Below, one piece after another: positions 1 through 41,294 of a stretch of DNA of 41,294 nucleotides. Position 1 is the first letter of the stretch; the number at the start of each line of letters is the position of its first letter. A program made the position numbers and the translations under genes. The DNA is from a virus. Lineage: Duplodnaviria; Heunggongvirae; Uroviricota; Caudoviricetes. The notes under the pieces were generated by a model that was not told where the DNA came from, did no database searches, and saw only the letters and a program-made list of their open reading frames with translations. The stretch is taken from IMG/VR virus record IMGVR_UViG_3300033074_000010, positions 1 to 41,294 of that record; one strand, written 5' to 3'.

Positions 1-41
1 GCGGTGGAGACTGCGTAGGGTTCAGGGGCTTATGACCGAAA

Positions 42-68
42 CCCGGACCGCGAATCCGGGTTTTATTT
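42..68 (+). terminator. intrinsic terminator-like hairpin
   Basis: Stem CCCGGA(42-47)/TCCGGG(55-60) followed by TTTT(61-64). Confidence 0.4.
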
Positions 69-74
69 TACCAA

Positions 75-103
75 TTGACACCTAAGACTAATACGACGAT
101 ACT
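75..103 (+). promoter_or_regulatory. sigma70-like promoter
   Basis: TTGACA(75-80), 17-nt spacer, GATACT(98-103). Confidence 0.45.
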
Positions 104-144
104 TAAATCACCTCCTGTTCCATCCCTCTGCTCTCCAGTTTTAT

Positions 145-174
145 CCCGGCCCTGACCCAGCCGGGATTTTTTTT
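145..174 (+). terminator. rho-independent terminator
   Basis: Stem CCCGGC(145-150)/GCCGGG(160-165) followed by T8 run (167-174). Confidence 0.6.
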
Positions 175-196
175 ATCTATTTTCTGCAATGACTAG

Positions 197-225
197 TTGA
201 CTATTACCCTAGACCCTATTATATT
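197..225 (+). promoter_or_regulatory. sigma70-like promoter
   Basis: TTGACT(197-202), 17-nt spacer, TATATT(220-225); precedes first small ORF. Confidence 0.5.
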
Positions 226-258
226 TACTTCATCGACAACGAGAACGGAGTAGAGAAG

Positions 259-408
259 ATGAAAATCACAGATATCGAAGCATTCGAAGACGCACAACTG
301 ATGGCACGTATTGCCGTTCATAACCTGAGCAACAGTATTCCGGCGGACGAGATCTGGTTCGCAGCGATGCAGACACTTAAAGCAGCTTATGCAGGAGAGA
401 AGAAATGA
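259..408 (+). CDS. hypothetical small protein (49 aa)
   Basis: ATG with GGAG upstream; stop overlaps next start (ATGA); below the ORF-track size cutoff, read by hand. Confidence 0.45.
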   Translation: MKITDIEAFEDAQLMARIAVHNLSNSIPADEIWFAAMQTLKAAYAGEKK

Positions 409-563
409 GCGAACACGGTGAAGTAAGCCAACCATTACGAGTAGGCCGCAAAGTCAGTCATACCCCGTTCCCGACACGCGAGGAACTGATGAAACGCAAC
501 AGTTTCCCTGGGCCTGACAAGAACAAGTACCTAAATCGAATGTGGGGAGAGCGTAAAGTATGA
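405..563 (+). CDS. hypothetical small protein (52 aa)
   Basis: ATG 405 overlaps preceding stop; ends TGA 561-563 overlapping next ATG; hand-translated. Confidence 0.45.
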   Translation: MSEHGEVSQPLRVGRKVSHTPFPTREELMKRNSFPGPDKNKYLNRMWGERKV

Positions 564-733
564 CTAACAACGAATATGAGAAACTTAGCGTAGAATCCGC
601 GACCGGTGAATCTGAAATAGCATGGATTGACGCCCACATTGAGCACTACTTACGGCAAGTAGACGTCCTTATGGAACGCCGCCGTGAGCTTATTAACCGC
701 TTCAACCTGAACAAAGGTGACACTAATGCCTAA
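560..733 (+). CDS. hypothetical small protein (57 aa)
   Basis: ATG 560 in ATGA overlap; stop TAA 731-733; hand-translated. Confidence 0.45.
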   Translation: MTNNEYEKLSVESATGESEIAWIDAHIEHYLRQVDVLMERRRELINRFNLNKGDTNA

Positions 734-1004
734 AATCACAATCGCATCACTCGAACGCCGTATTCTGGTGCTTGAATCAGAGAAACAGACGTTAGGTGGG
801 CAACTGTCGATTAATGGTGAGTTTCAACTGGAGGCGTTTAAGCAGTTACTCACATTAACGGCGGACATAGAAAGTATGCTTTGGTTGCTGGGGTCGGGAG
901 AATGGGCCGAACATTGCGCTGAATCGGAGTTAGGCAAACGGCTTGAGTCAGAGATTACTAACATGCTGAGTGGTCTTGGGTGGTCTCCAGATGAAAGCGC
1001 CTGA
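726..1004 (+). CDS. hypothetical protein (92 aa)
   Basis: ORF track 717..1004; likely ATG at 726 after AAAGGTGA. Confidence 0.55.
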   Translation: MPKITIASLERRILVLESEKQTLGGQLSINGEFQLEAFKQLLTLTADIESMLWLLGSGEWAEHCAESELGKRLESEITNMLSGLGWSPDESA

Positions 1005-1173
1005 ACCGGTAGTTATTGATGGCGTCTTGTGGAAGCCTTACTCGGTTAACCACATCGACGCCGACGGGAAGAAGTTCAGCTTCTACATTTTTGCAATTAG
1101 CCGTGAGCACGCCGCCTGTGTGGTCGACGATATACGAGAAACGGCGTGGCTTGGCGATGAGATAGTGAGGTGA
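991..1173 (+). CDS. hypothetical protein (60 aa)
   Basis: ORF track 970..1173; ATG 991 overlaps upstream gene end. Confidence 0.5.
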   Translation: MKAPEPVVIDGVLWKPYSVNHIDADGKKFSFYIFAISREHAACVVDDIRETAWLGDEIVR

Positions 1174-1177
1174 GAGT

Positions 1178-1276
1178 ATGAGTATGAGTCTCGAGGTGGT
1201 TATTGGCCTTGTAGCAGCAGGTTATTTTATCGGCGTATTGATTGGGTTTATGTGGGGTAGAGACAGTGTTCAGTGA
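1178..1276 (+). CDS. possible small membrane protein (32 aa)
   Basis: Hand-translated MSMSLEVVIGLVAAGYFIGVLIGFMWGRDSVQ; one hydrophobic helix; GAGG upstream; overlaps ORF 1242..1436 in another frame. Confidence 0.3.
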   Translation: MSMSLEVVIGLVAAGYFIGVLIGFMWGRDSVQ

Positions 1277-1436
1277 CATCAACGCGGCAATCGAAGAAGC
1301 AATCTGGCGCCGATACAACGGCGAGCAACAACGCCACTTCTGCCTGGTGCAACGCGGTAACATGATTGCCGTAGTGCAGGACCGCGATAACAAATATCCG
1401 AATGCGATGTGGACAACGAGGAATTTCTTAGGATGA
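1242..1436 (+). CDS. hypothetical protein (64 aa)
   Basis: ORF track; no clear RBS; stop overlaps next ATG (ATGA at 1433-1436). Confidence 0.3.
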   Translation: MGLCGVETVFSDINAAIEEAIWRRYNGEQQRHFCLVQRGNMIAVVQDRDNKYPNAMWTTRNFLG

Positions 1437-1669
1437 TTACCAGCATTCCGAACCTGATTAAAGAATTTGGCACGATGGCGGAGACATGCCGACAAACTGG
1501 CATCAACGAAATGACGATTGCGAAGTACAGCAAAGATGTTGATTGCGAGCGCCACGTAATTTATAACAACCGTCTTATGACGCACGTTAAGACAAGCCCG
1601 GTGTTATTCACGCGCCGGGGTATCACTAAAACTGAGCAACGCATTGCTAAAGAGGAGAGCAGGGAATGA
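1433..1669 (+). CDS. hypothetical protein (78 aa)
   Basis: ORF track 1409..1669; ATG 1433 in ATGA overlap; AGGAA upstream. Confidence 0.5.
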   Translation: MITSIPNLIKEFGTMAETCRQTGINEMTIAKYSKDVDCERHVIYNNRLMTHVKTSPVLFTRRGITKTEQRIAKEESRE

Positions 1670-1767
1670 GACTGCTAATCATCCCCAACGCTTGGACCAT
1701 TACCGTAGCTAACGACCATTACGGCGGCGATGGTAAAAGAGCACCACGACACGGCCTGTATAACTGA
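1666..1767 (+). CDS. hypothetical small protein (33 aa)
   Basis: ATG 1666 in ATGA overlap with upstream stop; GGAGAG upstream; hand-translated. Confidence 0.35.
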   Translation: MRLLIIPNAWTITVANDHYGGDGKRAPRHGLYN

Positions 1768-1781
1768 TTGGAGAGTAAGAT

Positions 1782-2003
1782 ATGAAAATTAAGCTAATAT
1801 CGGATGATGATGTTATGAATTGTGTAGGTAAGATGCACCACGGAGAGCCTACTTATTACATCTGTAACGTATTAAAATACACATATCCGAATTTAGACAC
1901 ACCATCAGTTCTCCGTAAGATTAAGGATATGGAGAAAAGAGGCCTCGTAAAGCGAACTAAAAGTCCGCTCTTCAAAAATAGCATAACCTGGACCTCGGTA
2001 TAG
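1782..2003 (+). CDS. hypothetical protein (73 aa), AT-rich
   Basis: ORF track; RBS GGAGAG 1770-1775; followed by terminator; lower GC than neighbours. Confidence 0.55.
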   Translation: MKIKLISDDDVMNCVGKMHHGEPTYYICNVLKYTYPNLDTPSVLRKIKDMEKRGLVKRTKSPLFKNSITWTSV

Positions 2004-2012
2004 CCGCTACTT

Positions 2013-2034
2013 GCCCTCTACGGAGGGCTTTTCT
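2013..2034 (+). terminator. rho-independent terminator
   Basis: Stem GCCCTC(2013-2018)/GAGGGC(2023-2028), loop TACG, then TTTTCT. Confidence 0.6.
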
Positions 2035-2128
2035 GTACATCCCGCCCAATACCCTTATATAATCCCTTTAGACGCGTAGGGCGCGTCTGGTGCGCTCTGA
2101 TGGTCAGACGCATATGCAAGGGGATTCT

Positions 2129-2674
2129 ATGAAGCTGAAACTTAAGCAGCCATCGCCAGAGGTGGTGCAAGCTGCACATGAAGAAGCTGTTAGCGCAAAC
2201 CGTCGCCGTAACCGACCGCGCGGTAAACAGAGCCTTTATCAATCATCCCGTAATTCCGCCGCGTTATGGGACCTGGGCTATTGCGACGAATTGATTCGTT
2301 TCTTCGACCGCACGTCATGGGAGCTTGTGCCTACGTCCAAGGGTGACGAACGTCCGCTGATTCAGGATAAACCGCCATCACTGGCCCGCTTCGCCTTACA
2401 CATCGGCGTCACTATACCAATTATTAAGCTGTGGCTGCGCGAGATTCCCGCATTTGCAGAAGCCTATGAAACAGCACAGGCGCTGGAAGAGGCATACTTC
2501 ACCGAGACAGGGGCCGCGGGCATTTCGGCTACGTTTGCTGCTGCGAAACTGGGGCTTAGCAAAGAGAAACCGGTTGAATCCACCGAAGAAACAGCACCGA
2601 CCGAGATTGTTTTCAGTGTTGCAGAGCCTGTAGGTAAAATCGTAACAACTAACATGGGCGAGGTAGAGGAATGA
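2129..2674 (+). CDS. terminase small subunit (putative)
   Basis: ORF directly upstream of and overlapping large terminase (ATGA at 2671); basic N-terminal region; alternative in-frame ATG at 2114. Confidence 0.55.
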   Translation: MKLKLKQPSPEVVQAAHEEAVSANRRRNRPRGKQSLYQSSRNSAALWDLGYCDELIRFFDRTSWELVPTSKGDERPLIQDKPPSLARFALHIGVTIPIIKLWLREIPAFAEAYETAQALEEAYFTETGAAGISATFAAAKLGLSKEKPVESTEETAPTEIVFSVAEPVGKIVTTNMGEVEE

Positions 2675-3921
2675 GTATTCAGCTATCCGCGCCCCAGGCT
2701 CTGTTCCTGAATTGCGATAACAAGTACAAGGCCTACGTCGGTGGCTTCGGCAGCGGTAAGACATTTGTTGGCTGCCTTGACCTGCTTACATTTATGCTCA
2801 AACACCCCGGTACGCGCCTGGGCTACTTCGGCCCCACATACCCCGCTATCCGTGACATCTTCTACCCAACATTCGAGGAAGCGGCTAACCTGCTTGGCCT
2901 CGATGTGCTGGTTAAATCCGGCGACAAAGAAGTTGTGGTTACTCGCGGTAAGACTGTGCTCGGTACGGTTATCTGCCGTTCGATGGATAACCCCGGCTCG
3001 ATAGTCGGTTTCAAAATCGCGGCTGCGGTAGTGGATGAACTGGACGTATTGAGCCGCGAGAAAGCCGAGCTGGCGTGGAACAAAATCGTGGCCCGTATGC
3101 GTCTGGTTATACCGGGTGTAATTAACCACATCTCTGTCACCACAACGCCGGAAGGGTTCAAGTTCGTCTATGCCAAGTTCAAAGAGAATCCGACGCCAAG
3201 TTACTCAATGGTGCAGGCATCAACTCACGAGAATGCGCGGTTCCTGCCACCGGATTACATTAGCTCGCTGACAGAGACTTACCCTGCGCAACTGATTAAC
3301 GCGTATCTGAACGGCGAGTTTGTCAACCTGACCTCCGGCAGCGTGTATTACGCCTATGACCGCCGTAAGCACCGCAGCAAAGAGACAATTCAGCCGGGCG
3401 ACACGCTGTACATCGGTCAGGACTTCAACGTTACGAAGAACGCCAGCGCCGTGTATGTGCAACGTAAAGACGGCTGGCACGCGGTAGCAGAACTGAAAGG
3501 CCTGTTCGATACGCCGGACACCGTTAGAGTGATTACTGAGAAGTGGAAGTCGCAAGGCCACCGCATCGTCGTTTACCCCGACGCAAGCGGCAAGAACCGA
3601 AAAACCAACTCGGCGTCAATCTCTGATATTGCGTTACTCCAGCAGGCTGGTTTCGATGTTCGCGCTAAATCTGCCAACCCCCCGGTTAAAGACCGCGTTT
3701 TAGCCGTGAATACCGCGCTGGAAAAAGGTAAGCTGTGGGTTAATGACCACTTATGCCCTGAGATAGCCAAGACGCTGGAGCAGCAGGCATACGACGATAA
3801 CGGAGAGCCAGCTAAAGATGGCATCATTGACCACATGGCGGATGCCCTCGGCTATCCTGTAGTTTACGAGATGCCGGTGGTTAAACCAGTAATCAACATC
3901 CCGGTGACTTTCGCACTTTAA
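2671..3921 (+). CDS. terL: terminase large subunit
   Basis: Walker A GGFGSGKT near N-terminus; 416 aa; position before portal. Confidence 0.85.
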   Translation: MSIQLSAPQALFLNCDNKYKAYVGGFGSGKTFVGCLDLLTFMLKHPGTRLGYFGPTYPAIRDIFYPTFEEAANLLGLDVLVKSGDKEVVVTRGKTVLGTVICRSMDNPGSIVGFKIAAAVVDELDVLSREKAELAWNKIVARMRLVIPGVINHISVTTTPEGFKFVYAKFKENPTPSYSMVQASTHENARFLPPDYISSLTETYPAQLINAYLNGEFVNLTSGSVYYAYDRRKHRSKETIQPGDTLYIGQDFNVTKNASAVYVQRKDGWHAVAELKGLFDTPDTVRVITEKWKSQGHRIVVYPDASGKNRKTNSASISDIALLQQAGFDVRAKSANPPVKDRVLAVNTALEKGKLWVNDHLCPEIAKTLEQQAYDDNGEPAKDGIIDHMADALGYPVVYEMPVVKPVINIPVTFAL

Positions 3922-3932
3922 GAGGACAACAA

Positions 3933-5426
3933 ATGGTTTCCGCAAACATTAACGCAGGGCAAGGGCAGAACGTTAAAACGCGCCACCGCCAGTACGAAGA
4001 GTATTTCCCTAAGTGGCAGAAGGTGCGACATGCGCTTTCTGGCGACCTGACATCATATTTACGGGATGTGGGTAAGAATGAGCCGGACCCTGTGTATGGT
4101 CGCCAGCGTCAGGCTGAATACGAAGCGGGGGCAATTTGCTACAACTTCACCAAGCGAACGCTTTCCGGCATGGTCGGCAGCGTAATGCGCAAAGACCCAG
4201 AGATGATTATTCCGTCTCAGATGGAATACCTGACCACTAACTGTGACGGGTCGGGCGTTGGCCTGTGGCAGCACGCGCAGGATACCCTGTATGAGATTGA
4301 TGCTGTCGGTCGCGGCGGCTTGCTGGTGGACGCGCCCGCGGTAGAAGTCGCTACTATGGCGGAGCAAAACGAGGGCTTACTAAACCCTACAATTGCTTTC
4401 TACACTGCTGAGAACATCATTAACTGGCGTCTCCAGCGCGTCGGGTCGGTCAATCGTGTGGTTATGGTTGTATTGCGCGAAGAATACGAGTACACCGACG
4501 GAACTGACGAGTTCAGCCCCAACTACGGCGAACAATACCGCGTCCTTGATATTTTCGAAGGCCAGTATCGCCAGCGTCTGTACCGGTTTAACCAGAAAGG
4601 CGCACTGATGGAAGGAGGTTACATCGAAATCTTCCCGAAACTCGGTAACATCCCGGTCGGGGTGATTCCGTTTACGTTCATTGGGGCCGGGAATAATGAC
4701 TCGACCCCTGACGATGCACCTTTGCTGCCTCTGGCTGAACTTAATATCGGGCATTTCCGCAACAGTGCAGACAATGAGGAGTCCAGCTTCGTTGTAGGTC
4801 AACCCACTCTGTTCATTGCGCCGGGCGAGAATATGAGCATGGAGCAGTGGAAAGAAGCCAACCCTCACGGCGTCCGCATGGGGTCGCGTTCGGGCCATAA
4901 CATCGGTTACGGCGGCAATGCGTTTCTGGTTCAGGCGGAGGAGAACAACCTCGCTAAGCAGAACATGCTGGATAAAGAGAATCAGGCCATCCAGATTGGT
5001 GCGCAGCTTATCACCCCGACGCAGCAAATCACCGCTGAATCCGCCCGCCTGCAACGCGGCGCTGACACGTCCGTTATGGCGACAATTGCGCGTAATGTAA
5101 GCTCTGCGTATACCGATGCGCTGAAATGGGTTGCGGGTATGCTAGGATTGCGTGGAGACACAGAGATTGAGTTCAAGCTGAATATGGAGTTCTTCCTGCA
5201 GCCTATGACCGCCCAGGACCGCGCTCAGTGGATGGCGGACATTAACGCGGGCCTGTTACCTGCTACTGCTTACTACGCAGCGTTGCGTAAGGCGGGTGTA
5301 ACCGACTGGACGGATGAGGACCTTCAGAACGCTATCGAGGATGCGCCACTGCCGTTAGGTGCTGTTGCTCAGGTATCGGGGGAGATTCCGCAGTCGGCGC
5401 AGCAACAGGACACCACTCAGCAGTAA
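3933..5426 (+). CDS. portal protein
   Basis: 497-aa ORF immediately after terminase; RBS AAGAGGA; size and position typical of portal. Confidence 0.7.
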   Translation: MVSANINAGQGQNVKTRHRQYEEYFPKWQKVRHALSGDLTSYLRDVGKNEPDPVYGRQRQAEYEAGAICYNFTKRTLSGMVGSVMRKDPEMIIPSQMEYLTTNCDGSGVGLWQHAQDTLYEIDAVGRGGLLVDAPAVEVATMAEQNEGLLNPTIAFYTAENIINWRLQRVGSVNRVVMVVLREEYEYTDGTDEFSPNYGEQYRVLDIFEGQYRQRLYRFNQKGALMEGGYIEIFPKLGNIPVGVIPFTFIGAGNNDSTPDDAPLLPLAELNIGHFRNSADNEESSFVVGQPTLFIAPGENMSMEQWKEANPHGVRMGSRSGHNIGYGGNAFLVQAEENNLAKQNMLDKENQAIQIGAQLITPTQQITAESARLQRGADTSVMATIARNVSSAYTDALKWVAGMLGLRGDTEIEFKLNMEFFLQPMTAQDRAQWMADINAGLLPATAYYAALRKAGVTDWTDEDLQNAIEDAPLPLGAVAQVSGEIPQSAQQQDTTQQ

Positions 5427-5436
5427 GTTCACCTAT

Positions 5437-5457
5437 AGCCCCGAAAGGGGCTTTCTT
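5437..5457 (+). terminator. terminator-like hairpin
   Basis: Stem AGCCCC/GGGGCT with GAAA loop followed by TTCTT. Confidence 0.5.
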
Positions 5458-5462
5458 ATAGT

Positions 5463-6539
5463 ATGCTATTAACTTTAGCGCCACAGGGTTTATCTATGAG
5501 CTTACTTACATCTCTAATCAGCCACCAGATATGGCTGCAACGCACCGCATCCGGTGAAGTGAAAGGCCTCGCACCGTTCATTAAGGAGATGCGGGACGAA
5601 ATAAAACGGCAGGTTCTGTTATTCGGCGACGACGGGCGAAGCTCGCGCCGACTGAATAAATTGTTACGCGACCTTGAAGAAGCGCTAACCGGACTTACAG
5701 GCGACTGGCAAACAAAGCTGACAGAAGACCTTAAGGAACTGGCGGCGTATGAGGCGGAGTGGAACGTAAAGACGCTGACAGCTAACGTAGACGCGGAATT
5801 TGTCACGCCTACCGCGGAACAGGTGTGGGCCGCTGCCGAGTTTCAACCTCTGTCGCTAAGTGACAAGCCCGTTGACTTCACCAAGCTGATGTCAGGCTGG
5901 GGTGAAGCGGAGGTCGCGCGCCTTGTAACTGGCGTTAAGATGGGCTTTGTGCAAGGCCAAACCACACGGCAGATTGTTAAAGAAGTAGTTGGTAAAGGCG
6001 GCCTGGCTGACGTATCAGAGAAACACGCCGCTACAGTAATCCGCACCGCGCTGTCCCACGTGTCCAACGAAGCCCGTAATGAGACATACCGCCAGAACGA
6101 CGACATCATCGAGAAATACGAATGGGTGTCAACGCTGGACAGCCGCACCAGTACGATTTGCAGAGCCAGAGACGGAATGACGTGGGGAATCGGTAAAGGG
6201 CCAATGCCCCCTGCCCATCCGAACTGCCGGTCGTGCACGGCGCCCGTAATTAGCTCGGAGTTCGACTTCCTCGATAAAGGCGCAAAACGTGCGGCTAAGG
6301 GCGCGGACGGAGGTACTCAGGTAAGTGCGGACACCACCTATTACGAGTTCCTGAAACAACAACCGGCATGGTTTCAGGACCAGGCGCTCGGCCCTGTTCG
6401 CGGTAAGATTTTCCGTAACAGCGGTATATCGCCGGAAGAGTTTCGCGTAATATCTGTAGATGGTTTCGGTAATCCGCTGACGCTTAAGCAGATGGCGGAA
6501 CTCGATAAACGTGTTGCTGATTATCTGAAAGGGGATTAA
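5463..6539 (+). CDS. head morphogenesis / minor head protein (putative)
   Basis: 358-aa ORF after portal, gene-order analogy to SPP1 gp7 / Mu F-like; alternative ATG at 5496. Confidence 0.55.
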   Translation: MLLTLAPQGLSMSLLTSLISHQIWLQRTASGEVKGLAPFIKEMRDEIKRQVLLFGDDGRSSRRLNKLLRDLEEALTGLTGDWQTKLTEDLKELAAYEAEWNVKTLTANVDAEFVTPTAEQVWAAAEFQPLSLSDKPVDFTKLMSGWGEAEVARLVTGVKMGFVQGQTTRQIVKEVVGKGGLADVSEKHAATVIRTALSHVSNEARNETYRQNDDIIEKYEWVSTLDSRTSTICRARDGMTWGIGKGPMPPAHPNCRSCTAPVISSEFDFLDKGAKRAAKGADGGTQVSADTTYYEFLKQQPAWFQDQALGPVRGKIFRNSGISPEEFRVISVDGFGNPLTLKQMAELDKRVADYLKGD

Positions 6540-7000
6540 TGATGGGCTTTTTCAAAGTAACTGATGTGCCGTCGCGTCGCGTAGTCCAGTACGCTCGTGT
6601 GTCTGGCTCCGGTGAGAACGTGGTATTTATTGAAGATGAAAGTGTACTGGGTACACCAGTAGACGATATGCCGTTTGCGGACAAGACTGGTATTGCGCTG
6701 CCTGCGGCAGGTATGCTTTACGAGATTCCGTATCTGGCGGACGCTGGCGACGTGTATTTCTCTGCACAACCACAGGACGTCGAACTGGCAGACGGCAGCG
6801 CCACTATCACTGTCGAGGTTAAGGCGGGCAAAGCACCATACGCGCTGACCTGGTACAAAGACGGTAAGGAAGTGGTAAACGCCCCGGAAGAGGCTTTGTC
6901 TCTGACGGTTAATGCGGTGGGTGAATACTTCGTTAAAGTTACTGATGCCGATGGTGTAGAGGCCGTAAGCAAAGCGGCGAAGGTCACTAAGCCAGAATAA
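6539..7000 (+). CDS. hypothetical structural protein with Ig-like C-terminal region
   Basis: 153-aa ORF; C-terminal segment (ATITVEVKAGKAPYALTWYKDGKEV) resembles Ig-like domains. Confidence 0.4.
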   Translation: MMGFFKVTDVPSRRVVQYARVSGSGENVVFIEDESVLGTPVDDMPFADKTGIALPAAGMLYEIPYLADAGDVYFSAQPQDVELADGSATITVEVKAGKAPYALTWYKDGKEVVNAPEEALSLTVNAVGEYFVKVTDADGVEAVSKAAKVTKPE

Positions 7001-7006
7001 ACTGAA

Positions 7007-7025
7007 GCCCCGAAAGGGGCTTTTT
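7007..7025 (+). terminator. rho-independent terminator
   Basis: Stem GCCCC(7007-7011)/GGGGC(7016-7020), GAAA loop, T5 run. Confidence 0.65.
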
Positions 7026-7089
7026 AGCGCCTGTGACTATTCCAGTTATTCCACCGAATTGTAAATGTTAGAATAAACTATTCGAATAG

Positions 7090-7118
7090 TTGACTTTTCA
7101 CCAAAAATGTGCTAAGCT
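7090..7118 (+). promoter_or_regulatory. sigma70-like promoter (extended -10)
   Basis: TTGACT(7090-7095), 17 nt, TGcTAAGCT(7110-7118); 16-bp perfect palindrome AACTATTCGAATAGTT (7076-7091) overlaps the -35. Confidence 0.55.
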
Positions 7119-7121
7119 CCA

Positions 7122-7230
7122 CCTGAGCTTGTGAAGTATGAACAAGCGACCGCGGCACGGCAGGTAACGGAGCCGGACGTTAAGTCCGAGTGTAGTTACG
7201 CTGACGCGTTCGGAAGGGCCATACTCTATT
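7122..7230 (+). ncRNA. candidate structured RNA / cis-regulatory leader, copy A (family unassigned)
   Basis: No ORF of 60 aa or more; 5' 34 nt identical and 3' ~31 nt near-identical to 36852-36963; conserved hairpin GCTTGT-9nt-ACAAGC. Confidence 0.4.
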
Positions 7231-7297
7231 GCTTGTGTAAAAAGTAACTGGTTTACTGAGATTACGCCGTTTCTATGTTTAAATGATAAGGACTAGC

Positions 7298-7324
7298 GCC
7301 CCGCTTTAAGGCGGGGCTTTACTT
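7298..7324 (+). terminator. terminator-like hairpin (weak U tract)
   Basis: Stem GCCCCGC(7298-7304)/GCGGGGC(7311-7317) followed by TTTACTT. Confidence 0.35.
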
Positions 7325-7341
7325 ATCGAGAAAGGGGAAAC

Positions 7342-7728
7342 ATGAATCTTAAAGCAACTGTCGTAGCAGGAGCATGTTTCATCATCCTGTTATATGTACA
7401 CGGCTACTTTCAATACCGCAGCGGCTGGAACGAAGGCCGGGCGAATCTCGTTTCGCAGCAACAGCAGAAAGCACAGGCTGAGTTAGCGAAGAAAACACAA
7501 CGGCAGCAGCAGGATGAATCAAAGGCCGCGGCCGCCGACAGCGAAGGCAAGACGAAATCAGAGGTGATTACCCGTGAAGTCGTTAAGTACATTAAAACAC
7601 CTGGTCGCAGCGTGTGCACTTTCGACGATGCTCGCGTCCTGCTCAAGTCCCGCGCCGTCGCAAACGCCAATTCCATCCCCGGATACGACGATGATGCAGC
7701 CACCGTGCAAGCTGGCACCACCAAGTAG
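7342..7728 (+). CDS. i-spanin (Rz-like), putative
   Basis: N-terminal TM helix then charged coiled-coil-like region; contains embedded +1-frame lipoprotein ORF. Confidence 0.55.
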   Translation: MNLKATVVAGACFIILLYVHGYFQYRSGWNEGRANLVSQQQQKAQAELAKKTQRQQQDESKAAAADSEGKTKSEVITREVVKYIKTPGRSVCTFDDARVLLKSRAVANANSIPGYDDDAATVQAGTTK

Positions 7729-7837
7729 CGATGCTGACGAGGATTTAGCTATCGACGTTCAGAACGCCGAATGCGTACGGCAACTGAGACTGAAAGTGTT
7801 CATGTTGCAGGATTACGTGCGGAATATTCTGGAATAG
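7574..7837 (+). CDS. o-spanin (Rz1-like lipoprotein), putative
   Basis: GTG start after GAGGTGA; lipobox LASC; Pro-rich mature region with MMQPP; overlaps the Rz-like ORF in another frame and extends past it. Confidence 0.55.
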   Translation: MKSLSTLKHLVAACALSTMLASCSSPAPSQTPIPSPDTTMMQPPCKLAPPSSDADEDLAIDVQNAECVRQLRLKVFMLQDYVRNILE

Positions 7838-7916
7838 TTGCCTTGTGTGTTGGAATAATTTATTCTTGACATGTAAATCCGGGAGGCCCGGATTCCAACG
7901 TCCAGGGGACATACTG

Positions 7917-16365: not shown

Positions 16366-18547
16366 TACCGCATCGCTGGTAGCGAGAGTAACGGCGGAAG
16401 GTGCCGCTACTGCCGCCAAGCAATTAGATAACTTTGCTGCAAGTGCAACAAAGGCCGAAGCCGCTACCGATAAAATGACGCCGGCGGTTAAAGAAGCGGC
16501 GGCAACAACACCTAAATTCGGTAGCGCAGTAACAAACGTTTCCTACCAGTTGCAGGACTTTATTGTTCAGGTAAGCAGCGGGCAGTCCGCTTTACTTGCG
16601 TTTAGCCAACAAGCCCCCCAATTGCTCTCCGGCTTCGGTGCGCTCGGGGCGGTGCTGGGTATCGCCGCGGCTGCCACCAGTGTGTTGTATAACGCTTTTG
16701 GCTCGACTAACGAAGCCACTAAAAACCTTGAGTCATCTACTAAAGCGCTTAACGCTGTTATCCAGACATCTAAAACCGGTGTCACAGAGTTATCTGACAG
16801 CTACATCCAACTGGCTACCGGCGTAGAAACGGCAACCGCGTCACAGGCACAACTTGAAGCGGGCATTGCTGGTGCGGAAAACACGATTGCCGCTATGAAC
16901 GCCAAGCTGAAAGAAACGGCTGACATTAGCTATTTAATGTCCGGTTCTATCACTGGTGCTAATGATTCTCTGCAAAAAGGGCAGACCAACACCTCCAGCT
17001 ACACCGGATTCCTGTCGAGTCTGGCAGACCAGTTCGGTGTAACAAAACAGCAGGCAGAAGAGTTAATCCCGTTACTGGCGAGTGTAGCCGAGAAGCCTAC
17101 GCAAGATAACGTGCTGGCGCTTACCACTCGTATGGGCGAGCTTAGCTCTGTTACTGACAGCAAAGTCACCCCGGCGTTTCGTAATTTCCGTGCAGAGCTT
17201 CTCAACGCGATTGCTACACAAGATACTGCTAAAAAGTCGTTAGATATTCTCAAGGCGGCGCAATTAGGTCAGGCAGAAGCAACTAACTCCAGCACAGAAG
17301 CAACTAAGCAGAACATCACTAAGATGATTGAGTACGCCCAGGCCCAGTTACAAGGTGCTAAAGCGGTGCTCGCATTTAACGCTGCTCAGGACAAACAGCA
17401 ATTTGCTCAGTCCGGTGCTACAGCGGAGCAGATAGCGCAGTACAACGAATTAATTAACAAGCAGTACGAGAAAGACGTTGCTAACTACGACGCCGCTCAG
17501 CAGAAGAAAGCAGAGGCAGAAGCTAAATCGGCAGCGGCCCGCGCTAAGTCCGAAGCCGACAGACAAGCCGCGCAGGAAAAACAGGCAGATGCTTTCCTTA
17601 CGCTTGTTAAGAAACAGAACTCTTCGGAGGTAGAGCAAGTAACTATTGCTGCCGCGGAGAAGCAAAAGCAGTTAGACGATTATTACGCGAAAGGCCTGGT
17701 CTCTCAGCAAGAGTACGAAACGGCATCAGCAGATATAGCCAACGCTGCGCAAGAGAAAAAAGACGCTATTGTTGCTAAAGAACAAGAGCAACAGGCAAAA
17801 CGCCAGGAACAGGCTGACGCGTATCTGGCACAGTTACAGGCTAACTTCGAAGGTGAATCCGCAGAGCTTGACCGCCAGTATCAGGTAAAACAGGATAAGC
17901 TGGACAAGTTCCACGAAGAAGGCTTGATTAGCGAGGAAGATTACCAGAACGCTCTTGCGGACCTGCGCCAACAAAAAGCAGATGCACTAATCGCCGCCGA
18001 CCTGTCGACCTGGGGCACTATCGCGGCTAACGTTAAAAGTGCAGCGAGCGAGAACACCGCTTTGTATAAAGCCGCGGCTATCACCGAAGCCACCATTTCA
18101 ACATATCTGGCGGCTACAAAAGCACTGGCAACTGGCGGACCAATCCTCGGCCCAATCCTCGCGGCGTCGACTATCGCGCTCGGTCTGGCTAACGTGGCTA
18201 AAATAAGTTCCGCGCGTGAACAGGGCGGTCAGTTATCTGCGGGGCAGGCTTCCACCATCGCCGAACGCGGTAAACCAGAAGTTATCATGCCCGCTGGTGC
18301 GTCACGAGTGCGCACCGCGCAGCAGATGAAGGAAATTATGGGGCAAAACGGGTCTTCTTCCGGCCCGTCTAATGTTACTATTGTGAACAACACGAGTTCT
18401 CAAATCGGCAACGTATCCACCGAGCAAGATGATGAAGGCCGTTTACGCATCATCATCGAAGAGCAAGTGGCGGCATCTTTGCAGAACAGTAACAGTAAGA
18501 TTAGCAAGGCCAGAAAGGCCACAAGAAACTCGCCGGGGTTTAAATAA
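16358..18547 (+). CDS. tail tape measure protein
   Basis: 729-aa Ala/Gln/Glu-rich predicted helical protein with hydrophobic segments, after chaperone ORFs. Confidence 0.8.
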   Translation: MADTASLVARVTAEGAATAAKQLDNFAASATKAEAATDKMTPAVKEAAATTPKFGSAVTNVSYQLQDFIVQVSSGQSALLAFSQQAPQLLSGFGALGAVLGIAAAATSVLYNAFGSTNEATKNLESSTKALNAVIQTSKTGVTELSDSYIQLATGVETATASQAQLEAGIAGAENTIAAMNAKLKETADISYLMSGSITGANDSLQKGQTNTSSYTGFLSSLADQFGVTKQQAEELIPLLASVAEKPTQDNVLALTTRMGELSSVTDSKVTPAFRNFRAELLNAIATQDTAKKSLDILKAAQLGQAEATNSSTEATKQNITKMIEYAQAQLQGAKAVLAFNAAQDKQQFAQSGATAEQIAQYNELINKQYEKDVANYDAAQQKKAEAEAKSAAARAKSEADRQAAQEKQADAFLTLVKKQNSSEVEQVTIAAAEKQKQLDDYYAKGLVSQQEYETASADIANAAQEKKDAIVAKEQEQQAKRQEQADAYLAQLQANFEGESAELDRQYQVKQDKLDKFHEEGLISEEDYQNALADLRQQKADALIAADLSTWGTIAANVKSAASENTALYKAAAITEATISTYLAATKALATGGPILGPILAASTIALGLANVAKISSAREQGGQLSAGQASTIAERGKPEVIMPAGASRVRTAQQMKEIMGQNGSSSGPSNVTIVNNTSSQIGNVSTEQDDEGRLRIIIEEQVAASLQNSNSKISKARKATRNSPGFK

Positions 18548-19947
18548 TGACCGACTTATATTTCCCTCGTAGCCTTAAGCCTATTGTGTCGAAAGGCTAC
18601 TCAATGACCAGACGCAACAACGTCTGGAGTGTCGATTTAGCCGGCGGCGGGGTGCGTCAGGGCCGTGACACATATTACGACGTGTTCCCCGTTAGCGTAA
18701 CCCTGATTACATCCGCAATGGGGCGACAGGCGTTTCTGTCGTTCCTTGAGAAAGTCGATGGTGGTGCGTCAAGTTTCTGGATGGCGCACGACTTCGGCAT
18801 GGGAATTGAGGATTACCAAGTCACCATCACGTCCACTATAGCGGAGTCCACCGAAGACGGGATTAACTGGACAATCACTTTCACGGCAACCGCCGAGAAA
18901 TCGCCGTTCCAGGACCTTGAGAACCAGTGCCTGATTAACAATCTGCCAGATTTGTATGGTTGCTATGGGGACTGTCTGGGTAGTTTCCTGAAAATATATG
19001 CGAACTACGAGACGACGTTCCCGCGCATCTGGAGCAATGAAGGGCCTGCAGGATACCCGCCGATTAACCTTCTGGCGTCGACTCTTGATAGCCGCATTGT
19101 GTATGACGGGCCGCAGGTTTATTACATCAACCGAAACGGCAATCTTGTGCAGTCCGCCGCCGGTGAATGGCCGCTTACGTTTATCGATGGCTCGGCAGTT
19201 GGGCGTGTGCCACCGGAGGCATCAGTAACTAACAGATTCCTATATTCAAGCAATTTCTCTTCGTCAAACTGGAACAAAGGTTTGGTGAGTGTATCAGTAT
19301 CTGAAACAGGTGTTTTAACAGCCGCAGGCACGTACGACGTAACTGCTACCGCCACAAGCGGTAACCACCTAATAAACCAGACTGTAGATGTTAGCGTTGG
19401 TGTTGGCGACATGGTTACTTTTAGTTTCTTCGCAAAAGCAAACGGATACAATTTCATACGGATGTACGTGCGAGAACTTCCTACAGTATTAGGCTCAGCA
19501 GTTGTGGATTTGCGGGATGGTAGCATTTATTCCGGCCCAGGTGGTACAGATGTAACCGACGTAGGCGGAGGGTGGTTCCGAATATCGGAGACGATCACAG
19601 CAACAGAAGATAAAACAATGAGCATACGGATGGACGCATGGATATATTCAGACGGAGTTACCGGGTCATTTACGGGGGATGGCGTTTCAGGGGTTAAATT
19701 ATCCGCGGCTACTGTAGAGGTAAACCAAAATACAACATCCCCGGTAATAACCGATGCCGTTGTTGTCACCCGCTCGACAGCGTCCGCGAAAGTAACCATG
19801 AACGGTGCAACAAGCATCGACATTACCTATTCTGACGGCTCCGTGGTTAGCATCCCCGCAGTTGACGGTTACGCTACCATCCCACAGGCCGATTCTGCGT
19901 GGGGTAGTAAATACATCACTCGTATTGATTTTAATGTGGACGGCTAA
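18547..19947 (+). CDS. minor tail protein (lambda M-like N-terminal region, putative)
   Basis: First gene after tape measure; N-terminal ~110 aa resembles lambda gpM-type proteins; long C-terminal extension. Confidence 0.5.
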   Translation: MTDLYFPRSLKPIVSKGYSMTRRNNVWSVDLAGGGVRQGRDTYYDVFPVSVTLITSAMGRQAFLSFLEKVDGGASSFWMAHDFGMGIEDYQVTITSTIAESTEDGINWTITFTATAEKSPFQDLENQCLINNLPDLYGCYGDCLGSFLKIYANYETTFPRIWSNEGPAGYPPINLLASTLDSRIVYDGPQVYYINRNGNLVQSAAGEWPLTFIDGSAVGRVPPEASVTNRFLYSSNFSSSNWNKGLVSVSVSETGVLTAAGTYDVTATATSGNHLINQTVDVSVGVGDMVTFSFFAKANGYNFIRMYVRELPTVLGSAVVDLRDGSIYSGPGGTDVTDVGGGWFRISETITATEDKTMSIRMDAWIYSDGVTGSFTGDGVSGVKLSAATVEVNQNTTSPVITDAVVVTRSTASAKVTMNGATSIDITYSDGSVVSIPAVDGYATIPQADSAWGSKYITRIDFNVDG

Positions 19948-19950
19948 CTT

Positions 19951-20466
19951 ATGAGTCAGGAATCAGTAGAAGCTGCCTATCGCCGTAAGTTGGCATCAAA
20001 TCCCGACGGCGAGATGGACTACATCACGTTGCAAATCAGCCACCCGTTGCTGTCAAAGACGTACTATCTTGTGCGCGGACTACAGGAACTCACGGCAACA
20101 CTGGAGACGGGCGAAACTATCACGTTCGAACCAACCCCGATGGAGGCGTCGGGGGCTGCTAACAATAGCGACATGGACCAGACGACCACGTTTACTTTAC
20201 CGGATATTCTCAATCAACTGGACGATGAGATGGATAAAATCCCTATGAGTAACACCGAGTTGCCGAAATTCGTCTTCCGCCGGTACGTCAGCACCGACCT
20301 GTCTTATCCGGCTGACGGCCCGGTCGTGTACGAGTTGCAGGCCATCAACCAGGAGAAGGGCGAGTTCTCCGCAGATGTCGGTACACCTATGCTGAACCAA
20401 CGAAGCACTGGTATACTAATGACACCTAAAGAGATACCGTTATTACGCGGCCTGTTGACCACATGA
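19951..20466 (+). CDS. minor tail protein (putative)
   Basis: 171-aa ORF in distal-tail block; position only. Confidence 0.4.
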   Translation: MSQESVEAAYRRKLASNPDGEMDYITLQISHPLLSKTYYLVRGLQELTATLETGETITFEPTPMEASGAANNSDMDQTTTFTLPDILNQLDDEMDKIPMSNTELPKFVFRRYVSTDLSYPADGPVVYELQAINQEKGEFSADVGTPMLNQRSTGILMTPKEIPLLRGLLTT

Positions 20467-20828
20467 ATATTAACGACTACACGGGCATACCTTACGACTT
20501 TCGCAAACGCAATTGCTGGCATCACGTGCGCATTGTACGGGCGGATGCCGGGCTAGAAACTCCGGCGTTCGATGTTACAAGCCCAACGGCGATTAACGAA
20601 GCGTTTGACGAAGGGCATCGCGACACGAAGGGGCTTACGAAGATTGATAAGCCTGAAAACTTCTGTGCGGTGCTTATGGGGTATCGCCGTGGTGGTCGTA
20701 TCGTGTGGCACGCGGGAGTTTACTTCGACGGGATGGTGAGTCATTGCGAGCTTGCGTCCCGTCAGGTACGGCTTGACCGGCTGGCGGACCTCAGAGACAC
20801 GTACACGGAGATTGAATTTTGGCGATAA
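20463..20828 (+). CDS. tail assembly protein, NlpC/P60-like (putative)
   Basis: Cys/His-containing segments NCWHHV and WHAGVY; position equivalent to lambda K. Confidence 0.4.
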   Translation: MNINDYTGIPYDFRKRNCWHHVRIVRADAGLETPAFDVTSPTAINEAFDEGHRDTKGLTKIDKPENFCAVLMGYRRGGRIVWHAGVYFDGMVSHCELASRQVRLDRLADLRDTYTEIEFWR

Positions 20829-23374
20829 TCCTGCACTACACTCGAAATGCGGAAGGCGCTTTCGACCGTACGAAACACGTCGGGATGCCGATGGAATTTG
20901 TCGTTAACCGTATCCCGGACGGGGTGCCTGCGCGCGTCTACCTCGGCGAGATTGGCGATGATACTGATGTTACAGACGACTTCGAAGCGCTTAAAGACGA
21001 AGACGCCGTGTACCATATTATTGAGGGTGCGGGTAGCGGGGCGCTTGGTGCGGTTAGTAAGGTATTTGGTTTTATCCTTAAGCCAATCGCTAAGTTGTTC
21101 GGCCTGAACATGTCCGCTAACGCCAACTACACGGCGACTAACAACCAGACAACGTCACCGAATAACAGCCTTACAGACCGCTCAAACAAACCACGCCCTT
21201 ACGAGCGCTCCTATGACATCTGCGGGACTGTGCAGACAATCCCTAACGACCTGATGCAGACGTATAAAGCGTTCAACTCCACGGGTGCTTTGCTGGAGTA
21301 TTCGTATTATGACGTGGGGCGCGGGCATCTGCATATTGAGGCTGATGGCGTAACGGAAGGCGACACCCTGATAAGCGACATCACAGGTTCCTCTGTTGCC
21401 ATATACGCGCCGTATACGTCACCGAACAACACCACATCGCCGCAACTACAAATCGGCGACGTCATTGACCAGAAACTTTATGTGACATACTCCAACGACG
21501 ACGTTGATGGTATTGTACTGAAAGCGCCAAACGACATTGGAGCTAACCCAAGCGCCGACGGCACAGCTAAACGTATTTCAAACACCGGCTACATCTACGA
21601 CCCGTCAGGCGACTCCGCTTTTTCTGAGTTTCTTAGCGTCGGTGATATCGCGGTGCTGAGCAACTTTGACGTTGCTGACGTCACTAACCTGAACGGCTCG
21701 TTTGAGGTTTTATACGTTGACGACTTCGAAGTGAGATTAGCCGTAAACGGTGCGTCTAACTGGGCGGCGTTGACCAGCGGACAGACGTACACGTTAACAG
21801 AGCGTTCAGATACGTTTATCGGGCCGAGCAACACCTATGACGTATCACTGACCGACTGGTATTACATGGTGCGCGGGGAAGTTGACCGCGTGCTCGCTAA
21901 CGTAGCCGGGCAGAACGGCCTCTACAAATACGACGGCGGCTATAACCGCACCAGCGTAACTGTAGAACTCCAGTACCAGATGATTGATTCCCAGCGTAAC
22001 CCGTTGAGTGATATTTACACGGTACAGGCTACAATTACGGGCAACAATACGGATTACGTCGGTACGTCTATCTATGGGCAGTTGCCTACTTCATCGCGTT
22101 TCCGTGCCCGTATGCGCCGTATAACGAATTTCGATAAGGACTACGACGGTACAGTAAGCGACGAGATAACGTTCATCAACCTGTACGGGCAGTCGCTGGA
22201 CACAACCCCACACTATGGCAACCGAACTACCGTACATTGCGCCCGTAAACAGACTCCACGTGCCGCCAGTATCGATAACCCGGAACTGCGCATGATTGCA
22301 ACCGAGATGTGCTACAAATACTTAGGCAATGGGGTATTCGATACAGTAATGTCGCCAAACACGCAGGCAGTACAATCACTAATTCGACTGGCCCGCGACC
22401 CCGCAGTTGGCAATCTGGAACTGACAACGGCAAACATGGACAAATTACTTGCTGTGCAAGAAGAAATTGAGTCCTATTTTGGTAGCGAATTAGCCGGACA
22501 ATTCTGCTACACGTTCGACGACTACGACATCACGATGCAGGACATCGTTCAGACCATAGCGGAAGCCGTGTTCTGTACTGCGTACCGTAAAGGTGCGGAT
22601 ATTATGCTGCGATTCGACCGTCCTGTTGCTGGACCCGAAATGGTGTTCACCCACCGCAGCAAAACTACAGGTACGGAGAAATGGACCCGCACGTTCAACG
22701 ATTCGACAACCTACGATAGCCTGTCGTTCTCATACATCGACCCGGATACTAACGTACAGGAAACGATTTATATCCCGGAAGAACTCGGAGCAAACACCGA
22801 GGAATATGAATCGAAGGGCGTACGTAACTATCAGCAGGCATATTGGCTGGCGTGGCGCCGCTACCAGCGCAATGCGTTAAGTAAAGTTGTTGTAGAGTTC
22901 GAAGCTACTGAAGAGGGGGCACTCGCTACACCGGGCGGCGTAATCAGTGTGGTCAAAGGCTCACGTATTGCACCACAGGATGGTTACGTTGTTGCCGTTA
23001 ATGGGCTTACGCTGACACTGTCACAGCCGGTTACGTTTACCCCCGGCGATGACCACTCCATCATCCTCAAGAAGCGCGACGGCTCTGTGCAGAGTATCTC
23101 TGTTATCAAAGGAAGCCATGACCGCGAAGTGATTATGCTCTCCGCGCCGGAGGAGGCAATCTACACGGGGAATAGTGCGCTAAAAACTGAGTTTTCATTC
23201 GGCAACGAAGCAAGGCATAATGCTCAGAAGATAGTTGTTTCTTCAATCGACCCGGGCGACGACCGCACGGTCAAGATTACGGGCTACAACTATGACGACG
23301 GATTCTATAAATACGACGGCGTCGCGCCATACGGCAGCGGTTTCTCCGACGGATTCAGCAATGGTTTTAATTAA
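20819..23374 (+). CDS. tail tip / host specificity protein (lambda I-J-like, putative)
   Basis: 851-aa ORF, TTG start after GGAG; N-terminal Gly-rich hydrophobic segment like lambda gpI C-terminus, remainder J-like by position. Confidence 0.5.
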   Translation: MAIILHYTRNAEGAFDRTKHVGMPMEFVVNRIPDGVPARVYLGEIGDDTDVTDDFEALKDEDAVYHIIEGAGSGALGAVSKVFGFILKPIAKLFGLNMSANANYTATNNQTTSPNNSLTDRSNKPRPYERSYDICGTVQTIPNDLMQTYKAFNSTGALLEYSYYDVGRGHLHIEADGVTEGDTLISDITGSSVAIYAPYTSPNNTTSPQLQIGDVIDQKLYVTYSNDDVDGIVLKAPNDIGANPSADGTAKRISNTGYIYDPSGDSAFSEFLSVGDIAVLSNFDVADVTNLNGSFEVLYVDDFEVRLAVNGASNWAALTSGQTYTLTERSDTFIGPSNTYDVSLTDWYYMVRGEVDRVLANVAGQNGLYKYDGGYNRTSVTVELQYQMIDSQRNPLSDIYTVQATITGNNTDYVGTSIYGQLPTSSRFRARMRRITNFDKDYDGTVSDEITFINLYGQSLDTTPHYGNRTTVHCARKQTPRAASIDNPELRMIATEMCYKYLGNGVFDTVMSPNTQAVQSLIRLARDPAVGNLELTTANMDKLLAVQEEIESYFGSELAGQFCYTFDDYDITMQDIVQTIAEAVFCTAYRKGADIMLRFDRPVAGPEMVFTHRSKTTGTEKWTRTFNDSTTYDSLSFSYIDPDTNVQETIYIPEELGANTEEYESKGVRNYQQAYWLAWRRYQRNALSKVVVEFEATEEGALATPGGVISVVKGSRIAPQDGYVVAVNGLTLTLSQPVTFTPGDDHSIILKKRDGSVQSISVIKGSHDREVIMLSAPEEAIYTGNSALKTEFSFGNEARHNAQKIVVSSIDPGDDRTVKITGYNYDDGFYKYDGVAPYGSGFSDGFSNGFN

Positions 23375-23386
23375 AGAGGACTCTAT

Positions 23387-25144
23387 ATGTCAAGCGGATG
23401 TGGTGACGTTTTAAGCCTGGCGGATTTACAAACCGCCAAGAAACACCAGATTTTCGAAGCCGAGGTTATAACCGGTAAATCCGGCGGTGTCGCTGGTGGC
23501 GCTGATATCGATTACGCGACAAATCAGGTTACTGGACAGACCCAGAAGACGTTACCCGCCGTGTTGCGTGATGCTGGTTTTTCTCCTGTATCGTGGGACT
23601 TTTCCACCGGCGGTACGTTAACAGTTAATGACCGCGACAAAGTGGTGTATGACCCGGTAAGCAAGACGTGGTACTCGTATGCAGGTACGTTGCCGGTTGT
23701 CGTCCCAGCATCGTTTAACCCGGTTGGTAACGCTAACTGGAAGCCGCAGACTGACCCGAATTTACGGAATGACCTGGCAAACCCGGACGATGGTTTGGGT
23801 GCGGACCTTGTTGCGTACAGCGCTACGGAAGCGGTGAGGGATGCTATAAGCCGTATTGACGGTGACATGTTCCAGGACCCATTAACAGCATGGCCTCTTG
23901 GTGGAACGTTAAAAATTAAACAAGGTGTTTATGAAGTAACGTCAGCTTTGGTACTCGATTATGGAAACTATGACGCCGCTTTTATAGGCTCCCCAGGTGT
24001 TCGCGCCCATTACGAAGGTGAGAACATGGCAGAGACTATCTTTAACTGCCAGGTTGCTGATTTCAACATACAGATGTACGGGGATAGTACATTCACATCT
24101 CAACGAGTACATGCTTACGATTCTGTAGGCGGCTTCACCCTTAAGGGAAGCGCCACTTCTTACGGCATGCATATTAAAGGCAAGGCGTATACGCGCCTGC
24201 ATGACTTCGTATCGTACGGGCACACTAACGGCGAGGGCCTGCGTCTGGAGGATGTACTGACATCTGATGTAGATAATGTGTATCTGCAAGCTAACCGCAT
24301 TGGCCTTCGAGTGCTTGCTAGCAGTACAGGTTCAGAGTTAAACGCAGTTAGTTTTAACCGTATTACCGCAAGCGATAATTCAAATTGGGGCGTGTTAGGG
24401 GACCGCTGGGGCGCAGGTGATACCATTACAGGGTTAACCTGTGAAGGTAATGGCACGCAAGGTGATACCGGTACTGGCGGAATGAACATCGCTGTGAACG
24501 GTTTAAATGGTTCAGGTGCACTCGTTTTGAACAACCCGTATTTCGAAGCGAATAAGGGTGGGGCTGACCTTGTAATTGATAACACGGGAACGCGCCCGGT
24601 AACCGTAATTATTAACGGTGGAAACTTCCATCGTGTTAGTAGTACGGCGTACACATTAAATAACTTAAGTATTACAAGTTCTGGCGGTGGTAAGGTTACT
24701 GTAGTCCTCAATGGCACTACGTTTCAGAGCGTAGGCTCTTACGTGCCGAGTAGTACGAGGCCTTATTGGGTCACTGGACCTAACTGCGAAGTAATAGACA
24801 TCGGCTGCACGTTCATGGAAGAAACTAGTAAAGCAACATCCGTTTCCTCTGGTAGCATCCCTCGCTCTGGAAGAATTAACGCTAATGGTAGTATTGATGT
24901 AGCTCCAGGTGTGTCCTCAGTAAACGTGGTAGCTACAGGTGTTTATGACGTGACATTTTCTAGGCAATTAGCCGCGTTAACTAATGGGTATGTGGTACAG
25001 ATAACGCCAATATCAGCCCCTGATTCCGTTAGTTGTGATGTCATATATAGTAGCACAACCCGCTTCAGGGTCACATTAAGGAACACTATCAGCGGCGCTG
25101 GCATAGCGAGTGCCTTCGCTTTTAGTGTTACAAGACTCGTGTAA
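23387..25144 (+). CDS. tailspike / tail fibre protein (putative beta-helix)
   Basis: 585-aa last structural gene; Gly/Asn/Thr-rich repetitive region consistent with beta-helix; RBS AGAGGA. Confidence 0.55.
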   Translation: MSSGCGDVLSLADLQTAKKHQIFEAEVITGKSGGVAGGADIDYATNQVTGQTQKTLPAVLRDAGFSPVSWDFSTGGTLTVNDRDKVVYDPVSKTWYSYAGTLPVVVPASFNPVGNANWKPQTDPNLRNDLANPDDGLGADLVAYSATEAVRDAISRIDGDMFQDPLTAWPLGGTLKIKQGVYEVTSALVLDYGNYDAAFIGSPGVRAHYEGENMAETIFNCQVADFNIQMYGDSTFTSQRVHAYDSVGGFTLKGSATSYGMHIKGKAYTRLHDFVSYGHTNGEGLRLEDVLTSDVDNVYLQANRIGLRVLASSTGSELNAVSFNRITASDNSNWGVLGDRWGAGDTITGLTCEGNGTQGDTGTGGMNIAVNGLNGSGALVLNNPYFEANKGGADLVIDNTGTRPVTVIINGGNFHRVSSTAYTLNNLSITSSGGGKVTVVLNGTTFQSVGSYVPSSTRPYWVTGPNCEVIDIGCTFMEETSKATSVSSGSIPRSGRINANGSIDVAPGVSSVNVVATGVYDVTFSRQLAALTNGYVVQITPISAPDSVSCDVIYSSTTRFRVTLRNTISGAGIASAFAFSVTRLV

Positions 25145-25150
25145 AACTAA

Positions 25151-25172
25151 GGCCCCGTTTGGGGCCTTTTCT
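25151..25172. terminator. bidirectional rho-independent terminator
   Basis: Stem GGCCCC/GGGGCC, GTTT loop, T4 after stem; sits between convergent modules. Confidence 0.7.
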
Positions 25173-25310
25173 CTACTCTTCTGATAACTTCTCCAGTACA
25201 AACGCCAGTTGCGCATTAGCGGCGTCTCTTTGCTGCCGTAGTCGTAGAACCTCCTCCTCAAGTTCCTTGATACGTTTTTGCAATGCGGGAATCGGGGCTA
25301 TGATGTTCAT
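25173..25310 (-). CDS. hypothetical small coiled-coil protein (45 aa)
   Basis: Hand-translated MNIIAPIPALQKRIKELEEEVLRLRQQRDAANAQLAFVLEKLSEE; start overlaps helicase stop. Confidence 0.35.
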   Translation of the reverse strand: MNIIAPIPALQKRIKELEEEVLRLRQQRDAANAQLAFVLEKLSEE

Positions 25311-26731
25311 TTCTTACCTCTTCTCTTCATATAATTAAGCAATTCTTCCTGGACCGATTTCTTCTCGTCTGTACGCGCGGCAACAACCTCGTCAAGAGTG
25401 TCTTTAGCGACTATGTGATAAAGGAACACCGGGCGTTCGTGGCCTGCCTGCTTCTGGCGCGTTGGGCCTATGCGCTCGACAACCTGCAAATAGTGCTCAA
25501 GGTTCCAGCCTTGTGAGATGAACGCCAGATGATGTCCGCCGTCCTGTAAATTCAAACCATGACCGGCTGATGCGGGATGCACGCATAAGATTTCGATTTC
25601 ACCGCGGTTCCACGCTTCCATCTGCTTATTGCCCTTAGCGCCTTTGGCGAACGCCTGTGCTTGTGGGAATCGCTTAAGGATACGCTCCAGTTCGTGCTTA
25701 AACTGATAGGCTACCAGTAACGGTGCGCCCTGTAACTCCTCAACAATTGACTCGAGCGCATCCAGTTTCGTGTCGTGCACTTTCTCCCAGTCTTTGGTTG
25801 CTTCTCCGTCGTCACCCGTCACATACACGGCACCGGAAGCAATCTGTAAACACTTCGACGTCTTCGCCGCCGCGTTAGCCGCTTCAACTTCTCCGCTCTC
25901 CAGTTCCGCAAATAACTTCTCCTCCATATCGGTATATGCCTGACGCGCCTTCTTCGGCAGGTCAATTTCCACTGGCACGATAATCGGCGCTTCGCAACCA
26001 AACCACTCGGCGGCGTCAATCGTGAGACTAATGTCTTTCATCTTCTGGTGAATCTCATTATCCGCGCCCGGGCGTGCGTGGTACTCCCGCGCTATCGCCG
26101 ACTTGCCTTTCTGTACTGAGTTAAACCAGCGGTCGGTGAATGCCGTGTACGAAGAACCGAGGCGCTCGCCAGCGTCGATAAACCAGTTCTGCCCCCACAA
26201 GTCCTTGAGGCCATTTGGCGATGGTGTGCCTGTCAGGTTAATGAACCGCTTAACCTTGCCGAACGCCACTTTGCTTAGCGCCTTAGCCCGTTTGCTTCCT
26301 CCAGAACGGCTACGGAAAGATTTCAGCTTCGTGCTCTCATCAGCAACGATAACCGTAAAAGGCCAGTCGTCTTTGCCGTAGTAGTCAATCAGCCACTCGA
26401 TAACTTCGTAGTTTGTGCACACCACGTTAGCATCTGACTCCAGCGCCGCGATACGGCGCTTCTCTGAACCGGTTGCGTCTACGACACTCAGACAGGGGAA
26501 GTTCCAACGTGCCTGTTCCGCGGGCCACGTACCGGACGCAACGCGCAACGGGGCGAGAATTAACACGCGGTCGTCGTCCGTAAGTTGCCCGTTGCGGAAC
26601 AGGCGGTTTAAAGTCCACAGGACGCTGCCGGTCTTCCCGGCGCCCATGCTTGCCCATATGTTACAGCGATTGTGCTGCAACATGAACGAGGTCATGAGCT
26701 TCTGATAGGGCCTTCTAGTGAATTTACCCAT
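25307..26731 (-). CDS. SF2 helicase (SNF2/DEAD-like)
   Basis: Walker A MGAGKTG, motif II VIVADES, motif III-like INLTGTP. Confidence 0.8.
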   Translation of the reverse strand: MGKFTRRPYQKLMTSFMLQHNRCNIWASMGAGKTGSVLWTLNRLFRNGQLTDDDRVLILAPLRVASGTWPAEQARWNFPCLSVVDATGSEKRRIAALESDANVVCTNYEVIEWLIDYYGKDDWPFTVIVADESTKLKSFRSRSGGSKRAKALSKVAFGKVKRFINLTGTPSPNGLKDLWGQNWFIDAGERLGSSYTAFTDRWFNSVQKGKSAIAREYHARPGADNEIHQKMKDISLTIDAAEWFGCEAPIIVPVEIDLPKKARQAYTDMEEKLFAELESGEVEAANAAAKTSKCLQIASGAVYVTGDDGEATKDWEKVHDTKLDALESIVEELQGAPLLVAYQFKHELERILKRFPQAQAFAKGAKGNKQMEAWNRGEIEILCVHPASAGHGLNLQDGGHHLAFISQGWNLEHYLQVVERIGPTRQKQAGHERPVFLYHIVAKDTLDEVVAARTDEKKSVQEELLNYMKRRGKK

Positions 26732-27668
26732 TTATGGCCCCCATAAACGCCTTTATAAATTCGGCAGCTACTTGCGGGACGATGGCATTGCCGTAACCGC
26801 GCAATCGTCCCACTCTGGCGGGTATCCCATTAGCCAGCGGGAATGTGCCGGGTTCAACTGGCCGGAATTTTCCATCCCGGCAGCCGAGCCAGTCAGTATC
26901 TGACCAGAAGCCGCGATGCGAATTGGTTGCGTTATCGCCGCCGCTTGTGCCACGTCTTGAGGTCCACCCTTCCTCTGAATCTCCGATAGCGACCCCTCTA
27001 GTGTTCTCACGTTCTTTTCCCCATCCGAACTGCGAGGGGTGGGCCAATTCGTCAGTTTTAGCCCCTGTTCCGTTGAGTAGTCCAGCCTGTCGAATGTTCT
27101 GTCCTTCCCGTCCTTGCGGATAACAGTCTCTCCGCTCCCTTTGTAATCGTTCGCTGTCGGTGTAGGCCAGTTGGTACGCACCAAAGAAGAGTCGTTCTCT
27201 TTTGTGCGGAGCGCCGACGCTACAAGCTGGGAGTACGGCAAACCCGACGGCGTAGTCTTCTCCTTCCAGGTGAGTTTGTAAATCGCACATCCACGATTTT
27301 GCAATTGCTGGTGCAACCTGTTCCCCAAAGAGGACTGGAGGGTGGCACTCGCTGATGAGGTCGAGGAAGACTGGCGCGAGGTGTCTCGGGTCGAACTGTC
27401 CGAGTTGTTTTCCTGCCGCGCTAAACGGTTGGCAAGGCGGGCTTCCCGTCCAGAGAGGCGTATCTTCCGAAACTCCCGCAAGTCTGAGCGCGAGAGGCCA
27501 GCCGCCGATGCCAGCGAAAAAATGACACTGGGTGAACCCGTCAAGGTCTTCTGGCTTAACTTCGGTAATGCTTCTTTCATCTACAACTCCAAAAGGTATT
27601 TGACCCTGTTTTATTAATTCCCGCAGCCACGCAGCAGCGCCTTTATCCCATTCATTGTAATAGTTCAT
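26724..27668 (-). CDS. DNA (cytosine-5)-methyltransferase
   Basis: Motif I FFAGIGG, motif IV SPPCQPFS (PC dipeptide); 314 aa. Confidence 0.8.
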   Translation of the reverse strand: MNYYNEWDKGAAAWLRELIKQGQIPFGVVDERSITEVKPEDLDGFTQCHFFAGIGGWPLALRLAGVSEDTPLWTGSPPCQPFSAAGKQLGQFDPRHLAPVFLDLISECHPPVLFGEQVAPAIAKSWMCDLQTHLEGEDYAVGFAVLPACSVGAPHKRERLFFGAYQLAYTDSERLQRERRDCYPQGREGQNIRQAGLLNGTGAKTDELAHPSQFGWGKERENTRGVAIGDSEEGWTSRRGTSGGDNATNSHRGFWSDTDWLGCRDGKFRPVEPGTFPLANGIPARVGRLRGYGNAIVPQVAAEFIKAFMGAING

Positions 27669-27856
27669 TTGGCCACCAGAACTAACTCTTTACGCCCGAA
27701 CGCCGTAACGTTACCCGTTACATCTTCGATAACCAGTTTACCGTTCGACTCGACGAACACCGTATCAACGGCAACAGGACGGCGGGTCTTAACATTGAAA
27801 ATCATGTCACCTGGTACGATGTCGCGTGCTGGTTTGCGGTCATATTCGTGTTTCAT
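27665..27856 (-). CDS. hypothetical protein (63 aa)
   Basis: ORF track; RBS AAGGA; first gene after promoter at 27891-27919. Confidence 0.5.
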   Translation of the reverse strand: MKHEYDRKPARDIVPGDMIFNVKTRRPVAVDTVFVESNGKLVIEDVTGNVTAFGRKELVLVAK

Positions 27857-27887
27857 TTCTCAATTCCTTATATTGTTGGGGTATGTG

Positions 27888-28175
27888 TTAACTATAATAG
27901 TGTGCTATTAGGGTGTCAACCTGTTTAAACGAGCCAACGACAAAAACATTTGCACCACGTTTACGCATACGCTCGTGCTCTCGTAACTGGTGCGGGTCTG
28001 GCTTCGTGTTTTCGTCTTTCTTCACCTCGACAAACCAGACTATGCCGCCAGGGAGAATTACCAGCAGGTCTGGAGCGCCGGAGCGCCCCTCGTAGGAAAG
28101 TTTACGAACGAGGCCACCAATGGCCTCGAATCGCTCCTTCGTGTATTTCTGTATTTTGCCCTCAGGCGTACTCAT
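27888..28175 (-). CDS. VRR-NUC domain nuclease (putative)
   Basis: PD-(D/E)XK-like core GAPDLLVILPGGIVWFVEVKK; 95 aa. Confidence 0.65.
   Translation of the reverse strand: MSTPEGKIQKYTKERFEAIGGLVRKLSYEGRSGAPDLLVILPGGIVWFVEVKKDENTKPDPHQLREHERMRKRGANVFVVGSFKQVDTLIAHYYS
27891..27919 (-). promoter_or_regulatory. sigma70-like promoter with conserved box (site 2)
   Basis: Read on - strand: TTGACA (27914-27919), 17 nt, TATAGT (27891-27896); palindrome AATAGTGTGCTATT 27896-27909. Confidence 0.6.
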
Positions 28176-28256
28176 CTACACACCCCTCACGTTTCGTATG
28201 CTCAATCCCGCAGCGCGGACAGATTCGGAAGTCTTCTTCATATATCCAGTAAATTT

Positions 28257-28388
28257 TCATTCCAGCACCCATAGATAAATTGCGATGAACATGCCCAATA
28301 TGGCAACCATCATGCCATATTGGCCCTCGTGACAGTAGACACCGACAGCAAATCCCGCCAGTACTGCGATAATCAGTTTACTTAGCAT
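28257..28388 (-). CDS. possible small membrane protein (43 aa)
   Basis: Hand-translated MLSKLIIAVLAGFAVGVYCHEGQYGMMVAILGMFIAIYLWVLE; start overlaps end of polymerase gene. Confidence 0.3.
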   Translation of the reverse strand: MLSKLIIAVLAGFAVGVYCHEGQYGMMVAILGMFIAIYLWVLE

Positions 28389-30558
28389 AACGCTTCATCT
28401 CCGCACCTTCTGCTACAAGAGGGAACCCCTCAGCCCATTCCGGTAATTCGCACATCAATCGTTCCAGTTCTGCGACATTGTATTCTGGTAAATCTGGTGT
28501 CTCGCAGATAATCTCATCGTGAACATGAAGCACAATCGGGTAGCCGTTTGCCTCTACGTTCAGCAGCGCATTAGCCAGCAAATCACGGCACAGCGCCTGA
28601 GTGCAGTTTTCCACCAGTTTACCCGAGTAGGTGTACTGAAACCCCCACTGGCGGGTTAGCTGATTTTCACCCTGGTACTTGATGCGCACGTTGGTAGACA
28701 CCTTTCCATCTTCGTCTGTCTCTTTCGACACGCTCAATCCTACGCCTGGGTATGACATAACGCGACCCGACGGCAACGTCATGCGCAACCACCAACCGGC
28801 GACTTTGTTGCCGTTGTTGTCTGTTTCTACGCTACGCGAAAACTTAACGCCACGCGGCCCTGCGGTGAACTCTTTACCTGGATTACGGATAGCTGCCATA
28901 GCCGCGTCTTCAATATCTCGCCAGAAAGCTACTGTTTCCGGGTGTGACTCACGCCACATGCGCTTGATAGCGTCGCAGGTACGCCACACTTTCTTATCCA
29001 GAATATATGATGGCCGGTCGTCCTTTTCACCAGGCCGCGGGGGCCGCTTGGCTTCCTGAATACGCGCCCACTCATATCCACGTGCGGTAGCGGCCCAGAT
29101 GTGGTCGGGGAAAGTCCCGTCCATTGTTTTTGCCATATCAACAAGGTCAAGGCCGAGGTTCTTGGCGAACTGTACGAATGCTCCGACACCGCCAGCGTAG
29201 CCGAGGCCCAGTTCGCAGGCCTTGCCAATCTGGCGTAAGTCTTTACGTTCTTTCTTAATGTAATCCGGCTCCATGCCGAACATCTTACCCGCTGTTACGC
29301 AGTAAATATCCAGTCCGGCGCGGAACGTATCAAGCGCGGTTTCTTCACCCGCCAGCCACGCAAGCCCTCGGCCCTCAACGTTCGAGTAATCGGCGACGAC
29401 AAACTTATGCCCGGCTTCCGGTATTATGCAGCTACGAACCGTCGATGCAGTTAGTTTGGCTACATCAAAACGGCGATGCGCACGGCCTTTAAGTAACGCA
29501 GAAATGCCTTTATCCAGTTCATCATCATGGTAGTACCCGCGCGCCAGGTTCTGCGGCTGGAAGCCTTTACCAGCAAACCGTAACGTACGCTTTGCCCCAC
29601 CGTACTGGATACAACCGCGACGTCGGTCGTCCGAAGAGCGACCCAACAGCAGCGGGTTATATTTCGTGGACGCGGTGGACGCGGCCCCGAGGCGCATTTC
29701 GATAATTGTGCGCGCGTCGTCGGGTAGATCATCATCCGCAAGCAGGTCATTAAGCGTCGACTTCTGCGCATTGTGGATGCGGTGCGCTGGAGCAAGCTCA
29801 CGCAGAATAGGCAGAAAGTCTTTACCAGTAAGCGAGCCGCCGTATTTACGTTGAGCTTCTTCCTGTAACTGCGCTTTGTGTTTCTCTACGGCTTCAATCG
29901 CGGCTTCTGCCAGTGCAACGTCAACCTTAAACCCGCGGTCGTTGATTAACTGGTCCAACTCCAGTACACGGTCTTCGAACTCAGAGTTACCCCAACGCGG
30001 CAGCTTATGGAAGACTTCACGCATCGCAGTGATGTCGCTCACGGCGTACTTGATGAACAGCGCCCACTCATCCGGGTGCGTTTCAGCAGTGTAGCGGCGG
30101 ATTTTGTAGTTCTTCGGTGTCGGTTTAGAAAAACGCTGAATAAGCGCTTTGCCTCGTTTGTCTTTCGCGTTGTCTGCGGACACGCCAAGCACTTCACACA
30201 GCGCATCAAGAGAACCCGGCAGCGCGTGACGAAACGCCCAAATCATCGTATCAATGGTGTTGCTTACCGGAATATCAAAGTCCCAGCAATGCTTCATGAT
30301 GAGCCTATCGAAAAGTCCACCGTTGTGCCACACCATCTTGATGCGGCTGTTTGGTTTAACCAGGCGGCGCAAGGCGCGATGCAAATCCCCCGGCATGTCG
30401 CTGCCGTCGGTGCAGTCCCATACCTGTACAGGCTCGTCGTCAAAAGCATATGTGCAGATAAGCACTTCGGTGGTTGGGTGTTCGGCGTAAGCGTAGGAAC
30501 CGACTTTCTTTAAATCGGCTTCGGAGAATGTTTCAAAGTCCAGGTATAAGTAGCTCAT
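28378..30558 (-). CDS. DNA polymerase, family A, with 3'-5' exonuclease domain
   Basis: Exo motif YLYLDFETFS; Pol A motif A-like DYSNVEGR and motif C-like HVHDEI; start ATG 30558 after AAGGAAAAAGAA (track ORF extends to TTG 30612). Confidence 0.85.
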   Translation of the reverse strand: MSYLYLDFETFSEADLKKVGSYAYAEHPTTEVLICTYAFDDEPVQVWDCTDGSDMPGDLHRALRRLVKPNSRIKMVWHNGGLFDRLIMKHCWDFDIPVSNTIDTMIWAFRHALPGSLDALCEVLGVSADNAKDKRGKALIQRFSKPTPKNYKIRRYTAETHPDEWALFIKYAVSDITAMREVFHKLPRWGNSEFEDRVLELDQLINDRGFKVDVALAEAAIEAVEKHKAQLQEEAQRKYGGSLTGKDFLPILRELAPAHRIHNAQKSTLNDLLADDDLPDDARTIIEMRLGAASTASTKYNPLLLGRSSDDRRRGCIQYGGAKRTLRFAGKGFQPQNLARGYYHDDELDKGISALLKGRAHRRFDVAKLTASTVRSCIIPEAGHKFVVADYSNVEGRGLAWLAGEETALDTFRAGLDIYCVTAGKMFGMEPDYIKKERKDLRQIGKACELGLGYAGGVGAFVQFAKNLGLDLVDMAKTMDGTFPDHIWAATARGYEWARIQEAKRPPRPGEKDDRPSYILDKKVWRTCDAIKRMWRESHPETVAFWRDIEDAAMAAIRNPGKEFTAGPRGVKFSRSVETDNNGNKVAGWWLRMTLPSGRVMSYPGVGLSVSKETDEDGKVSTNVRIKYQGENQLTRQWGFQYTYSGKLVENCTQALCRDLLANALLNVEANGYPIVLHVHDEIICETPDLPEYNVAELERLMCELPEWAEGFPLVAEGAEMKRYAK

Positions 30559-30680
30559 TTCTTTTTCCTTAAATCCAGTGCCTTCGTTTCGCTGAGTCTT
30601 ATTTTCATACAATCACGGCAAATCCACACATGCCTGTACCCGGCCCGGTACTCATCCGCGTACCAAGGAAGCGGTTTCAT
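30555..30680 (-). CDS. possible small Cys-containing protein (41 aa)
   Basis: Hand-translated MKPLPWYADEYRAGYRHVWICRDCMKIRLSE...; stop overlaps polymerase ATG; no clear RBS. Confidence 0.25.
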   Translation of the reverse strand: MKPLPWYADEYRAGYRHVWICRDCMKIRLSETKALDLRKKK

Positions 30681-30725
30681 ATAGCGATAAACGTGTTTAC
30701 AGAAAAACATTATTTTCGACCCTTA

Positions 30726-30749
30726 GTAAAAAGGCCCAATGAAGGGCCT
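30726..30749 (-). terminator. rho-independent terminator (minus strand)
   Basis: On - strand stem AGGCCC/GGGCCT followed by U5; lies between SSB and polymerase genes. Confidence 0.55.
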
Positions 30750-30769
30750 TAGTTAAATTGATTCAGATA

Positions 30770-31396
30770 TTAGCGGCGGCGACGTTCGCGGCGCGGTGCT
30801 GCATCTTCTTCGTCGTCTTCAAGGTCATTGACGCTAGCAGCGACTTTAGAACCCCCGAACGCTTTACCTTCGCCGACGTATTTAATCGCCAGCAGGTTAA
30901 CACCGAGGACTTTGTATTTCTGGCTGAACCAGATTTCAACGCTTACGTTAGCAACGCAGCCACTGTAAACCTGTTCGCCTTCAATCTGTTCGCCGTCTAC
31001 ATTGAAGTCCTGCTCTACCTGAGTCTCACCTTTTTTAGAAGTTACAATCAGCGGCTGTTTCTGCGCTTTCGCTTTGAAGTAGAAGCCTTCCGGGAAGTCT
31101 TCAAACGGATTGTCGCGCTCAGCAATGTCTTTAATCGCGCATTTATCCATGTGCTTACCTTCGCCGTAGTTTGACTTCATCCACTTCTCGGCAGCGGCTG
31201 CGCCTAACGCTTCTTCAACTACAGCGTAAACAGTGTCGTATAGCGCATCGATTTGAGCATGGTCAGACGGCAGGATGATAGTCGCGCTGTACCGGCCTTT
31301 AGTGATTGAGCCATCATCGTTTTCACGGTCTTTTTCGCGTTCGAATACGTTTACCCAAGCAGTGTTTACTTTACGCAGATTCAGTTTAATACCCAT
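30770..31396 (-). CDS. ssDNA-binding protein (T7 gp2.5-like, putative)
   Basis: 208 aa; acidic C-terminal tail DLEDDEEDAA; resemblance to gp2.5-type SSBs; adjacent to nuclease and polymerase. Confidence 0.5.
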   Translation of the reverse strand: MGIKLNLRKVNTAWVNVFEREKDRENDDGSITKGRYSATIILPSDHAQIDALYDTVYAVVEEALGAAAAEKWMKSNYGEGKHMDKCAIKDIAERDNPFEDFPEGFYFKAKAQKQPLIVTSKKGETQVEQDFNVDGEQIEGEQVYSGCVANVSVEIWFSQKYKVLGVNLLAIKYVGEGKAFGGSKVAASVNDLEDDEEDAAPRRERRRR

Positions 31397-31449
31397 CTTA
31401 ATTTCTCGCTTTTCAGTTTACTCCGGGAACTGCCCGGCCAGTGATTAGA

Positions 31450-31478
31450 ACTATAATAGCTAACTATTCGGGTGTCAA
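31450..31478 (-). promoter_or_regulatory. sigma70-like promoter with conserved box (site 3)
   Basis: Read on - strand: TTGACA (31473-31478), 17 nt, TATAGT (31450-31455); palindrome AATAGCTAACTATT 31455-31468. Confidence 0.6.
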
Positions 31479-31482
31479 CACT

Positions 31483-32724
31483 TTATTCCAAATCTTCTTC
31501 ACTAACCTGATTCCACTCAGGACGTTTGTCGTCTGCCATTGCTACACATGGCGCACCTGGCTTGCGGGTGATGAAGTCTTTCAGTTCTTCTTCCGGTATT
31601 ACTTTAACAGCTTCGGTCGGTGTCATGAGCACTTCTTTAGTCAGCTTGTCGCCGTAGAGTTCTGTCACTTTCTCCGCGTCTTTCCACGCACGATTACCGG
31701 GGCGACCTTCAACCAGTTTGTATCCTGGCACTTTCTTACCTGAATGCAAAGCAGCAGCCATCGCTTTCTCAACCTTGTCGATGTGCTGGCGCAACAACGG
31801 CAGCTTCTCATACTCAGCGACGAGTTGCTCCGGCGTAAGTTCCAGTGCAAAGTCGTCCTCCAGTTCTTCTGCCAGCACCGCGTTAACGGTTTTTGTACGC
31901 GCAGCGCACTGTTCAGAGAACCGACACCACTGGCACCCATCGACCGACGGCTTGAAGTCCGACGCTTTCAAGTTCTTCTTGCCACGGGAATAAGCATCAA
32001 GAGCTAACAGTGCACGTTTCTGGGCAAACTTAGCGAACAGTTCCAGACCTTCAACCGAAATGTCCCATTCCGACGCGCCACCAGCGTACGGCTGGAAGAT
32101 AACCAGACGAACCACGGTGATGTTATAACGTCTCTTGAGTCGGCGATAAACACCGAGAGCGTAAAGCATAAGCTGCTTGTTTTCTTTCGCTTCGACACGA
32201 TGCCGTCCTGTTTTCAGGTCGCCGATTACGAGCATATGCCCGTCGGTGTTTGCCAGTTCCTGAACGGCAACAAGGTCGGCGGTCCCGAACGTCTCAACGC
32301 CTTCGTAGCCTTGGTGCAATACCTCGGTAAGATTGACGCGCATTTCCAGCTTAGCGTAAGTCGCTACGTCGATAATCGCTTTGCAATAGTCGGTGTACTT
32401 GCGCACCTGCTCAATCATGTCTGCCGTAATCAGTACAGCGCCTTTCATCGGGCTGATTAGCGCTTTAATCTGGCCTCTACCCTCATCCAGCACGTAAGCG
32501 CCTACTTCGCGCTCTAACGGCAACGCAGTTCCGCGTATATACGCGTTTAAATGATATTCAGAAATGCTATGCATCGCCGTACCTAACACGGCAGCCTTGC
32601 CTGATGTGTTAGGAATATCTTTCTCACAGGCCAGCGATGCGGCACAACTCAGCCATTTCTTGGCTCCTGATGGTGACAGTAAGGCGTGCACATCATTATT
32701 GCCGCCGCGTTCTTTTAGAATCAT
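31483..32724 (-). CDS. PD-(D/E)XK exonuclease, Cas4/RecB-like with C-terminal Cys cluster
   Basis: N-terminal LSPSGAKKWLSC motif; C-terminal CQWCRFSEQC cysteines; start ATG 32724 in ATGA overlap (track extends to 32739). Confidence 0.75.
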   Translation of the reverse strand: MILKERGGNNDVHALLSPSGAKKWLSCAASLACEKDIPNTSGKAAVLGTAMHSISEYHLNAYIRGTALPLEREVGAYVLDEGRGQIKALISPMKGAVLITADMIEQVRKYTDYCKAIIDVATYAKLEMRVNLTEVLHQGYEGVETFGTADLVAVQELANTDGHMLVIGDLKTGRHRVEAKENKQLMLYALGVYRRLKRRYNITVVRLVIFQPYAGGASEWDISVEGLELFAKFAQKRALLALDAYSRGKKNLKASDFKPSVDGCQWCRFSEQCAARTKTVNAVLAEELEDDFALELTPEQLVAEYEKLPLLRQHIDKVEKAMAAALHSGKKVPGYKLVEGRPGNRAWKDAEKVTELYGDKLTKEVLMTPTEAVKVIPEEELKDFITRKPGAPCVAMADDKRPEWNQVSEEDLE

Positions 32725-32993
32725 ACCCTGTTCTCCCACTGGTCAATTAAATGTCTGGTCTGGTGCTGGCAATGCATGGCCCATCCATACATCGACTCGA
32801 AGACATAAAAGTCAGGCTTGGCAAAAGTCGTGCGCTTAATCTGCGACACATGACGGCCTATATCTTTAGCCCGCGGTACTTTGCCTAAGTACGCCATCTC
32901 TTCCATCTGGTGCGCACCTGACGGCGCACGCAACAGCCACAACGCCTCTGTGTTATCCCGCCTGTCAACGGCGCGGTAGAGTTGGTAAATCAT
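32721..32993 (-). CDS. hypothetical protein (90 aa)
   Basis: ORF track; RBS GAGGG; translationally coupled to exonuclease. Confidence 0.5.
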   Translation of the reverse strand: MIYQLYRAVDRRDNTEALWLLRAPSGAHQMEEMAYLGKVPRAKDIGRHVSQIKRTTFAKPDFYVFESMYGWAMHCQHQTRHLIDQWENRV

Positions 32994-33036
32994 AATTACG
33001 ACCCTCAGTTAAAGCGGCCCGAAGGCCGCGAGATAA

Positions 33037-33519
33037 TTATTCTTCTTCGAAATACTTGTTCTTGATTGCTGTCAGGCGTTCCAGGTACTCGGCCAGGTCT
33101 TCGTCTTTAATCGCGGCAATCTTCATCTTCTTACCGGTGAACTCTTCCAGCAGTTCATCAGAATCGTCGCACGCGGCATCGCTCGGACCTTCGTTAATTG
33201 CATCGTCGATAGCCTGAATCTGGTCACGAAGAGACTGGTAATCGACTTCTTCTTTCTCTTCTTCCGGCTCTGGCGTTGGTTCCTCTACTTTAGCTTTACG
33301 CGGCTTACGTTTTGGCTTCTCTTCTTCTGCTGGTTTAGTGTCAACGACGTCTTCACCTTCTACCGGGATTTCTTTTGCTGTCTCGATTGTTGCGGTTTGT
33401 TCAACGACCTCTGCGACTAATGCAGTTTTTGCAACATTAACTTGTTTCGCACTATTCGCAGCAATCAGTTCATGGGCGACTACGAAACGTTCCAGTAATT
33501 TAATAAATTGTTCTAACAT
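33037..33519 (-). CDS. hypothetical acidic protein (160 aa)
   Basis: First gene after promoter site 4; RBS GAGGAGAG; Glu/Asp/Pro-rich central region. Confidence 0.6.
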   Translation of the reverse strand: MLEQFIKLLERFVVAHELIAANSAKQVNVAKTALVAEVVEQTATIETAKEIPVEGEDVVDTKPAEEEKPKRKPRKAKVEEPTPEPEEEKEEVDYQSLRDQIQAIDDAINEGPSDAACDDSDELLEEFTGKKMKIAAIKDEDLAEYLERLTAIKNKYFEEE

Positions 33520-33550
33520 TTGTTTCTCTCCTCTCGTTTGGTATGGGCTA

Positions 33551-33579
33551 ACTATAATAGTGAACTATTCACTTGTCAA
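33551..33579 (-). promoter_or_regulatory. sigma70-like promoter with conserved box (site 4)
   Basis: Read on - strand: TTGACA (33574-33579), 17 nt, TATAGT (33551-33556); palindrome AATAGTGAACTATT 33556-33569; divergent from the Cro-like gene. Confidence 0.6.
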
Positions 33580-33643
33580 TGGGCTTTTATAAAATAATTA
33601 ATATGGTACTATTCACATATCAACTGACTAAGGAGTAATTGAC

Positions 33644-33859
33644 ATGCAACCATCTGAACTAGGCATCCGTGTAGAGCAACGCCGTAAAGAACTCGGCATC
33701 TCCCAGCGCCGTCTGGCTGTCCTGACCGGCGTTTCTCAGGGCGCGATTAACCAACTGGCACTCGGCGTAACTCAGGACGTCCGCCCTGCAACGCTGTTTA
33801 AACTGGCGGAAGTGCTGGAAGTAGACGCCAAGTGGCTGGCGTTAGGTGAAGGGGCTTAA
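33644..33859 (+). CDS. HTH transcriptional regulator, XRE/Cro-like
   Basis: 71 aa; HTH ISQRRLAVLTGVSQGAINQL; strong RBS AAGGAG (33630-33635). Confidence 0.75.
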   Translation: MQPSELGIRVEQRRKELGISQRRLAVLTGVSQGAINQLALGVTQDVRPATLFKLAEVLEVDAKWLALGEGA

Positions 33860-33874
33860 AGCCCCTTTCTTTTT
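33851..33874 (+). terminator. rho-independent terminator
   Basis: Stem GGGGC/GCCCC around the stop codon followed by TTTCTTTTT. Confidence 0.55.
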
Positions 33875-33876
33875 AC

Positions 33877-36138
33877 CTACTCCAAATCCTCCTCTGTCAC
33901 CACCAGCATTTCATTTGGTTCGTATATTGTCTTCGGGATCTTGTTGTCGTTTATACCCCACGGCAACCGGTATTGCTTAGGGATAGGCCTGTTGTTGTTA
34001 TCCAGGCCTGAGACGATAACCCCAGCCTCGTGCATCTCTTCCAGTTTCTTTCGAAGGTCGTTATTAGCGTTAATCGGTACGCCGTAACTATCTTCTTTAG
34101 CGGCTTTGACGATAGCTGACATGGAAAACCCCCGCTTGTCGTCGCCCTGCTCCTGCAATTTACCCAATGCGTAAATAACCGTAGCTTCTTTGGTGTCCAG
34201 TTTCTCGAACTGGCCTACCTTTTCTTTAACGGCTTCCTTCTGTTCGTCGGTCATACCTTCTACTTTCTTCACGAAGACAGAGAAGGAGTTAAAGTTAACA
34301 AAGACATCGATGTGCGGATTTCCTGCGTCAAAATCTCGTACATCGTCACTACTGTACCCTTCCGGGAGTCCCATGAAGTTGTGAGTTGGTTCTTTCTTTT
34401 CTGGGGGCTCCGCTATCTGAATCTTCTGTATTACGAACCCTCTGGCTTTCTGCCGTTCTCCGTTTCGGTTCTTTATGTGATACAGATTTATCTCTAAGTT
34501 ATTGTCGTTGTCTGGTTTATGCAGGAACATCCCGTTATCGATGGAGTTGTGAAAGTCGCTCCCACCCTTCGGCATCATGCCGTTTTCGGACGGTACTGTT
34601 TCGTCGATGTTTTTAGTCGGGTGCACCATAGCGCCGACCGCAGCGTTAAGCGTTGCCGCTATTTCGTTAAGCGCCTGCGCCGCTTCTTTCATCGACCTGT
34701 TATCGTTTTCGTCGAAGCCCGGTATGCAAGTTTGTAGGGTATCAAACGTAACCTTTACAATTTTCTCTTCACCGGCAACACGGCGCATCATTCTCACCGC
34801 CTGGCGGCGCCACGCCTCATCAAGTAAATTACACCCATCGGCGACACAATCGATAATGTGCAAGCGGTCCAGGCTATCCCCGAGGGCAATCTGCAAAGAC
34901 TTTTTATGTCGCTCGAACGACTGCGCACCTTCACCCGCAAAAATGAACGCATGTCCTTCTGCGACCTCAGCCCCGCCGAACGCATATCTTTTTTCAGCGG
35001 CAATAGCGGCGTCAATCGCCATACTAAATGTTGACTTACCAGTGTGGGACTTTGCGCAAATGTAGAAGGATTCATTAGTCTGCATAAGGCCGTCTACGAC
35101 GGAGTAAGCAGGTTCTTTTTCTACTTCCGGCTCGTCTTCAAGGTCTTCCAGCGTGCAAGTTACAGGCTCTTCGTTCTCTGTGCGGTGCAATTCCTCAATC
35201 TCTTCGTCCGGTAAATCCGGCAAAGCCGCACGAATGCTGTTAATACTGATAGGTTGCTTGTCTACGTTAAGCTCGTCTGGCAGTCCGCACATACGCAAGG
35301 CCAAATGTTGTCGACGGTTAAGTTCAGTGCAAGCGCCGTTGTTTGTGTGCTGGCACACGAAGCGCACTTCTTTACCGTCAAGCATAATGCTGGTGGAACC
35401 TTTTCCGGTGTGCAGGTGTTCGTTAGGGCAAGGCACTTCGTACCCGCGGCCGGAAGATAGAGCGTCAAGACCTAACTCAGCTTCGCAGAAATGGGCTATA
35501 TCTGCGTTAAGCCCGTGCTCATCGGCAGCAAGCGTCTTAGCTTCACGCTTACGCAATCCCATCTCTTCGGCTTTCTTGATGTACCGCTCAGCACGGATAA
35601 CCCGCCCTTCTGTAACCGTTATCTTTGACTCTTTATGCGGCAGGTAGATAAGGCGATTGCCGTCTTCCGTGCAGTGGTCGCGCAATGCTTCGTCTATTTC
35701 TAACTCGGCACAAATAGCACGTTGCACCATCCACGCATCGTTAGAGTTAAACGGCGTGCGAGCCGGAACCAGAACGCGGAAGGCGTAATCCCCGTTTTTG
35801 CACGCGTGCCGGTGTGACGCCGTTGTATGCAGAATGTTGAAGAACGGCGCATTCTTAAATTTGCGTGTCAGGTTGCGGTACTGAGTACGGTTGAGATGGT
35901 CAAAGTCGAACTTAACCACACTGTCTTCCAGAATCGCGTTCTTACGGCGACCACCAACAGGTGCGATAGCTTTCTGTTTAATCTTGGCGGCGTCGTACTC
36001 TTCCTTAGTCCACGACGGGTCCACGGATAAACGCTTCGATGTATCACAGACATACTCTACGAACTGCTCCAGCGGCATTTCACGCGCTACAGGGTTTTTA
36101 TCGAATGTGTTACGCAGCGTTGCAAAAACAATATTCAT
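33877..36138 (-). CDS. DNA primase (AEP/PrimPol-like) with C-terminal P-loop NTPase domain
   Basis: DxD motif VVKFDFDHL; Cys/His zinc-binding cluster CPNEHLH...CQHTNNGAC; Walker A AKSHTGKST. Confidence 0.75.
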   Translation of the reverse strand: MNIVFATLRNTFDKNPVAREMPLEQFVEYVCDTSKRLSVDPSWTKEEYDAAKIKQKAIAPVGGRRKNAILEDSVVKFDFDHLNRTQYRNLTRKFKNAPFFNILHTTASHRHACKNGDYAFRVLVPARTPFNSNDAWMVQRAICAELEIDEALRDHCTEDGNRLIYLPHKESKITVTEGRVIRAERYIKKAEEMGLRKREAKTLAADEHGLNADIAHFCEAELGLDALSSGRGYEVPCPNEHLHTGKGSTSIMLDGKEVRFVCQHTNNGACTELNRRQHLALRMCGLPDELNVDKQPISINSIRAALPDLPDEEIEELHRTENEEPVTCTLEDLEDEPEVEKEPAYSVVDGLMQTNESFYICAKSHTGKSTFSMAIDAAIAAEKRYAFGGAEVAEGHAFIFAGEGAQSFERHKKSLQIALGDSLDRLHIIDCVADGCNLLDEAWRRQAVRMMRRVAGEEKIVKVTFDTLQTCIPGFDENDNRSMKEAAQALNEIAATLNAAVGAMVHPTKNIDETVPSENGMMPKGGSDFHNSIDNGMFLHKPDNDNNLEINLYHIKNRNGERQKARGFVIQKIQIAEPPEKKEPTHNFMGLPEGYSSDDVRDFDAGNPHIDVFVNFNSFSVFVKKVEGMTDEQKEAVKEKVGQFEKLDTKEATVIYALGKLQEQGDDKRGFSMSAIVKAAKEDSYGVPINANNDLRKKLEEMHEAGVIVSGLDNNNRPIPKQYRLPWGINDNKIPKTIYEPNEMLVVTEEDLE

Positions 36139-36263
36139 TTCTTTTTCTCCGCACGTTCTAAGGCTTCCTGCATACGGCGCATTGCGCGGTTCATCTTTAC
36201 CGGTGCGAAGAAATCAGCGCCGTGTTTCTGGCGGCGTAGCTGTGGAACTATTAACTTCGTCAT
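36135..36263 (-). CDS. hypothetical small basic protein (42 aa)
   Basis: Hand-translated MTKLIVPQLRRQKHGADFF...; RBS AAGGA; stop overlaps primase ATG. Confidence 0.4.
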   Translation of the reverse strand: MTKLIVPQLRRQKHGADFFAPVKMNRAMRRMQEALERAEKKK

Positions 36264-36313
36264 TGTATAATCCTTGTGCTTACTTTGATGATTTATGCTT
36301 CGGCCCCGACGTT

Positions 36314-36547
36314 CTAGCGTTGGGGTTTCTTTTGTCTACGCACCGCATTAACCCACTCCCCTTCGCTACGGTAAAAACTGCAATCAAGGATATCCTCTAT
36401 AGAAAATTTAACTATTTTAGTGGGTCCACAAAAGTTATAAGGGAAAAGTTCTACATAACACCCATCGTCGGTTATATTTGACGCAATCTTGAAATAATAT
36501 TTAATGCTGCCGTCTTCGCGGAAGCTACAACCCATACGCCCAATCAT
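36314..36547 (-). CDS. hypothetical protein (77 aa), AT-rich
   Basis: ORF track; start overlaps stop of AlpA-like gene. Confidence 0.45.
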   Translation of the reverse strand: MIGRMGCSFREDGSIKYYFKIASNITDDGCYVELFPYNFCGPTKIVKFSIEDILDCSFYRSEGEWVNAVRRQKKPQR

Positions 36548-36714
36548 TTCACGTTCTCCTTAATCCACGCTTCAACTTTATTACGGTCGAATGTTCCCGG
36601 CATCCGGCGACCCATTACTTTAACGCCGCAATCTGGAAACTTTCCACTCTTAATCCAGTTATTAATTGTCTGGCGGGTGACACCGATTAATTCTGCAACT
36701 TCATTGATAGTCAT
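36544..36714 (-). CDS. AlpA-like HTH DNA-binding protein
   Basis: MTINEVAELIGVTRQTINNWIKSGKFP matches AlpA/MerR-like phage regulator pattern; ATG 36714 after AGGAGA (track ORF extends to 36804). Confidence 0.65.
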   Translation of the reverse strand: MTINEVAELIGVTRQTINNWIKSGKFPDCGVKVMGRRMPGTFDRNKVEAWIKENVK

Positions 36715-36743
36715 TTCACGTTCTCCTATGTAAGATATACCGA

Positions 36744-36772
36744 AGTATAAGGCGGTAACTTTGTAAAAGCAA
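36744..36772 (-). promoter_or_regulatory. sigma70-like promoter for leftward early operon
   Basis: Read on - strand: TTGCTT (36767-36772), 17 nt, TATACT (36744-36749). Confidence 0.5.
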
Positions 36773-36794
36773 CCAAAACACCACACAAAGTTAC
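36755..36794. promoter_or_regulatory. inverted repeat, candidate operator
   Basis: 10-bp arms GTAACTTTGT (36755-36764) and ACAAAGTTAC (36785-36794) separated by 20 bp; left arm overlaps promoter spacer. Confidence 0.45.
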
Positions 36795-36819
36795 TAAAAT
36801 ACAAAAGATGCTACTAGTA

Positions 36820-36848
36820 TTGACTTTTACTGAGAAATATGGTAAGCT
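36820..36848 (+). promoter_or_regulatory. sigma70-like promoter (extended -10)
   Basis: TTGACT (36820-36825), 17 nt, TGgTAAGCT (36840-36848); same hexamers as promoter at 7090-7118. Confidence 0.55.
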
Positions 36849-36851
36849 CGT

Positions 36852-36963
36852 CCTGAGCTTGTGAAGTATGAACAAGCGACCGCGGTGCGCGGCAGGCGAA
36901 ACGAGCACGTCTCGACGTGTGGAGTGAGCCTCGCTGACGCATTCGGAAGGGCCATAGTCTATT
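36852..36963 (+). ncRNA. candidate structured RNA / cis-regulatory leader, copy B (family unassigned)
   Basis: Paralogue of 7122-7230; no ORF of 60 aa or more on + strand; identical 5' 34 nt and near-identical 3' block. Confidence 0.4.
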
Positions 36964-37118
36964 ATAATTCCCCGCCTAAATATCTAAGTTATTGATTTGC
37001 CGTAGGTCAGAACCGCAAGCTCACTCACTCACTCTTGGTGCCTTCGGCACCACGTTCGTTTCGTTTCGCTCGCTACCCCATTAAACAAAAGAATCACAAC
37101 GGCAACGTAACTAATCTC

Positions 37119-37147
37119 TTGCACACCCCAATATAATAGGGTACTAT
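37119..37147 (+). promoter_or_regulatory. promoter with conserved box (site 6)
   Basis: TTGCAC (37119-37124), 17 nt, TACTAT (37142-37147); box ATATAATAGGGTACTATTCAC; leader AAACGAGACAGAGGAG precedes ATG. Confidence 0.5.
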
Positions 37148-37181
37148 TCACTTATCGAAACGAGACAGAGGAGTGAGGGTT

Positions 37182-37373
37182 ATGTTTAAGAATGGTCAGT
37201 TGGTTAAATGCGCCGACGGTGAACACGGCATAATTGAATTAAAATCTAAGTTATTTCCCGGTGAGTACGTAGTGACCGTGCAAAAGGTGAGAGGGGTAAA
37301 TTCACAAATATACGTAGAAGAGGAGAACTTAAAACTCATCGGCAACAATTTTAAATTAAAAGGGGCGAAGTGA
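37182..37373 (+). CDS. hypothetical protein (63 aa), AT-rich
   Basis: ATG 37182 9 nt after GAGGAG; track ORF 37173..37373. Confidence 0.5.
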   Translation: MFKNGQLVKCADGEHGIIELKSKLFPGEYVVTVQKVRGVNSQIYVEEENLKLIGNNFKLKGAK

Positions 37374-37576
37374 TGGAAGAATTATTTGAAGAACTGAAAC
37401 ATCATGATTTCGAGGAAATATATTTCGTAGCTGAACGCTACGAGGTGCATTTATCGGACGGGATTACAATTATTACGATGGATAGCCAGCAAATGCTAAA
37501 TAGCTTACAGGCAATCAAAACGGCATCGAATCGTGATGCTTGTGCCGACGACTCTGAGGGAGGTTGCCGTGAATAA
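37373..37576 (+). CDS. hypothetical acidic protein (67 aa)
   Basis: ATG overlapping upstream stop; track ORF 37370..37576. Confidence 0.45.
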   Translation: MEELFEELKHHDFEEIYFVAERYEVHLSDGITIITMDSQQMLNSLQAIKTASNRDACADDSEGGCRE

Positions 37577-37636
37577 TTACCTGTTTATTTTAATAGTCAG
37601 CGCCGTTTATGTGGTGCACGCGTTGTGGGGGTTGAT

Positions 37637-37831
37637 ATGAGTCCTTATAACCGGTTTCGTCTGGAGCGTCTACGTCGCGGATTAAGTAACGCTAAATTAG
37701 CTCTCGATATATGGGAGAGTACGCCATATTCTTCCTCGAAGGCATGGTTTGTAGCCCGTGCTAAAGCGTCCGTACAGTATCGCGAGTACAAGTTAAACAG
37801 TTTCCTTAAACACCACGGGGTAGAGCTATGA
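37637..37831 (+). CDS. hypothetical protein (64 aa)
   Basis: ATG 37637 after GGGGG; track ORF 37625..37831. Confidence 0.45.
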   Translation: MSPYNRFRLERLRRGLSNAKLALDIWESTPYSSSKAWFVARAKASVQYREYKLNSFLKHHGVEL

Positions 37832-37977
37832 GAGAAGCATTTGAACGGTGGGCCGTCGTCGAGGGTCTGCCGGTTAACAAGGGCTCGAAGAAAGAGTACC
37901 TGAACGTTAAGACGCGTCTCGCGTGGCGGGCGTGGAAAGCAGGAGTGCAAGCTCGTGCTGGTGTAACAGGTCAATAG
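37828..37977 (+). CDS. hypothetical small protein (49 aa)
   Basis: Hand-translated MREAFERWAVVEGLPVNKGSKKEYLNVKTRLAWRAWKAGVQARAGVTGQ; ATGA overlap; followed by terminator. Confidence 0.4.
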   Translation: MREAFERWAVVEGLPVNKGSKKEYLNVKTRLAWRAWKAGVQARAGVTGQ

Positions 37978-38000
37978 TTTAAGATTTTACTGAGTGACTT

Positions 38001-38030
38001 ACGCTGCTACACAGCAGCGTATCATTTTTC
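38001..38030 (+). terminator. rho-independent terminator
   Basis: Stem ACGCTGCT/AGCAGCGT (38001-38020), ACAC loop, then ATCATTTTTC. Confidence 0.6.
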
Positions 38031-38114
38031 TCATTTTTGTTCTATTTCACCAAACGCAACAATCGAAGCGACTATTGCAGGAGATGCAACAATACAAACA
38101 CCAATAAAATTTAC

Positions 38115-38143
38115 TTGCACACTAAGATAGAATAGGCTACTAT
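38115..38143 (+). promoter_or_regulatory. promoter with conserved box (site 7)
   Basis: TTGCAC (38115-38120), 17 nt, TACTAT (38138-38143); box AGAATAGGCTACTATTCAT; leader AAACGAGAGGAGAGA precedes ATG. Confidence 0.5.
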
Positions 38144-38174
38144 TCATTTACACAAACGAGAGGAGAGACAGAAG

Positions 38175-38294
38175 ATGTATAAGTATCTGACGGTTGAGAA
38201 ACTGGAACAGCTTTATGCTGAGTTGCGAGTTTGCAGTGTATGCAGCGGCGACAACGAGCATGTTTACGGCGAACTGGAGGTAGCTGATGAGTAA
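38175..38294 (+). CDS. hypothetical small protein (39 aa)
   Basis: Hand-translated MYKYLTVEKLEQLYAELRVCSVCSGDNEHVYGELEVADE; RBS GAGAGGAGAG; stop overlaps next ATG. Confidence 0.4.
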   Translation: MYKYLTVEKLEQLYAELRVCSVCSGDNEHVYGELEVADE

Positions 38295-38712
38295 CAAAAA
38301 CGAAGTATTCGAGTACCTGATTGACCAGCTACGGCAGCAGGTAAACAGCAGCCCGTACAAGCAACAGTGTGAAGACCTGGCGCATGAGGTGTTGTCACTC
38401 AAGAATCAGTTACGTGATGCTTCGGCGCAGATTAAGGAGTTGCATCTGGCTCTGTCCCAAGCTACGGGTGACGTGGAGGCGTATAAACTTATCCGCAAAG
38501 GTGGGTACGTTTCCGCAGGCCAGCGCTACGTGGTTGGCGAACATGCGCCCGGGCCAACGGTAAATTGTCGGTGCACACAGACGCCTGTACCGCCGGAGCA
38601 ATCTGGTTGCCGTAAGGAAGATACGCAGGAGTGCCGCCACGACTTTGAATACATATACCCTGAAAGCGGGGTGCACCGTCATTGTATTAAATGTGGATGG
38701 ATAACCGAATGA
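38287..38712 (+). CDS. hypothetical protein with Cys-rich C-terminus (141 aa)
   Basis: ORF track; C-terminal cysteines (NCRC...GC...ECRHD...HCIKCGW) suggest a zinc-binding module. Confidence 0.55.
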   Translation: MSNKNEVFEYLIDQLRQQVNSSPYKQQCEDLAHEVLSLKNQLRDASAQIKELHLALSQATGDVEAYKLIRKGGYVSAGQRYVVGEHAPGPTVNCRCTQTPVPPEQSGCRKEDTQECRHDFEYIYPESGVHRHCIKCGWITE

Positions 38713-38912
38713 CCAGCATCCTATTTATATGGGTATTGTCTGCGGGCCAGATGCAACTCGCGGCATCAGAAACGTTTTACTCGATGGAGGCGTGCCAGTC
38801 AGCGGCACGCGCCGCAGAGAACGCGCACTTCCTGTTTCAGGGTGACAAGCCCAACGATTCAGAGGTACGCGCTATCTGCTCACCTAAGCGACTTGGTAAA
38901 CAGGAGAGATAA
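38709..38912 (+). CDS. hypothetical secreted or membrane-anchored protein (67 aa)
   Basis: ATG 38709 in ATGA overlap; N-terminal hydrophobic signal-like segment MTSILFIWVLSAGQMQLAA. Confidence 0.45.
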   Translation: MTSILFIWVLSAGQMQLAASETFYSMEACQSAARAAENAHFLFQGDKPNDSEVRAICSPKRLGKQER

Positions 38913-38913
38913 C

Positions 38914-39195
38914 ATGGTACAGAGATATGAGCTTAAAGATGTTAGTGAATACCCCTACGACCCGTATAACGACCTGGTGGAGAGTGACGAAGGTGTTTGG
39001 GTTAGCTACGAAGACTACAAGGAACTGGACAACAGATTCCAGGACTACGTAGTTACAACAGAGATGGAAGTAGCGGAACTTGTGGCAAGACTGGCAGAAG
39101 TAAATGCCGAGTTACAGAAATACAAAGACCAGTTTCCGGATTACGTCGAGTGCGCGAACTGTGGGTCAGTTACACATGTGGAAGGGGTGGAGTGA
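38914..39195 (+). CDS. hypothetical protein (93 aa), paralogue of next gene
   Basis: ATG 38914 after CAGGAGAG; N-terminus MVQRY and YEDYKEL motif shared with downstream ORF. Confidence 0.5.
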   Translation: MVQRYELKDVSEYPYDPYNDLVESDEGVWVSYEDYKELDNRFQDYVVTTEMEVAELVARLAEVNAELQKYKDQFPDYVECANCGSVTHVEGVE

Positions 39196-39398
39196 TGGTG
39201 CAGAGATATGTTGCGTCTTATAACGACTATTATACCCATGAAGACGGGGAATTTGTTACTTACGAAGACTACGTGGAACTCGAGACCGCCGTTATCGCAC
39301 TACTCGTGGATATAAACCGACGCTATCCTGGGGAAGGGTTTAAGTGCCCGTTAATACTTAAACTCGCGGAGATTGTGGAACATGAGCCTCGCAACTGA
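39195..39398 (+). CDS. hypothetical protein (67 aa), paralogue of previous gene
   Basis: ATG 39195 overlapping upstream stop; begins MVQRY, contains YEDYVEL. Confidence 0.5.
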   Translation: MVQRYVASYNDYYTHEDGEFVTYEDYVELETAVIALLVDINRRYPGEGFKCPLILKLAEIVEHEPRN

Positions 39399-39675
39399 CA
39401 TCCTGAAACGAAGCGGCCTTGCGCCGCTGTCACCGAGAGCGAACACCCGAATATACAAGCGCCGTCGTAACGCGCTGTACCCGGAGATACAAGAACGGCG
39501 CAAAGCTATCCGCGCCTGTGGGTTCCAGAACGGGAAGGCCGTGAACCTCGGTGAGTTCAAAACACAAGAGCGCGCCGCAATCGCTAATCGGTTATTTAAT
39601 TACTGGAAGTCGCTGGGGTACGATGATATTCCGACGAAACCACAGAGACGACAATACATCTGGAGACACAAATGA
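39382..39675 (+). CDS. hypothetical basic protein (97 aa)
   Basis: ATG 39382; Arg/Lys-rich; track ORF 39373..39675. Confidence 0.45.
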   Translation: MSLATDILKRSGLAPLSPRANTRIYKRRRNALYPEIQERRKAIRACGFQNGKAVNLGEFKTQERAAIANRLFNYWKSLGYDDIPTKPQRRQYIWRHK

Positions 39676-40109
39676 CTACTATCGCGTTCGACGGAAGGAC
39701 CATGGCCTGTGATACCCGAGTAGCCGGGGACCACATTTACAACACAGATACCAAGATATATGAGAACGAGTTTGTTGTTATCGGTGTGGCGGGTAATGCT
39801 GAAGCTGGTATCCTTTTAGTGAGGGACGATGGCATTTTAGTACCTAAGCATTATGATTTTGATTTCTCTGCTTTGGTGTACGTGAAAGACACGGAAAAGG
39901 TGTATAAAGTCGCATTTTATAAATCATGGGATTGTGCACTTAGTTCAGTTATTCCGATTGCTGATAGCTTTGCCGCCGTCGGCTCTGGTGCACCATATGC
40001 ACTAGCGGCTATGTATTTAGGCCATACAGCGACACGTTCTGTAACAGTAGCCACCCAATTCGACACCAACACCGGCGGCAAGATTATTACCAAACAACTA
40101 TTAGGATAA
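39672..40109 (+). CDS. HslV-like / proteasome-type Ntn-hydrolase peptidase (putative)
   Basis: N-terminus MTTIAFDG (Thr after initiator Met, as in HslV MTTIV); GSGAPYALAA matches HslV GSGGPYAQAA; 145 aa. Confidence 0.55.
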   Translation: MTTIAFDGRTMACDTRVAGDHIYNTDTKIYENEFVVIGVAGNAEAGILLVRDDGILVPKHYDFDFSALVYVKDTEKVYKVAFYKSWDCALSSVIPIADSFAAVGSGAPYALAAMYLGHTATRSVTVATQFDTNTGGKIITKQLLG

Positions 40110-40123
40110 TTCCTACCCGTGGT

Positions 40124-40163
40124 ATCCTCCAGTTACTGCATACTTAATACGCACCTGGAGGAT
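40124..40163 (+). promoter_or_regulatory. inverted repeat sequestering holin ribosome-binding site
   Basis: 9-bp arms ATCCTCCAG (40124-40132) and CTGGAGGAT (40155-40163), 22-nt loop; right arm contains GGAGGA 6 nt before the TTG start at 40169. Confidence 0.4.
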
Positions 40164-40168
40164 TCATC

Positions 40169-40477
40169 TTGGATAAATTTACTGAAACAGTGACGGGGTG
40201 GCTTCTCGCTGCCGCACTGGTCGGTGGATTGGTCGGACTAAGACAACATAAAAAGTCTATATCCGGGCCGATTGACGGACTGGTATTTCTTCTCACCGGC
40301 TTCGCGTGTGCTATTTTCGGCGCGCCTCTTGCCGCTCAATGGTTTGGAATCACTGGTGAGCGCGAGATAGCTGGCCTCGGATTCATCATTGCCATTCTCT
40401 GGATGCCAATCTATTCCCGCCTTTCTGGCATCGTATCTGGCGGCGATATTGCCCGCCCAGGAGGACCTCATGACTGA
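40169..40477 (+). CDS. holin (putative, three TM segments)
   Basis: 102 aa with three hydrophobic helices; TTG start; immediately upstream of endolysin block. Confidence 0.5.
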   Translation: MDKFTETVTGWLLAAALVGGLVGLRQHKKSISGPIDGLVFLLTGFACAIFGAPLAAQWFGITGEREIAGLGFIIAILWMPIYSRLSGIVSGGDIARPGGPHD

Positions 40478-40742
40478 GCTATTCTGGTTTGTCACAATGC
40501 TTTCAATGGGCGCTTCGTCCCTGTTCAACGTGTACAATGAACGCGTGGACGACGGGCTGTTCGGGCGTGTTCTCTATATCCTGACTGCTATCGTCTGTGC
40601 CGCCGGATGTATTCACCTGTTACAGGGCAGCATGTCACCCACGCTGCCTGAGACATTAATCACATTAGTTGCGCTGCGCCAGATTCGTCAGGCGTGGCTG
40701 TCGTACGGAGGACATAAGCGTGTCTCGAAACATTTCAGATAA
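40470..40742 (+). CDS. membrane protein, holin/antiholin-like (putative)
   Basis: ATG 40470 after GGAGGA, overlaps upstream stop; two hydrophobic helices; track ORF 40389..40742. Confidence 0.45.
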   Translation: MTELFWFVTMLSMGASSLFNVYNERVDDGLFGRVLYILTAIVCAAGCIHLLQGSMSPTLPETLITLVALRQIRQAWLSYGGHKRVSKHFR

Positions 40743-41205
40743 TGGATTGCATTTCACTGCTGCATTCGAGGGATTCCGCGGAACTGCGTATCGCGCTACG
40801 CCGAACGAGAAGTACCTGACTATTGGCTACGGGCATTACGGGCCTGACGTAACTCCAGGCAAGACCATCACTCCCGGGCAAGGCCTCCTGTTACTGAATC
40901 GTGATATGGCTAAGGCTGTAGCCGCGGTTGACGCAGCAGCACACCATTCACTGACACAGGCGCAGTTTGATGCTGTGTGCGACCTGGTCTATAACGCTGG
41001 TGCTGGCGTGATTGCGTCTACTACGGGCACGGGCAAGGCCCTGCGCTCAGGAGATATTGCAACACTGCGTGCCAAGCTGGCGCGGTTCATCAATCAGAAC
41101 GGCAAACCGTTACTTGGCCTGCGTCGCCGTACCGCAGGACGTCTGGCATTGTTCGACGGTAAACCGTGGCAGGAGGCTGAGGCTATTGGGAGAGCCGTTA
41201 AATGA
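40720..41205 (+). CDS. endolysin, GH24 lysozyme (P22 gp19 / T4 e-like)
   Basis: Catalytic region EGFRGTAYRATPNEKYLTIGYGHYG; C-terminal LLGLRRRTAGRLALF resembles P22 lysozyme; GTG 40720 7 nt after GGAGGA (track ORF begins TTG 40669). Confidence 0.8.
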   Translation: MSRNISDNGLHFTAAFEGFRGTAYRATPNEKYLTIGYGHYGPDVTPGKTITPGQGLLLLNRDMAKAVAAVDAAAHHSLTQAQFDAVCDLVYNAGAGVIASTTGTGKALRSGDIATLRAKLARFINQNGKPLLGLRRRTAGRLALFDGKPWQEAEAIGRAVK

Positions 41206-41294
41206 TGGACGAATACGAAGGCATTTAGTAAAATTACTTCCACGCTGCTTGTGCTTGCATACTAAGCCCTGGTAAACCCGAAGCAGCAGCCCAA

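What the first reader, a model, noticed from the sequence alone, without database searches (positions are those of the whole stretch)
36744..36848. Divergent control region with a 10-bp inverted repeat between leftward and rightward promoters
A leftward promoter (TTGCTT-17-TATACT, 36744-36772) for the AlpA-like/primase operon and a rightward promoter (TTGACT-17-TAAGCT, 36820-36848) for RNA-like element copy B are back to back. Arms GTAACTTTGT and ACAAAGTTAC (36755-36764 and 36785-36794) lie between them, the left arm overlapping the leftward promoter spacer, and an 8-bp palindrome TACTAGTA (36812-36819) abuts the -35 of the rightward promoter. This looks like a regulatory switch point for the two genome arms.
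Basis: seen in the sequence. Interest (0 to 1): 0.45.

Follow-up and report, generated by a model that had tools for sequence, protein, structure and literature searches.

The report
Back-to-back early promoters in Kagunavirus

Summary
The window is a ~41-kb Kagunavirus (Guernseyvirinae) genome. Every motif in the finding sits exactly where stated. None stands out from chance on sequence alone: both promoters match consensus only 8/12, a 10-bp inverted repeat is expected ~1.8 times per genome, and the window holds 103 8-bp palindromes.

Comparison with about 60 related loci changes the picture:
- **Promoters.** The leftward TTGCTT-17-TATACT and rightward TTGACT-N14-TGn-TAAGCT hexamers and spacing are invariant while their spacers diverge. 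The same divergent layout recurs in Jerseyvirus and other Kagunavirus lineages.
- **Linker.** The 47-bp linker is conserved and carries the strongest helically phased A-tract signal in the genome. Linker lengths in four lineages (15/37/37/47 bp) keep the same helical phase.
- **Inverted repeat.** The left arm exists only in one sub-lineage. The right arm persists in phages whose HTH has an identical recognition helix but no left arm, and in ST20, which lacks the HTH altogether.
- **Palindrome.** The 8-bp palindrome is present in 3 of 21 variants.
- **Rightward transcript.** The rightward promoter makes a structured ncRNA that ends at a hairpin. A third conserved promoter serves the right-arm genes.

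Verdict: real but ordinary divergent promoters. The operator/"switch" reading is largely unsupported.

The parts
36544..36714 (-). 56-aa excisionase-family HTH gene (ATG 36714), first gene of the leftward operon: HTH, 77-aa ORF, 42-aa ORF, 753-aa primase-helicase
   Evidence: ORF list; PF12728 HTH_17 E=2.4e-10; TIGR01764 32.8 bits against cutoff 28.8; phrog_66
36721..36726 (-). Shine-Dalgarno GGAGAA for the HTH gene
   Evidence: read from sequence
36744..36772 (-). Leftward promoter PL: -35 TTGCTT (36772-36767), 17-bp spacer, -10 TATACT (36749-36744); predicted start near 36737
   Evidence: The -10 (unconstrained in the retrieval) is invariant in 21 distinct variants while the spacer is 71% identical; the -35 is conserved in all three left-module types. 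Same hexamers and spacing in 41/44 HTH-anchored loci. Start site is inferred.
36755..36764 (.). Left arm GTAACTTTGT of the 10-bp inverted repeat, inside the PL spacer; present only in the type I sub-lineage
36773..36819 (.). 47-bp conserved A-rich linker between the two -35 hexamers, with helically phased A-tracts (centres 36766.5, 36776.5, 36788, 36797.5, 36804.5)
   Evidence: 92% mean pairwise identity, 31/47 columns invariant; A-tract centres; highest 10.4-bp A-tract periodicity in the window; linker lengths 15/37/37/47 keep helical phase
36785..36794 (.). Right arm ACAAAGTTAC; belongs to the conserved linker and is kept without the left arm and without the HTH gene
36812..36819 (.). TACTAGTA palindrome; not conserved (TACTGGTA in most relatives)
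   Evidence: 103 such palindromes in the window
36820..36848 (+). Rightward promoter P_B: -35 TTGACT, TG extended -10 at 36840-36841, -10 TAAGCT; predicted start near 36855
   Evidence: hexamers invariant, spacer 87% identical; TG present in all 27 loci retrieved without using the promoter sequence; duplicate at 7090-7118. Start site is inferred.
36853..36963 (+). 5' domain of non-coding RNA element B, paralogue of 7123-7230
   Evidence: direct repeats D3/D6; consensus fold with compensatory changes; no Rfam match
37036..37052 (+). GC-rich hairpin (terminator-like) ending RNA element B
   Evidence: a hairpin is kept at this place with different sequences in other variants
37119..37147 (+). Third promoter TTGCAC-17-TACTAT overlapping the genome-wide motif AATAGGGTACTATT (37135-37148); serves the first right-arm gene (ATG 37182)
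   Evidence: block 37085-37181 nearly invariant in 13 phages; motif 11 hits against 0.98 expected; 97% inverted copy at 15446-15480; PHIRE 'phage promoter' in fBC-Eco01 (PMC9825357)
7090..7230 (+). Copy A: identical promoter type (TTGACT-N14-TGC-TAAGCT, 7090-7118) plus RNA element A 5' domain

Best explanation
The region is the divergence point of a virulent Kagunavirus genome. Two non-overlapping promoters for the host sigma-70 RNA polymerase sit back to back.

PL (TTGCTT-17-TATACT) starts leftward near 36737. It transcribes a small excisionase-family HTH protein, two small ORFs and the primase-helicase.

P_B (TTGACT, TG-extended -10, TAAGCT) starts rightward near 36855. It transcribes a roughly 200-nt structured non-coding RNA, a paralogue of one made from an identical promoter at 7090, and this RNA ends at a hairpin. 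The right-arm protein genes are served by a separate conserved promoter at 37119-37147.

The 47 bp between the two -35 hexamers form a conserved A-rich linker with helically phased A-tracts. It most likely acts as curved, UP-element-like upstream DNA for one or both promoters, and its length is held to a fixed helical phase.

The 10-bp inverted repeat is not part of the conserved design. Its right arm is simply a stretch of the conserved linker. Its left arm is 7 lineage-specific bases in the otherwise free-to-vary PL spacer. It is either coincidental or a recent sub-lineage-specific addition. The 8-bp palindrome is chance.

Shown: sequence, conservation pattern, phasing and RNA covariation. 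Inferred: start sites, promoter activity, curvature and its effect.
For: - Identity of the phage.
- Hexamers against spacers: in 21 distinct variants the unconstrained PL -10 and the P_B -35 and -10 are 100% invariant, against 71% identity for the PL spacer and 87% for the P_B spacer. The PL -35 was the alignment anchor there; its conservation is seen independently.
- Module swaps: three unrelated left modules (types I, II, III) all keep a TTGCTT -35 and a -10 at exactly 17 bp.
- Breadth: 41 of 44 loci found only through the HTH protein show TATACT-17-TTG(C/A)TT facing TTGAC(A/T)-17-TAAGNT, including Jerseyvirus.
- Extended -10: the TG is present in all 27 loci retrieved without using the promoter sequence.
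- Genome-wide rarity: -35 >=5/6 together with TG occurs only at P_A and P_B on the + strand.
- Linker: 92% identity; the strongest phased A-tract signal of the whole window (cluster maximum 11.7, next best 8.9). Inter -35 distances of 15, 37, 37 and 47 bp all fall at 4.5-5.5 mod 10.5.
- RNA product: 95% of cells paired against 31-41% when the partners are slid; covariation score 0.206 against 0.106 (0 of 500 shuffles reach it); 5 pairs changed on both sides.
- Repeat not conserved.
Against: - No transcript data. Start sites and activity are inferred, and both promoters are only 8/12 to consensus, a quality that occurs about 215 times in the genome.
- The compared phages are related, so some invariance reflects shared ancestry.
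- The helical-phase argument rests on four linker classes (rough chance about 0.02-0.08).
- Curvature is predicted from A-tract phasing, not measured.
- Locally the 10-bp repeat is improbable (p = 0.0025).
- Its half-site GTAACT is enriched in this intergenic region in every lineage (3 against 0.43 expected in the window; 5 against 0.55 in ST20).
- GTAACT also forms a tight palindrome, GTAACTTCAAGTTAC, in Jerseyvirus, so some protein may read it.
Confidence: 0.7

Rival explanations
1. First reader's model. The inverted repeat is an operator. The small HTH protein encoded just downstream (or another phage regulator) binds both arms, which bracket the PL -35 and occupy its spacer. It thereby autoregulates the leftward operon and possibly couples it to the rightward promoter.
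For: - Position is right for a repressor: the left arm lies in the PL spacer and the right arm 12 bp upstream of the -35.
- Locally unlikely by chance (p = 0.0025).
- The arms are 30 bp centre to centre, about three helical turns, so on the same face.
- The half-site GTAACT(T) is enriched in the region and forms a 15-bp palindrome beside the orthologous HTH gene in Jerseyvirus.
- All 11 GenBank and 4 of 5 IMG/VR type I modules carry both arms over at least 9 bp; the fifth IMG/VR one is L069.
Against: - Type II phages encode an HTH with the same recognition helix (GVTRQTINNW) but have no left arm.
- ST20-type phages keep the right arm and five GTAACT sites but have no homologue of the HTH in the whole genome.
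- fBC-Eco01-type phages keep PL without the right arm.
- L069 has the left arm with a broken right arm.
- In 3 of 6 type I loci compared the repeat is only 9 bp, with no compensating change.
- The arm sequence is not repeated elsewhere in the genome (44 hits against 39 expected at <=2 mismatches).
- Genome-wide, about 1.8 such repeats are expected by chance.
- From general knowledge of the family: a 56-aa excisionase-family HTH has no dimerisation domain, and its relatives (lambda Xis, BldC) bind direct, not inverted, repeats.
Confidence: 0.15
2. The intergenic region is, or contains, the replication origin. Scattered GTAACT sites in both orientations, including the two arms, are iteron-like sites for the adjacent primase-helicase or another initiator. 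The curved A-tract DNA and transcription from PL and P_B help to open it.
For: - GTAACT is enriched in the region in every lineage, at different positions and orientations, independently of the HTH gene.
- The region lies immediately upstream of the primase-helicase operon.
- It has the strongest bent-DNA signal of the genome.
- GC is 45% against 51% for the genome.
- The cumulative GC-skew minimum lies at 36-37 kb.
- A promoter-driven non-coding transcript is produced here.
Against: - The GC-skew minimum coincides with the switch in gene orientation, so it is not diagnostic.
- There is no regular iteron array and no clear AT-rich unwinding element.
- Several GTAACT sites lie within the transcribed RNA or are homologous between lineages, so the counts are not independent.
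- The primase-helicase shows only an AAA_25 domain, with no recognisable origin-binding domain.
- GTAACT is common genome-wide (38 copies).
Confidence: 0.1
3. Nothing functional beyond genes. The promoter-like hexamers, repeat and palindrome are chance matches in an AT-rich intergenic spacer, and transcription of both arms starts elsewhere.
For: Each motif alone is at chance level. Several other 8-9/12 promoter-like sites lie in the same 500 bp.
Against: - Perfect conservation of the unconstrained hexamers, the 17-bp spacing and the TG, against diverged spacers.
- The PL -35 is kept across three unrelated left modules.
- The same architecture is found across genera with unalignable spacers.
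- The rightward promoter is duplicated together with its RNA at 7090.
Confidence: 0.05

Closest known systems
Divergent (back-to-back) sigma-70 early promoters of phages and plasmids, with curved or UP-element-like upstream DNA
   Same: Two outward-facing -35/-10 promoters with 17-bp spacers. They do not overlap (-35 to -35 = 47 bp). An A-tract-rich upstream region is shared, and host polymerase is used by a phage that, as far as I found, has no polymerase gene of its own.
   Different: No experimental mapping. One promoter uses an unusual TAAGCT -10 rescued by a TG extension. The rightward product is a structured non-coding RNA rather than an mRNA. Linker length appears constrained to a helical phase across lineages.
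Lambda-type PRM/PR or P2 Pe/Pc divergent switch with operators bound by dimeric repressors
   Same: Divergent promoters next to small HTH genes, with an inverted repeat overlapping one promoter.
   Different: Virulent phage with no repressor/integrase module. The arms are 30 bp apart rather than one helical turn. The repeat is absent from most relatives that carry the same HTH. There is no repeated operator family for this sequence. The genome's real repeated palindrome (AATAGnnnnCTATT) lies elsewhere, at 37135 and five other exact sites.
AlpA-type regulators: CP4-57/P4 AlpA (PF05930) and the Pseudomonas aeruginosa AlpA antiterminator, whose binding element lies in a promoter spacer (PMC9371919)
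   Same: A small phage HTH at the head of an operon. A candidate site (the left arm) lies between -35 and -10, as the ABE does in PalpB. Terminator-like hairpins lie downstream in the operon.
   Different: The protein is 56 aa and matches PF12728/TIGR01764, not PF05930. P. aeruginosa AlpA has eight helices, an N-terminal segment that enters the RNA exit channel, and its HTH near residues 128-142; none of that can fit here. The spacer site is missing in relatives with the same HTH.
PHIRE-predicted 'phage promoters' of Kagunavirus (consensus tgAATAGTa-ccTATTat-T; fBC-Eco01, Golestan papers)
   Same: Same phage genus. One copy of that motif lies in this same intergenic region (37135-37148).
   Different: That motif is not within the finding's coordinates. 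The two promoters of the finding are not annotated in the closest GenBank relative. In fBC-Eco01 the rightward module is a different sequence.

Membership tests
Sigma-70 promoter | -35 and -10 hexamers resembling TTGACA/TATAAT with a 16-18 bp spacer, A at -11 and T at -7 | tested here: met
   PL TTGCTT-17-TATACT and P_B TTGACT-17-TAAGCT, each 8/12 with A-11 and T-7. P_B has a TG extension. Match quality alone is at chance level.
Sigma-70 promoter | Hexamers and spacing conserved while the spacer sequence drifts | tested here: met
   The three unconstrained hexamers are invariant in 21 variants, against 71% and 87% spacer identity. The PL -35 is conserved in independently retrieved loci. 41/44 HTH-anchored loci across genera keep the architecture.
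Sigma-70 promoter | Mapped transcription start / activity with E-sigma70 | not testable with these tools
   No TSS data. The one Kagunavirus RNA-seq paper found (PMC12645636) gives gene-level timing only.
Dyad-symmetric operator of a dimeric HTH repressor | Two inverted half-sites about one helical turn apart | tested here: not met
   Arms are 30 bp centre to centre, with 20 bp between them.
Dyad-symmetric operator of a dimeric HTH repressor | Both half-sites conserved wherever the cognate regulator is conserved | tested here: not met
   Left arm absent in type II phages with an identical recognition helix. Right arm kept in ST20, which lacks the HTH. L069 has a broken right arm.
Dyad-symmetric operator of a dimeric HTH repressor | Overlap with core promoter elements | tested here: met
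   Left arm lies inside the PL spacer; the arms bracket the -35.
Dyad-symmetric operator of a dimeric HTH repressor | Protein binding to the site | not testable with these tools
   Needs EMSA or footprinting.
AlpA family (PF05930) / AlpA-type antiterminator | Sequence match to the Phage_AlpA family | tested here: not met
   No PF05930 hit at E <= 0.01. Best hits are PF12728 HTH_17 and TIGR01764 excisionase family.
AlpA family (PF05930) / AlpA-type antiterminator | N-terminal segment able to enter the RNA exit channel (multi-helix protein with a C-terminal HTH; PMC9371919) | tested here: not met
   The protein is 56 aa, and the HTH_17 match spans residues 1-54.
Excisionase-family HTH (TIGR01764 / PF12728) | Profile match above the curated cutoff | tested here: met
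   PF12728 41 bits (cutoff 27); TIGR01764 32.8 bits (cutoff 28.8). Nearest solved structure is mycobacteriophage Xis Gp37, 4j2n, at a weak E = 0.15.
Intrinsic terminator (for the inverted repeat) | GC-rich stem, 3-8 nt loop, U-tract | tested here: not met
   AT-rich stem, 20-nt loop, no T-run on either strand. It also lies upstream of both predicted starts. DNA hairpin is only -6.4 kcal/mol.
Intrinsically curved / UP-like upstream DNA | A-tracts repeated in phase with the helix, upstream of -35 | tested here: met
   A-tract centres are 10, 11.5 and 9.5 bp apart. Highest 10.4-bp periodicity in 41 kb. Curvature itself was not measured.
Phage replication origin | Iterons plus an AT-rich unwinding element next to the initiator gene | tested here: inconclusive
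   GTAACT enriched and GC 45%, but no regular array and no clear unwinding element. The skew minimum is confounded by gene orientation.
Any Rfam family (for the rightward transcript) | Covariance-model match | tested here: not met
   No hit at gathering threshold in the window. Only chance-level hits at E <= 10.

The most novel reading that the evidence does not exclude
The region could be a composite early control unit of a kind not described for Guernseyvirinae. A phase-locked, curved linker would couple the replication-operon promoter to a promoter for a structured RNA. In this lineage that RNA (element B) carries both a mimic of, and a stretch complementary to, the leader and Shine-Dalgarno of the first right-arm gene, so it would gate the right arm post-transcriptionally. 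GTAACT sites, including the two arms, would be read by an unidentified phage or host factor. In this sub-lineage that factor has acquired a second site inside the PL spacer.
Probability: 0.12. Interest if true: 0.6.

Novelty: new member of a known kind. Interest (0 to 1): 0.27.

Why it matters
It gives a comparative, testable map of where early transcription of Kagunavirus and Jerseyvirus phages probably starts. These phages are widely isolated for therapy and are almost unstudied at the transcription level. It also separates what is conserved (two promoters, a phased A-tract linker, a promoter-driven structured RNA, a third promoter with the genome-wide palindrome) from what merely looks regulatory in one genome (the 10-bp repeat and the 8-bp palindrome).

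The promoter pair itself is ordinary biology. The more interesting leads lie beside it: an unannotated structured RNA family present in one or two copies per genome in over 180 phage records, and the apparent conservation of helical phase between divergent promoters.

Tried and rejected
- **Rfam.** Searched the whole window at gathering threshold and both RNA copies at E <= 10. Only chance-level hits.
- **Repeat as a terminator or RNA hairpin.** Rejected: AT-rich stem, 20-nt loop, no U-tract, and it lies upstream of both predicted starts.
- **Arms as a genome-wide operator family.** AAGTTAC gives 8 hits against 5.4 expected; GTAACTTTGT at <=2 mismatches gives 44 against 39. Not enriched.
- **A type I left arm next to a different right module.** Looked for left arm without right arm. 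None found apart from L069, which has a point-damaged right arm.
- **The 86-aa TTG-start ORF** (36544-36804, annotated that way in phage AV104), which would make the promoter coding. Rejected: the N-terminal extension is not conserved between types, whereas the SD plus ATG at 36714 is.
- **AlpA-type antitermination from a spacer site.** Rejected on protein size and family.
- **HTH as reader of GTAACT.** Weakened, because ST20 keeps the sites without the protein.
- **Complementarity of RNA-B to the right-arm leader.** Significant only in the window-type variant (p about 0.003; 0.023 in L003), not in the L001 or ST20 variants, so it is not a general feature.
- **GC skew as origin evidence.** Confounded by gene orientation.
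- **Literature search for small RNAs of these phages.** The query was too broad and returned nothing relevant.

Full report
**What the window is.** A 2-kb query around the finding matches 256 phage records, nearly all Guernseyvirinae (Kagunavirus of E. coli, Jerseyvirus of Salmonella). The closest is Escherichia phage MirsaeidiM_Esher4. The window is therefore a virulent siphovirus genome of about 41 kb. Genes run leftward from 36714 down to about 25300: HTH, two small ORFs, a 753-aa primase-helicase and further replication genes. They run rightward from 37182. The 467-bp gap between these blocks holds the finding.

**Check of the observation.** All four motifs are exactly as described:
- rc(36744-36772) = TTGCTT-17-TATACT.
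- 36820-36848 = TTGACT-17-TAAGCT.
- GTAACTTTGT (36755-36764) is the perfect complement of ACAAAGTTAC (36785-36794), with 20 nt between.
- TACTAGTA lies at 36812-36819.

The leftward promoter is followed by GGAGAA (36726-36721) and the ATG at 36714 of a 56-aa protein.

On sequence alone nothing is remarkable:
- Each promoter is 8/12 to consensus and was not reported by the tool's scan.
- I count 215 sites of that quality in the window, against 264 +/- 16 in shuffles.
- Perfect 10-bp inverted repeats with 3-40 nt loops give 3 raw hits, against a shuffle mean of 1.8.
- The window has 103 8-bp palindromes.

Two points favour more than chance. The rightward promoter has a TG extended -10 (36840-36841), and -35 >=5/6 together with TG occurs only twice on the + strand of the genome, here and at 7090. 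A 10-bp match between the left module and the linker arises in only 0.25% of shuffles of the left module.

**Comparative evidence for the promoters.** I collected four sets of loci:
- 19 GenBank loci.
- 16 IMG/VR loci found through a linker pattern that did not include either promoter.
- 43 stretches found through the promoter-plus-RNA pattern.
- 44 found only through the HTH protein.

Three unrelated left modules are joined to the same linker:
- **Type I** (window, phiEc3 and others): HTH starting MTINEV.
- **Type II** (the majority): HTH starting MQHYMTQNEV.
- **Type III** (ST20-like): a 47-aa zinc-finger-like protein instead of the HTH.

All three keep a TTGCTT -35 and a -10 at exactly 17 bp (TATACT, or TATCTT in type III), although the spacers are unalignable: AGGCGGTAACTTTGTAA, GGATAGCGGGAATGTAA and ATGGTACTTCAAGCAAA.

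In 21 distinct control regions the PL -10 and the P_B -35 and -10 were not constrained by my extraction pattern, and they are invariant. The PL -35 (AAGCAA) was used as the alignment anchor there, so its invariance in that count is by construction; it is seen independently. The PL spacer is 71% identical and the P_B spacer 87%.

Of the 44 HTH-anchored loci, 41 show TATACT-17-TTG(C/A)TT facing TTGAC(A/T)-17-TAAG(C/G/T)T, including Jerseyvirus and a second Kagunavirus clade whose spacers and linker are unrelated. The exceptions keep PL. They either replace the rightward promoter by TTGAAA-18-TATAAT (fBC-Eco01 type, where the GenBank record annotates a predicted host promoter) or have an 18-bp spacer.

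This pattern, with hexamers and spacing fixed and everything between free, is what functional promoters show. I consider both promoter calls well supported, though still unmapped experimentally.

**The linker.** The 47 bp between the -35 hexamers are 92% identical across variants, with 31 invariant columns, more than either spacer.
- A-tracts are centred at 36766.5, 36776.5, 36788, 36797.5 and 36804.5, so the first four are spaced 10, 11.5 and 9.5 bp.
- A 10.4-bp periodicity measure of A-tracts peaks here at the highest value of the whole window (11.7, next cluster 8.9).
- The distance between the -35 hexamers is 47 bp in types I and II (46 in one contig), 37 bp in type III, 37 bp in the fBC-Eco01 type, and 15 bp in Jerseyvirus and the other Kagunavirus clade. 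That is 5.0, 5.5, 5.5 and 4.5 modulo 10.5.

I infer that this is intrinsically curved, UP-element-like upstream DNA, and that the angular relation of the two promoters is under constraint. That is an inference from four linker classes, not a measurement.

**The inverted repeat.** The right arm lies in the conserved linker and is present in types I, II and III; positions 36786-36794 are invariant. The left arm exists only in type I.
- Of its ten bases, TGT (36762-36764) is shared with type II, so only GTAACTT is lineage-specific.
- The HTH proteins of types I and II have the same recognition helix, IGVTRQTINNW, yet type II has no left arm.
- ST20, a complete type III genome, has no tblastn match to the HTH anywhere (best E = 0.023, over an unrelated 34-residue stretch) and still keeps the right arm.
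- fBC-Eco01-type phages keep PL up to six bases beyond the -35 and then diverge, so PL works there without the right arm.
- One type I contig (L069) has the left arm but CAAAGCAC in place of CAAAGTTAC.
- In three of six type I loci compared, the innermost pair is lost with no compensating change.
- The arm sequence is not repeated elsewhere in the genome.
- The arms are 30 bp centre to centre.
- The protein is a 56-aa excisionase-family HTH (PF12728, TIGR01764, phrog_66). Its relatives (lambda Xis, BldC) bind direct repeats as monomers, which is general knowledge and was not tested here.

Together these make a conserved two-arm operator for this HTH unlikely. A sub-lineage-specific site cannot be excluded.

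**A residual signal.** GTAACT occurs 3 times in the 467-bp region, against 0.43 expected from its genome density (Poisson p about 0.01, my arithmetic). It occurs 5 times against 0.55 in ST20, and 3-5 times in most other lineages examined, at partly different positions. In Jerseyvirus it forms GTAACTTCAAGTTAC just downstream of the rightward -10. Something may read this hexamer. An origin-type function for the adjacent primase-helicase is a possible rival, but the evidence is thin: there is no regular array, the GC-skew minimum is confounded by gene orientation, and only an AAA_25 domain is recognisable.

**The palindrome.** Position 36816 is A in 3 of 21 variants and G in 17, giving TACTGGTA. 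It is a chance feature of this genome.

**What the rightward promoter makes.** The promoter and the next 110 nt or so are duplicated at 7090-7230. In the phage database, 181 records match the 261-bp query that contains this element. In most listed records only the promoter-plus-RNA part matches, at a single place that appears to correspond to copy A.
- An alignment of 15 distinct A and B copies folds into a 5' hairpin plus a long irregular helix.
- 95% of cells are paired, against 31-41% when the partners are slid.
- The covariation score is 0.206 against 0.106, and no shuffle out of 500 reaches it.
- Five pairs have changed on both sides.
- Rfam has no match.

Element B continues to a GC-rich hairpin at 37036-37052, a position where other variants keep a hairpin of different sequence. 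Downstream, 37085-37181 is almost invariant in 13 phages. It contains TTGCAC-17-TACTAT overlapping AATAGGGTACTATT, one of 11 hits (<=1 mismatch; 0.98 expected) for the AATAGnnnnCTATT pattern. This is the 'phage promoter' motif that PHIRE picks up in this genus (PMC9825357).

So the right arm's protein genes have their own promoter, and P_B is primarily an RNA promoter. The phrase 'switch point for the two genome arms' overstates what the flagged 105 bp can do.

**Comparison with known systems.**
- The arrangement works like ordinary back-to-back sigma-70 promoters with shared upstream DNA.
- It is not a lambda- or P2-type switch: this is a virulent phage, the operator is not conserved, and the half-site spacing is wrong.
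- It does not fit the AlpA antiterminator paradigm. There the binding element does lie in a promoter spacer (PMC9371919), but the protein is a multi-helix factor with a C-terminal HTH near residues 128-142, whereas this one is a bare 56-aa HTH with no PF05930 match.
- The only Kagunavirus transcriptome I found (vB_Eco_K1B4, ST20-like; PMC12645636) gives gene-level timing only. It lists an HTH gene among four early genes and an 'AAA domain' gene among middle genes, and has no start sites.

**Verdict.** The promoter interpretation is supported by comparison. The operator, palindrome and switch interpretation is mostly not supported. The feature is a new, unannotated member of a familiar kind: no regulatory feature is annotated in the nearest GenBank relative. 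The interesting by-products are the structured RNA family, the phase-conserved curved linker and the unexplained GTAACT enrichment.

Noticed in passing
window 7123-7230 and 36853-36963 (promoters at 7090-7118 and 36820-36848): Two paralogous copies of a structured non-coding RNA 5' domain, each behind an identical TTGACT-N14-TGn-TAAGCT promoter. Covariation supports a hairpin plus a long helix (5 pairs changed on both sides; 95% paired against 31-41% in slid controls). No Rfam family matches. 181 Guernseyvirinae records match the query that contains it.
   Followed up: partly
window 37019-37069 versus 36896-36929 and 37156-37178: The 3' part of RNA element B (CTCACTCACTCACTC ... TCGTTTCGTTTCGC) is complementary to a segment of its own 5' domain. 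It is also complementary to the leader and Shine-Dalgarno of the first right-arm gene (CGAAACGAG...GGAGTGAGG; duplex -31 kcal/mol against -23 +/- 2.5 for shuffled leaders, p about 0.003). All 5 genome copies of GAGTGAG/CTCACTC lie in this intergenic region. The complementarity is absent in the L001- and ST20-type variants. The (CTCA)n run varies in length between phages.
   Followed up: partly
window 15450, 27896, 31455, 33556, 37135, 38131 (exact); 33600, 7085 and others (1 mismatch): Palindromic motif AATAGnnnnCTATT: 11 hits against 0.98 expected, none of 100 shuffles reaching it. It sits in or next to promoter-like sites at the starts of operons. Papers on relatives call it a promoter for a phage-encoded RNA polymerase, although I saw no RNA polymerase gene here. 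It looks more like an operator overlapping sigma-70 promoters.
   Followed up: partly
window 7076-7091: A perfect 16-bp palindrome, AACTATTCGAATAGTT, overlaps the first two bases of the -35 of the copy-A RNA promoter. It is built from the same AATAGT half-site in the opposite arrangement, and is conserved in about 28 of 30 distinct copy-A upstream regions.
   Followed up: partly
window 33520-33860: A second divergent control region. An XRE/Cro-type HTH gene (33644-33859, +) faces a leftward gene across two copies of the AATAG motif (33556, 33600) and the best consensus promoter of the region scanned (TTGACA-17-TATAGT, 11/12, minus strand 33579-33551). This looks more like a regulated switch than the flagged site.
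   Followed up: no
window 36755, 36789, 37107; ST20 (L112) 6539-6884; Jerseyvirus loci L086-L096: GTAACT is enriched in the HTH/right-arm intergenic region of every lineage (3 against 0.43 expected here; 5 against 0.55 in ST20). In Jerseyvirus it forms the palindrome GTAACTTCAAGTTAC just after the rightward promoter. The reader of this motif is unknown, and ST20 lacks the HTH protein.
   Followed up: partly
window 36302-36327: A terminator-like hairpin with a T-run on the + strand lies inside the leftward operon, between the 77-aa and 42-aa ORFs. It would stop rightward (antisense) transcription. The fBC-Eco01 record annotates terminators on both strands at the equivalent place.
   Followed up: no
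loci L011, L020, L024, L112 (ST20-type phages): The HTH gene is replaced by a 47-aa CxxC...CxxC protein (weak PHROG hits to HNH/endonuclease VII zinc fingers). The -35 of the leftward promoter and the whole rightward module are kept, with a 10-bp shorter linker.
   Followed up: partly
locus L080 / L021 (IMGVR_UViG_3300045988_013548): The contig runs into CTGTCTCTTATACACATCTCCGAGCCCACGAGAC, which I recognise from memory as a Nextera adapter, a few bases after the P_B -10. This is an assembly artefact in the public contig, not biology.
   Followed up: no

Follow-up and report, generated by a model that had tools for sequence, protein, structure and literature searches.

A structured RNA element and a terminator-like hairpin in the untranslated leader at the early-operon divergence of a Kagunavirus

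The non-coding gap between the early operons

The window, by which we mean the whole stretch of 41,294 nucleotides analysed here, belongs to a Kagunavirus in which a 464-bp non-coding gap separates the two early operons. The gap extends from the start of a helix-turn-helix (HTH) regulator gene at 36717 to the ATG of the first rightward gene at 37182. This ATG lies ~327 nt 3' of the predicted transcription start; a preliminary description of the locus had given the non-coding leader as ~320 bp. From 5' to 3', positions 36820-37118 contain a sigma-70 promoter, copy B of a structured RNA element, a C-rich linker, a CTCA repeat, a hairpin and a (GTTTC)2 tract. The features of the gap and of a paralogous unit elsewhere in the window are as follows.

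36744..36772, minus strand: candidate leftward early promoter, TTGCTT-17-TATACT, predicted by reading the sequence, for the operon of the HTH regulator and primase
36820..36848, plus strand: promoter P_B, TTGACT, 17-nt spacer, extended -10 TGgTAAGCT, read from the sequence and homologous to the copy A promoter at 7090-7118
36851..36963, plus strand: copy B of the structured RNA element, covariance-model score 112.7 bits; its parts are the P1 hairpin (36857-36877), the long irregular stem P2 (36880-36946) and a variable apical hairpin (36906-36919)
36896..36906, plus strand: L5, the 5' strand of the P2 internal loop and part of the upper stem, GCGAAACGAGC
36921..36929, plus strand: L3, the 3' strand of the P2 internal loop, GGAGUGAGC, with GAGUG invariant in the family
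36964..37019, plus strand: C-rich, G-poor linker with the conserved motif AAGTTAYTGAT...TGCCGT and a small hairpin at 36997-37018
37020..37034, plus strand: (CTCA)3.8 microsatellite (Tandem Repeats Finder)
37036..37052, plus strand: GC-rich hairpin t_B, 7 pairs (5 G-C), loop UUC, -11.2 kcal/mol, reported by a terminator scan
37054..37069, plus strand: post-hairpin tract GUUCGUUUCGUUUCGC, an interrupted U-tract complementary to L5
37091..37118, plus strand: block GAATCACAACGGCAACGTAACTAATCTC directly 5' of the next promoter, the most widely conserved piece of the gap
37119..37147, plus strand: next promoter, TTGCAC-17-TACTAT, for the first rightward gene (ATG 37182)
7090..7317, plus strand: paralogous unit A, consisting of a promoter (7090-7118), the element (7121-7230), a linker and a strong terminator-like hairpin, t_A (7298-7317)

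Such a long untranslated region had been considered unusual for a tightly packed phage genome. The gap is real, but 400-500 bp of non-coding DNA at the early-operon divergence is a trait of the whole subfamily, and copy A of the element occupies another non-coding gap, 341 bp long. Cumulative GC skew is lowest at 36-37 kb; because this coincides with the switch in gene orientation, it is uninformative with regard to an origin.

P_B was missed by a simple hexamer scan because TAAGCT fits just three of six positions. All of its variants keep the extended -10 TG and the 17-nt spacing, and the base between TG and TAAGCT is variable. The candidate leftward promoter stands back-to-back with P_B, and promoter-like hexamers occur at its position in the relatives K1H (TTGTGT-17-TATAGT) and SP-101 (TTGATT-17-TATACT). 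The next promoter was found at 37119, as described before. It is overlapped by the palindrome AATAG-N4-CTATT and has a 97%-identical twin on the minus strand at 15446-15480, ahead of a gene. The block immediately upstream of it is the sole part of 36964-37118 that is matched in most of the 148 matching records, Jerseyvirus among them, and may serve as an upstream promoter element or as a site for a regulator.

The preliminary description read this stretch as non-coding, and the comparison with relatives bears it out. No reading frame in the element or the leader is conserved across relatives: the ORFs are between 17 and 55 codons long and are affected by frameshifts. Within the element the ORF ends after 19 codons in the majority of copy A sequences and after 17 in many B copies, its frame being broken by single-base indels. 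Downstream of the element, indels of 1 base and 4 bases are found among the relatives, the ORFs show no conservation, and they are lost or frameshifted in L041, L045 and L051. A coding role would fall to a 44-aa ORF at 36861-36995 or to 30-40-aa ORFs around 37000-37150. These ORFs do exist, automated annotation calls hypothetical proteins in EcoPhCCP1 and Bas72, and copies A and B of the window share N- and C-terminal residues in one frame. However, truncation and frameshifts in relatives, the absence of any Shine-Dalgarno sequence for the short ORFs on reading the sequence, and substitutions that track base pairing rather than codons make this extremely improbable. The small ORFs of the leader were thus rejected as genes, and the hypothetical proteins that several GenBank records place on these elements probably do not represent genes either.

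A conserved folded RNA domain in two copies

Copy B, which had been placed at 36852-36963, is present at that location, with the covariance model moving its start one base upstream to 36851. Its transcription is predicted to start near G36855. Most of the element is taken up by P2, which holds a large internal loop with L5 as its 5' strand and L3 as its 3' strand. According to the covariance model, copies A and B are the only two in the 41-kb window. Immediately 3' of unit A come the Rz/Rz1 spanin, scaffold and major capsid genes, named by way of the annotated relative Bas72. The hairpin t_A, with a folding energy of -17.2 kcal/mol, stands 25 nt before these genes, with no other promoter in between.

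RNA folding and covariation in related phages were the checks proposed for the element, and both point to a genuine fold. Based on RNAalifold and pair counts over 31 distinct sequences, 97.4% of the cells at paired positions are standard pairs, whereas sliding the partners by 1-3 columns as a control left 35-45%. Changes on both sides were observed at five pairs, although this covariation rests on few independent events because the lineages number only ~5 subtypes. At column 36:98, for example, 18 sequences have CG, 9 have UA and 3 have AU. All structural pairs of the element are retained in copy B, and the loop and junction sequence is very highly conserved across genera. The element is a real structured RNA supported by covariation; the z-score of the whole B fold is just -1.12. 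Two additional contacts were considered and rejected. Pairing of the P1 loop (GUAUG) with the 3' tail (CAUAC) in a pseudoknot does not hold, as the tail position is freely C, U, G or A, and in Golestan and phiEc3 the pairing is lost with no compensating change. A closing helix P0 (CCU/AGG) never varies, the transcript probably starts downstream of its 5' strand, and the helix is unsupported.

A search of the whole window against Rfam 15 at the gathering threshold matched neither copy to any family. At E values up to 10, the segments 36700-37250 and 7000-7400 gave chance-level matches to unrelated families only, and the leaders of three relatives gave nothing beyond chance. In the literature searched on Guernseyvirinae non-coding RNA and transcription and on the element sequence, we found no description of the element or of transcript ends, and no account of Guernseyvirinae transcription regulation. 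The element appears to be a conserved folded domain that is undescribed in that literature.

The element is conserved in 181 phage records. Copy A is present in essentially all Guernseyvirinae and copy B in roughly a fifth; in pattern scans of IMG/VR and of one genome per species, the only occurrence outside Guernseyvirinae-like contigs was one phage-like MAG contig. The specific sequence downstream of copy B is found in ~20 of the 148 matching records. Relatives with unrelated 5' modules keep the same order of promoter, leader, GC hairpin and next promoter, and in relatives with unrelated sequence the GC hairpin lies ~70 nt before the same downstream promoter. The leaders of K1H, SP-101 and Bas72 carry non-homologous GC hairpins at the t_B position. 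In L040 a B3-type core sits at the A locus, indicating exchange between copies.

Complementarity between the element loop and the hairpin flanks

The sequence that follows copy B is C-rich and G-poor, with 21 C and 10 G in 36964-37036. A change in L051 converts a C-C mismatch of the small hairpin at 36997-37018 to a C-G pair. The repeat earlier given as (CTCA)3 at 37021-37032 is real, but its position was one base off: Tandem Repeats Finder reports 3.8 copies at 37020-37034. It is the sole tetranucleotide array in the 41-kb window, and its length differs among relatives: several have 3 copies, L051 has 4 and phage Golestan 6. The hairpin GGTGCC-TTC-GGCACC lies exactly where it had been described, at 37037-37051, and can be extended to 7 pairs at 37036-37052. 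What had been read as a GTTTCG direct repeat is indeed repeated sequence, and is in fact a tandem pentamer, GTTTCGTTTCG, at 37058-37068; (GTTTC)2 gives two pairing registers.

The t_B hairpin is terminator-like on the plus strand only and is identical across the B1/B2 leaders. Its tail, CGTTCGTTTC, has 5 T in the 8-base scan window and never more than 3 consecutively; the U-tract is broken by C or G every 3-4 bases (ACGUUCGUUUCG), so termination may be weak. The hairpin and the GTTTC tract are the best-conserved part of the downstream half: among six distinct B1/B2 leaders, this 39-nt segment shows one substitution, while its flanks are variable. With this near-invariant segment and an element found in 181 records, the features described at this locus are more than chance. 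Terminator-like hairpins also occur between genes of the rightward arm, at 38000, 2013, 5437 and 7005, the one at 5437-5452 lying 10 nt before the next gene.

The extra structure noted after copy B turned out to be tied to copy B itself, since GTTTC complements L5 and CTCA complements L3. L5 has a 9-nt perfect complement at 37061-37069, and with 37054-37064 it can form an 11-bp duplex including two G-U pairs at -16.8 kcal/mol (shuffle p 0.003-0.009). The paired segments of L5 and tract are GCGAAACGA and UCGUUUCGC in this phage (B1), and ACGCAACGC and GCGUUGCGU in phiEc3-type (B4) phages. The B4 tract GCGUUGCGU occupies the same position as the B1 tract and is a perfect complement of the B4 L5 ACGCAACGC. 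Compared with the A/B3 version, the B4 9-mer differs at 3 positions, each of which makes a Watson-Crick pair with the B4 target. In each lineage the best L5 duplex within its own leader lies 2-17 nt after the GC hairpin, with energies of -16.8 kcal/mol for B1 (p=0.009), -20.2 for B4 (p=0.002) and -15.6 for B3 (p=0.028). L5 pairing is thus significant in three lineages and with two different sequence pairs, whereas non-cognate combinations of L5 and tract were not significant (p=0.13-0.40). Equal or better duplex energies for the L5 and L3 strands are found elsewhere in the window, so only the local, position-specific argument for L5 pairing carries weight.

L3 has an 8-nt complement to the CTCA repeat at 37019-37026, with more registers along the repeat, but the energy of this pairing is not significant (p=0.12-0.9; 0.12 for B1), and the B1 L3 pairs even better with a non-cognate K1H-type leader. 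Pairing of L3 with CTCA as a second site is only suggestive. When long-range pairs are included, the full-length B RNA folds at -70.1 kcal/mol as compared with -61.2 for the halves apart; for Golestan the values are -87.9 and -64.1 kcal/mol. Neither inspection nor a systematic complement search found a sequence in element B able to sequester the 5' arm of t_B. Copy A has no significant complementarity to its own downstream region, the best being L5 with the 5' arm of t_A (p=0.064). In K1H- and SP-101-type leaders, the best duplex of the copy A L5 falls on the hairpin shoulder, at -17 to -23 kcal/mol.

Possible control of read-through, its alternatives and related systems

The region had been proposed to yield a longer regulatory RNA or to act as a processing or termination site at the point where the operons diverge. 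A non-coding stretch with a conserved promoter, a covarying domain and a hairpin found by a terminator scan fits this proposal; the interrupted U-tract leaves the strength of the terminator uncertain. The computation demonstrates the promoter motif and its conservation, the covarying fold, the lack of a conserved ORF, the hairpin and the lineage-specific complementarity. The reading we favour, with a probability of roughly 40%, is that 36820-37069 encodes a leader RNA that would pair with the shoulder of its own terminator and thereby set termination against read-through. The start and 3' end of the B RNA, the L5 pairing in vivo and the direction of its effect are predictions from the features above.

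According to this model, 36820-37069 would be one non-coding transcription unit, in which a strong host-type promoter starts an RNA of ~205-215 nt. The first ~105 nt would fold as the two-hairpin domain, i.e. element B, a paralogue of the unit before the capsid operon. A C-rich unstructured linker would follow, and the 3' end would lie at the GC hairpin and its interrupted U-tract. L5 would pair with the tract immediately 3' of the hairpin and L3 with the CUCA repeat immediately 5' of it, and through this contact between loop and flanks, what happens to the transcript at the hairpin would be linked to how the 5' domain is folded. Either a short, closed, stable RNA would result, or transcription would continue towards the rightward early, lysis and packaging genes. 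Transcripts that read through may in addition be acted on in trans by the short RNA and by the universal copy A RNA. A tract 3' of the hairpin cannot block the hairpin during transcription, so the effect of L5 on termination is unclear, and L5 pairing may merely stabilise the 3' end. The downstream genes are already served by the 37119 promoter, and read-through from P_B is therefore not obviously needed. On the other hand, terminators before the capsid genes and between genes of the rightward arm suggest that control of read-through matters for the phage.

A stand-alone trans-acting sRNA is the alternative that we take most seriously, albeit as an unlikely one. P_B and the hairpin would then bound an sRNA gene providing a second dose of copy A RNA, with targets elsewhere (host or phage mRNAs, or a host protein), and the pairing of L5 with the tail would only protect the 3' end from exonucleases. 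The unit's own strong promoter and terminator-like hairpin, the separate 37119 promoter of the downstream genes and the duplication of the whole promoter and element cassette, which fits a dosage effect, are all in keeping with this, and the very high conservation of loops and junctions across genera is expected with a protein or RNA partner. L5 even has a perfect 12-nt complement at 9656-9667, in a small gene after the capsid gene, but the same site is present in K1H, which is without this L5 type. Genome-wide duplex scans with the loop strands are not specific, because they give many matches of similar energy, and no target could be named. It would also be odd for an essential trans-regulator that the 5' module is replaced by unrelated sequence in most relatives, copy A staying in all, and the terminator between the strong P_A and the capsid genes would be left unexplained. 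That same mosaic 5' module is what a largely neutral spacer would predict. Copy B would then be a recent duplicate of the copy A cassette in a recombination-prone hot spot, and the microsatellite, hairpin and repeats would be functionless by-products of slippage and mosaicism. The specific downstream sequence in just ~20 of 148 records, the freely varying microsatellite length, the inter-copy exchange seen in L040 and the unremarkable z-score of the whole fold agree with such an origin. A functionless spacer is nevertheless rather improbable, given a near-invariant hairpin and GTTTC tract amid variable flanks, L5 complementarity at the same place in two lineages with different sequences, and the retention of every structural pair in copy B.

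Two further explanations have less to recommend them. The nascent element might bind RNA polymerase, alone or with a phage protein, and render it resistant to the 37036-52 hairpin and later terminators, in the manner of the put sites of phage HK022. Two paralogous copies with a two-hairpin architecture, each beginning at ~+2 of a sigma-70 promoter and preceding a terminator-like hairpin, would suit such an antiterminator, as would the several terminator-like hairpins between the rightward-arm genes; HK022 putL also begins at +3, directly after PL (PMC9378689). We consider this improbable nonetheless. The element has no similarity to putL, as judged by eye only, and no Rfam match, and measures ~105 nt against ~70 nt; unrelated 5' modules in most relatives are hard to square with a conserved polymerase surface; several terminators that would need to be overcome lie upstream of copy A; the ten small phage proteins include no known antiterminator family; and the lineage-specific L5 complementarity is not accounted for. 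A role at the DNA level, with the repeats as protein sites of a replication origin or binding array by the primase-helicase operon, could be read from the skew minimum and from the short repeats at the divergence of the replication genes. It is highly improbable: the skew minimum coincides with the switch in gene orientation, copy A sits among structural genes, and the repeats differ by lineage yet stay complementary to the RNA loop, which argues for RNA pairing and not for a shared protein site.

If the leader RNA reading is extended to the whole family, the element could define a riboregulator family not described before and be the read-through switch of the Guernseyvirinae. Its internal loop would pair with a 3' terminator shoulder, in cis in B-type leaders and in trans in K1H- and SP-101-type leaders, and would set the timing of lysis, packaging and capsid gene expression, with no need for a dedicated antiterminator protein. 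This extension is speculative and unlikely to hold. Guernseyvirinae (Kagunavirus, Jerseyvirus) are common phages of E. coli and Salmonella and are present in therapy and biocontrol collections. A structured RNA heading their capsid operon, and in some also the early-operon divergence, is a strong candidate for a control element of gene timing.

Several known systems share parts of this arrangement. As in an intrinsic terminator, t_B is a GC-rich stem-loop in a non-coding RNA followed by a T-rich tract, and a consensus scan reports it; it differs in that the U-tract is interrupted and is also the partner of an upstream loop. A riboswitch is not indicated, with no match to a known aptamer class in Rfam and no overlap of aptamer and terminator at t_B. 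The late leader of phage lambda consists of PR', the 6S RNA and tR', acting with Q; a ~200-nt untranslated leader and a terminator precede the lysis and head genes. The copy A unit resembles it in having a strong, constitutive-looking promoter (TTGACT -35), a ~200-nt leader and a terminator before lysis and head genes. In contrast to lambda, conservation here is of RNA structure over 105 nt and not of promoter-proximal DNA alone, and copy B precedes early genes with a promoter of their own. Among ten small phage proteins searched against PHROGs and Pfam, no Q-family or other antiterminator was recognised; the only matches were HTH/excisionase-like, weak NinH-like and weak MarR-like.

The putL and putR sites of HK022 are likewise two paralogous cis-acting RNAs of two stem-loops, directly after promoters and upstream of terminators. 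The put RNAs have two stems with conserved bulges, bind the zinc-binding domain of the beta' subunit and suppress termination with no protein factor needed. The element matches the layout of two copies behind promoters, with two copies in the window, each starting ~2 nt after the predicted start of P_B or P_A. Homology to put was rejected on the by-eye comparison with putL and on the different stem layout, and the copy B locus differs further in holding unrelated modules in most relatives.

Parallels may also be drawn with P4 CI (seqA/seqB/seqC immunity), P1/P7 c4 and IsrK, in which a small RNA from the leader of the controlled operon exposes a region that pairs in the leader and decides downstream termination or translation (PMC4825925). 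P4 CI RNA pairs with seqA and seqC in its own leader, and the short isoform of Gifsy-1 IsrK acts on its own read-through isoform (PMC4825925). Similarly, the element forms the 5' part of an untranslated leader that runs from P_B to the first rightward gene and contains no conserved ORF, and the strands of its internal loop have complements on either side of a terminator-like hairpin in the same leader. The element belongs to neither the P4 CI nor the IsrK family: Rfam, which includes the C4 and IsrK models, gave no family match above chance for the two leader segments at E values up to 10. Here the pairing strands belong to an internal loop instead of hairpin loops, and the target site adjoins a hairpin on its 3' side, not a ribosome-binding site. 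As these phages are considered virulent, the system would have no role in prophage immunity. If the proposed reading is true, control through an internal loop and a terminator shoulder would be a compact, protein-free addition to the known mechanisms of antitermination and attenuation.

The leader and its genomic setting

The window phage is a Kagunavirus genome of the subfamily Guernseyvirinae. A sequence search with 501 bases around the non-coding leader matched 179 phage records, with Escherichia phages EcoPhCCP1 (95.8%), MirsaeidiM_Esher4 and L AB-2017 as the best matches. The leader occupies the gap between two operons. The leftward operon begins with an HTH (helix-turn-helix) regulator (start 36717), followed by primase-helicase and polymerase; the rightward arm has its first ATG at 37182 (+) and continues with small early genes, holin, endolysin, terminase and portal. 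One of the early genes encodes a 145-aa protein (39672-40109, +) with a match at E=2e-34 to the PHROG 'peptidase HslV family'.

All features listed in the preliminary description were found in the sequence. The start given for the CTCA microsatellite was one base off; the array covers 37020-37034 (3.8 units). A covariance model built in this analysis placed copy B of the RNA-like element at 36851-36963 and its paralogue, copy A, at 7121-7230, with no third copy in the window. The hairpin was at 37037-37051 exactly as described and extends with an added U-A pair to 37036-37052 (t_B; -11.2 kcal/mol), and the reported GTTTCG repeat consists of a pentamer in tandem (37058-37068). The leader is bounded by two promoters:

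36820-36848 (+), copy B promoter (P_B), TTGACT, 17 nt, TGgTAAGCT
37119-37147 (+), next promoter, TTGCAC-17-TACTAT

P_B was missed by a simple hexamer scan because TAAGCT agrees at only 3/6 positions. Its extended -10 TG and 17-nt spacing are kept among all variants, and the base separating TG from TAAGCT is variable. The orientation assumed for the 37119 promoter is supported by a 97%-identical opposite-strand copy (15446-15480, -) that precedes a small membrane-protein gene. A palindrome, AATAG-N4-CTATT, is common to two promoter families in the window, namely three leftward TTGACA-17-TATAGT promoters within the replication gene cluster (27880-27919, 31439-31478 and 33540-33579, minus-strand sense) and two or three TTGC(A/G)C-17-TACTAT promoters (33597-33621, +; 37119-37156, +; 15446-15480, -). 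A phage regulator probably uses this palindrome as its operator.

No conserved ORF was found in 36964-37150: among six close relatives, every ORF is lost or shifted out of frame at least once. Linker composition is skewed towards C and away from G, with 21 C against 10 G in 73 nt, and the CTCA unit number is 3, 4 or 6 in relatives. The 39-nt segment of hairpin and GTTTC tract carries one substitution across six distinct B1/B2 leaders (B1 to B4 being the copy B subtypes, with this window as B1), whereas its flanks are variable. In one B4-type leader (L007, IMG/VR contig 3300045988_018086) a (GTGA)3 array, complementary in its unit to the CTCA repeat, stands in place of GTGAGCAAG some 25 nt before the CACUC site, indicating that tetranucleotide slippage of this motif recurs in the region.

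A structured RNA at a mosaic site

The element set, assembled from IMG/VR pattern scans and GenBank relatives, comprised 57 instances with 31 distinct sequences, whose lengths of 110-113 nt differ by single bases and which sort into copy A plus the four subtypes of copy B. RNAalifold and pair counts supported a fold of two parts: P1, a hairpin at the 5' end, and P2, a long irregular stem that has a large internal loop and a variable hairpin at its apex. Standard pairs fill 97.4% of pair cells, as compared with 35-45% after the partners are shifted 1-3 columns out of register. In five pairs both sides have changed, one P2 pair being CG in 18, UA in 9 and AU in 3 sequences; since the independent lineages are few, this covariation support is good but not overwhelming. 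The closing helix P0 was left uncounted because it never varies, and its 5' strand is probably upstream of the transcription start. The window's element-spanning ORF meets a stop after 19 codons in the majority form of copy A and after 17 in many B copies. Several public records call hypothetical proteins over the element and its leader (window 7131-7247 and 36861-36995; GenBank PQ850621 Bas72_0007; PQ384582 XHQ01485/XHQ01484), and these are probably false gene calls since their frames are not conserved. Neither copy matched a family in Rfam 15, even at E up to 10, and full-text literature searches found no published description. The element represents a structured RNA family not described before, and its proposed pairing mechanism can be put to the test.

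Copy A was present in 181/181 matching records, Kagunavirus and Jerseyvirus alike, and about 37 of these had a second matching place. The downstream half of the leader, 36964-37118, was complete in only about 20 records; elsewhere the match was limited to the final 30-36 bases, a block GAATCACAACGGCAACGTAAC directly before the 37119 promoter. The non-coding gap is likewise there in relatives without copy B, with a length of 400-500 bp and the same order of parts: a rightward sigma-70-like promoter, a leader of about 300 nt, a GC-rich hairpin, the conserved block and the same downstream promoter. The 5' module of that leader is unrelated to the element and differs among K1H, SP-101 and Bas72, and none of the three matched Rfam.

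Mutually unrelated 5' leader modules, each after its own strong promoter
1176-1500, K1H (L036)
1168-1500, SP-101 (L037)
37260-37560, Bas72 (L053)

One hairpin, of loop sequence CCGCCCUAA(A)GCGG, is common to the K1H and SP-101 modules. The leader site is a mosaic hot spot for non-coding modules. Homology links the copy B promoter to the copy A promoter but to none of the other leaders' promoters; the whole cassette was therefore copied into the site. A B3-subtype core with A-type flanks at the capsid-operon (A) locus of IMG/VR contig 3300045988_039442 (L040 2216-2327) points to sequence exchange between copies by recombination or gene conversion. A B1-type copy and leader almost identical to the window also occur on a 6.2-kb contig of a Bacillota bacterium MAG (JAEWLW010000073.1), most likely a phage contig misbinned into that metagenome-assembled genome.

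Predicted pairing of the P2 loop with the hairpin flanks

The 5' strand of the P2 internal loop, taken together with part of the upper stem, is termed L5, and it complements the tract directly 3' of the hairpin. In the window, GCGAAACGA (36896-36904) is perfectly complementary to UCGUUUCGC (37061-37069), and an 11-bp L5 duplex forms with 37054-37064, one repeat unit earlier, the pentamer repeat thus giving L5 two pairing registers. The B4 (phiEc3-type) phages differ from the window in both loop and leader, and their loop ACGCAACGC is perfectly complementary to GCGUUGCGU, 3 nt past the hairpin of their own leader. The B4 9-mer departs from the A/B3 version at three positions, and at each of them a Watson-Crick pair replaces a mismatch or wobble.

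Best L5 duplex within each cognate leader, with p by shuffling and position relative to the hairpin
B1 (this window), -16.8 kcal/mol, p 0.009, +2 to +14 after
B4, -20.2 kcal/mol, p 0.002, +2 to +17 after
B3, -15.6 kcal/mol, p 0.028, -2 to +9

Swapped, non-cognate combinations of L5 and leader gave p=0.13-0.40. The other loop strand, L3 (GGAGUGAGC; its GAGUG core is invariant), complements the CTCA array that directly precedes the hairpin, and in the other leader type ACUUCACUC matches by eye at 8/9 positions; this pairing with the 5' flank was not significant by energy. Folding the full-length RNA with loop-flank contacts gains 9 kcal/mol over separate folding of its two halves, and the gain is 24 kcal/mol in Golestan, which has six CTCA units.

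In leaders without copy B, the best duplex of copy A L5 falls at the same hairpin shoulder (-17.5 kcal/mol, p=0.05 for K1H; about -17 kcal/mol, p about 0.04 for SP-101 and Bas72); in the B3/B4-type leader it falls there as well, at -22.9 kcal/mol (p<0.001). These duplexes are partly a G-rich loop meeting C-rich hairpin arms, and genome-wide scans found equal-energy duplexes elsewhere, so action in trans is treated as a lead only. A perfect 12-nt complement to copy B L5, UGCUCGUUUCGC, lies at 9656-9667 (+) in a 55-aa ORF (9576-9743) after the major capsid gene. By our estimates about 0.005 matches are expected per 12-mer on both window strands, or roughly 0.06 allowing for the queries tried, and the 12-mer is also in K1H, a phage without this loop type.

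Leader RNA, small RNA and known systems

The preliminary description proposed a regulatory RNA or a processing/termination site at the divergence of the early operons, an interpretation that these results support in part. Our best reading, to which we give a probability of roughly 0.4, is that copy B and its hairpin would form a self-contained leader RNA unit contacting the shoulder of its own terminator hairpin. Contact by the 5' domain would link the fold of that domain to termination, 3'-end stability or read-through. Some points count against this leader RNA: the U-tract after t_B is interrupted, the hairpin cannot be blocked during synthesis by pairing on its 3' side, and the 37119 promoter makes read-through from P_B dispensable on paper. 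The main rival, a stand-alone small RNA with its 3' tail tucked into the loop, accounts for most of the same facts, and we regard it as rather unlikely.

The genomic setting bears on the read-through branch of the leader RNA reading. The copy A unit has the layout of copy B, a strong promoter, the element and then a terminator-like hairpin (t_A, 7298-7317, -17.2 kcal/mol) that ends 25 nt ahead of the Rz spanin gene, with no other promoter between t_A and the spanin, scaffold and major capsid genes; a further terminator (7004-7025) is just upstream of the unit. Terminator-like GC hairpins with T-tracts also lie between genes of the rightward arm:

38000-38021 (+)
2013-2028 (+)
5437-5452 (+)

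The hairpin at 5437-5452 ends 10 nt before the next gene, the head-morphogenesis gene, and another is just before the small terminase gene. These terminator-like hairpins imply leaky termination or antitermination in late transcription, and no known antiterminator family was recognised among ten small phage proteins. The copy A layout, the rightward-arm hairpins and the lack of a recognised antiterminator together make read-through control plausible.

An eye comparison with putL sets the element apart from the HK022 put family. Although the element belongs to neither family, the closest precedents are the P4 CI RNA, whose pairing with seqA and seqC of its own leader causes premature termination, and Gifsy-1 IsrK, where the target of the short terminated RNA is its own read-through form (PMC4825925).

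Follow-up and report, generated by a model that had tools for sequence, protein, structure and literature searches.

A proteasome-like Ntn hydrolase of the PPH family encoded ahead of the lysis genes in a Kagunavirus-like phage

Is the 145-residue protein encoded just ahead of the lysis genes in this phage DNA an HslV peptidase, and what would such an enzyme do there? The window, i.e. the whole stretch of 41,294 nucleotides that was analysed (IMG/VR record IMGVR_UViG_3300033074_000010), is a metagenomic contig and a near relative of E. coli siphophages in Kagunavirus, a genus of the Guernseyvirinae. The region around the gene is matched best by phage EC3-1, the corresponding protein of which is 90% identical. 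The open reading frame occupies positions 39672..40109 on the plus strand, stop codon included, and its product starts with MTTIAFDG and contains the internal motif GSGAPYALAA, exactly as the first-pass annotation had read from the DNA. An in-frame start further upstream is not possible, since the open reading frame as listed already extends from the first start codon that follows a stop. A GGAG Shine-Dalgarno sequence (39662..39665, +) can be read 6 nt 5' of the ATG, which itself overlaps the TGA of the preceding open reading frame in an ATGA (39672-39675, +). The annotation of EC3-1 shows the identical 4-nt overlap between the two genes, and the arrangement suggests translational coupling to the preceding frame. 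The latter (39382..39675, +), located directly 5', encodes a basic 97-aa protein that matches phrog_9632, a family with no assigned function, and that found no match in a Pfam search.

The protein matches phrog_1040, 'peptidase HslV family', in a PHROG search (E = 2e-34), and a Pfam search returned no match even at E ≤ 10, PF00227 included. When the single sequence was compared with the PDB, BPH and HslV were matched weakly and through the GSGxPYALAA segment alone (E = 0.12-0.38), and the top match, the carboxymuconolactone decarboxylase 4g9q (E = 0.0055), was judged spurious. The empty Pfam result and the weakness of these PDB matches meant that a family profile was needed. A HMMER search of 1.84 billion cluster representatives (50% clustering) yielded 1565 relatives, nearly all of 135-155 aa and with an alignment starting at residue 1. 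Among the 150 best representatives of these 1565, 137 begin with M or V followed by T or S, and the sequences have no propeptide. A profile built from 125 family members matched 176 chains when compared with all PDB sequences, and all 60 matches listed out of these 176 are BPH, HslV or proteasome beta subunits, with a best E value of 1.8e-10. The resemblance to HslV, as judged from the PHROG and PDB profile results, is thus far beyond chance. Without a profile, the GSGxPYALAA motif is the sole visible part of this likeness. Homologues are present in 351 phage records and in 264 IMG/VR stretches. PADLOC models returned no family for the protein at E ≤ 1, and a reading as a component of a defence system was dropped.

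An AF2 model of the protein (pLDDT 94.6, pTM 0.89) displays the four-layer alpha-beta-beta-alpha Ntn fold of proteasome beta subunits and HslV, in line with the proteasome-like Ntn hydrolase superfamily (MEROPS T1 type). Profile search and structure prediction, the checks suggested with the initial HslV proposal, consequently both lead to BPH, HslV and proteasome beta subunits and not to an unrelated fold. Fold comparison scores were 16.3 for T. maritima HslV (1m4y), 16.2 for Thiobacillus BPH (5ovs) and 16.0 for 20S beta subunits, placing the model equidistant from all three, with 13.1 for Anbu and 9.7 for Connectase. The top Foldseek ranks are taken by BPH, S. aureus HslV and human beta subunits. 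The model comprises a beta-sandwich core together with a short H1, H3 (residues 107-115) and H4 (residues 120-130). According to DSSP, a single short helix (45-50) is located between strands 35-41 and 65-71, followed by an ordered loop of residues 51-64 (39822..39863, +); in HslV and the proteasome, this place is taken up by the remainder of H1 and by all of H2. Most of the HslV segment 'ELakdwRTD.RvlrrLe' stands in the profile alignment as residues inserted with respect to the family. The family consensus of the loop that replaces H2 is W-x-x-G-x4-P-x3-D, with Trp52 found in 78% of members. The present protein has Asp at this position, a feature of the Guernseyvirinae clade along with a 7-residue insertion (residues 81-87). 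The modelled chain stops after strand 138-142, and S12/H5 is missing, as is a propeptide.

A family with these properties was described in 2021 under the name PPH (Fuchs et al., PMC8665760), with members of about 140 residues in Caudovirales and their hosts. PPH proteins share the catalytic triad and Gly47, have neither a propeptide nor S12/H5, and lack helix H2, a trait held in common with RPC alone; the family is reported to radiate from BPH, which is central in the group, rather than from HslV (PMC8665760). The 145-aa protein agrees with PPH in size, in the Met-Thr start, in the absence of the propeptide, of H2 and of S12/H5, in the catalytic triad and Gly47, and in being encoded by tailed phages or prophages of Proteobacteria. 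No substantive difference was found, making the protein a member by every published trait tested, and we regard its placement in the PPH family and its proteasome-type fold as nearly certain. The locus is already known in kind, PPH having been named in 2021 and many GenBank records being annotated, under labels that include 'peptidase HslV family', 'protease', 'ATP-dependent protease' and 'proteasome subunit'.

The first-pass annotation had described the product as an HslV-like Ntn hydrolase, a view that holds for the proteasome/HslV type but not for HslV in the strict sense. The N-terminal MTTI and the GSGxPYAxAA motif are common to the protein and to HslV (ClpQ); however, the protein is about 30 residues shorter, as had been pointed out at the start, has an H1 of 6 residues and lacks H2. 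With the HslV equivalog models, the protein scores 13.0 bits for TIGR03692 (cut-off 157.75) and 12.5 bits for NF003964 (cut-off 137). Furthermore, the gene is phage-borne and dispensable, and has no hslU neighbour. Neither the equivalog models nor PF00227 recognise the protein, and both H2 and an hslU partner are absent: it is not HslV proper. BPH (5ovs, 5ovt, 5ovu) has no known unfoldase partner either, but differs in its length of about 200 aa, in keeping both H1 and H2, in its long acidic pore loop and in being encoded on bacterial chromosomes rather than by phages. The 20S beta subunits (e.g. beta5) are further removed, with at least 200 aa, propeptides and autocatalytic maturation, H2, H5 and alpha rings; the propeptide, the autocatalytic maturation, H2, H5 and the alpha-ring assembly all have no equivalent in the 145-aa protein. 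HslV-like open reading frames without HslU have been remarked on in a jumbo phage (PMC7823757), and an 'HslVU protease family' accessory protein of Erwinia phage RAY is listed among the phage proteins whose localisation was surveyed in a preprint. A further literature lead, JSS1_004 (PMC12345140), is a T7-like kinase in a report that mentions host hslV only, and was set aside as irrelevant.

All seven active-site positions of the proteasome are present in the protein, with T2, D14, K28, G41, S105, D131 and T134 as the counterparts of Thr1, Asp17, Lys33, Gly47, Ser129, Asp166 and Ser169, respectively. Profile alignment to human beta5 equates D14 with Asp17 (codon 39711..39713, +; aligned with the Asp of AADSR) and K28 with Lys33 (39753..39755, +; aligned with the second Lys of TVKKVIEI). 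It likewise equates V39-A40-G41 with Met45-Ala46-Gly47, 'vaG' being set against 'MAG' so that the codon of Gly41 (39792..39794, +) corresponds to the oxyanion-hole Gly47. The G104-S105-G106 codons (39981..39989, +), at the start of GSGAPYALAA, are aligned with the GSG of HslV, BPH and beta5 (Gly128-Ser129-Gly130), and D131..T134-G135 with Asp166..Ser169-Gly170, where Asp131-Thr-Asn-Thr134 (40062..40073, +) falls on the 'RDAYSGG' of beta5. The Thr2 codon (39675..39677, +) is predicted to provide the N-terminal nucleophile, mature Thr1 once Met is removed, on the basis of family conservation. At this end, the HMMER alignment sets Met1 of the family opposite Thr1 of beta5, a one-residue register ambiguity in the TTT run. 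Given this ambiguity, T2 is assigned as the nucleophile from its 97% conservation and by analogy with the MTTI of HslV.

Conservation was assessed in a diverged alignment of 138 members (30-45% identity) and in a set of 121 close relatives (76-91% identity). Position 2 is occupied by T in 134 diverged sequences and by S in the other 4, and by T in 120/121 close ones. The placement of a Thr directly after the initiator Met, part of the original argument for HslV, hence extends as T or S to 138/138 diverged relatives. K28 is invariant in both sets (138/138 and 100% of 121), as are G104 and G106, while D14 is found in 137/138 and 121/121, G41 in 136/138 and 121/121, and D131 in 131/138 and 100% of the 121 close sequences. 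At position 105, Ser is found in 126 and Thr in 9 of the 138, and Ser is kept in 118/121; position 134 is taken by T, S or C in 138/138, and G135 is G in 130/138. Catalytic and supporting residues are each 91-100% conserved in the family, T134 as T/S/C in all, and the Thr/Asp/Lys/Gly/Ser/Asp constellation expected of such an enzyme is conserved throughout the family alignments. Positions conserved in at least 90% of the 138 comprise T2, A5, A12, D14, G41, A102, S105, A110, A113, M114, G117, A123, A127, D131 and G135. Only 29 of the 145 positions are invariant among the 121 close relatives, with 116 varying. The sequence comparisons clearly point to strong purifying selection on the active site, and we consider it likely that the protein is an active Thr hydrolase. 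Intact catalytic residues are, by the precedent of BPH, no guarantee of a conventional protease: in a 2018 study, BPH reportedly bound epoxomicin and had no activity on standard substrates, and no protease activity is said to have been demonstrated for it. No functional study or activity assay of any PPH was found in the literature.

Downstream of the gene, the window encodes a holin of phrog_2359 (40169-40477), a second holin of phrog_2508 (40470-40742) and an endolysin with the Pfam domain Phage_lysozyme (about 40669-41205). The PPH gene ends at 40109 and is thus indeed positioned just upstream of the holin, as first described. It is likewise located directly 5' of holin-holin-endolysin in EC3-1 (Kagunavirus) and in wksl3 (Jerseyvirus). 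The Klebsiella myophage BUCT_49532 (Jedunavirus) has PPH within its tail module, as part of an island of three genes encoded on the opposite strand, and the adjacency of PPH and holin holds within Guernseyvirinae only. The 59-nt spacer between PPH and holin contains an RNA hairpin (40124..40163, +) with a minimum free energy of -23.8 kcal/mol (z = -3.7), the 3' arm of which holds the GGAGG ribosome-binding site of the holin. The hairpin is identical in EC3-1 and K1G, and a canonical terminator hairpin followed by a U-run is present at the equivalent place in wksl3. A hairpin or terminator at this point means that PPH closes the upstream operon and is located outside the lysis cassette; it is the last gene of a small-gene operon ahead of holin-holin-endolysin. 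The initial emphasis on the lysis cassette is therefore correct as to adjacency, but the adjacency belongs to one lineage, is interrupted by the hairpin and is lost in K1G, which does not have the gene.

To survey the neighbourhood of PPH more widely, IMG/VR was scanned with a 12-sequence sub-alignment, 80 loci were taken, open reading frames were called and neighbours were clustered, the clustering covering 64 loci in 38 PPH groups. No conserved neighbour family was found across the 38 groups. The commonest neighbour is the large terminase (12/38 groups), the portal is also common, and in some phages PPH is located among head-tail connector genes. An AAA+ unfoldase or hslU gene was found neither near PPH in the window nor as a recurring neighbour in the 38 groups. 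The phrog_9632 protein was considered as a partner and rejected: its co-occurrence with PPH is limited to 80%-identical Kagunavirus relatives, and it is present in K1G, where PPH is not.

Comparison with the type Kagunavirus K1G shows that precisely the PPH open reading frame is missing there, with the upstream frame, the hairpin and the lysis cassette intact and about 12 nt similar to the 3' terminus of the PPH frame retained. K1H and several others also have no PPH, as judged by coverage. PPH is carried by about 34 Escherichia/Kagunavirus records, compared to about 115 with a related large terminase, and by 266 Salmonella phages compared to 355 with a related large terminase; these ratios are approximate, as the terminase counts may take in phages beyond Guernseyvirinae. 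Together with the gap in K1G, the counts indicate that PPH is an accessory, moron-like gene, and an essential contribution to lysis or head maturation is thereby largely ruled out. The head module of the window contains a scaffold and no recognisable prohead protease. In window coordinates, about 33 kb separate PPH from the head module, and K1G has the same type of head module without PPH. A role as the prohead protease was rejected in view of the proteasome fold, the distance from the head genes and the ability of K1G to do without PPH.

We propose, with a probability of roughly 0.6 for the combined mechanism, that the protein is an autonomous, probably HslU-independent peptidase with a Thr nucleophile. 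Host methionine aminopeptidase would remove Met1, by analogy with E. coli HslV, which also starts with MTTI. Removal of Met1 would expose the Thr, making autoprocessing unnecessary, and the exposed amino group and hydroxyl would form the catalytic base-nucleophile pair. The Thr is expected to work with Lys28 and Asp14, with Gly41 shaping the oxyanion hole. The subunits would probably assemble into rings through the retained H3/H4 surface before acting as a threonine peptidase; H3 and H4 are rich in invariant small residues and, as in HslV and the proteasome, probably make the ring-ring contacts. Docking to host HslU probably does not occur, with the apical H1/H2 surface largely lost and no unfoldase gene travelling along. 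Taken as a separate question, the odds on HslU-independence are about even, with the H2-less predicted structure and the lack of a co-travelling unfoldase as its basis. The targets are most likely peptides, or unfolded or specific proteins, that could be cleaved without the help of an unfoldase. The residue at the S1-pocket position is Val39, aligned with Met45 of beta5, which hints that hydrophobic P1 residues are favoured.

Other explanations can be set against this model. HslV-like rings of PPH might dock to host HslU, or mix with host HslV, and so redirect or poison HslUV during infection. The MTTI N-terminus and a GSGxPYALAA segment nearly identical to that of HslV speak for this, as does the occurrence of a V-like subunit without a U subunit in the phage neighbourhoods surveyed and in a jumbo phage (PMC7823757). 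The family is, however, said to radiate from BPH and not from HslV (PMC8665760), the protein resembles BPH, for which no unfoldase is known, just as closely, and the HslV equivalog models stay at 13 bits against cut-offs of 137-158. In addition, H2, which forms part of the apical surface facing HslU in HslVU structures, is missing. HslU is present in the E. coli host, which favours the idea; on balance we nevertheless hold such a hijack to be unlikely. Somewhat less probable still is a non-degradative Ntn enzyme that carries out a single cleavage, a transpeptidation or ligation in the manner of archaeal connectase, or the hydrolysis of a non-protein amide. BPH, with reportedly no demonstrated protease activity, provides a precedent, but the S3-S4 insertion of connectase is absent, strands 29-31 and 35-41 being linked by a 3-residue turn, and the equivalents of Ser129, Asp166 and Ser169, residues characteristic of beta subunits with proteolytic function, are conserved.

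The genomic position could also be taken to indicate a virion or lysis factor that matures a head, scaffold or tail protein, or that processes holin, antiholin or endolysin. The gene is directly 5' of holin-holin-endolysin in Kagunavirus and Jerseyvirus, in other phages it is found most often beside genes for the large terminase, the portal and head-tail connectors, and the head module has a scaffold with no recognisable prohead protease. Yet K1G, K1H and other Kagunaviruses keep their lysis and head genes with a clean junction in place of PPH, a terminator or hairpin separates PPH from the holin, and the position of PPH shifts by lineage, even to the opposite strand of a tail module. Known prohead proteases have a different fold, of the herpesvirus-protease or ClpP type, and heads with a scaffold and an SPP1 gp7-like minor head protein generally have no need of a protease. 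The natural relatives that have no PPH largely refute this explanation, and we regard it as very improbable. An equally slim chance is given to a catalytically inert remnant, i.e. a degraded HslV-like gene that acts as a structural decoy or has no function. Such a remnant would fit with the dispensability of the gene in nature, the shortness of the protein relative to HslV and the Asp in place of the conserved Trp52. It is at odds with an active site that hardly changes among close relatives, in which 116 of 145 positions vary, and that stays conserved down to about 30% identity, with the 1565 family representatives at 50% clustering, and with the compact and very confident AF2 model.

The threonine peptidase model leaves a choice of roles for the protein in infection. 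A host-directed or fitness-modulating role is likelier than one in lysis or virion assembly, given that the gene is dispensable and shows moron-like mobility. Such a role could, for example, consist of degrading peptides, unfolded proteins or specific host proteins, possibly including defence factors. The original suggestion that the protein remodels host proteolysis, or processes a phage or defence protein, is speculation. A more specific version can be put forward with considerable doubt: an unfoldase-free PPH ring, a 'mini-proteasome' switched on just before lysis, might destroy a specific host protein in Guernseyvirinae infections. Candidate targets would be a defence effector, or a known substrate of the HslVU type that controls envelope or stress responses.

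The locus adds no new kind of element. The labels 'ATP-dependent protease' and 'HslV', given in many GenBank records, go further than present knowledge, and 'Proteasome-like Ntn hydrolase, PPH family' is the more accurate description. For the question of what a phage uses a 145-residue proteasome core for, this locus offers a convenient experimental handle: an E. coli host, natural presence (this contig, EC3-1) and absence (K1G, K1H) of PPH, a one-residue catalytic knock-out (T2A) and a defined position closing a pre-lysis operon. If the mini-proteasome proposal were true, presence or absence of PPH among near-identical Kagunaviruses would set host range or burst on some strains, and this would be the first function assigned to any viral proteasome homologue.

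Comparison of the window with K1G, the type Kagunavirus, which has no ORF for the proteasome-like Ntn hydrolase (PPH, 145 aa), reveals a very clean indel junction (window 39672-40109 against positions 820-992 of L085, the K1G locus). The upstream ORF is present in K1G and ends in its own TAA stop; K1G also has ~12 nt (TTATTAAGATAA) that match the final PPH codons (CTATTAGGATAA). The indel is bordered by short CAAA / AAA(T/C)AA repeats, and this suggests that the sequence was deleted in the K1G lineage, not inserted in the window phage.

In the window, PPH is preceded on the same (+) strand by an ORF (39382-39675) encoding a very basic 97-aa protein (phrog_9632), the gene for which is, as judged from their ATGA overlap, translationally coupled to PPH. 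K1G keeps the ORF for the 97-aa protein, which there directly abuts the holin. No Pfam match was found for this protein; its segment GFQNGKAVNLGEFKTQERAAIANRLF is reminiscent of AP2-type DNA-binding domains, although no tool supported the resemblance. Further upstream, a terminator-like hairpin (38000-38021, +), consisting of a 9-bp stem and a T-rich tail, is located ~150 nt ahead of a run of small same-strand ORFs in which PPH is the last. This hairpin may mark where the PPH-containing transcription unit begins. A search for a strong sigma-70-like promoter yielded none above shuffled expectation.

The spacer separating the PPH stop (40109) from the TTG start of the holin (40169) holds a second RNA hairpin (40124-40163, +). 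Its stem is formed by UCCUCCAG and CUGGAGGA, with the holin Shine-Dalgarno GGAGG constituting the 3' arm, and its minimum free energy is -23.8 kcal/mol versus -14.6 ± 2.5 for shuffled sequences. The hairpin sequence is 100% identical to the window in both EC3-1, a Kagunavirus carrying PPH, and the PPH-less K1G. In contrast, the equivalent site in the Jerseyvirus wksl3 contains an intrinsic terminator of canonical form, with a GC-rich stem of 12 bp followed by UUUUUU. The window hairpin may control holin translation or read-through.

The viral predicted structure closest to PPH (BFVD A0A1W6DWU9, 58% identity over 131 columns) has an annotated length of 263 aa, twice that of PPH, which means that it is a fusion or that its start was called too far upstream. 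RPC-type variants, which carry a C-terminal extension, may account for several phage proteins of 275-279 aa, such as one in Aeromonas phage 4L372XY. PPH matches are found near both ends of the IMG/VR contig IMGVR_UViG_3300047469_000099 (loci L022 and L028), which could represent terminal redundancy or two copies. Two HslV-like ORFs have been reported in a Salmonella jumbo phage (PMC7823757).

Within the lysis cassette, the endolysin ORF as mechanically called (40669-41205, +; TTG start, 178 aa) shares 74 nt with the second holin. The annotated product of relatives has 162 aa (489 nt in both EC3-1 and wksl3), so translation probably begins ~48 nt downstream of the called TTG. An Rz-like i-spanin ORF with an N-terminal TM segment (7342-7728, +; phrog_2536, 3e-56) is overlapped in the +1 frame by a candidate o-spanin ORF (within 7574-7837, +) containing a lipoprotein box (…TMLASCSSP…), typical of the Rz1-type o-spanin. 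The spanin pair is located in the head module, flanked by a Hoc-like decoration gene and a scaffold gene, and lies ~33 kb away (window coordinates) from the holin-holin-endolysin cassette; hence the lysis genes are split between two loci.

Follow-up and report, generated by a model that had tools for sequence, protein, structure and literature searches.

How is the first lysis gene of a tailed phage expressed when its ribosome-binding site (RBS) is folded into a hairpin? The locus raising this question lies near the end of IMG/VR record IMGVR_UViG_3300033074_000010 (Caudoviricetes), of which we analyzed a stretch of 41,294 nt, hereafter the window. The first-pass annotation of the window had described a 9-bp inverted repeat with a 22-nt loop in front of a holin gene, with GGAGGA 6 nt before a TTG start at 40169, and a second reading of the sequence confirmed every one of these coordinates. 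It had also proposed that holin translation is deliberately throttled by this structure together with the non-ATG start, or alternatively that the repeat is a protein-binding site on DNA. Here, we compare these proposals with the leaders of related phages and arrive at a different reading, in which the RBS would be closed or open depending on where the transcript starts.

The lysis cassette and its leader hairpin

The 1.7 kb surrounding the hairpin has matches in 127 phage records at 80-95% identity, nearly all of them in Kagunavirus, the K1G-like siphophages of E. coli within the Guernseyvirinae. The hairpin is located in the 59-nt gap separating a gene for an HslV-like peptidase from a lysis cassette of three genes:

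39672..40109, + strand: HslV-like peptidase gene, upstream of the cassette (PHROG 1040)
40169..40477, + strand: first lysis gene, holin family, 102 aa, about three transmembrane domains, TTG start (PHROG 2359 'holin', E = 2.4e-32)
40470..40742, + strand: second holin/antiholin gene, 90 aa, ATG start (PHROG 2508)
40720..41205, + strand: endolysin (phage lysozyme) gene, GTG start, with GGAGGA at 40707 (PF00959, E = 3.8e-28)

The 102-aa holin-family protein has no match in Pfam, and the figure of three transmembrane domains comes from the CPT annotation of phage Snoke. The TTG at 40169 is the first start of the 102-aa open reading frame (40169-40477), and the records of relatives annotate the holin with the same codon. 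This TTG is kept in all Kagunavirus-type loci, and the homologous holins of Dhillonvirus have an ATG at the aligned position. The second holin/antiholin gene starts at an ATG that overlaps the 3' end of the first lysis gene, and its Shine-Dalgarno (SD) sequence, AGGAGGA at 40459-40465, is inside that gene. The predicted energy needed to open this second RBS is 13.5 kcal/mol, which ranks 5 among 49 heuristic gene starts. Since the second RBS is inside the first gene, strongly structured, and overlapping the stop codon, translation of the second holin is probably contingent on that of the first. Genes upstream of the cassette run in the same direction, and a scan for terminator-like sites between 38021 and 40169 found none. 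The HslV-like gene is the likely source of transcripts reading through into the holin.

The elements between the two genes, as read from the sequence and the predicted fold, are the following:

40124..40132, + strand: 5' arm ATCCTCCAG, the anti-SD (sequence and fold)
40133..40154, + strand: loop of 22 nt, with partial extra pairing 40134:40153 and 40136:40151 (fold)
40155..40163, + strand: 3' arm CTGGAGGAT, holding the SD GGAGGA at 40157-40162 (sequence)
40164..40168, + strand: spacer TCATC after the stem, homologous to the terminator T-tract of relatives and not T-rich here

The arms ATCCTCCAG and CTGGAGGAT are perfect reverse complements over 9 bp, and a 6-nt spacer (40163-40168) separates GGAGGA from the TTG (40169-40171). 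Folded by itself, the hairpin has a predicted energy of -14.2 kcal/mol. It is present in both the minimum free energy (MFE) and the centroid structures of the leader, and in both of them all six bases of GGAGGA are paired. The duplex of SD and anti-SD has an energy of -9.3 kcal/mol, and opening the holin RBS is predicted to cost 13.3-13.7 kcal/mol, the lower value being rank 6 of the 49 heuristic gene starts in the window. Judged from the window sequence alone, the inverted repeat is only marginally above chance. More precisely, perfect 9-bp inverted repeats with loops of 3-30 nt give 12 hits (about 9 distinct sites) in the window, against 5.2 +/- 3.1 in Markov-1 simulations of it, and the 96-nt leader folds with a z-score of -1.85, 11 of 200 shuffles folding as well. 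The arm and loop motifs of the hairpin have no second occurrence in this arrangement anywhere in the window, and the Rfam covariance models gave no match at E <= 1 in 39600-41294. On the sequences available to us, it is only through comparison with relatives that the repeat gains significance.

Conservation of the hairpin within and beyond Kagunavirus

We gathered leaders from about 135 loci in viral contigs, metagenomes, and GenBank, which were reduced to 62 non-redundant regions. The metagenome scan returned mostly chance matches, together with a few additional Kagunavirus leaders. The comparison delimits a conserved island:

40099..40192, + strand: regulatory island comprising the promoter-like region, the hairpin, the RBS, and the first 8 codons (most conserved stretch within +/-500 nt)

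Of 121 GenBank records, 114 have this 94-nt leader at 95% identity or more, while the body of the holin falls below 80% identity in 78 of 119. Variable columns amount to 24 of 94 in the leader and to 229 of 280 in the holin body. Synonymous sites in the holin are held fixed up to codon 8, and free variation sets in at codon 9, which places the constraint on the nucleotide sequence. At its other end, the island includes the last 6 codons of the HslV-like gene. This gene is missing from K1ind-type genomes, where the leader is still retained and 40092-40109 is non-coding. Leaders that are otherwise identical thus either have or lack the HslV-like gene in front of them, which places a mosaic boundary at about 40092.

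Both arms of the hairpin are invariant in about 60 non-redundant relatives, with the exception of one base pair. At this pair, A40131 has changed to G in some relatives, and pairing persists as G.U. The change is seen together with three different loops, in PK1 (L035), L065, and EcoPhCCP1 (L198). In one natural variant, contig L132, the change of T40156 to C leaves an A.C mismatch at the same pair. The T.C mismatch 40133:40154 becomes G-C by a change on the left side in the L009 group, and T-A by a change on the right side in LSPA1 (L008) and PK1. With 40133:40154 and 40135:40152 turned into pairs, the stems of L009, L008, and PK1 reach 11-13 bp and -18 to -21 kcal/mol, and the loop of PK1 and L008 is 14 nt long, against 22 nt in the window. 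Across close relatives, the stability of the hairpin ranges from -9.6 to -21 kcal/mol, a spread of up to 11 kcal/mol. A covariation test within the genus showed no statistical covariation and is uninformative, as 10 of the 13 pairs never vary. The arms have fewer variable columns than the loop (2/18 vs 9/22), which is a trend only and not significant (p = 0.07).

Beyond this genus, holins of the same family (35-50% protein identity) are found in Dhillonvirus, in KW1E_UTAR, in the Serratia phages Otaku and Scapp, in the Edwardsiella phage eiAU, and in the Pectobacterium phage Wc4. Five other lineages have a hairpin of different sequence at the same position. In each of them the 3' arm carries the sole G-rich SD-like run and ends 5-9 nt upstream of the start codon. 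In Wc4, there is a small upstream hairpin, and the SD-like run is not part of it. A search for further lineages among bacterial genomes, and among viral contigs with the KW1E holin as a query, gave nothing new. The six lineages with the hairpin share common ancestry and do not count as independent trials.

The leaders of Kagunavirus and Dhillonvirus can be aligned by sequence only, in which case CGTGnTATnnTCC...CTGG is invariant between the two genera. Kagunavirus, Dhillonvirus, and L194 differ in the length of the stem core, where each C inserted in one arm is matched by a G inserted in the other (TCC-AG/CTGG-A, TCCCAG/CTGGGA, TCCCCAG/CTGGGGC), and in the outer pairs both bases are exchanged. 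A covariance model of the Kagunavirus hairpin recovers the Dhillonvirus leaders over their full length and in the homologous position, with scores that are weak (11-14 bits). In the covariance alignment, which is fitted to the structure, pairing holds in 92% of the cells and in 24-47% once the partner is slid, and for five pairs both bases differ between the genera. The Dhillonvirus stem includes one G.U pair.

The hairpins of Dhillonvirus, KW1E, and eiAU have a run of T6-T8 behind them that leads directly into the ATG, and a standard scan calls an intrinsic terminator, with stems of 8-12 bp and loops of 3-7 nt. In the record of phage WF5505, the depositors annotated the homologous hairpin as a terminator. 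As the terminator abuts the ATG in these three lineages, no promoter would fit between the two. The T-tract is gone in the window, in Otaku, and in Scapp (tails TTCATC, TTCAC, and TCAA, respectively), and the SD/anti-SD pairing is retained. The function selected in these three lineages needs no termination. Scapp has a separate terminator upstream and has nonetheless retained the hairpin.

These comparisons support the view that the hairpin is a selected RNA-level structure, burying a strong SD before a conserved TTG. An RNA-level structure of the + strand is favoured over a DNA palindrome because G.U pairs are retained, both in the variants with G at 40131 and in the Dhillonvirus stem.

A promoter candidate at the 5' arm and a proposed conditional occlusion

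The region upstream of the hairpin, and the first bases of its 5' arm, contain a promoter candidate:

40101..40106, + strand: -35-like hexamer TTAGGA, 16 nt upstream of the -10-like hexamer (putative, from a position weight matrix (PWM) scan)
40120..40128, + strand: extended -10-like element TGgTATCCT, whose hexamer TATCCT (40123-40128) overlaps the 5' arm (putative promoter)
40134..40136, + strand: predicted transcription start, just beyond the 5' arm and about 7 nt after the -10 hexamer (promoter geometry)

With 7.3 bits, TGgTATCCT is the top candidate of the leader and lies at the 99.73th percentile of window positions according to our own, approximate PWM. About 0.2 equally good promoter candidates are expected by chance per 75 nt. 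A standard consensus promoter scan did not call this candidate in the window, and the pattern TGnTAnnnT occurs at chance frequency genome-wide (77 observed, 71 expected). The -35-like hexamer is a weak match (3-4 of 6 positions). It reads TTAAGA or TTCGGA in relatives, where the TT is conserved, and better matches are found in KW1E (TTGACC) and Otaku (TTGCAG). TG and TATCCT are invariant, and the common polymorphisms are at 40122, the 'n' of TGn (G/C 36:26), at 40116, in the spacer, and at 40104 (G/A), position 4 of the -35 hexamer. This pattern of variation in the leader sequences is consistent with a promoter. The hexamer overlaps the arm of the stem, only T40120, G40121, and T40123 being outside it, and most of the invariance of the hexamer could be attributable to the stem alone.

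The comparison between lineages extends beyond this overlap. TGgTATCCT aligns with TGaTATAGT in Dhillonvirus, and the hexamers of the six lineages are TATCCT, TATAGT, TACTAT, TATACT, TAATCT, and TACCAT. They follow the pattern TAnnnT, with T1, A2, and T6 invariant and the middle free, and three of them have the TG extension. T1, A2, and T6 are the three most critical positions of a -10 element. In all six lineages, the last base of the hexamer falls within -3 to +1 nt of where the 5' arm begins. A sigma70-type promoter is called by the standard scan in KW1E and L194, with a -10 that ends at the base before the terminator stem. The PWM scores of the candidate sites in relatives are 13.4, 12.0, 10.1, and 9.8, against 7.3 in the window. 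From the usual distance of 7 nt between the -10 hexamer and the start, transcription would begin inside or just beyond the 5' arm in every lineage, and at about 40135 in the window. Three other promoter candidates were set aside. The loop is without a sigma70-like site. A repeated phage-specific late-promoter motif would be expected elsewhere in the genome, where no further copy of the loop motif occurs. Finally, the -10-like GATAAT at 40105-40110, from which transcripts would start at about 40117 and keep the hairpin, is not favoured: it scores only 3.7 bits in the window, and its -35 region is not preserved from one upstream context to the other. A search of the literature found no promoter, terminator, or transcript data for these phages.

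We propose that occlusion of the RBS is conditional, affecting read-through transcripts and sparing those made from the leader's own promoter, and we put the chances of this proposal being right at about even. The hairpin, of about -14 kcal/mol, would pair the strong SD of the first lysis gene with the anti-SD arm upstream of it. RNAs that enter from the genes upstream (38287-40109) would include the two arms, and the holin RBS would be closed on them. With the second holin RBS depending on translation of the first gene, the entire cassette would then be translationally quiet on read-through RNA. The weak putative sigma70-type extended -10 promoter, TTAGGA-16-TGgTATCCT, would produce an mRNA that starts at about 40135 and is without the anti-SD arm. 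On this mRNA the RBS would be more open, and the TTG-initiated holin would be made. The element of the window would represent the terminator-less form of a promoter/hairpin/RBS module that fronts this holin family in at least six lineages.

The predicted opening energies of the RBS are in line with this proposal. In the window, they are 13.7 kcal/mol for the read-through RNA and 7.4 kcal/mol for the RNA beginning at the predicted start. In the relatives tested, the corresponding values are 12.7-22.0 and 2.5-11.0 kcal/mol, with a drop of 9-14 kcal/mol in each of them except L132. The latter has no drop (6.4 vs 7.5 kcal/mol), as its A.C mismatch already opens the read-through form. For the window, this amounts to a modest predicted gain of accessibility (about 6 kcal/mol), since the SD, once freed, can pair again with codons further downstream.

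A broader version of the proposal, which we hold a little more tentatively, brings in the terminators of the relatives. A single hairpin would terminate incoming transcription, mask the holin RBS on the transcripts that read through, and be disarmed on transcripts from a host-type promoter; lineages of the window type would have lost the terminator and kept the mask. The range proposed for this three-in-one module comprises Kagunavirus and Jersey-type phages, Dhillonvirus, KW1E-like phages, the Serratia phages Otaku and Scapp, and the Edwardsiella phage eiAU.

The main alternative is the constant throttle of the first-pass annotation. If every holin mRNA has both arms, the hairpin and the TTG would lower synthesis at all times and thereby set the time of lysis. 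An SD that costs 13.3-13.7 kcal/mol to open is compatible with this, as are the conservation of the TTG in all Kagunavirus-type loci and a window promoter candidate that is weak and escapes the standard scan. Moreover, the lysis time of phage lambda responds to the efficiency of holin translation (bioRxiv 10.1101/2025.05.14.654169). However, the spread of up to 11 kcal/mol in hairpin stability among close relatives would imply very different rates of synthesis, and a range of -9.6 to -21 kcal/mol suits an on/off gate better than a finely tuned throttle. A throttle also leaves aside the invariance of TG and T40123, which are outside the stem, and the recurrence of TAnnnT at the arm boundary in six lineages. 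In the three lineages where the hairpin is a full terminator abutting the ATG, a hairpin-free route of expression is needed. We regard a constant throttle as plausible but less likely than conditional occlusion, and retain from the original claim the occlusion of the SD by a selected RNA hairpin.

It is improbable, in our view, that the stem is without a regulatory role, the leader being conserved as a recombination junction or by ordinary promoter and RBS constraints and the pairing being incidental (or, in a minor variant, serving to stabilise the 5' end of the mRNA). The mosaic boundary at about 40092, with its present or absent HslV-like gene, could be read in this way, and so could the number of such repeats expected by chance (about 5 per genome) and a fold z-score of only -1.85. 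Yet chance or simple homogenisation is insufficient to account for SD-pairing hairpins in six lineages that have different arms, matched insertions and deletions, and two-sided changes.

An intrinsic terminator or attenuator, by which the hairpin would stop or pause upstream transcription, is slightly less probable still. The homologues in Dhillonvirus, KW1E, and eiAU look canonical, the WF5505 copy is annotated as such, and the window tail TTCATCTT aligns with the T-tract of the relatives. In the window itself, however, the loop is 22 nt long, the tail UCAUCUUG has no U-tract, and the scan calls no terminator. The CPT annotation of Snoke marks none at the hairpin, and Scapp keeps its hairpin despite the separate terminator upstream. 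A DNA palindrome bound by a phage or host regulator without any role in RNA, the other option raised at first, is very improbable: the repeat is perfect over 9 bp, its half-sites are 31 bp (about three helical turns) apart centre to centre, and the loop shows more conservation than is usual in a plain hairpin, but changes that keep pairing and break symmetry recur (G.U on three backgrounds and in Dhillonvirus), the arm sequences are wholly different between lineages with the pairing retained, the arm and loop motifs are found in such an arrangement only once in the genome, and the phages are virulent, with no regulator gene identified nearby.

Two further mechanisms were considered and set aside. 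Opening of the hairpin by ribosomes that finish the upstream gene is unlikely, since this gene stops (40107-40109) 15 nt ahead of the stem, and the distance exceeds 30 nt in K1ind-type genomes. RNase III needs a longer stem than the 9-13 bp found here, which are too short for a processing site.

The moment of lysis, and through it burst size and fitness, is determined by holin synthesis. Large numbers of Kagunaviruses and Dhillonviruses are being isolated for use in phage therapy against E. coli, and to our knowledge lysis control has not been studied in either group. If conditional occlusion is right, a module of about 70 nt would decide whether the lysis genes are expressed from early read-through RNA or from their own promoter only. 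The timing of lysis would then be set by a dedicated promoter insulated from early transcription, with no constant throttle, and it could be engineered by mutations in the stem, in the TG/-10 element, or in the TTG. The comparison also revises some annotations, namely hairpins labelled as plain terminators and the holin starts that are mis-set in the EcoPhCCP1 and eiAU records.

Relation to known lysis-gene leaders

The element belongs to the known RBS-sequestering leader hairpins of phage lysis genes. Our search of the literature found no description of a holin leader hairpin for these phages, and we compared it with three types of system described elsewhere.

In phage lambda, the sdi stem-loop of gene S (nt -21 to -7) splits initiation between the Met1 antiholin and the Met3 holin, as described in a preprint (bioRxiv 10.1101/2025.05.14.654169, citing Blasi/Chang et al.). 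The likeness is in an upstream stem-loop that overlaps the SD of a holin and governs the access of ribosomes, and hence the timing of lysis. A dual start of the lambda type was rejected. The N-terminus of the window holin is M(TTG)-D-K-F-T-E-T-V, and the only nearby in-frame start is a GTG at codon 8, without an SD. The residue at codon 8 is not conserved in Dhillonvirus, KW1E, Otaku, Scapp, and eiAU. A lambda-like downstream stem-loop was rejected as well: the predicted 6-bp hairpin at 40179-40193 is broken by the natural changes T40183C and A40189T, without compensation. In contrast with lambda, the window has a separate second holin/antiholin gene instead of a dual start.

Junctions where an intrinsic terminator overlaps the promoter of the next operon are a general organisation in bacteria and phages. 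The leaders of Dhillonvirus, KW1E, and eiAU resemble them, as their -10 hexamer ends at the first base of the terminator stem, so that one element closes the upstream unit and opens the next. The window differs in that it lacks the short loop and the U-tract, and what remains is the SD/anti-SD pairing.

The closest parallel in logic is with phage T4. For T4 genes e, soc, 49, and I-TevI, section 29 of PMC3014915 describes RBSs that are buried in long transcripts, with late promoters located in the DNA from which the 5' strand of the helix is transcribed. For gene e, the long RNAs are early transcripts, and the RNAs from the late promoters are without this strand and can be translated. For the gene e leader, that source reviews the work of McPheeters et al. 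(1986). The window shares with gene e an SD that is paired in a stem-loop and a structure that is conserved in relatives. As in T4, long transcripts that come from upstream would have the RBS of the lysis gene hidden in the stem-loop, a promoter (here a candidate) lies in the DNA of the 5' strand, and the outcome would be to prevent premature expression of the lysis gene. The systems differ in three respects. The T4 late promoters are gp55-dependent (TATAAATA), whereas the candidate here belongs to the host sigma70 type, with an extended -10. Gating would concern a holin here and concerns the endolysin in T4. Finally, three lineages related to the window have a hairpin with a T-tract, which resembles an intrinsic terminator. 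If conditional occlusion is confirmed, the logic of T4 gene e would have evolved, or been kept, in unrelated siphophages that use host-type promoters.

The holin leader and the mosaic junction

A mosaic junction lies at about 40092 and affects the HslV-like peptidase gene (39672-40109), which is found in some Kagunaviruses and replaced in K1ind-type genomes by an unrelated small ORF. Since homology picks up again at this point, the peptidase gene has its final 6 codons within the conserved holin leader. The leader also holds small repeats: TTACTG is present twice (40133-40138 and within 40179-40193), and the loop has at its base CAGTTACTG, a near-palindrome in its own right. The second copy forms a small hairpin, TTACTG-AAA-CAGTGA, spanning codons 4-9 of the holin (40179-40193). 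Natural variants disrupt this hairpin, and it is therefore probably without function.

Organization of the lysis cassette

The plus strand of the window contains 6 GGAGGA sites, and three of them serve the lysis genes as ribosome-binding sites, one per gene.

40157, +, GGAGGA of the first holin
40460, +, GGAGGA of the second holin/antiholin
40707, +, GGAGGA of the endolysin

The overlaps between the three genes (40470/40477 and 40720/40742) suggest that their translation is tightly coupled. In phage BUCT825 (L033 1646-2157), two extra genes, one small and hypothetical and the other called an "endonuclease", split the cassette by separating the second holin from the endolysin; this is probably a homing-endonuclease insertion. 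The depositors of phage fBC-Eco01 placed a "Rho-dependent terminator predicted by ARNold" (L203 354-397) within the first holin CDS, 84-127 nt past its start, the equivalent of about 40252-40295 in the window.

Other hairpins and promoter candidates in the window

Besides the hairpin at the holin start, the window has a terminator-like hairpin where the first block of small genes, read rightward, comes to its end, with the genes at 38287-40109 beyond it, and two more perfect inverted repeats of 10-11 bp that may be operators or terminators.

38000-38021, +, TACGCTGCT-acac-AGCAGCGTA, terminator-like hairpin with a T-rich tail behind it
36755-36794, inverted repeat GTAACTTTGT..., close to the divergent promoter region (about 36.1-36.9 kb)
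28295-28323 (28.3 kb), inverted repeat CCAATATGGCA...

Scanning with our approximate sigma70 matrix revealed three identical consensus promoters on the minus strand (16.6 bits each), oriented toward the replication-type genes of that strand. Together with strong candidates on the plus strand, they are probably the phage's main promoters for the host RNA polymerase.

about 33556, 31455 and 27896 (-10 hexamers), -, TTGACA-17-TATAGT
75-103, 197-225, about 7113 and about 36843, +, strong promoter candidates

Holin starts and leaders in relatives

Two annotated holin starts in relatives look like misannotations. The EcoPhCCP1 record (L198 68-334) stretches the holin CDS upstream across the leader because a loop variant, T40145->A, abolishes the in-frame TAA. 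In Edwardsiella phage eiAU (L204 368 vs 422), an upstream ATG, 54 nt before the annotated start, restores the MD...W N-terminus of the holin family.

In Dhillonvirus, KW1E_UTAR and eiAU, a canonical intrinsic terminator (stem and T6-T8) directly abuts the holin ATG.

L036 503-540, L039 445-507, L194 595-661 and L204 about 330-370, holin-adjoining terminator and -10 regions in these relatives

The base preceding the terminator stem is the last base of a sigma70-like -10 hexamer, and the holin leader of these phages looks like an overlapping terminator/promoter/RBS module.
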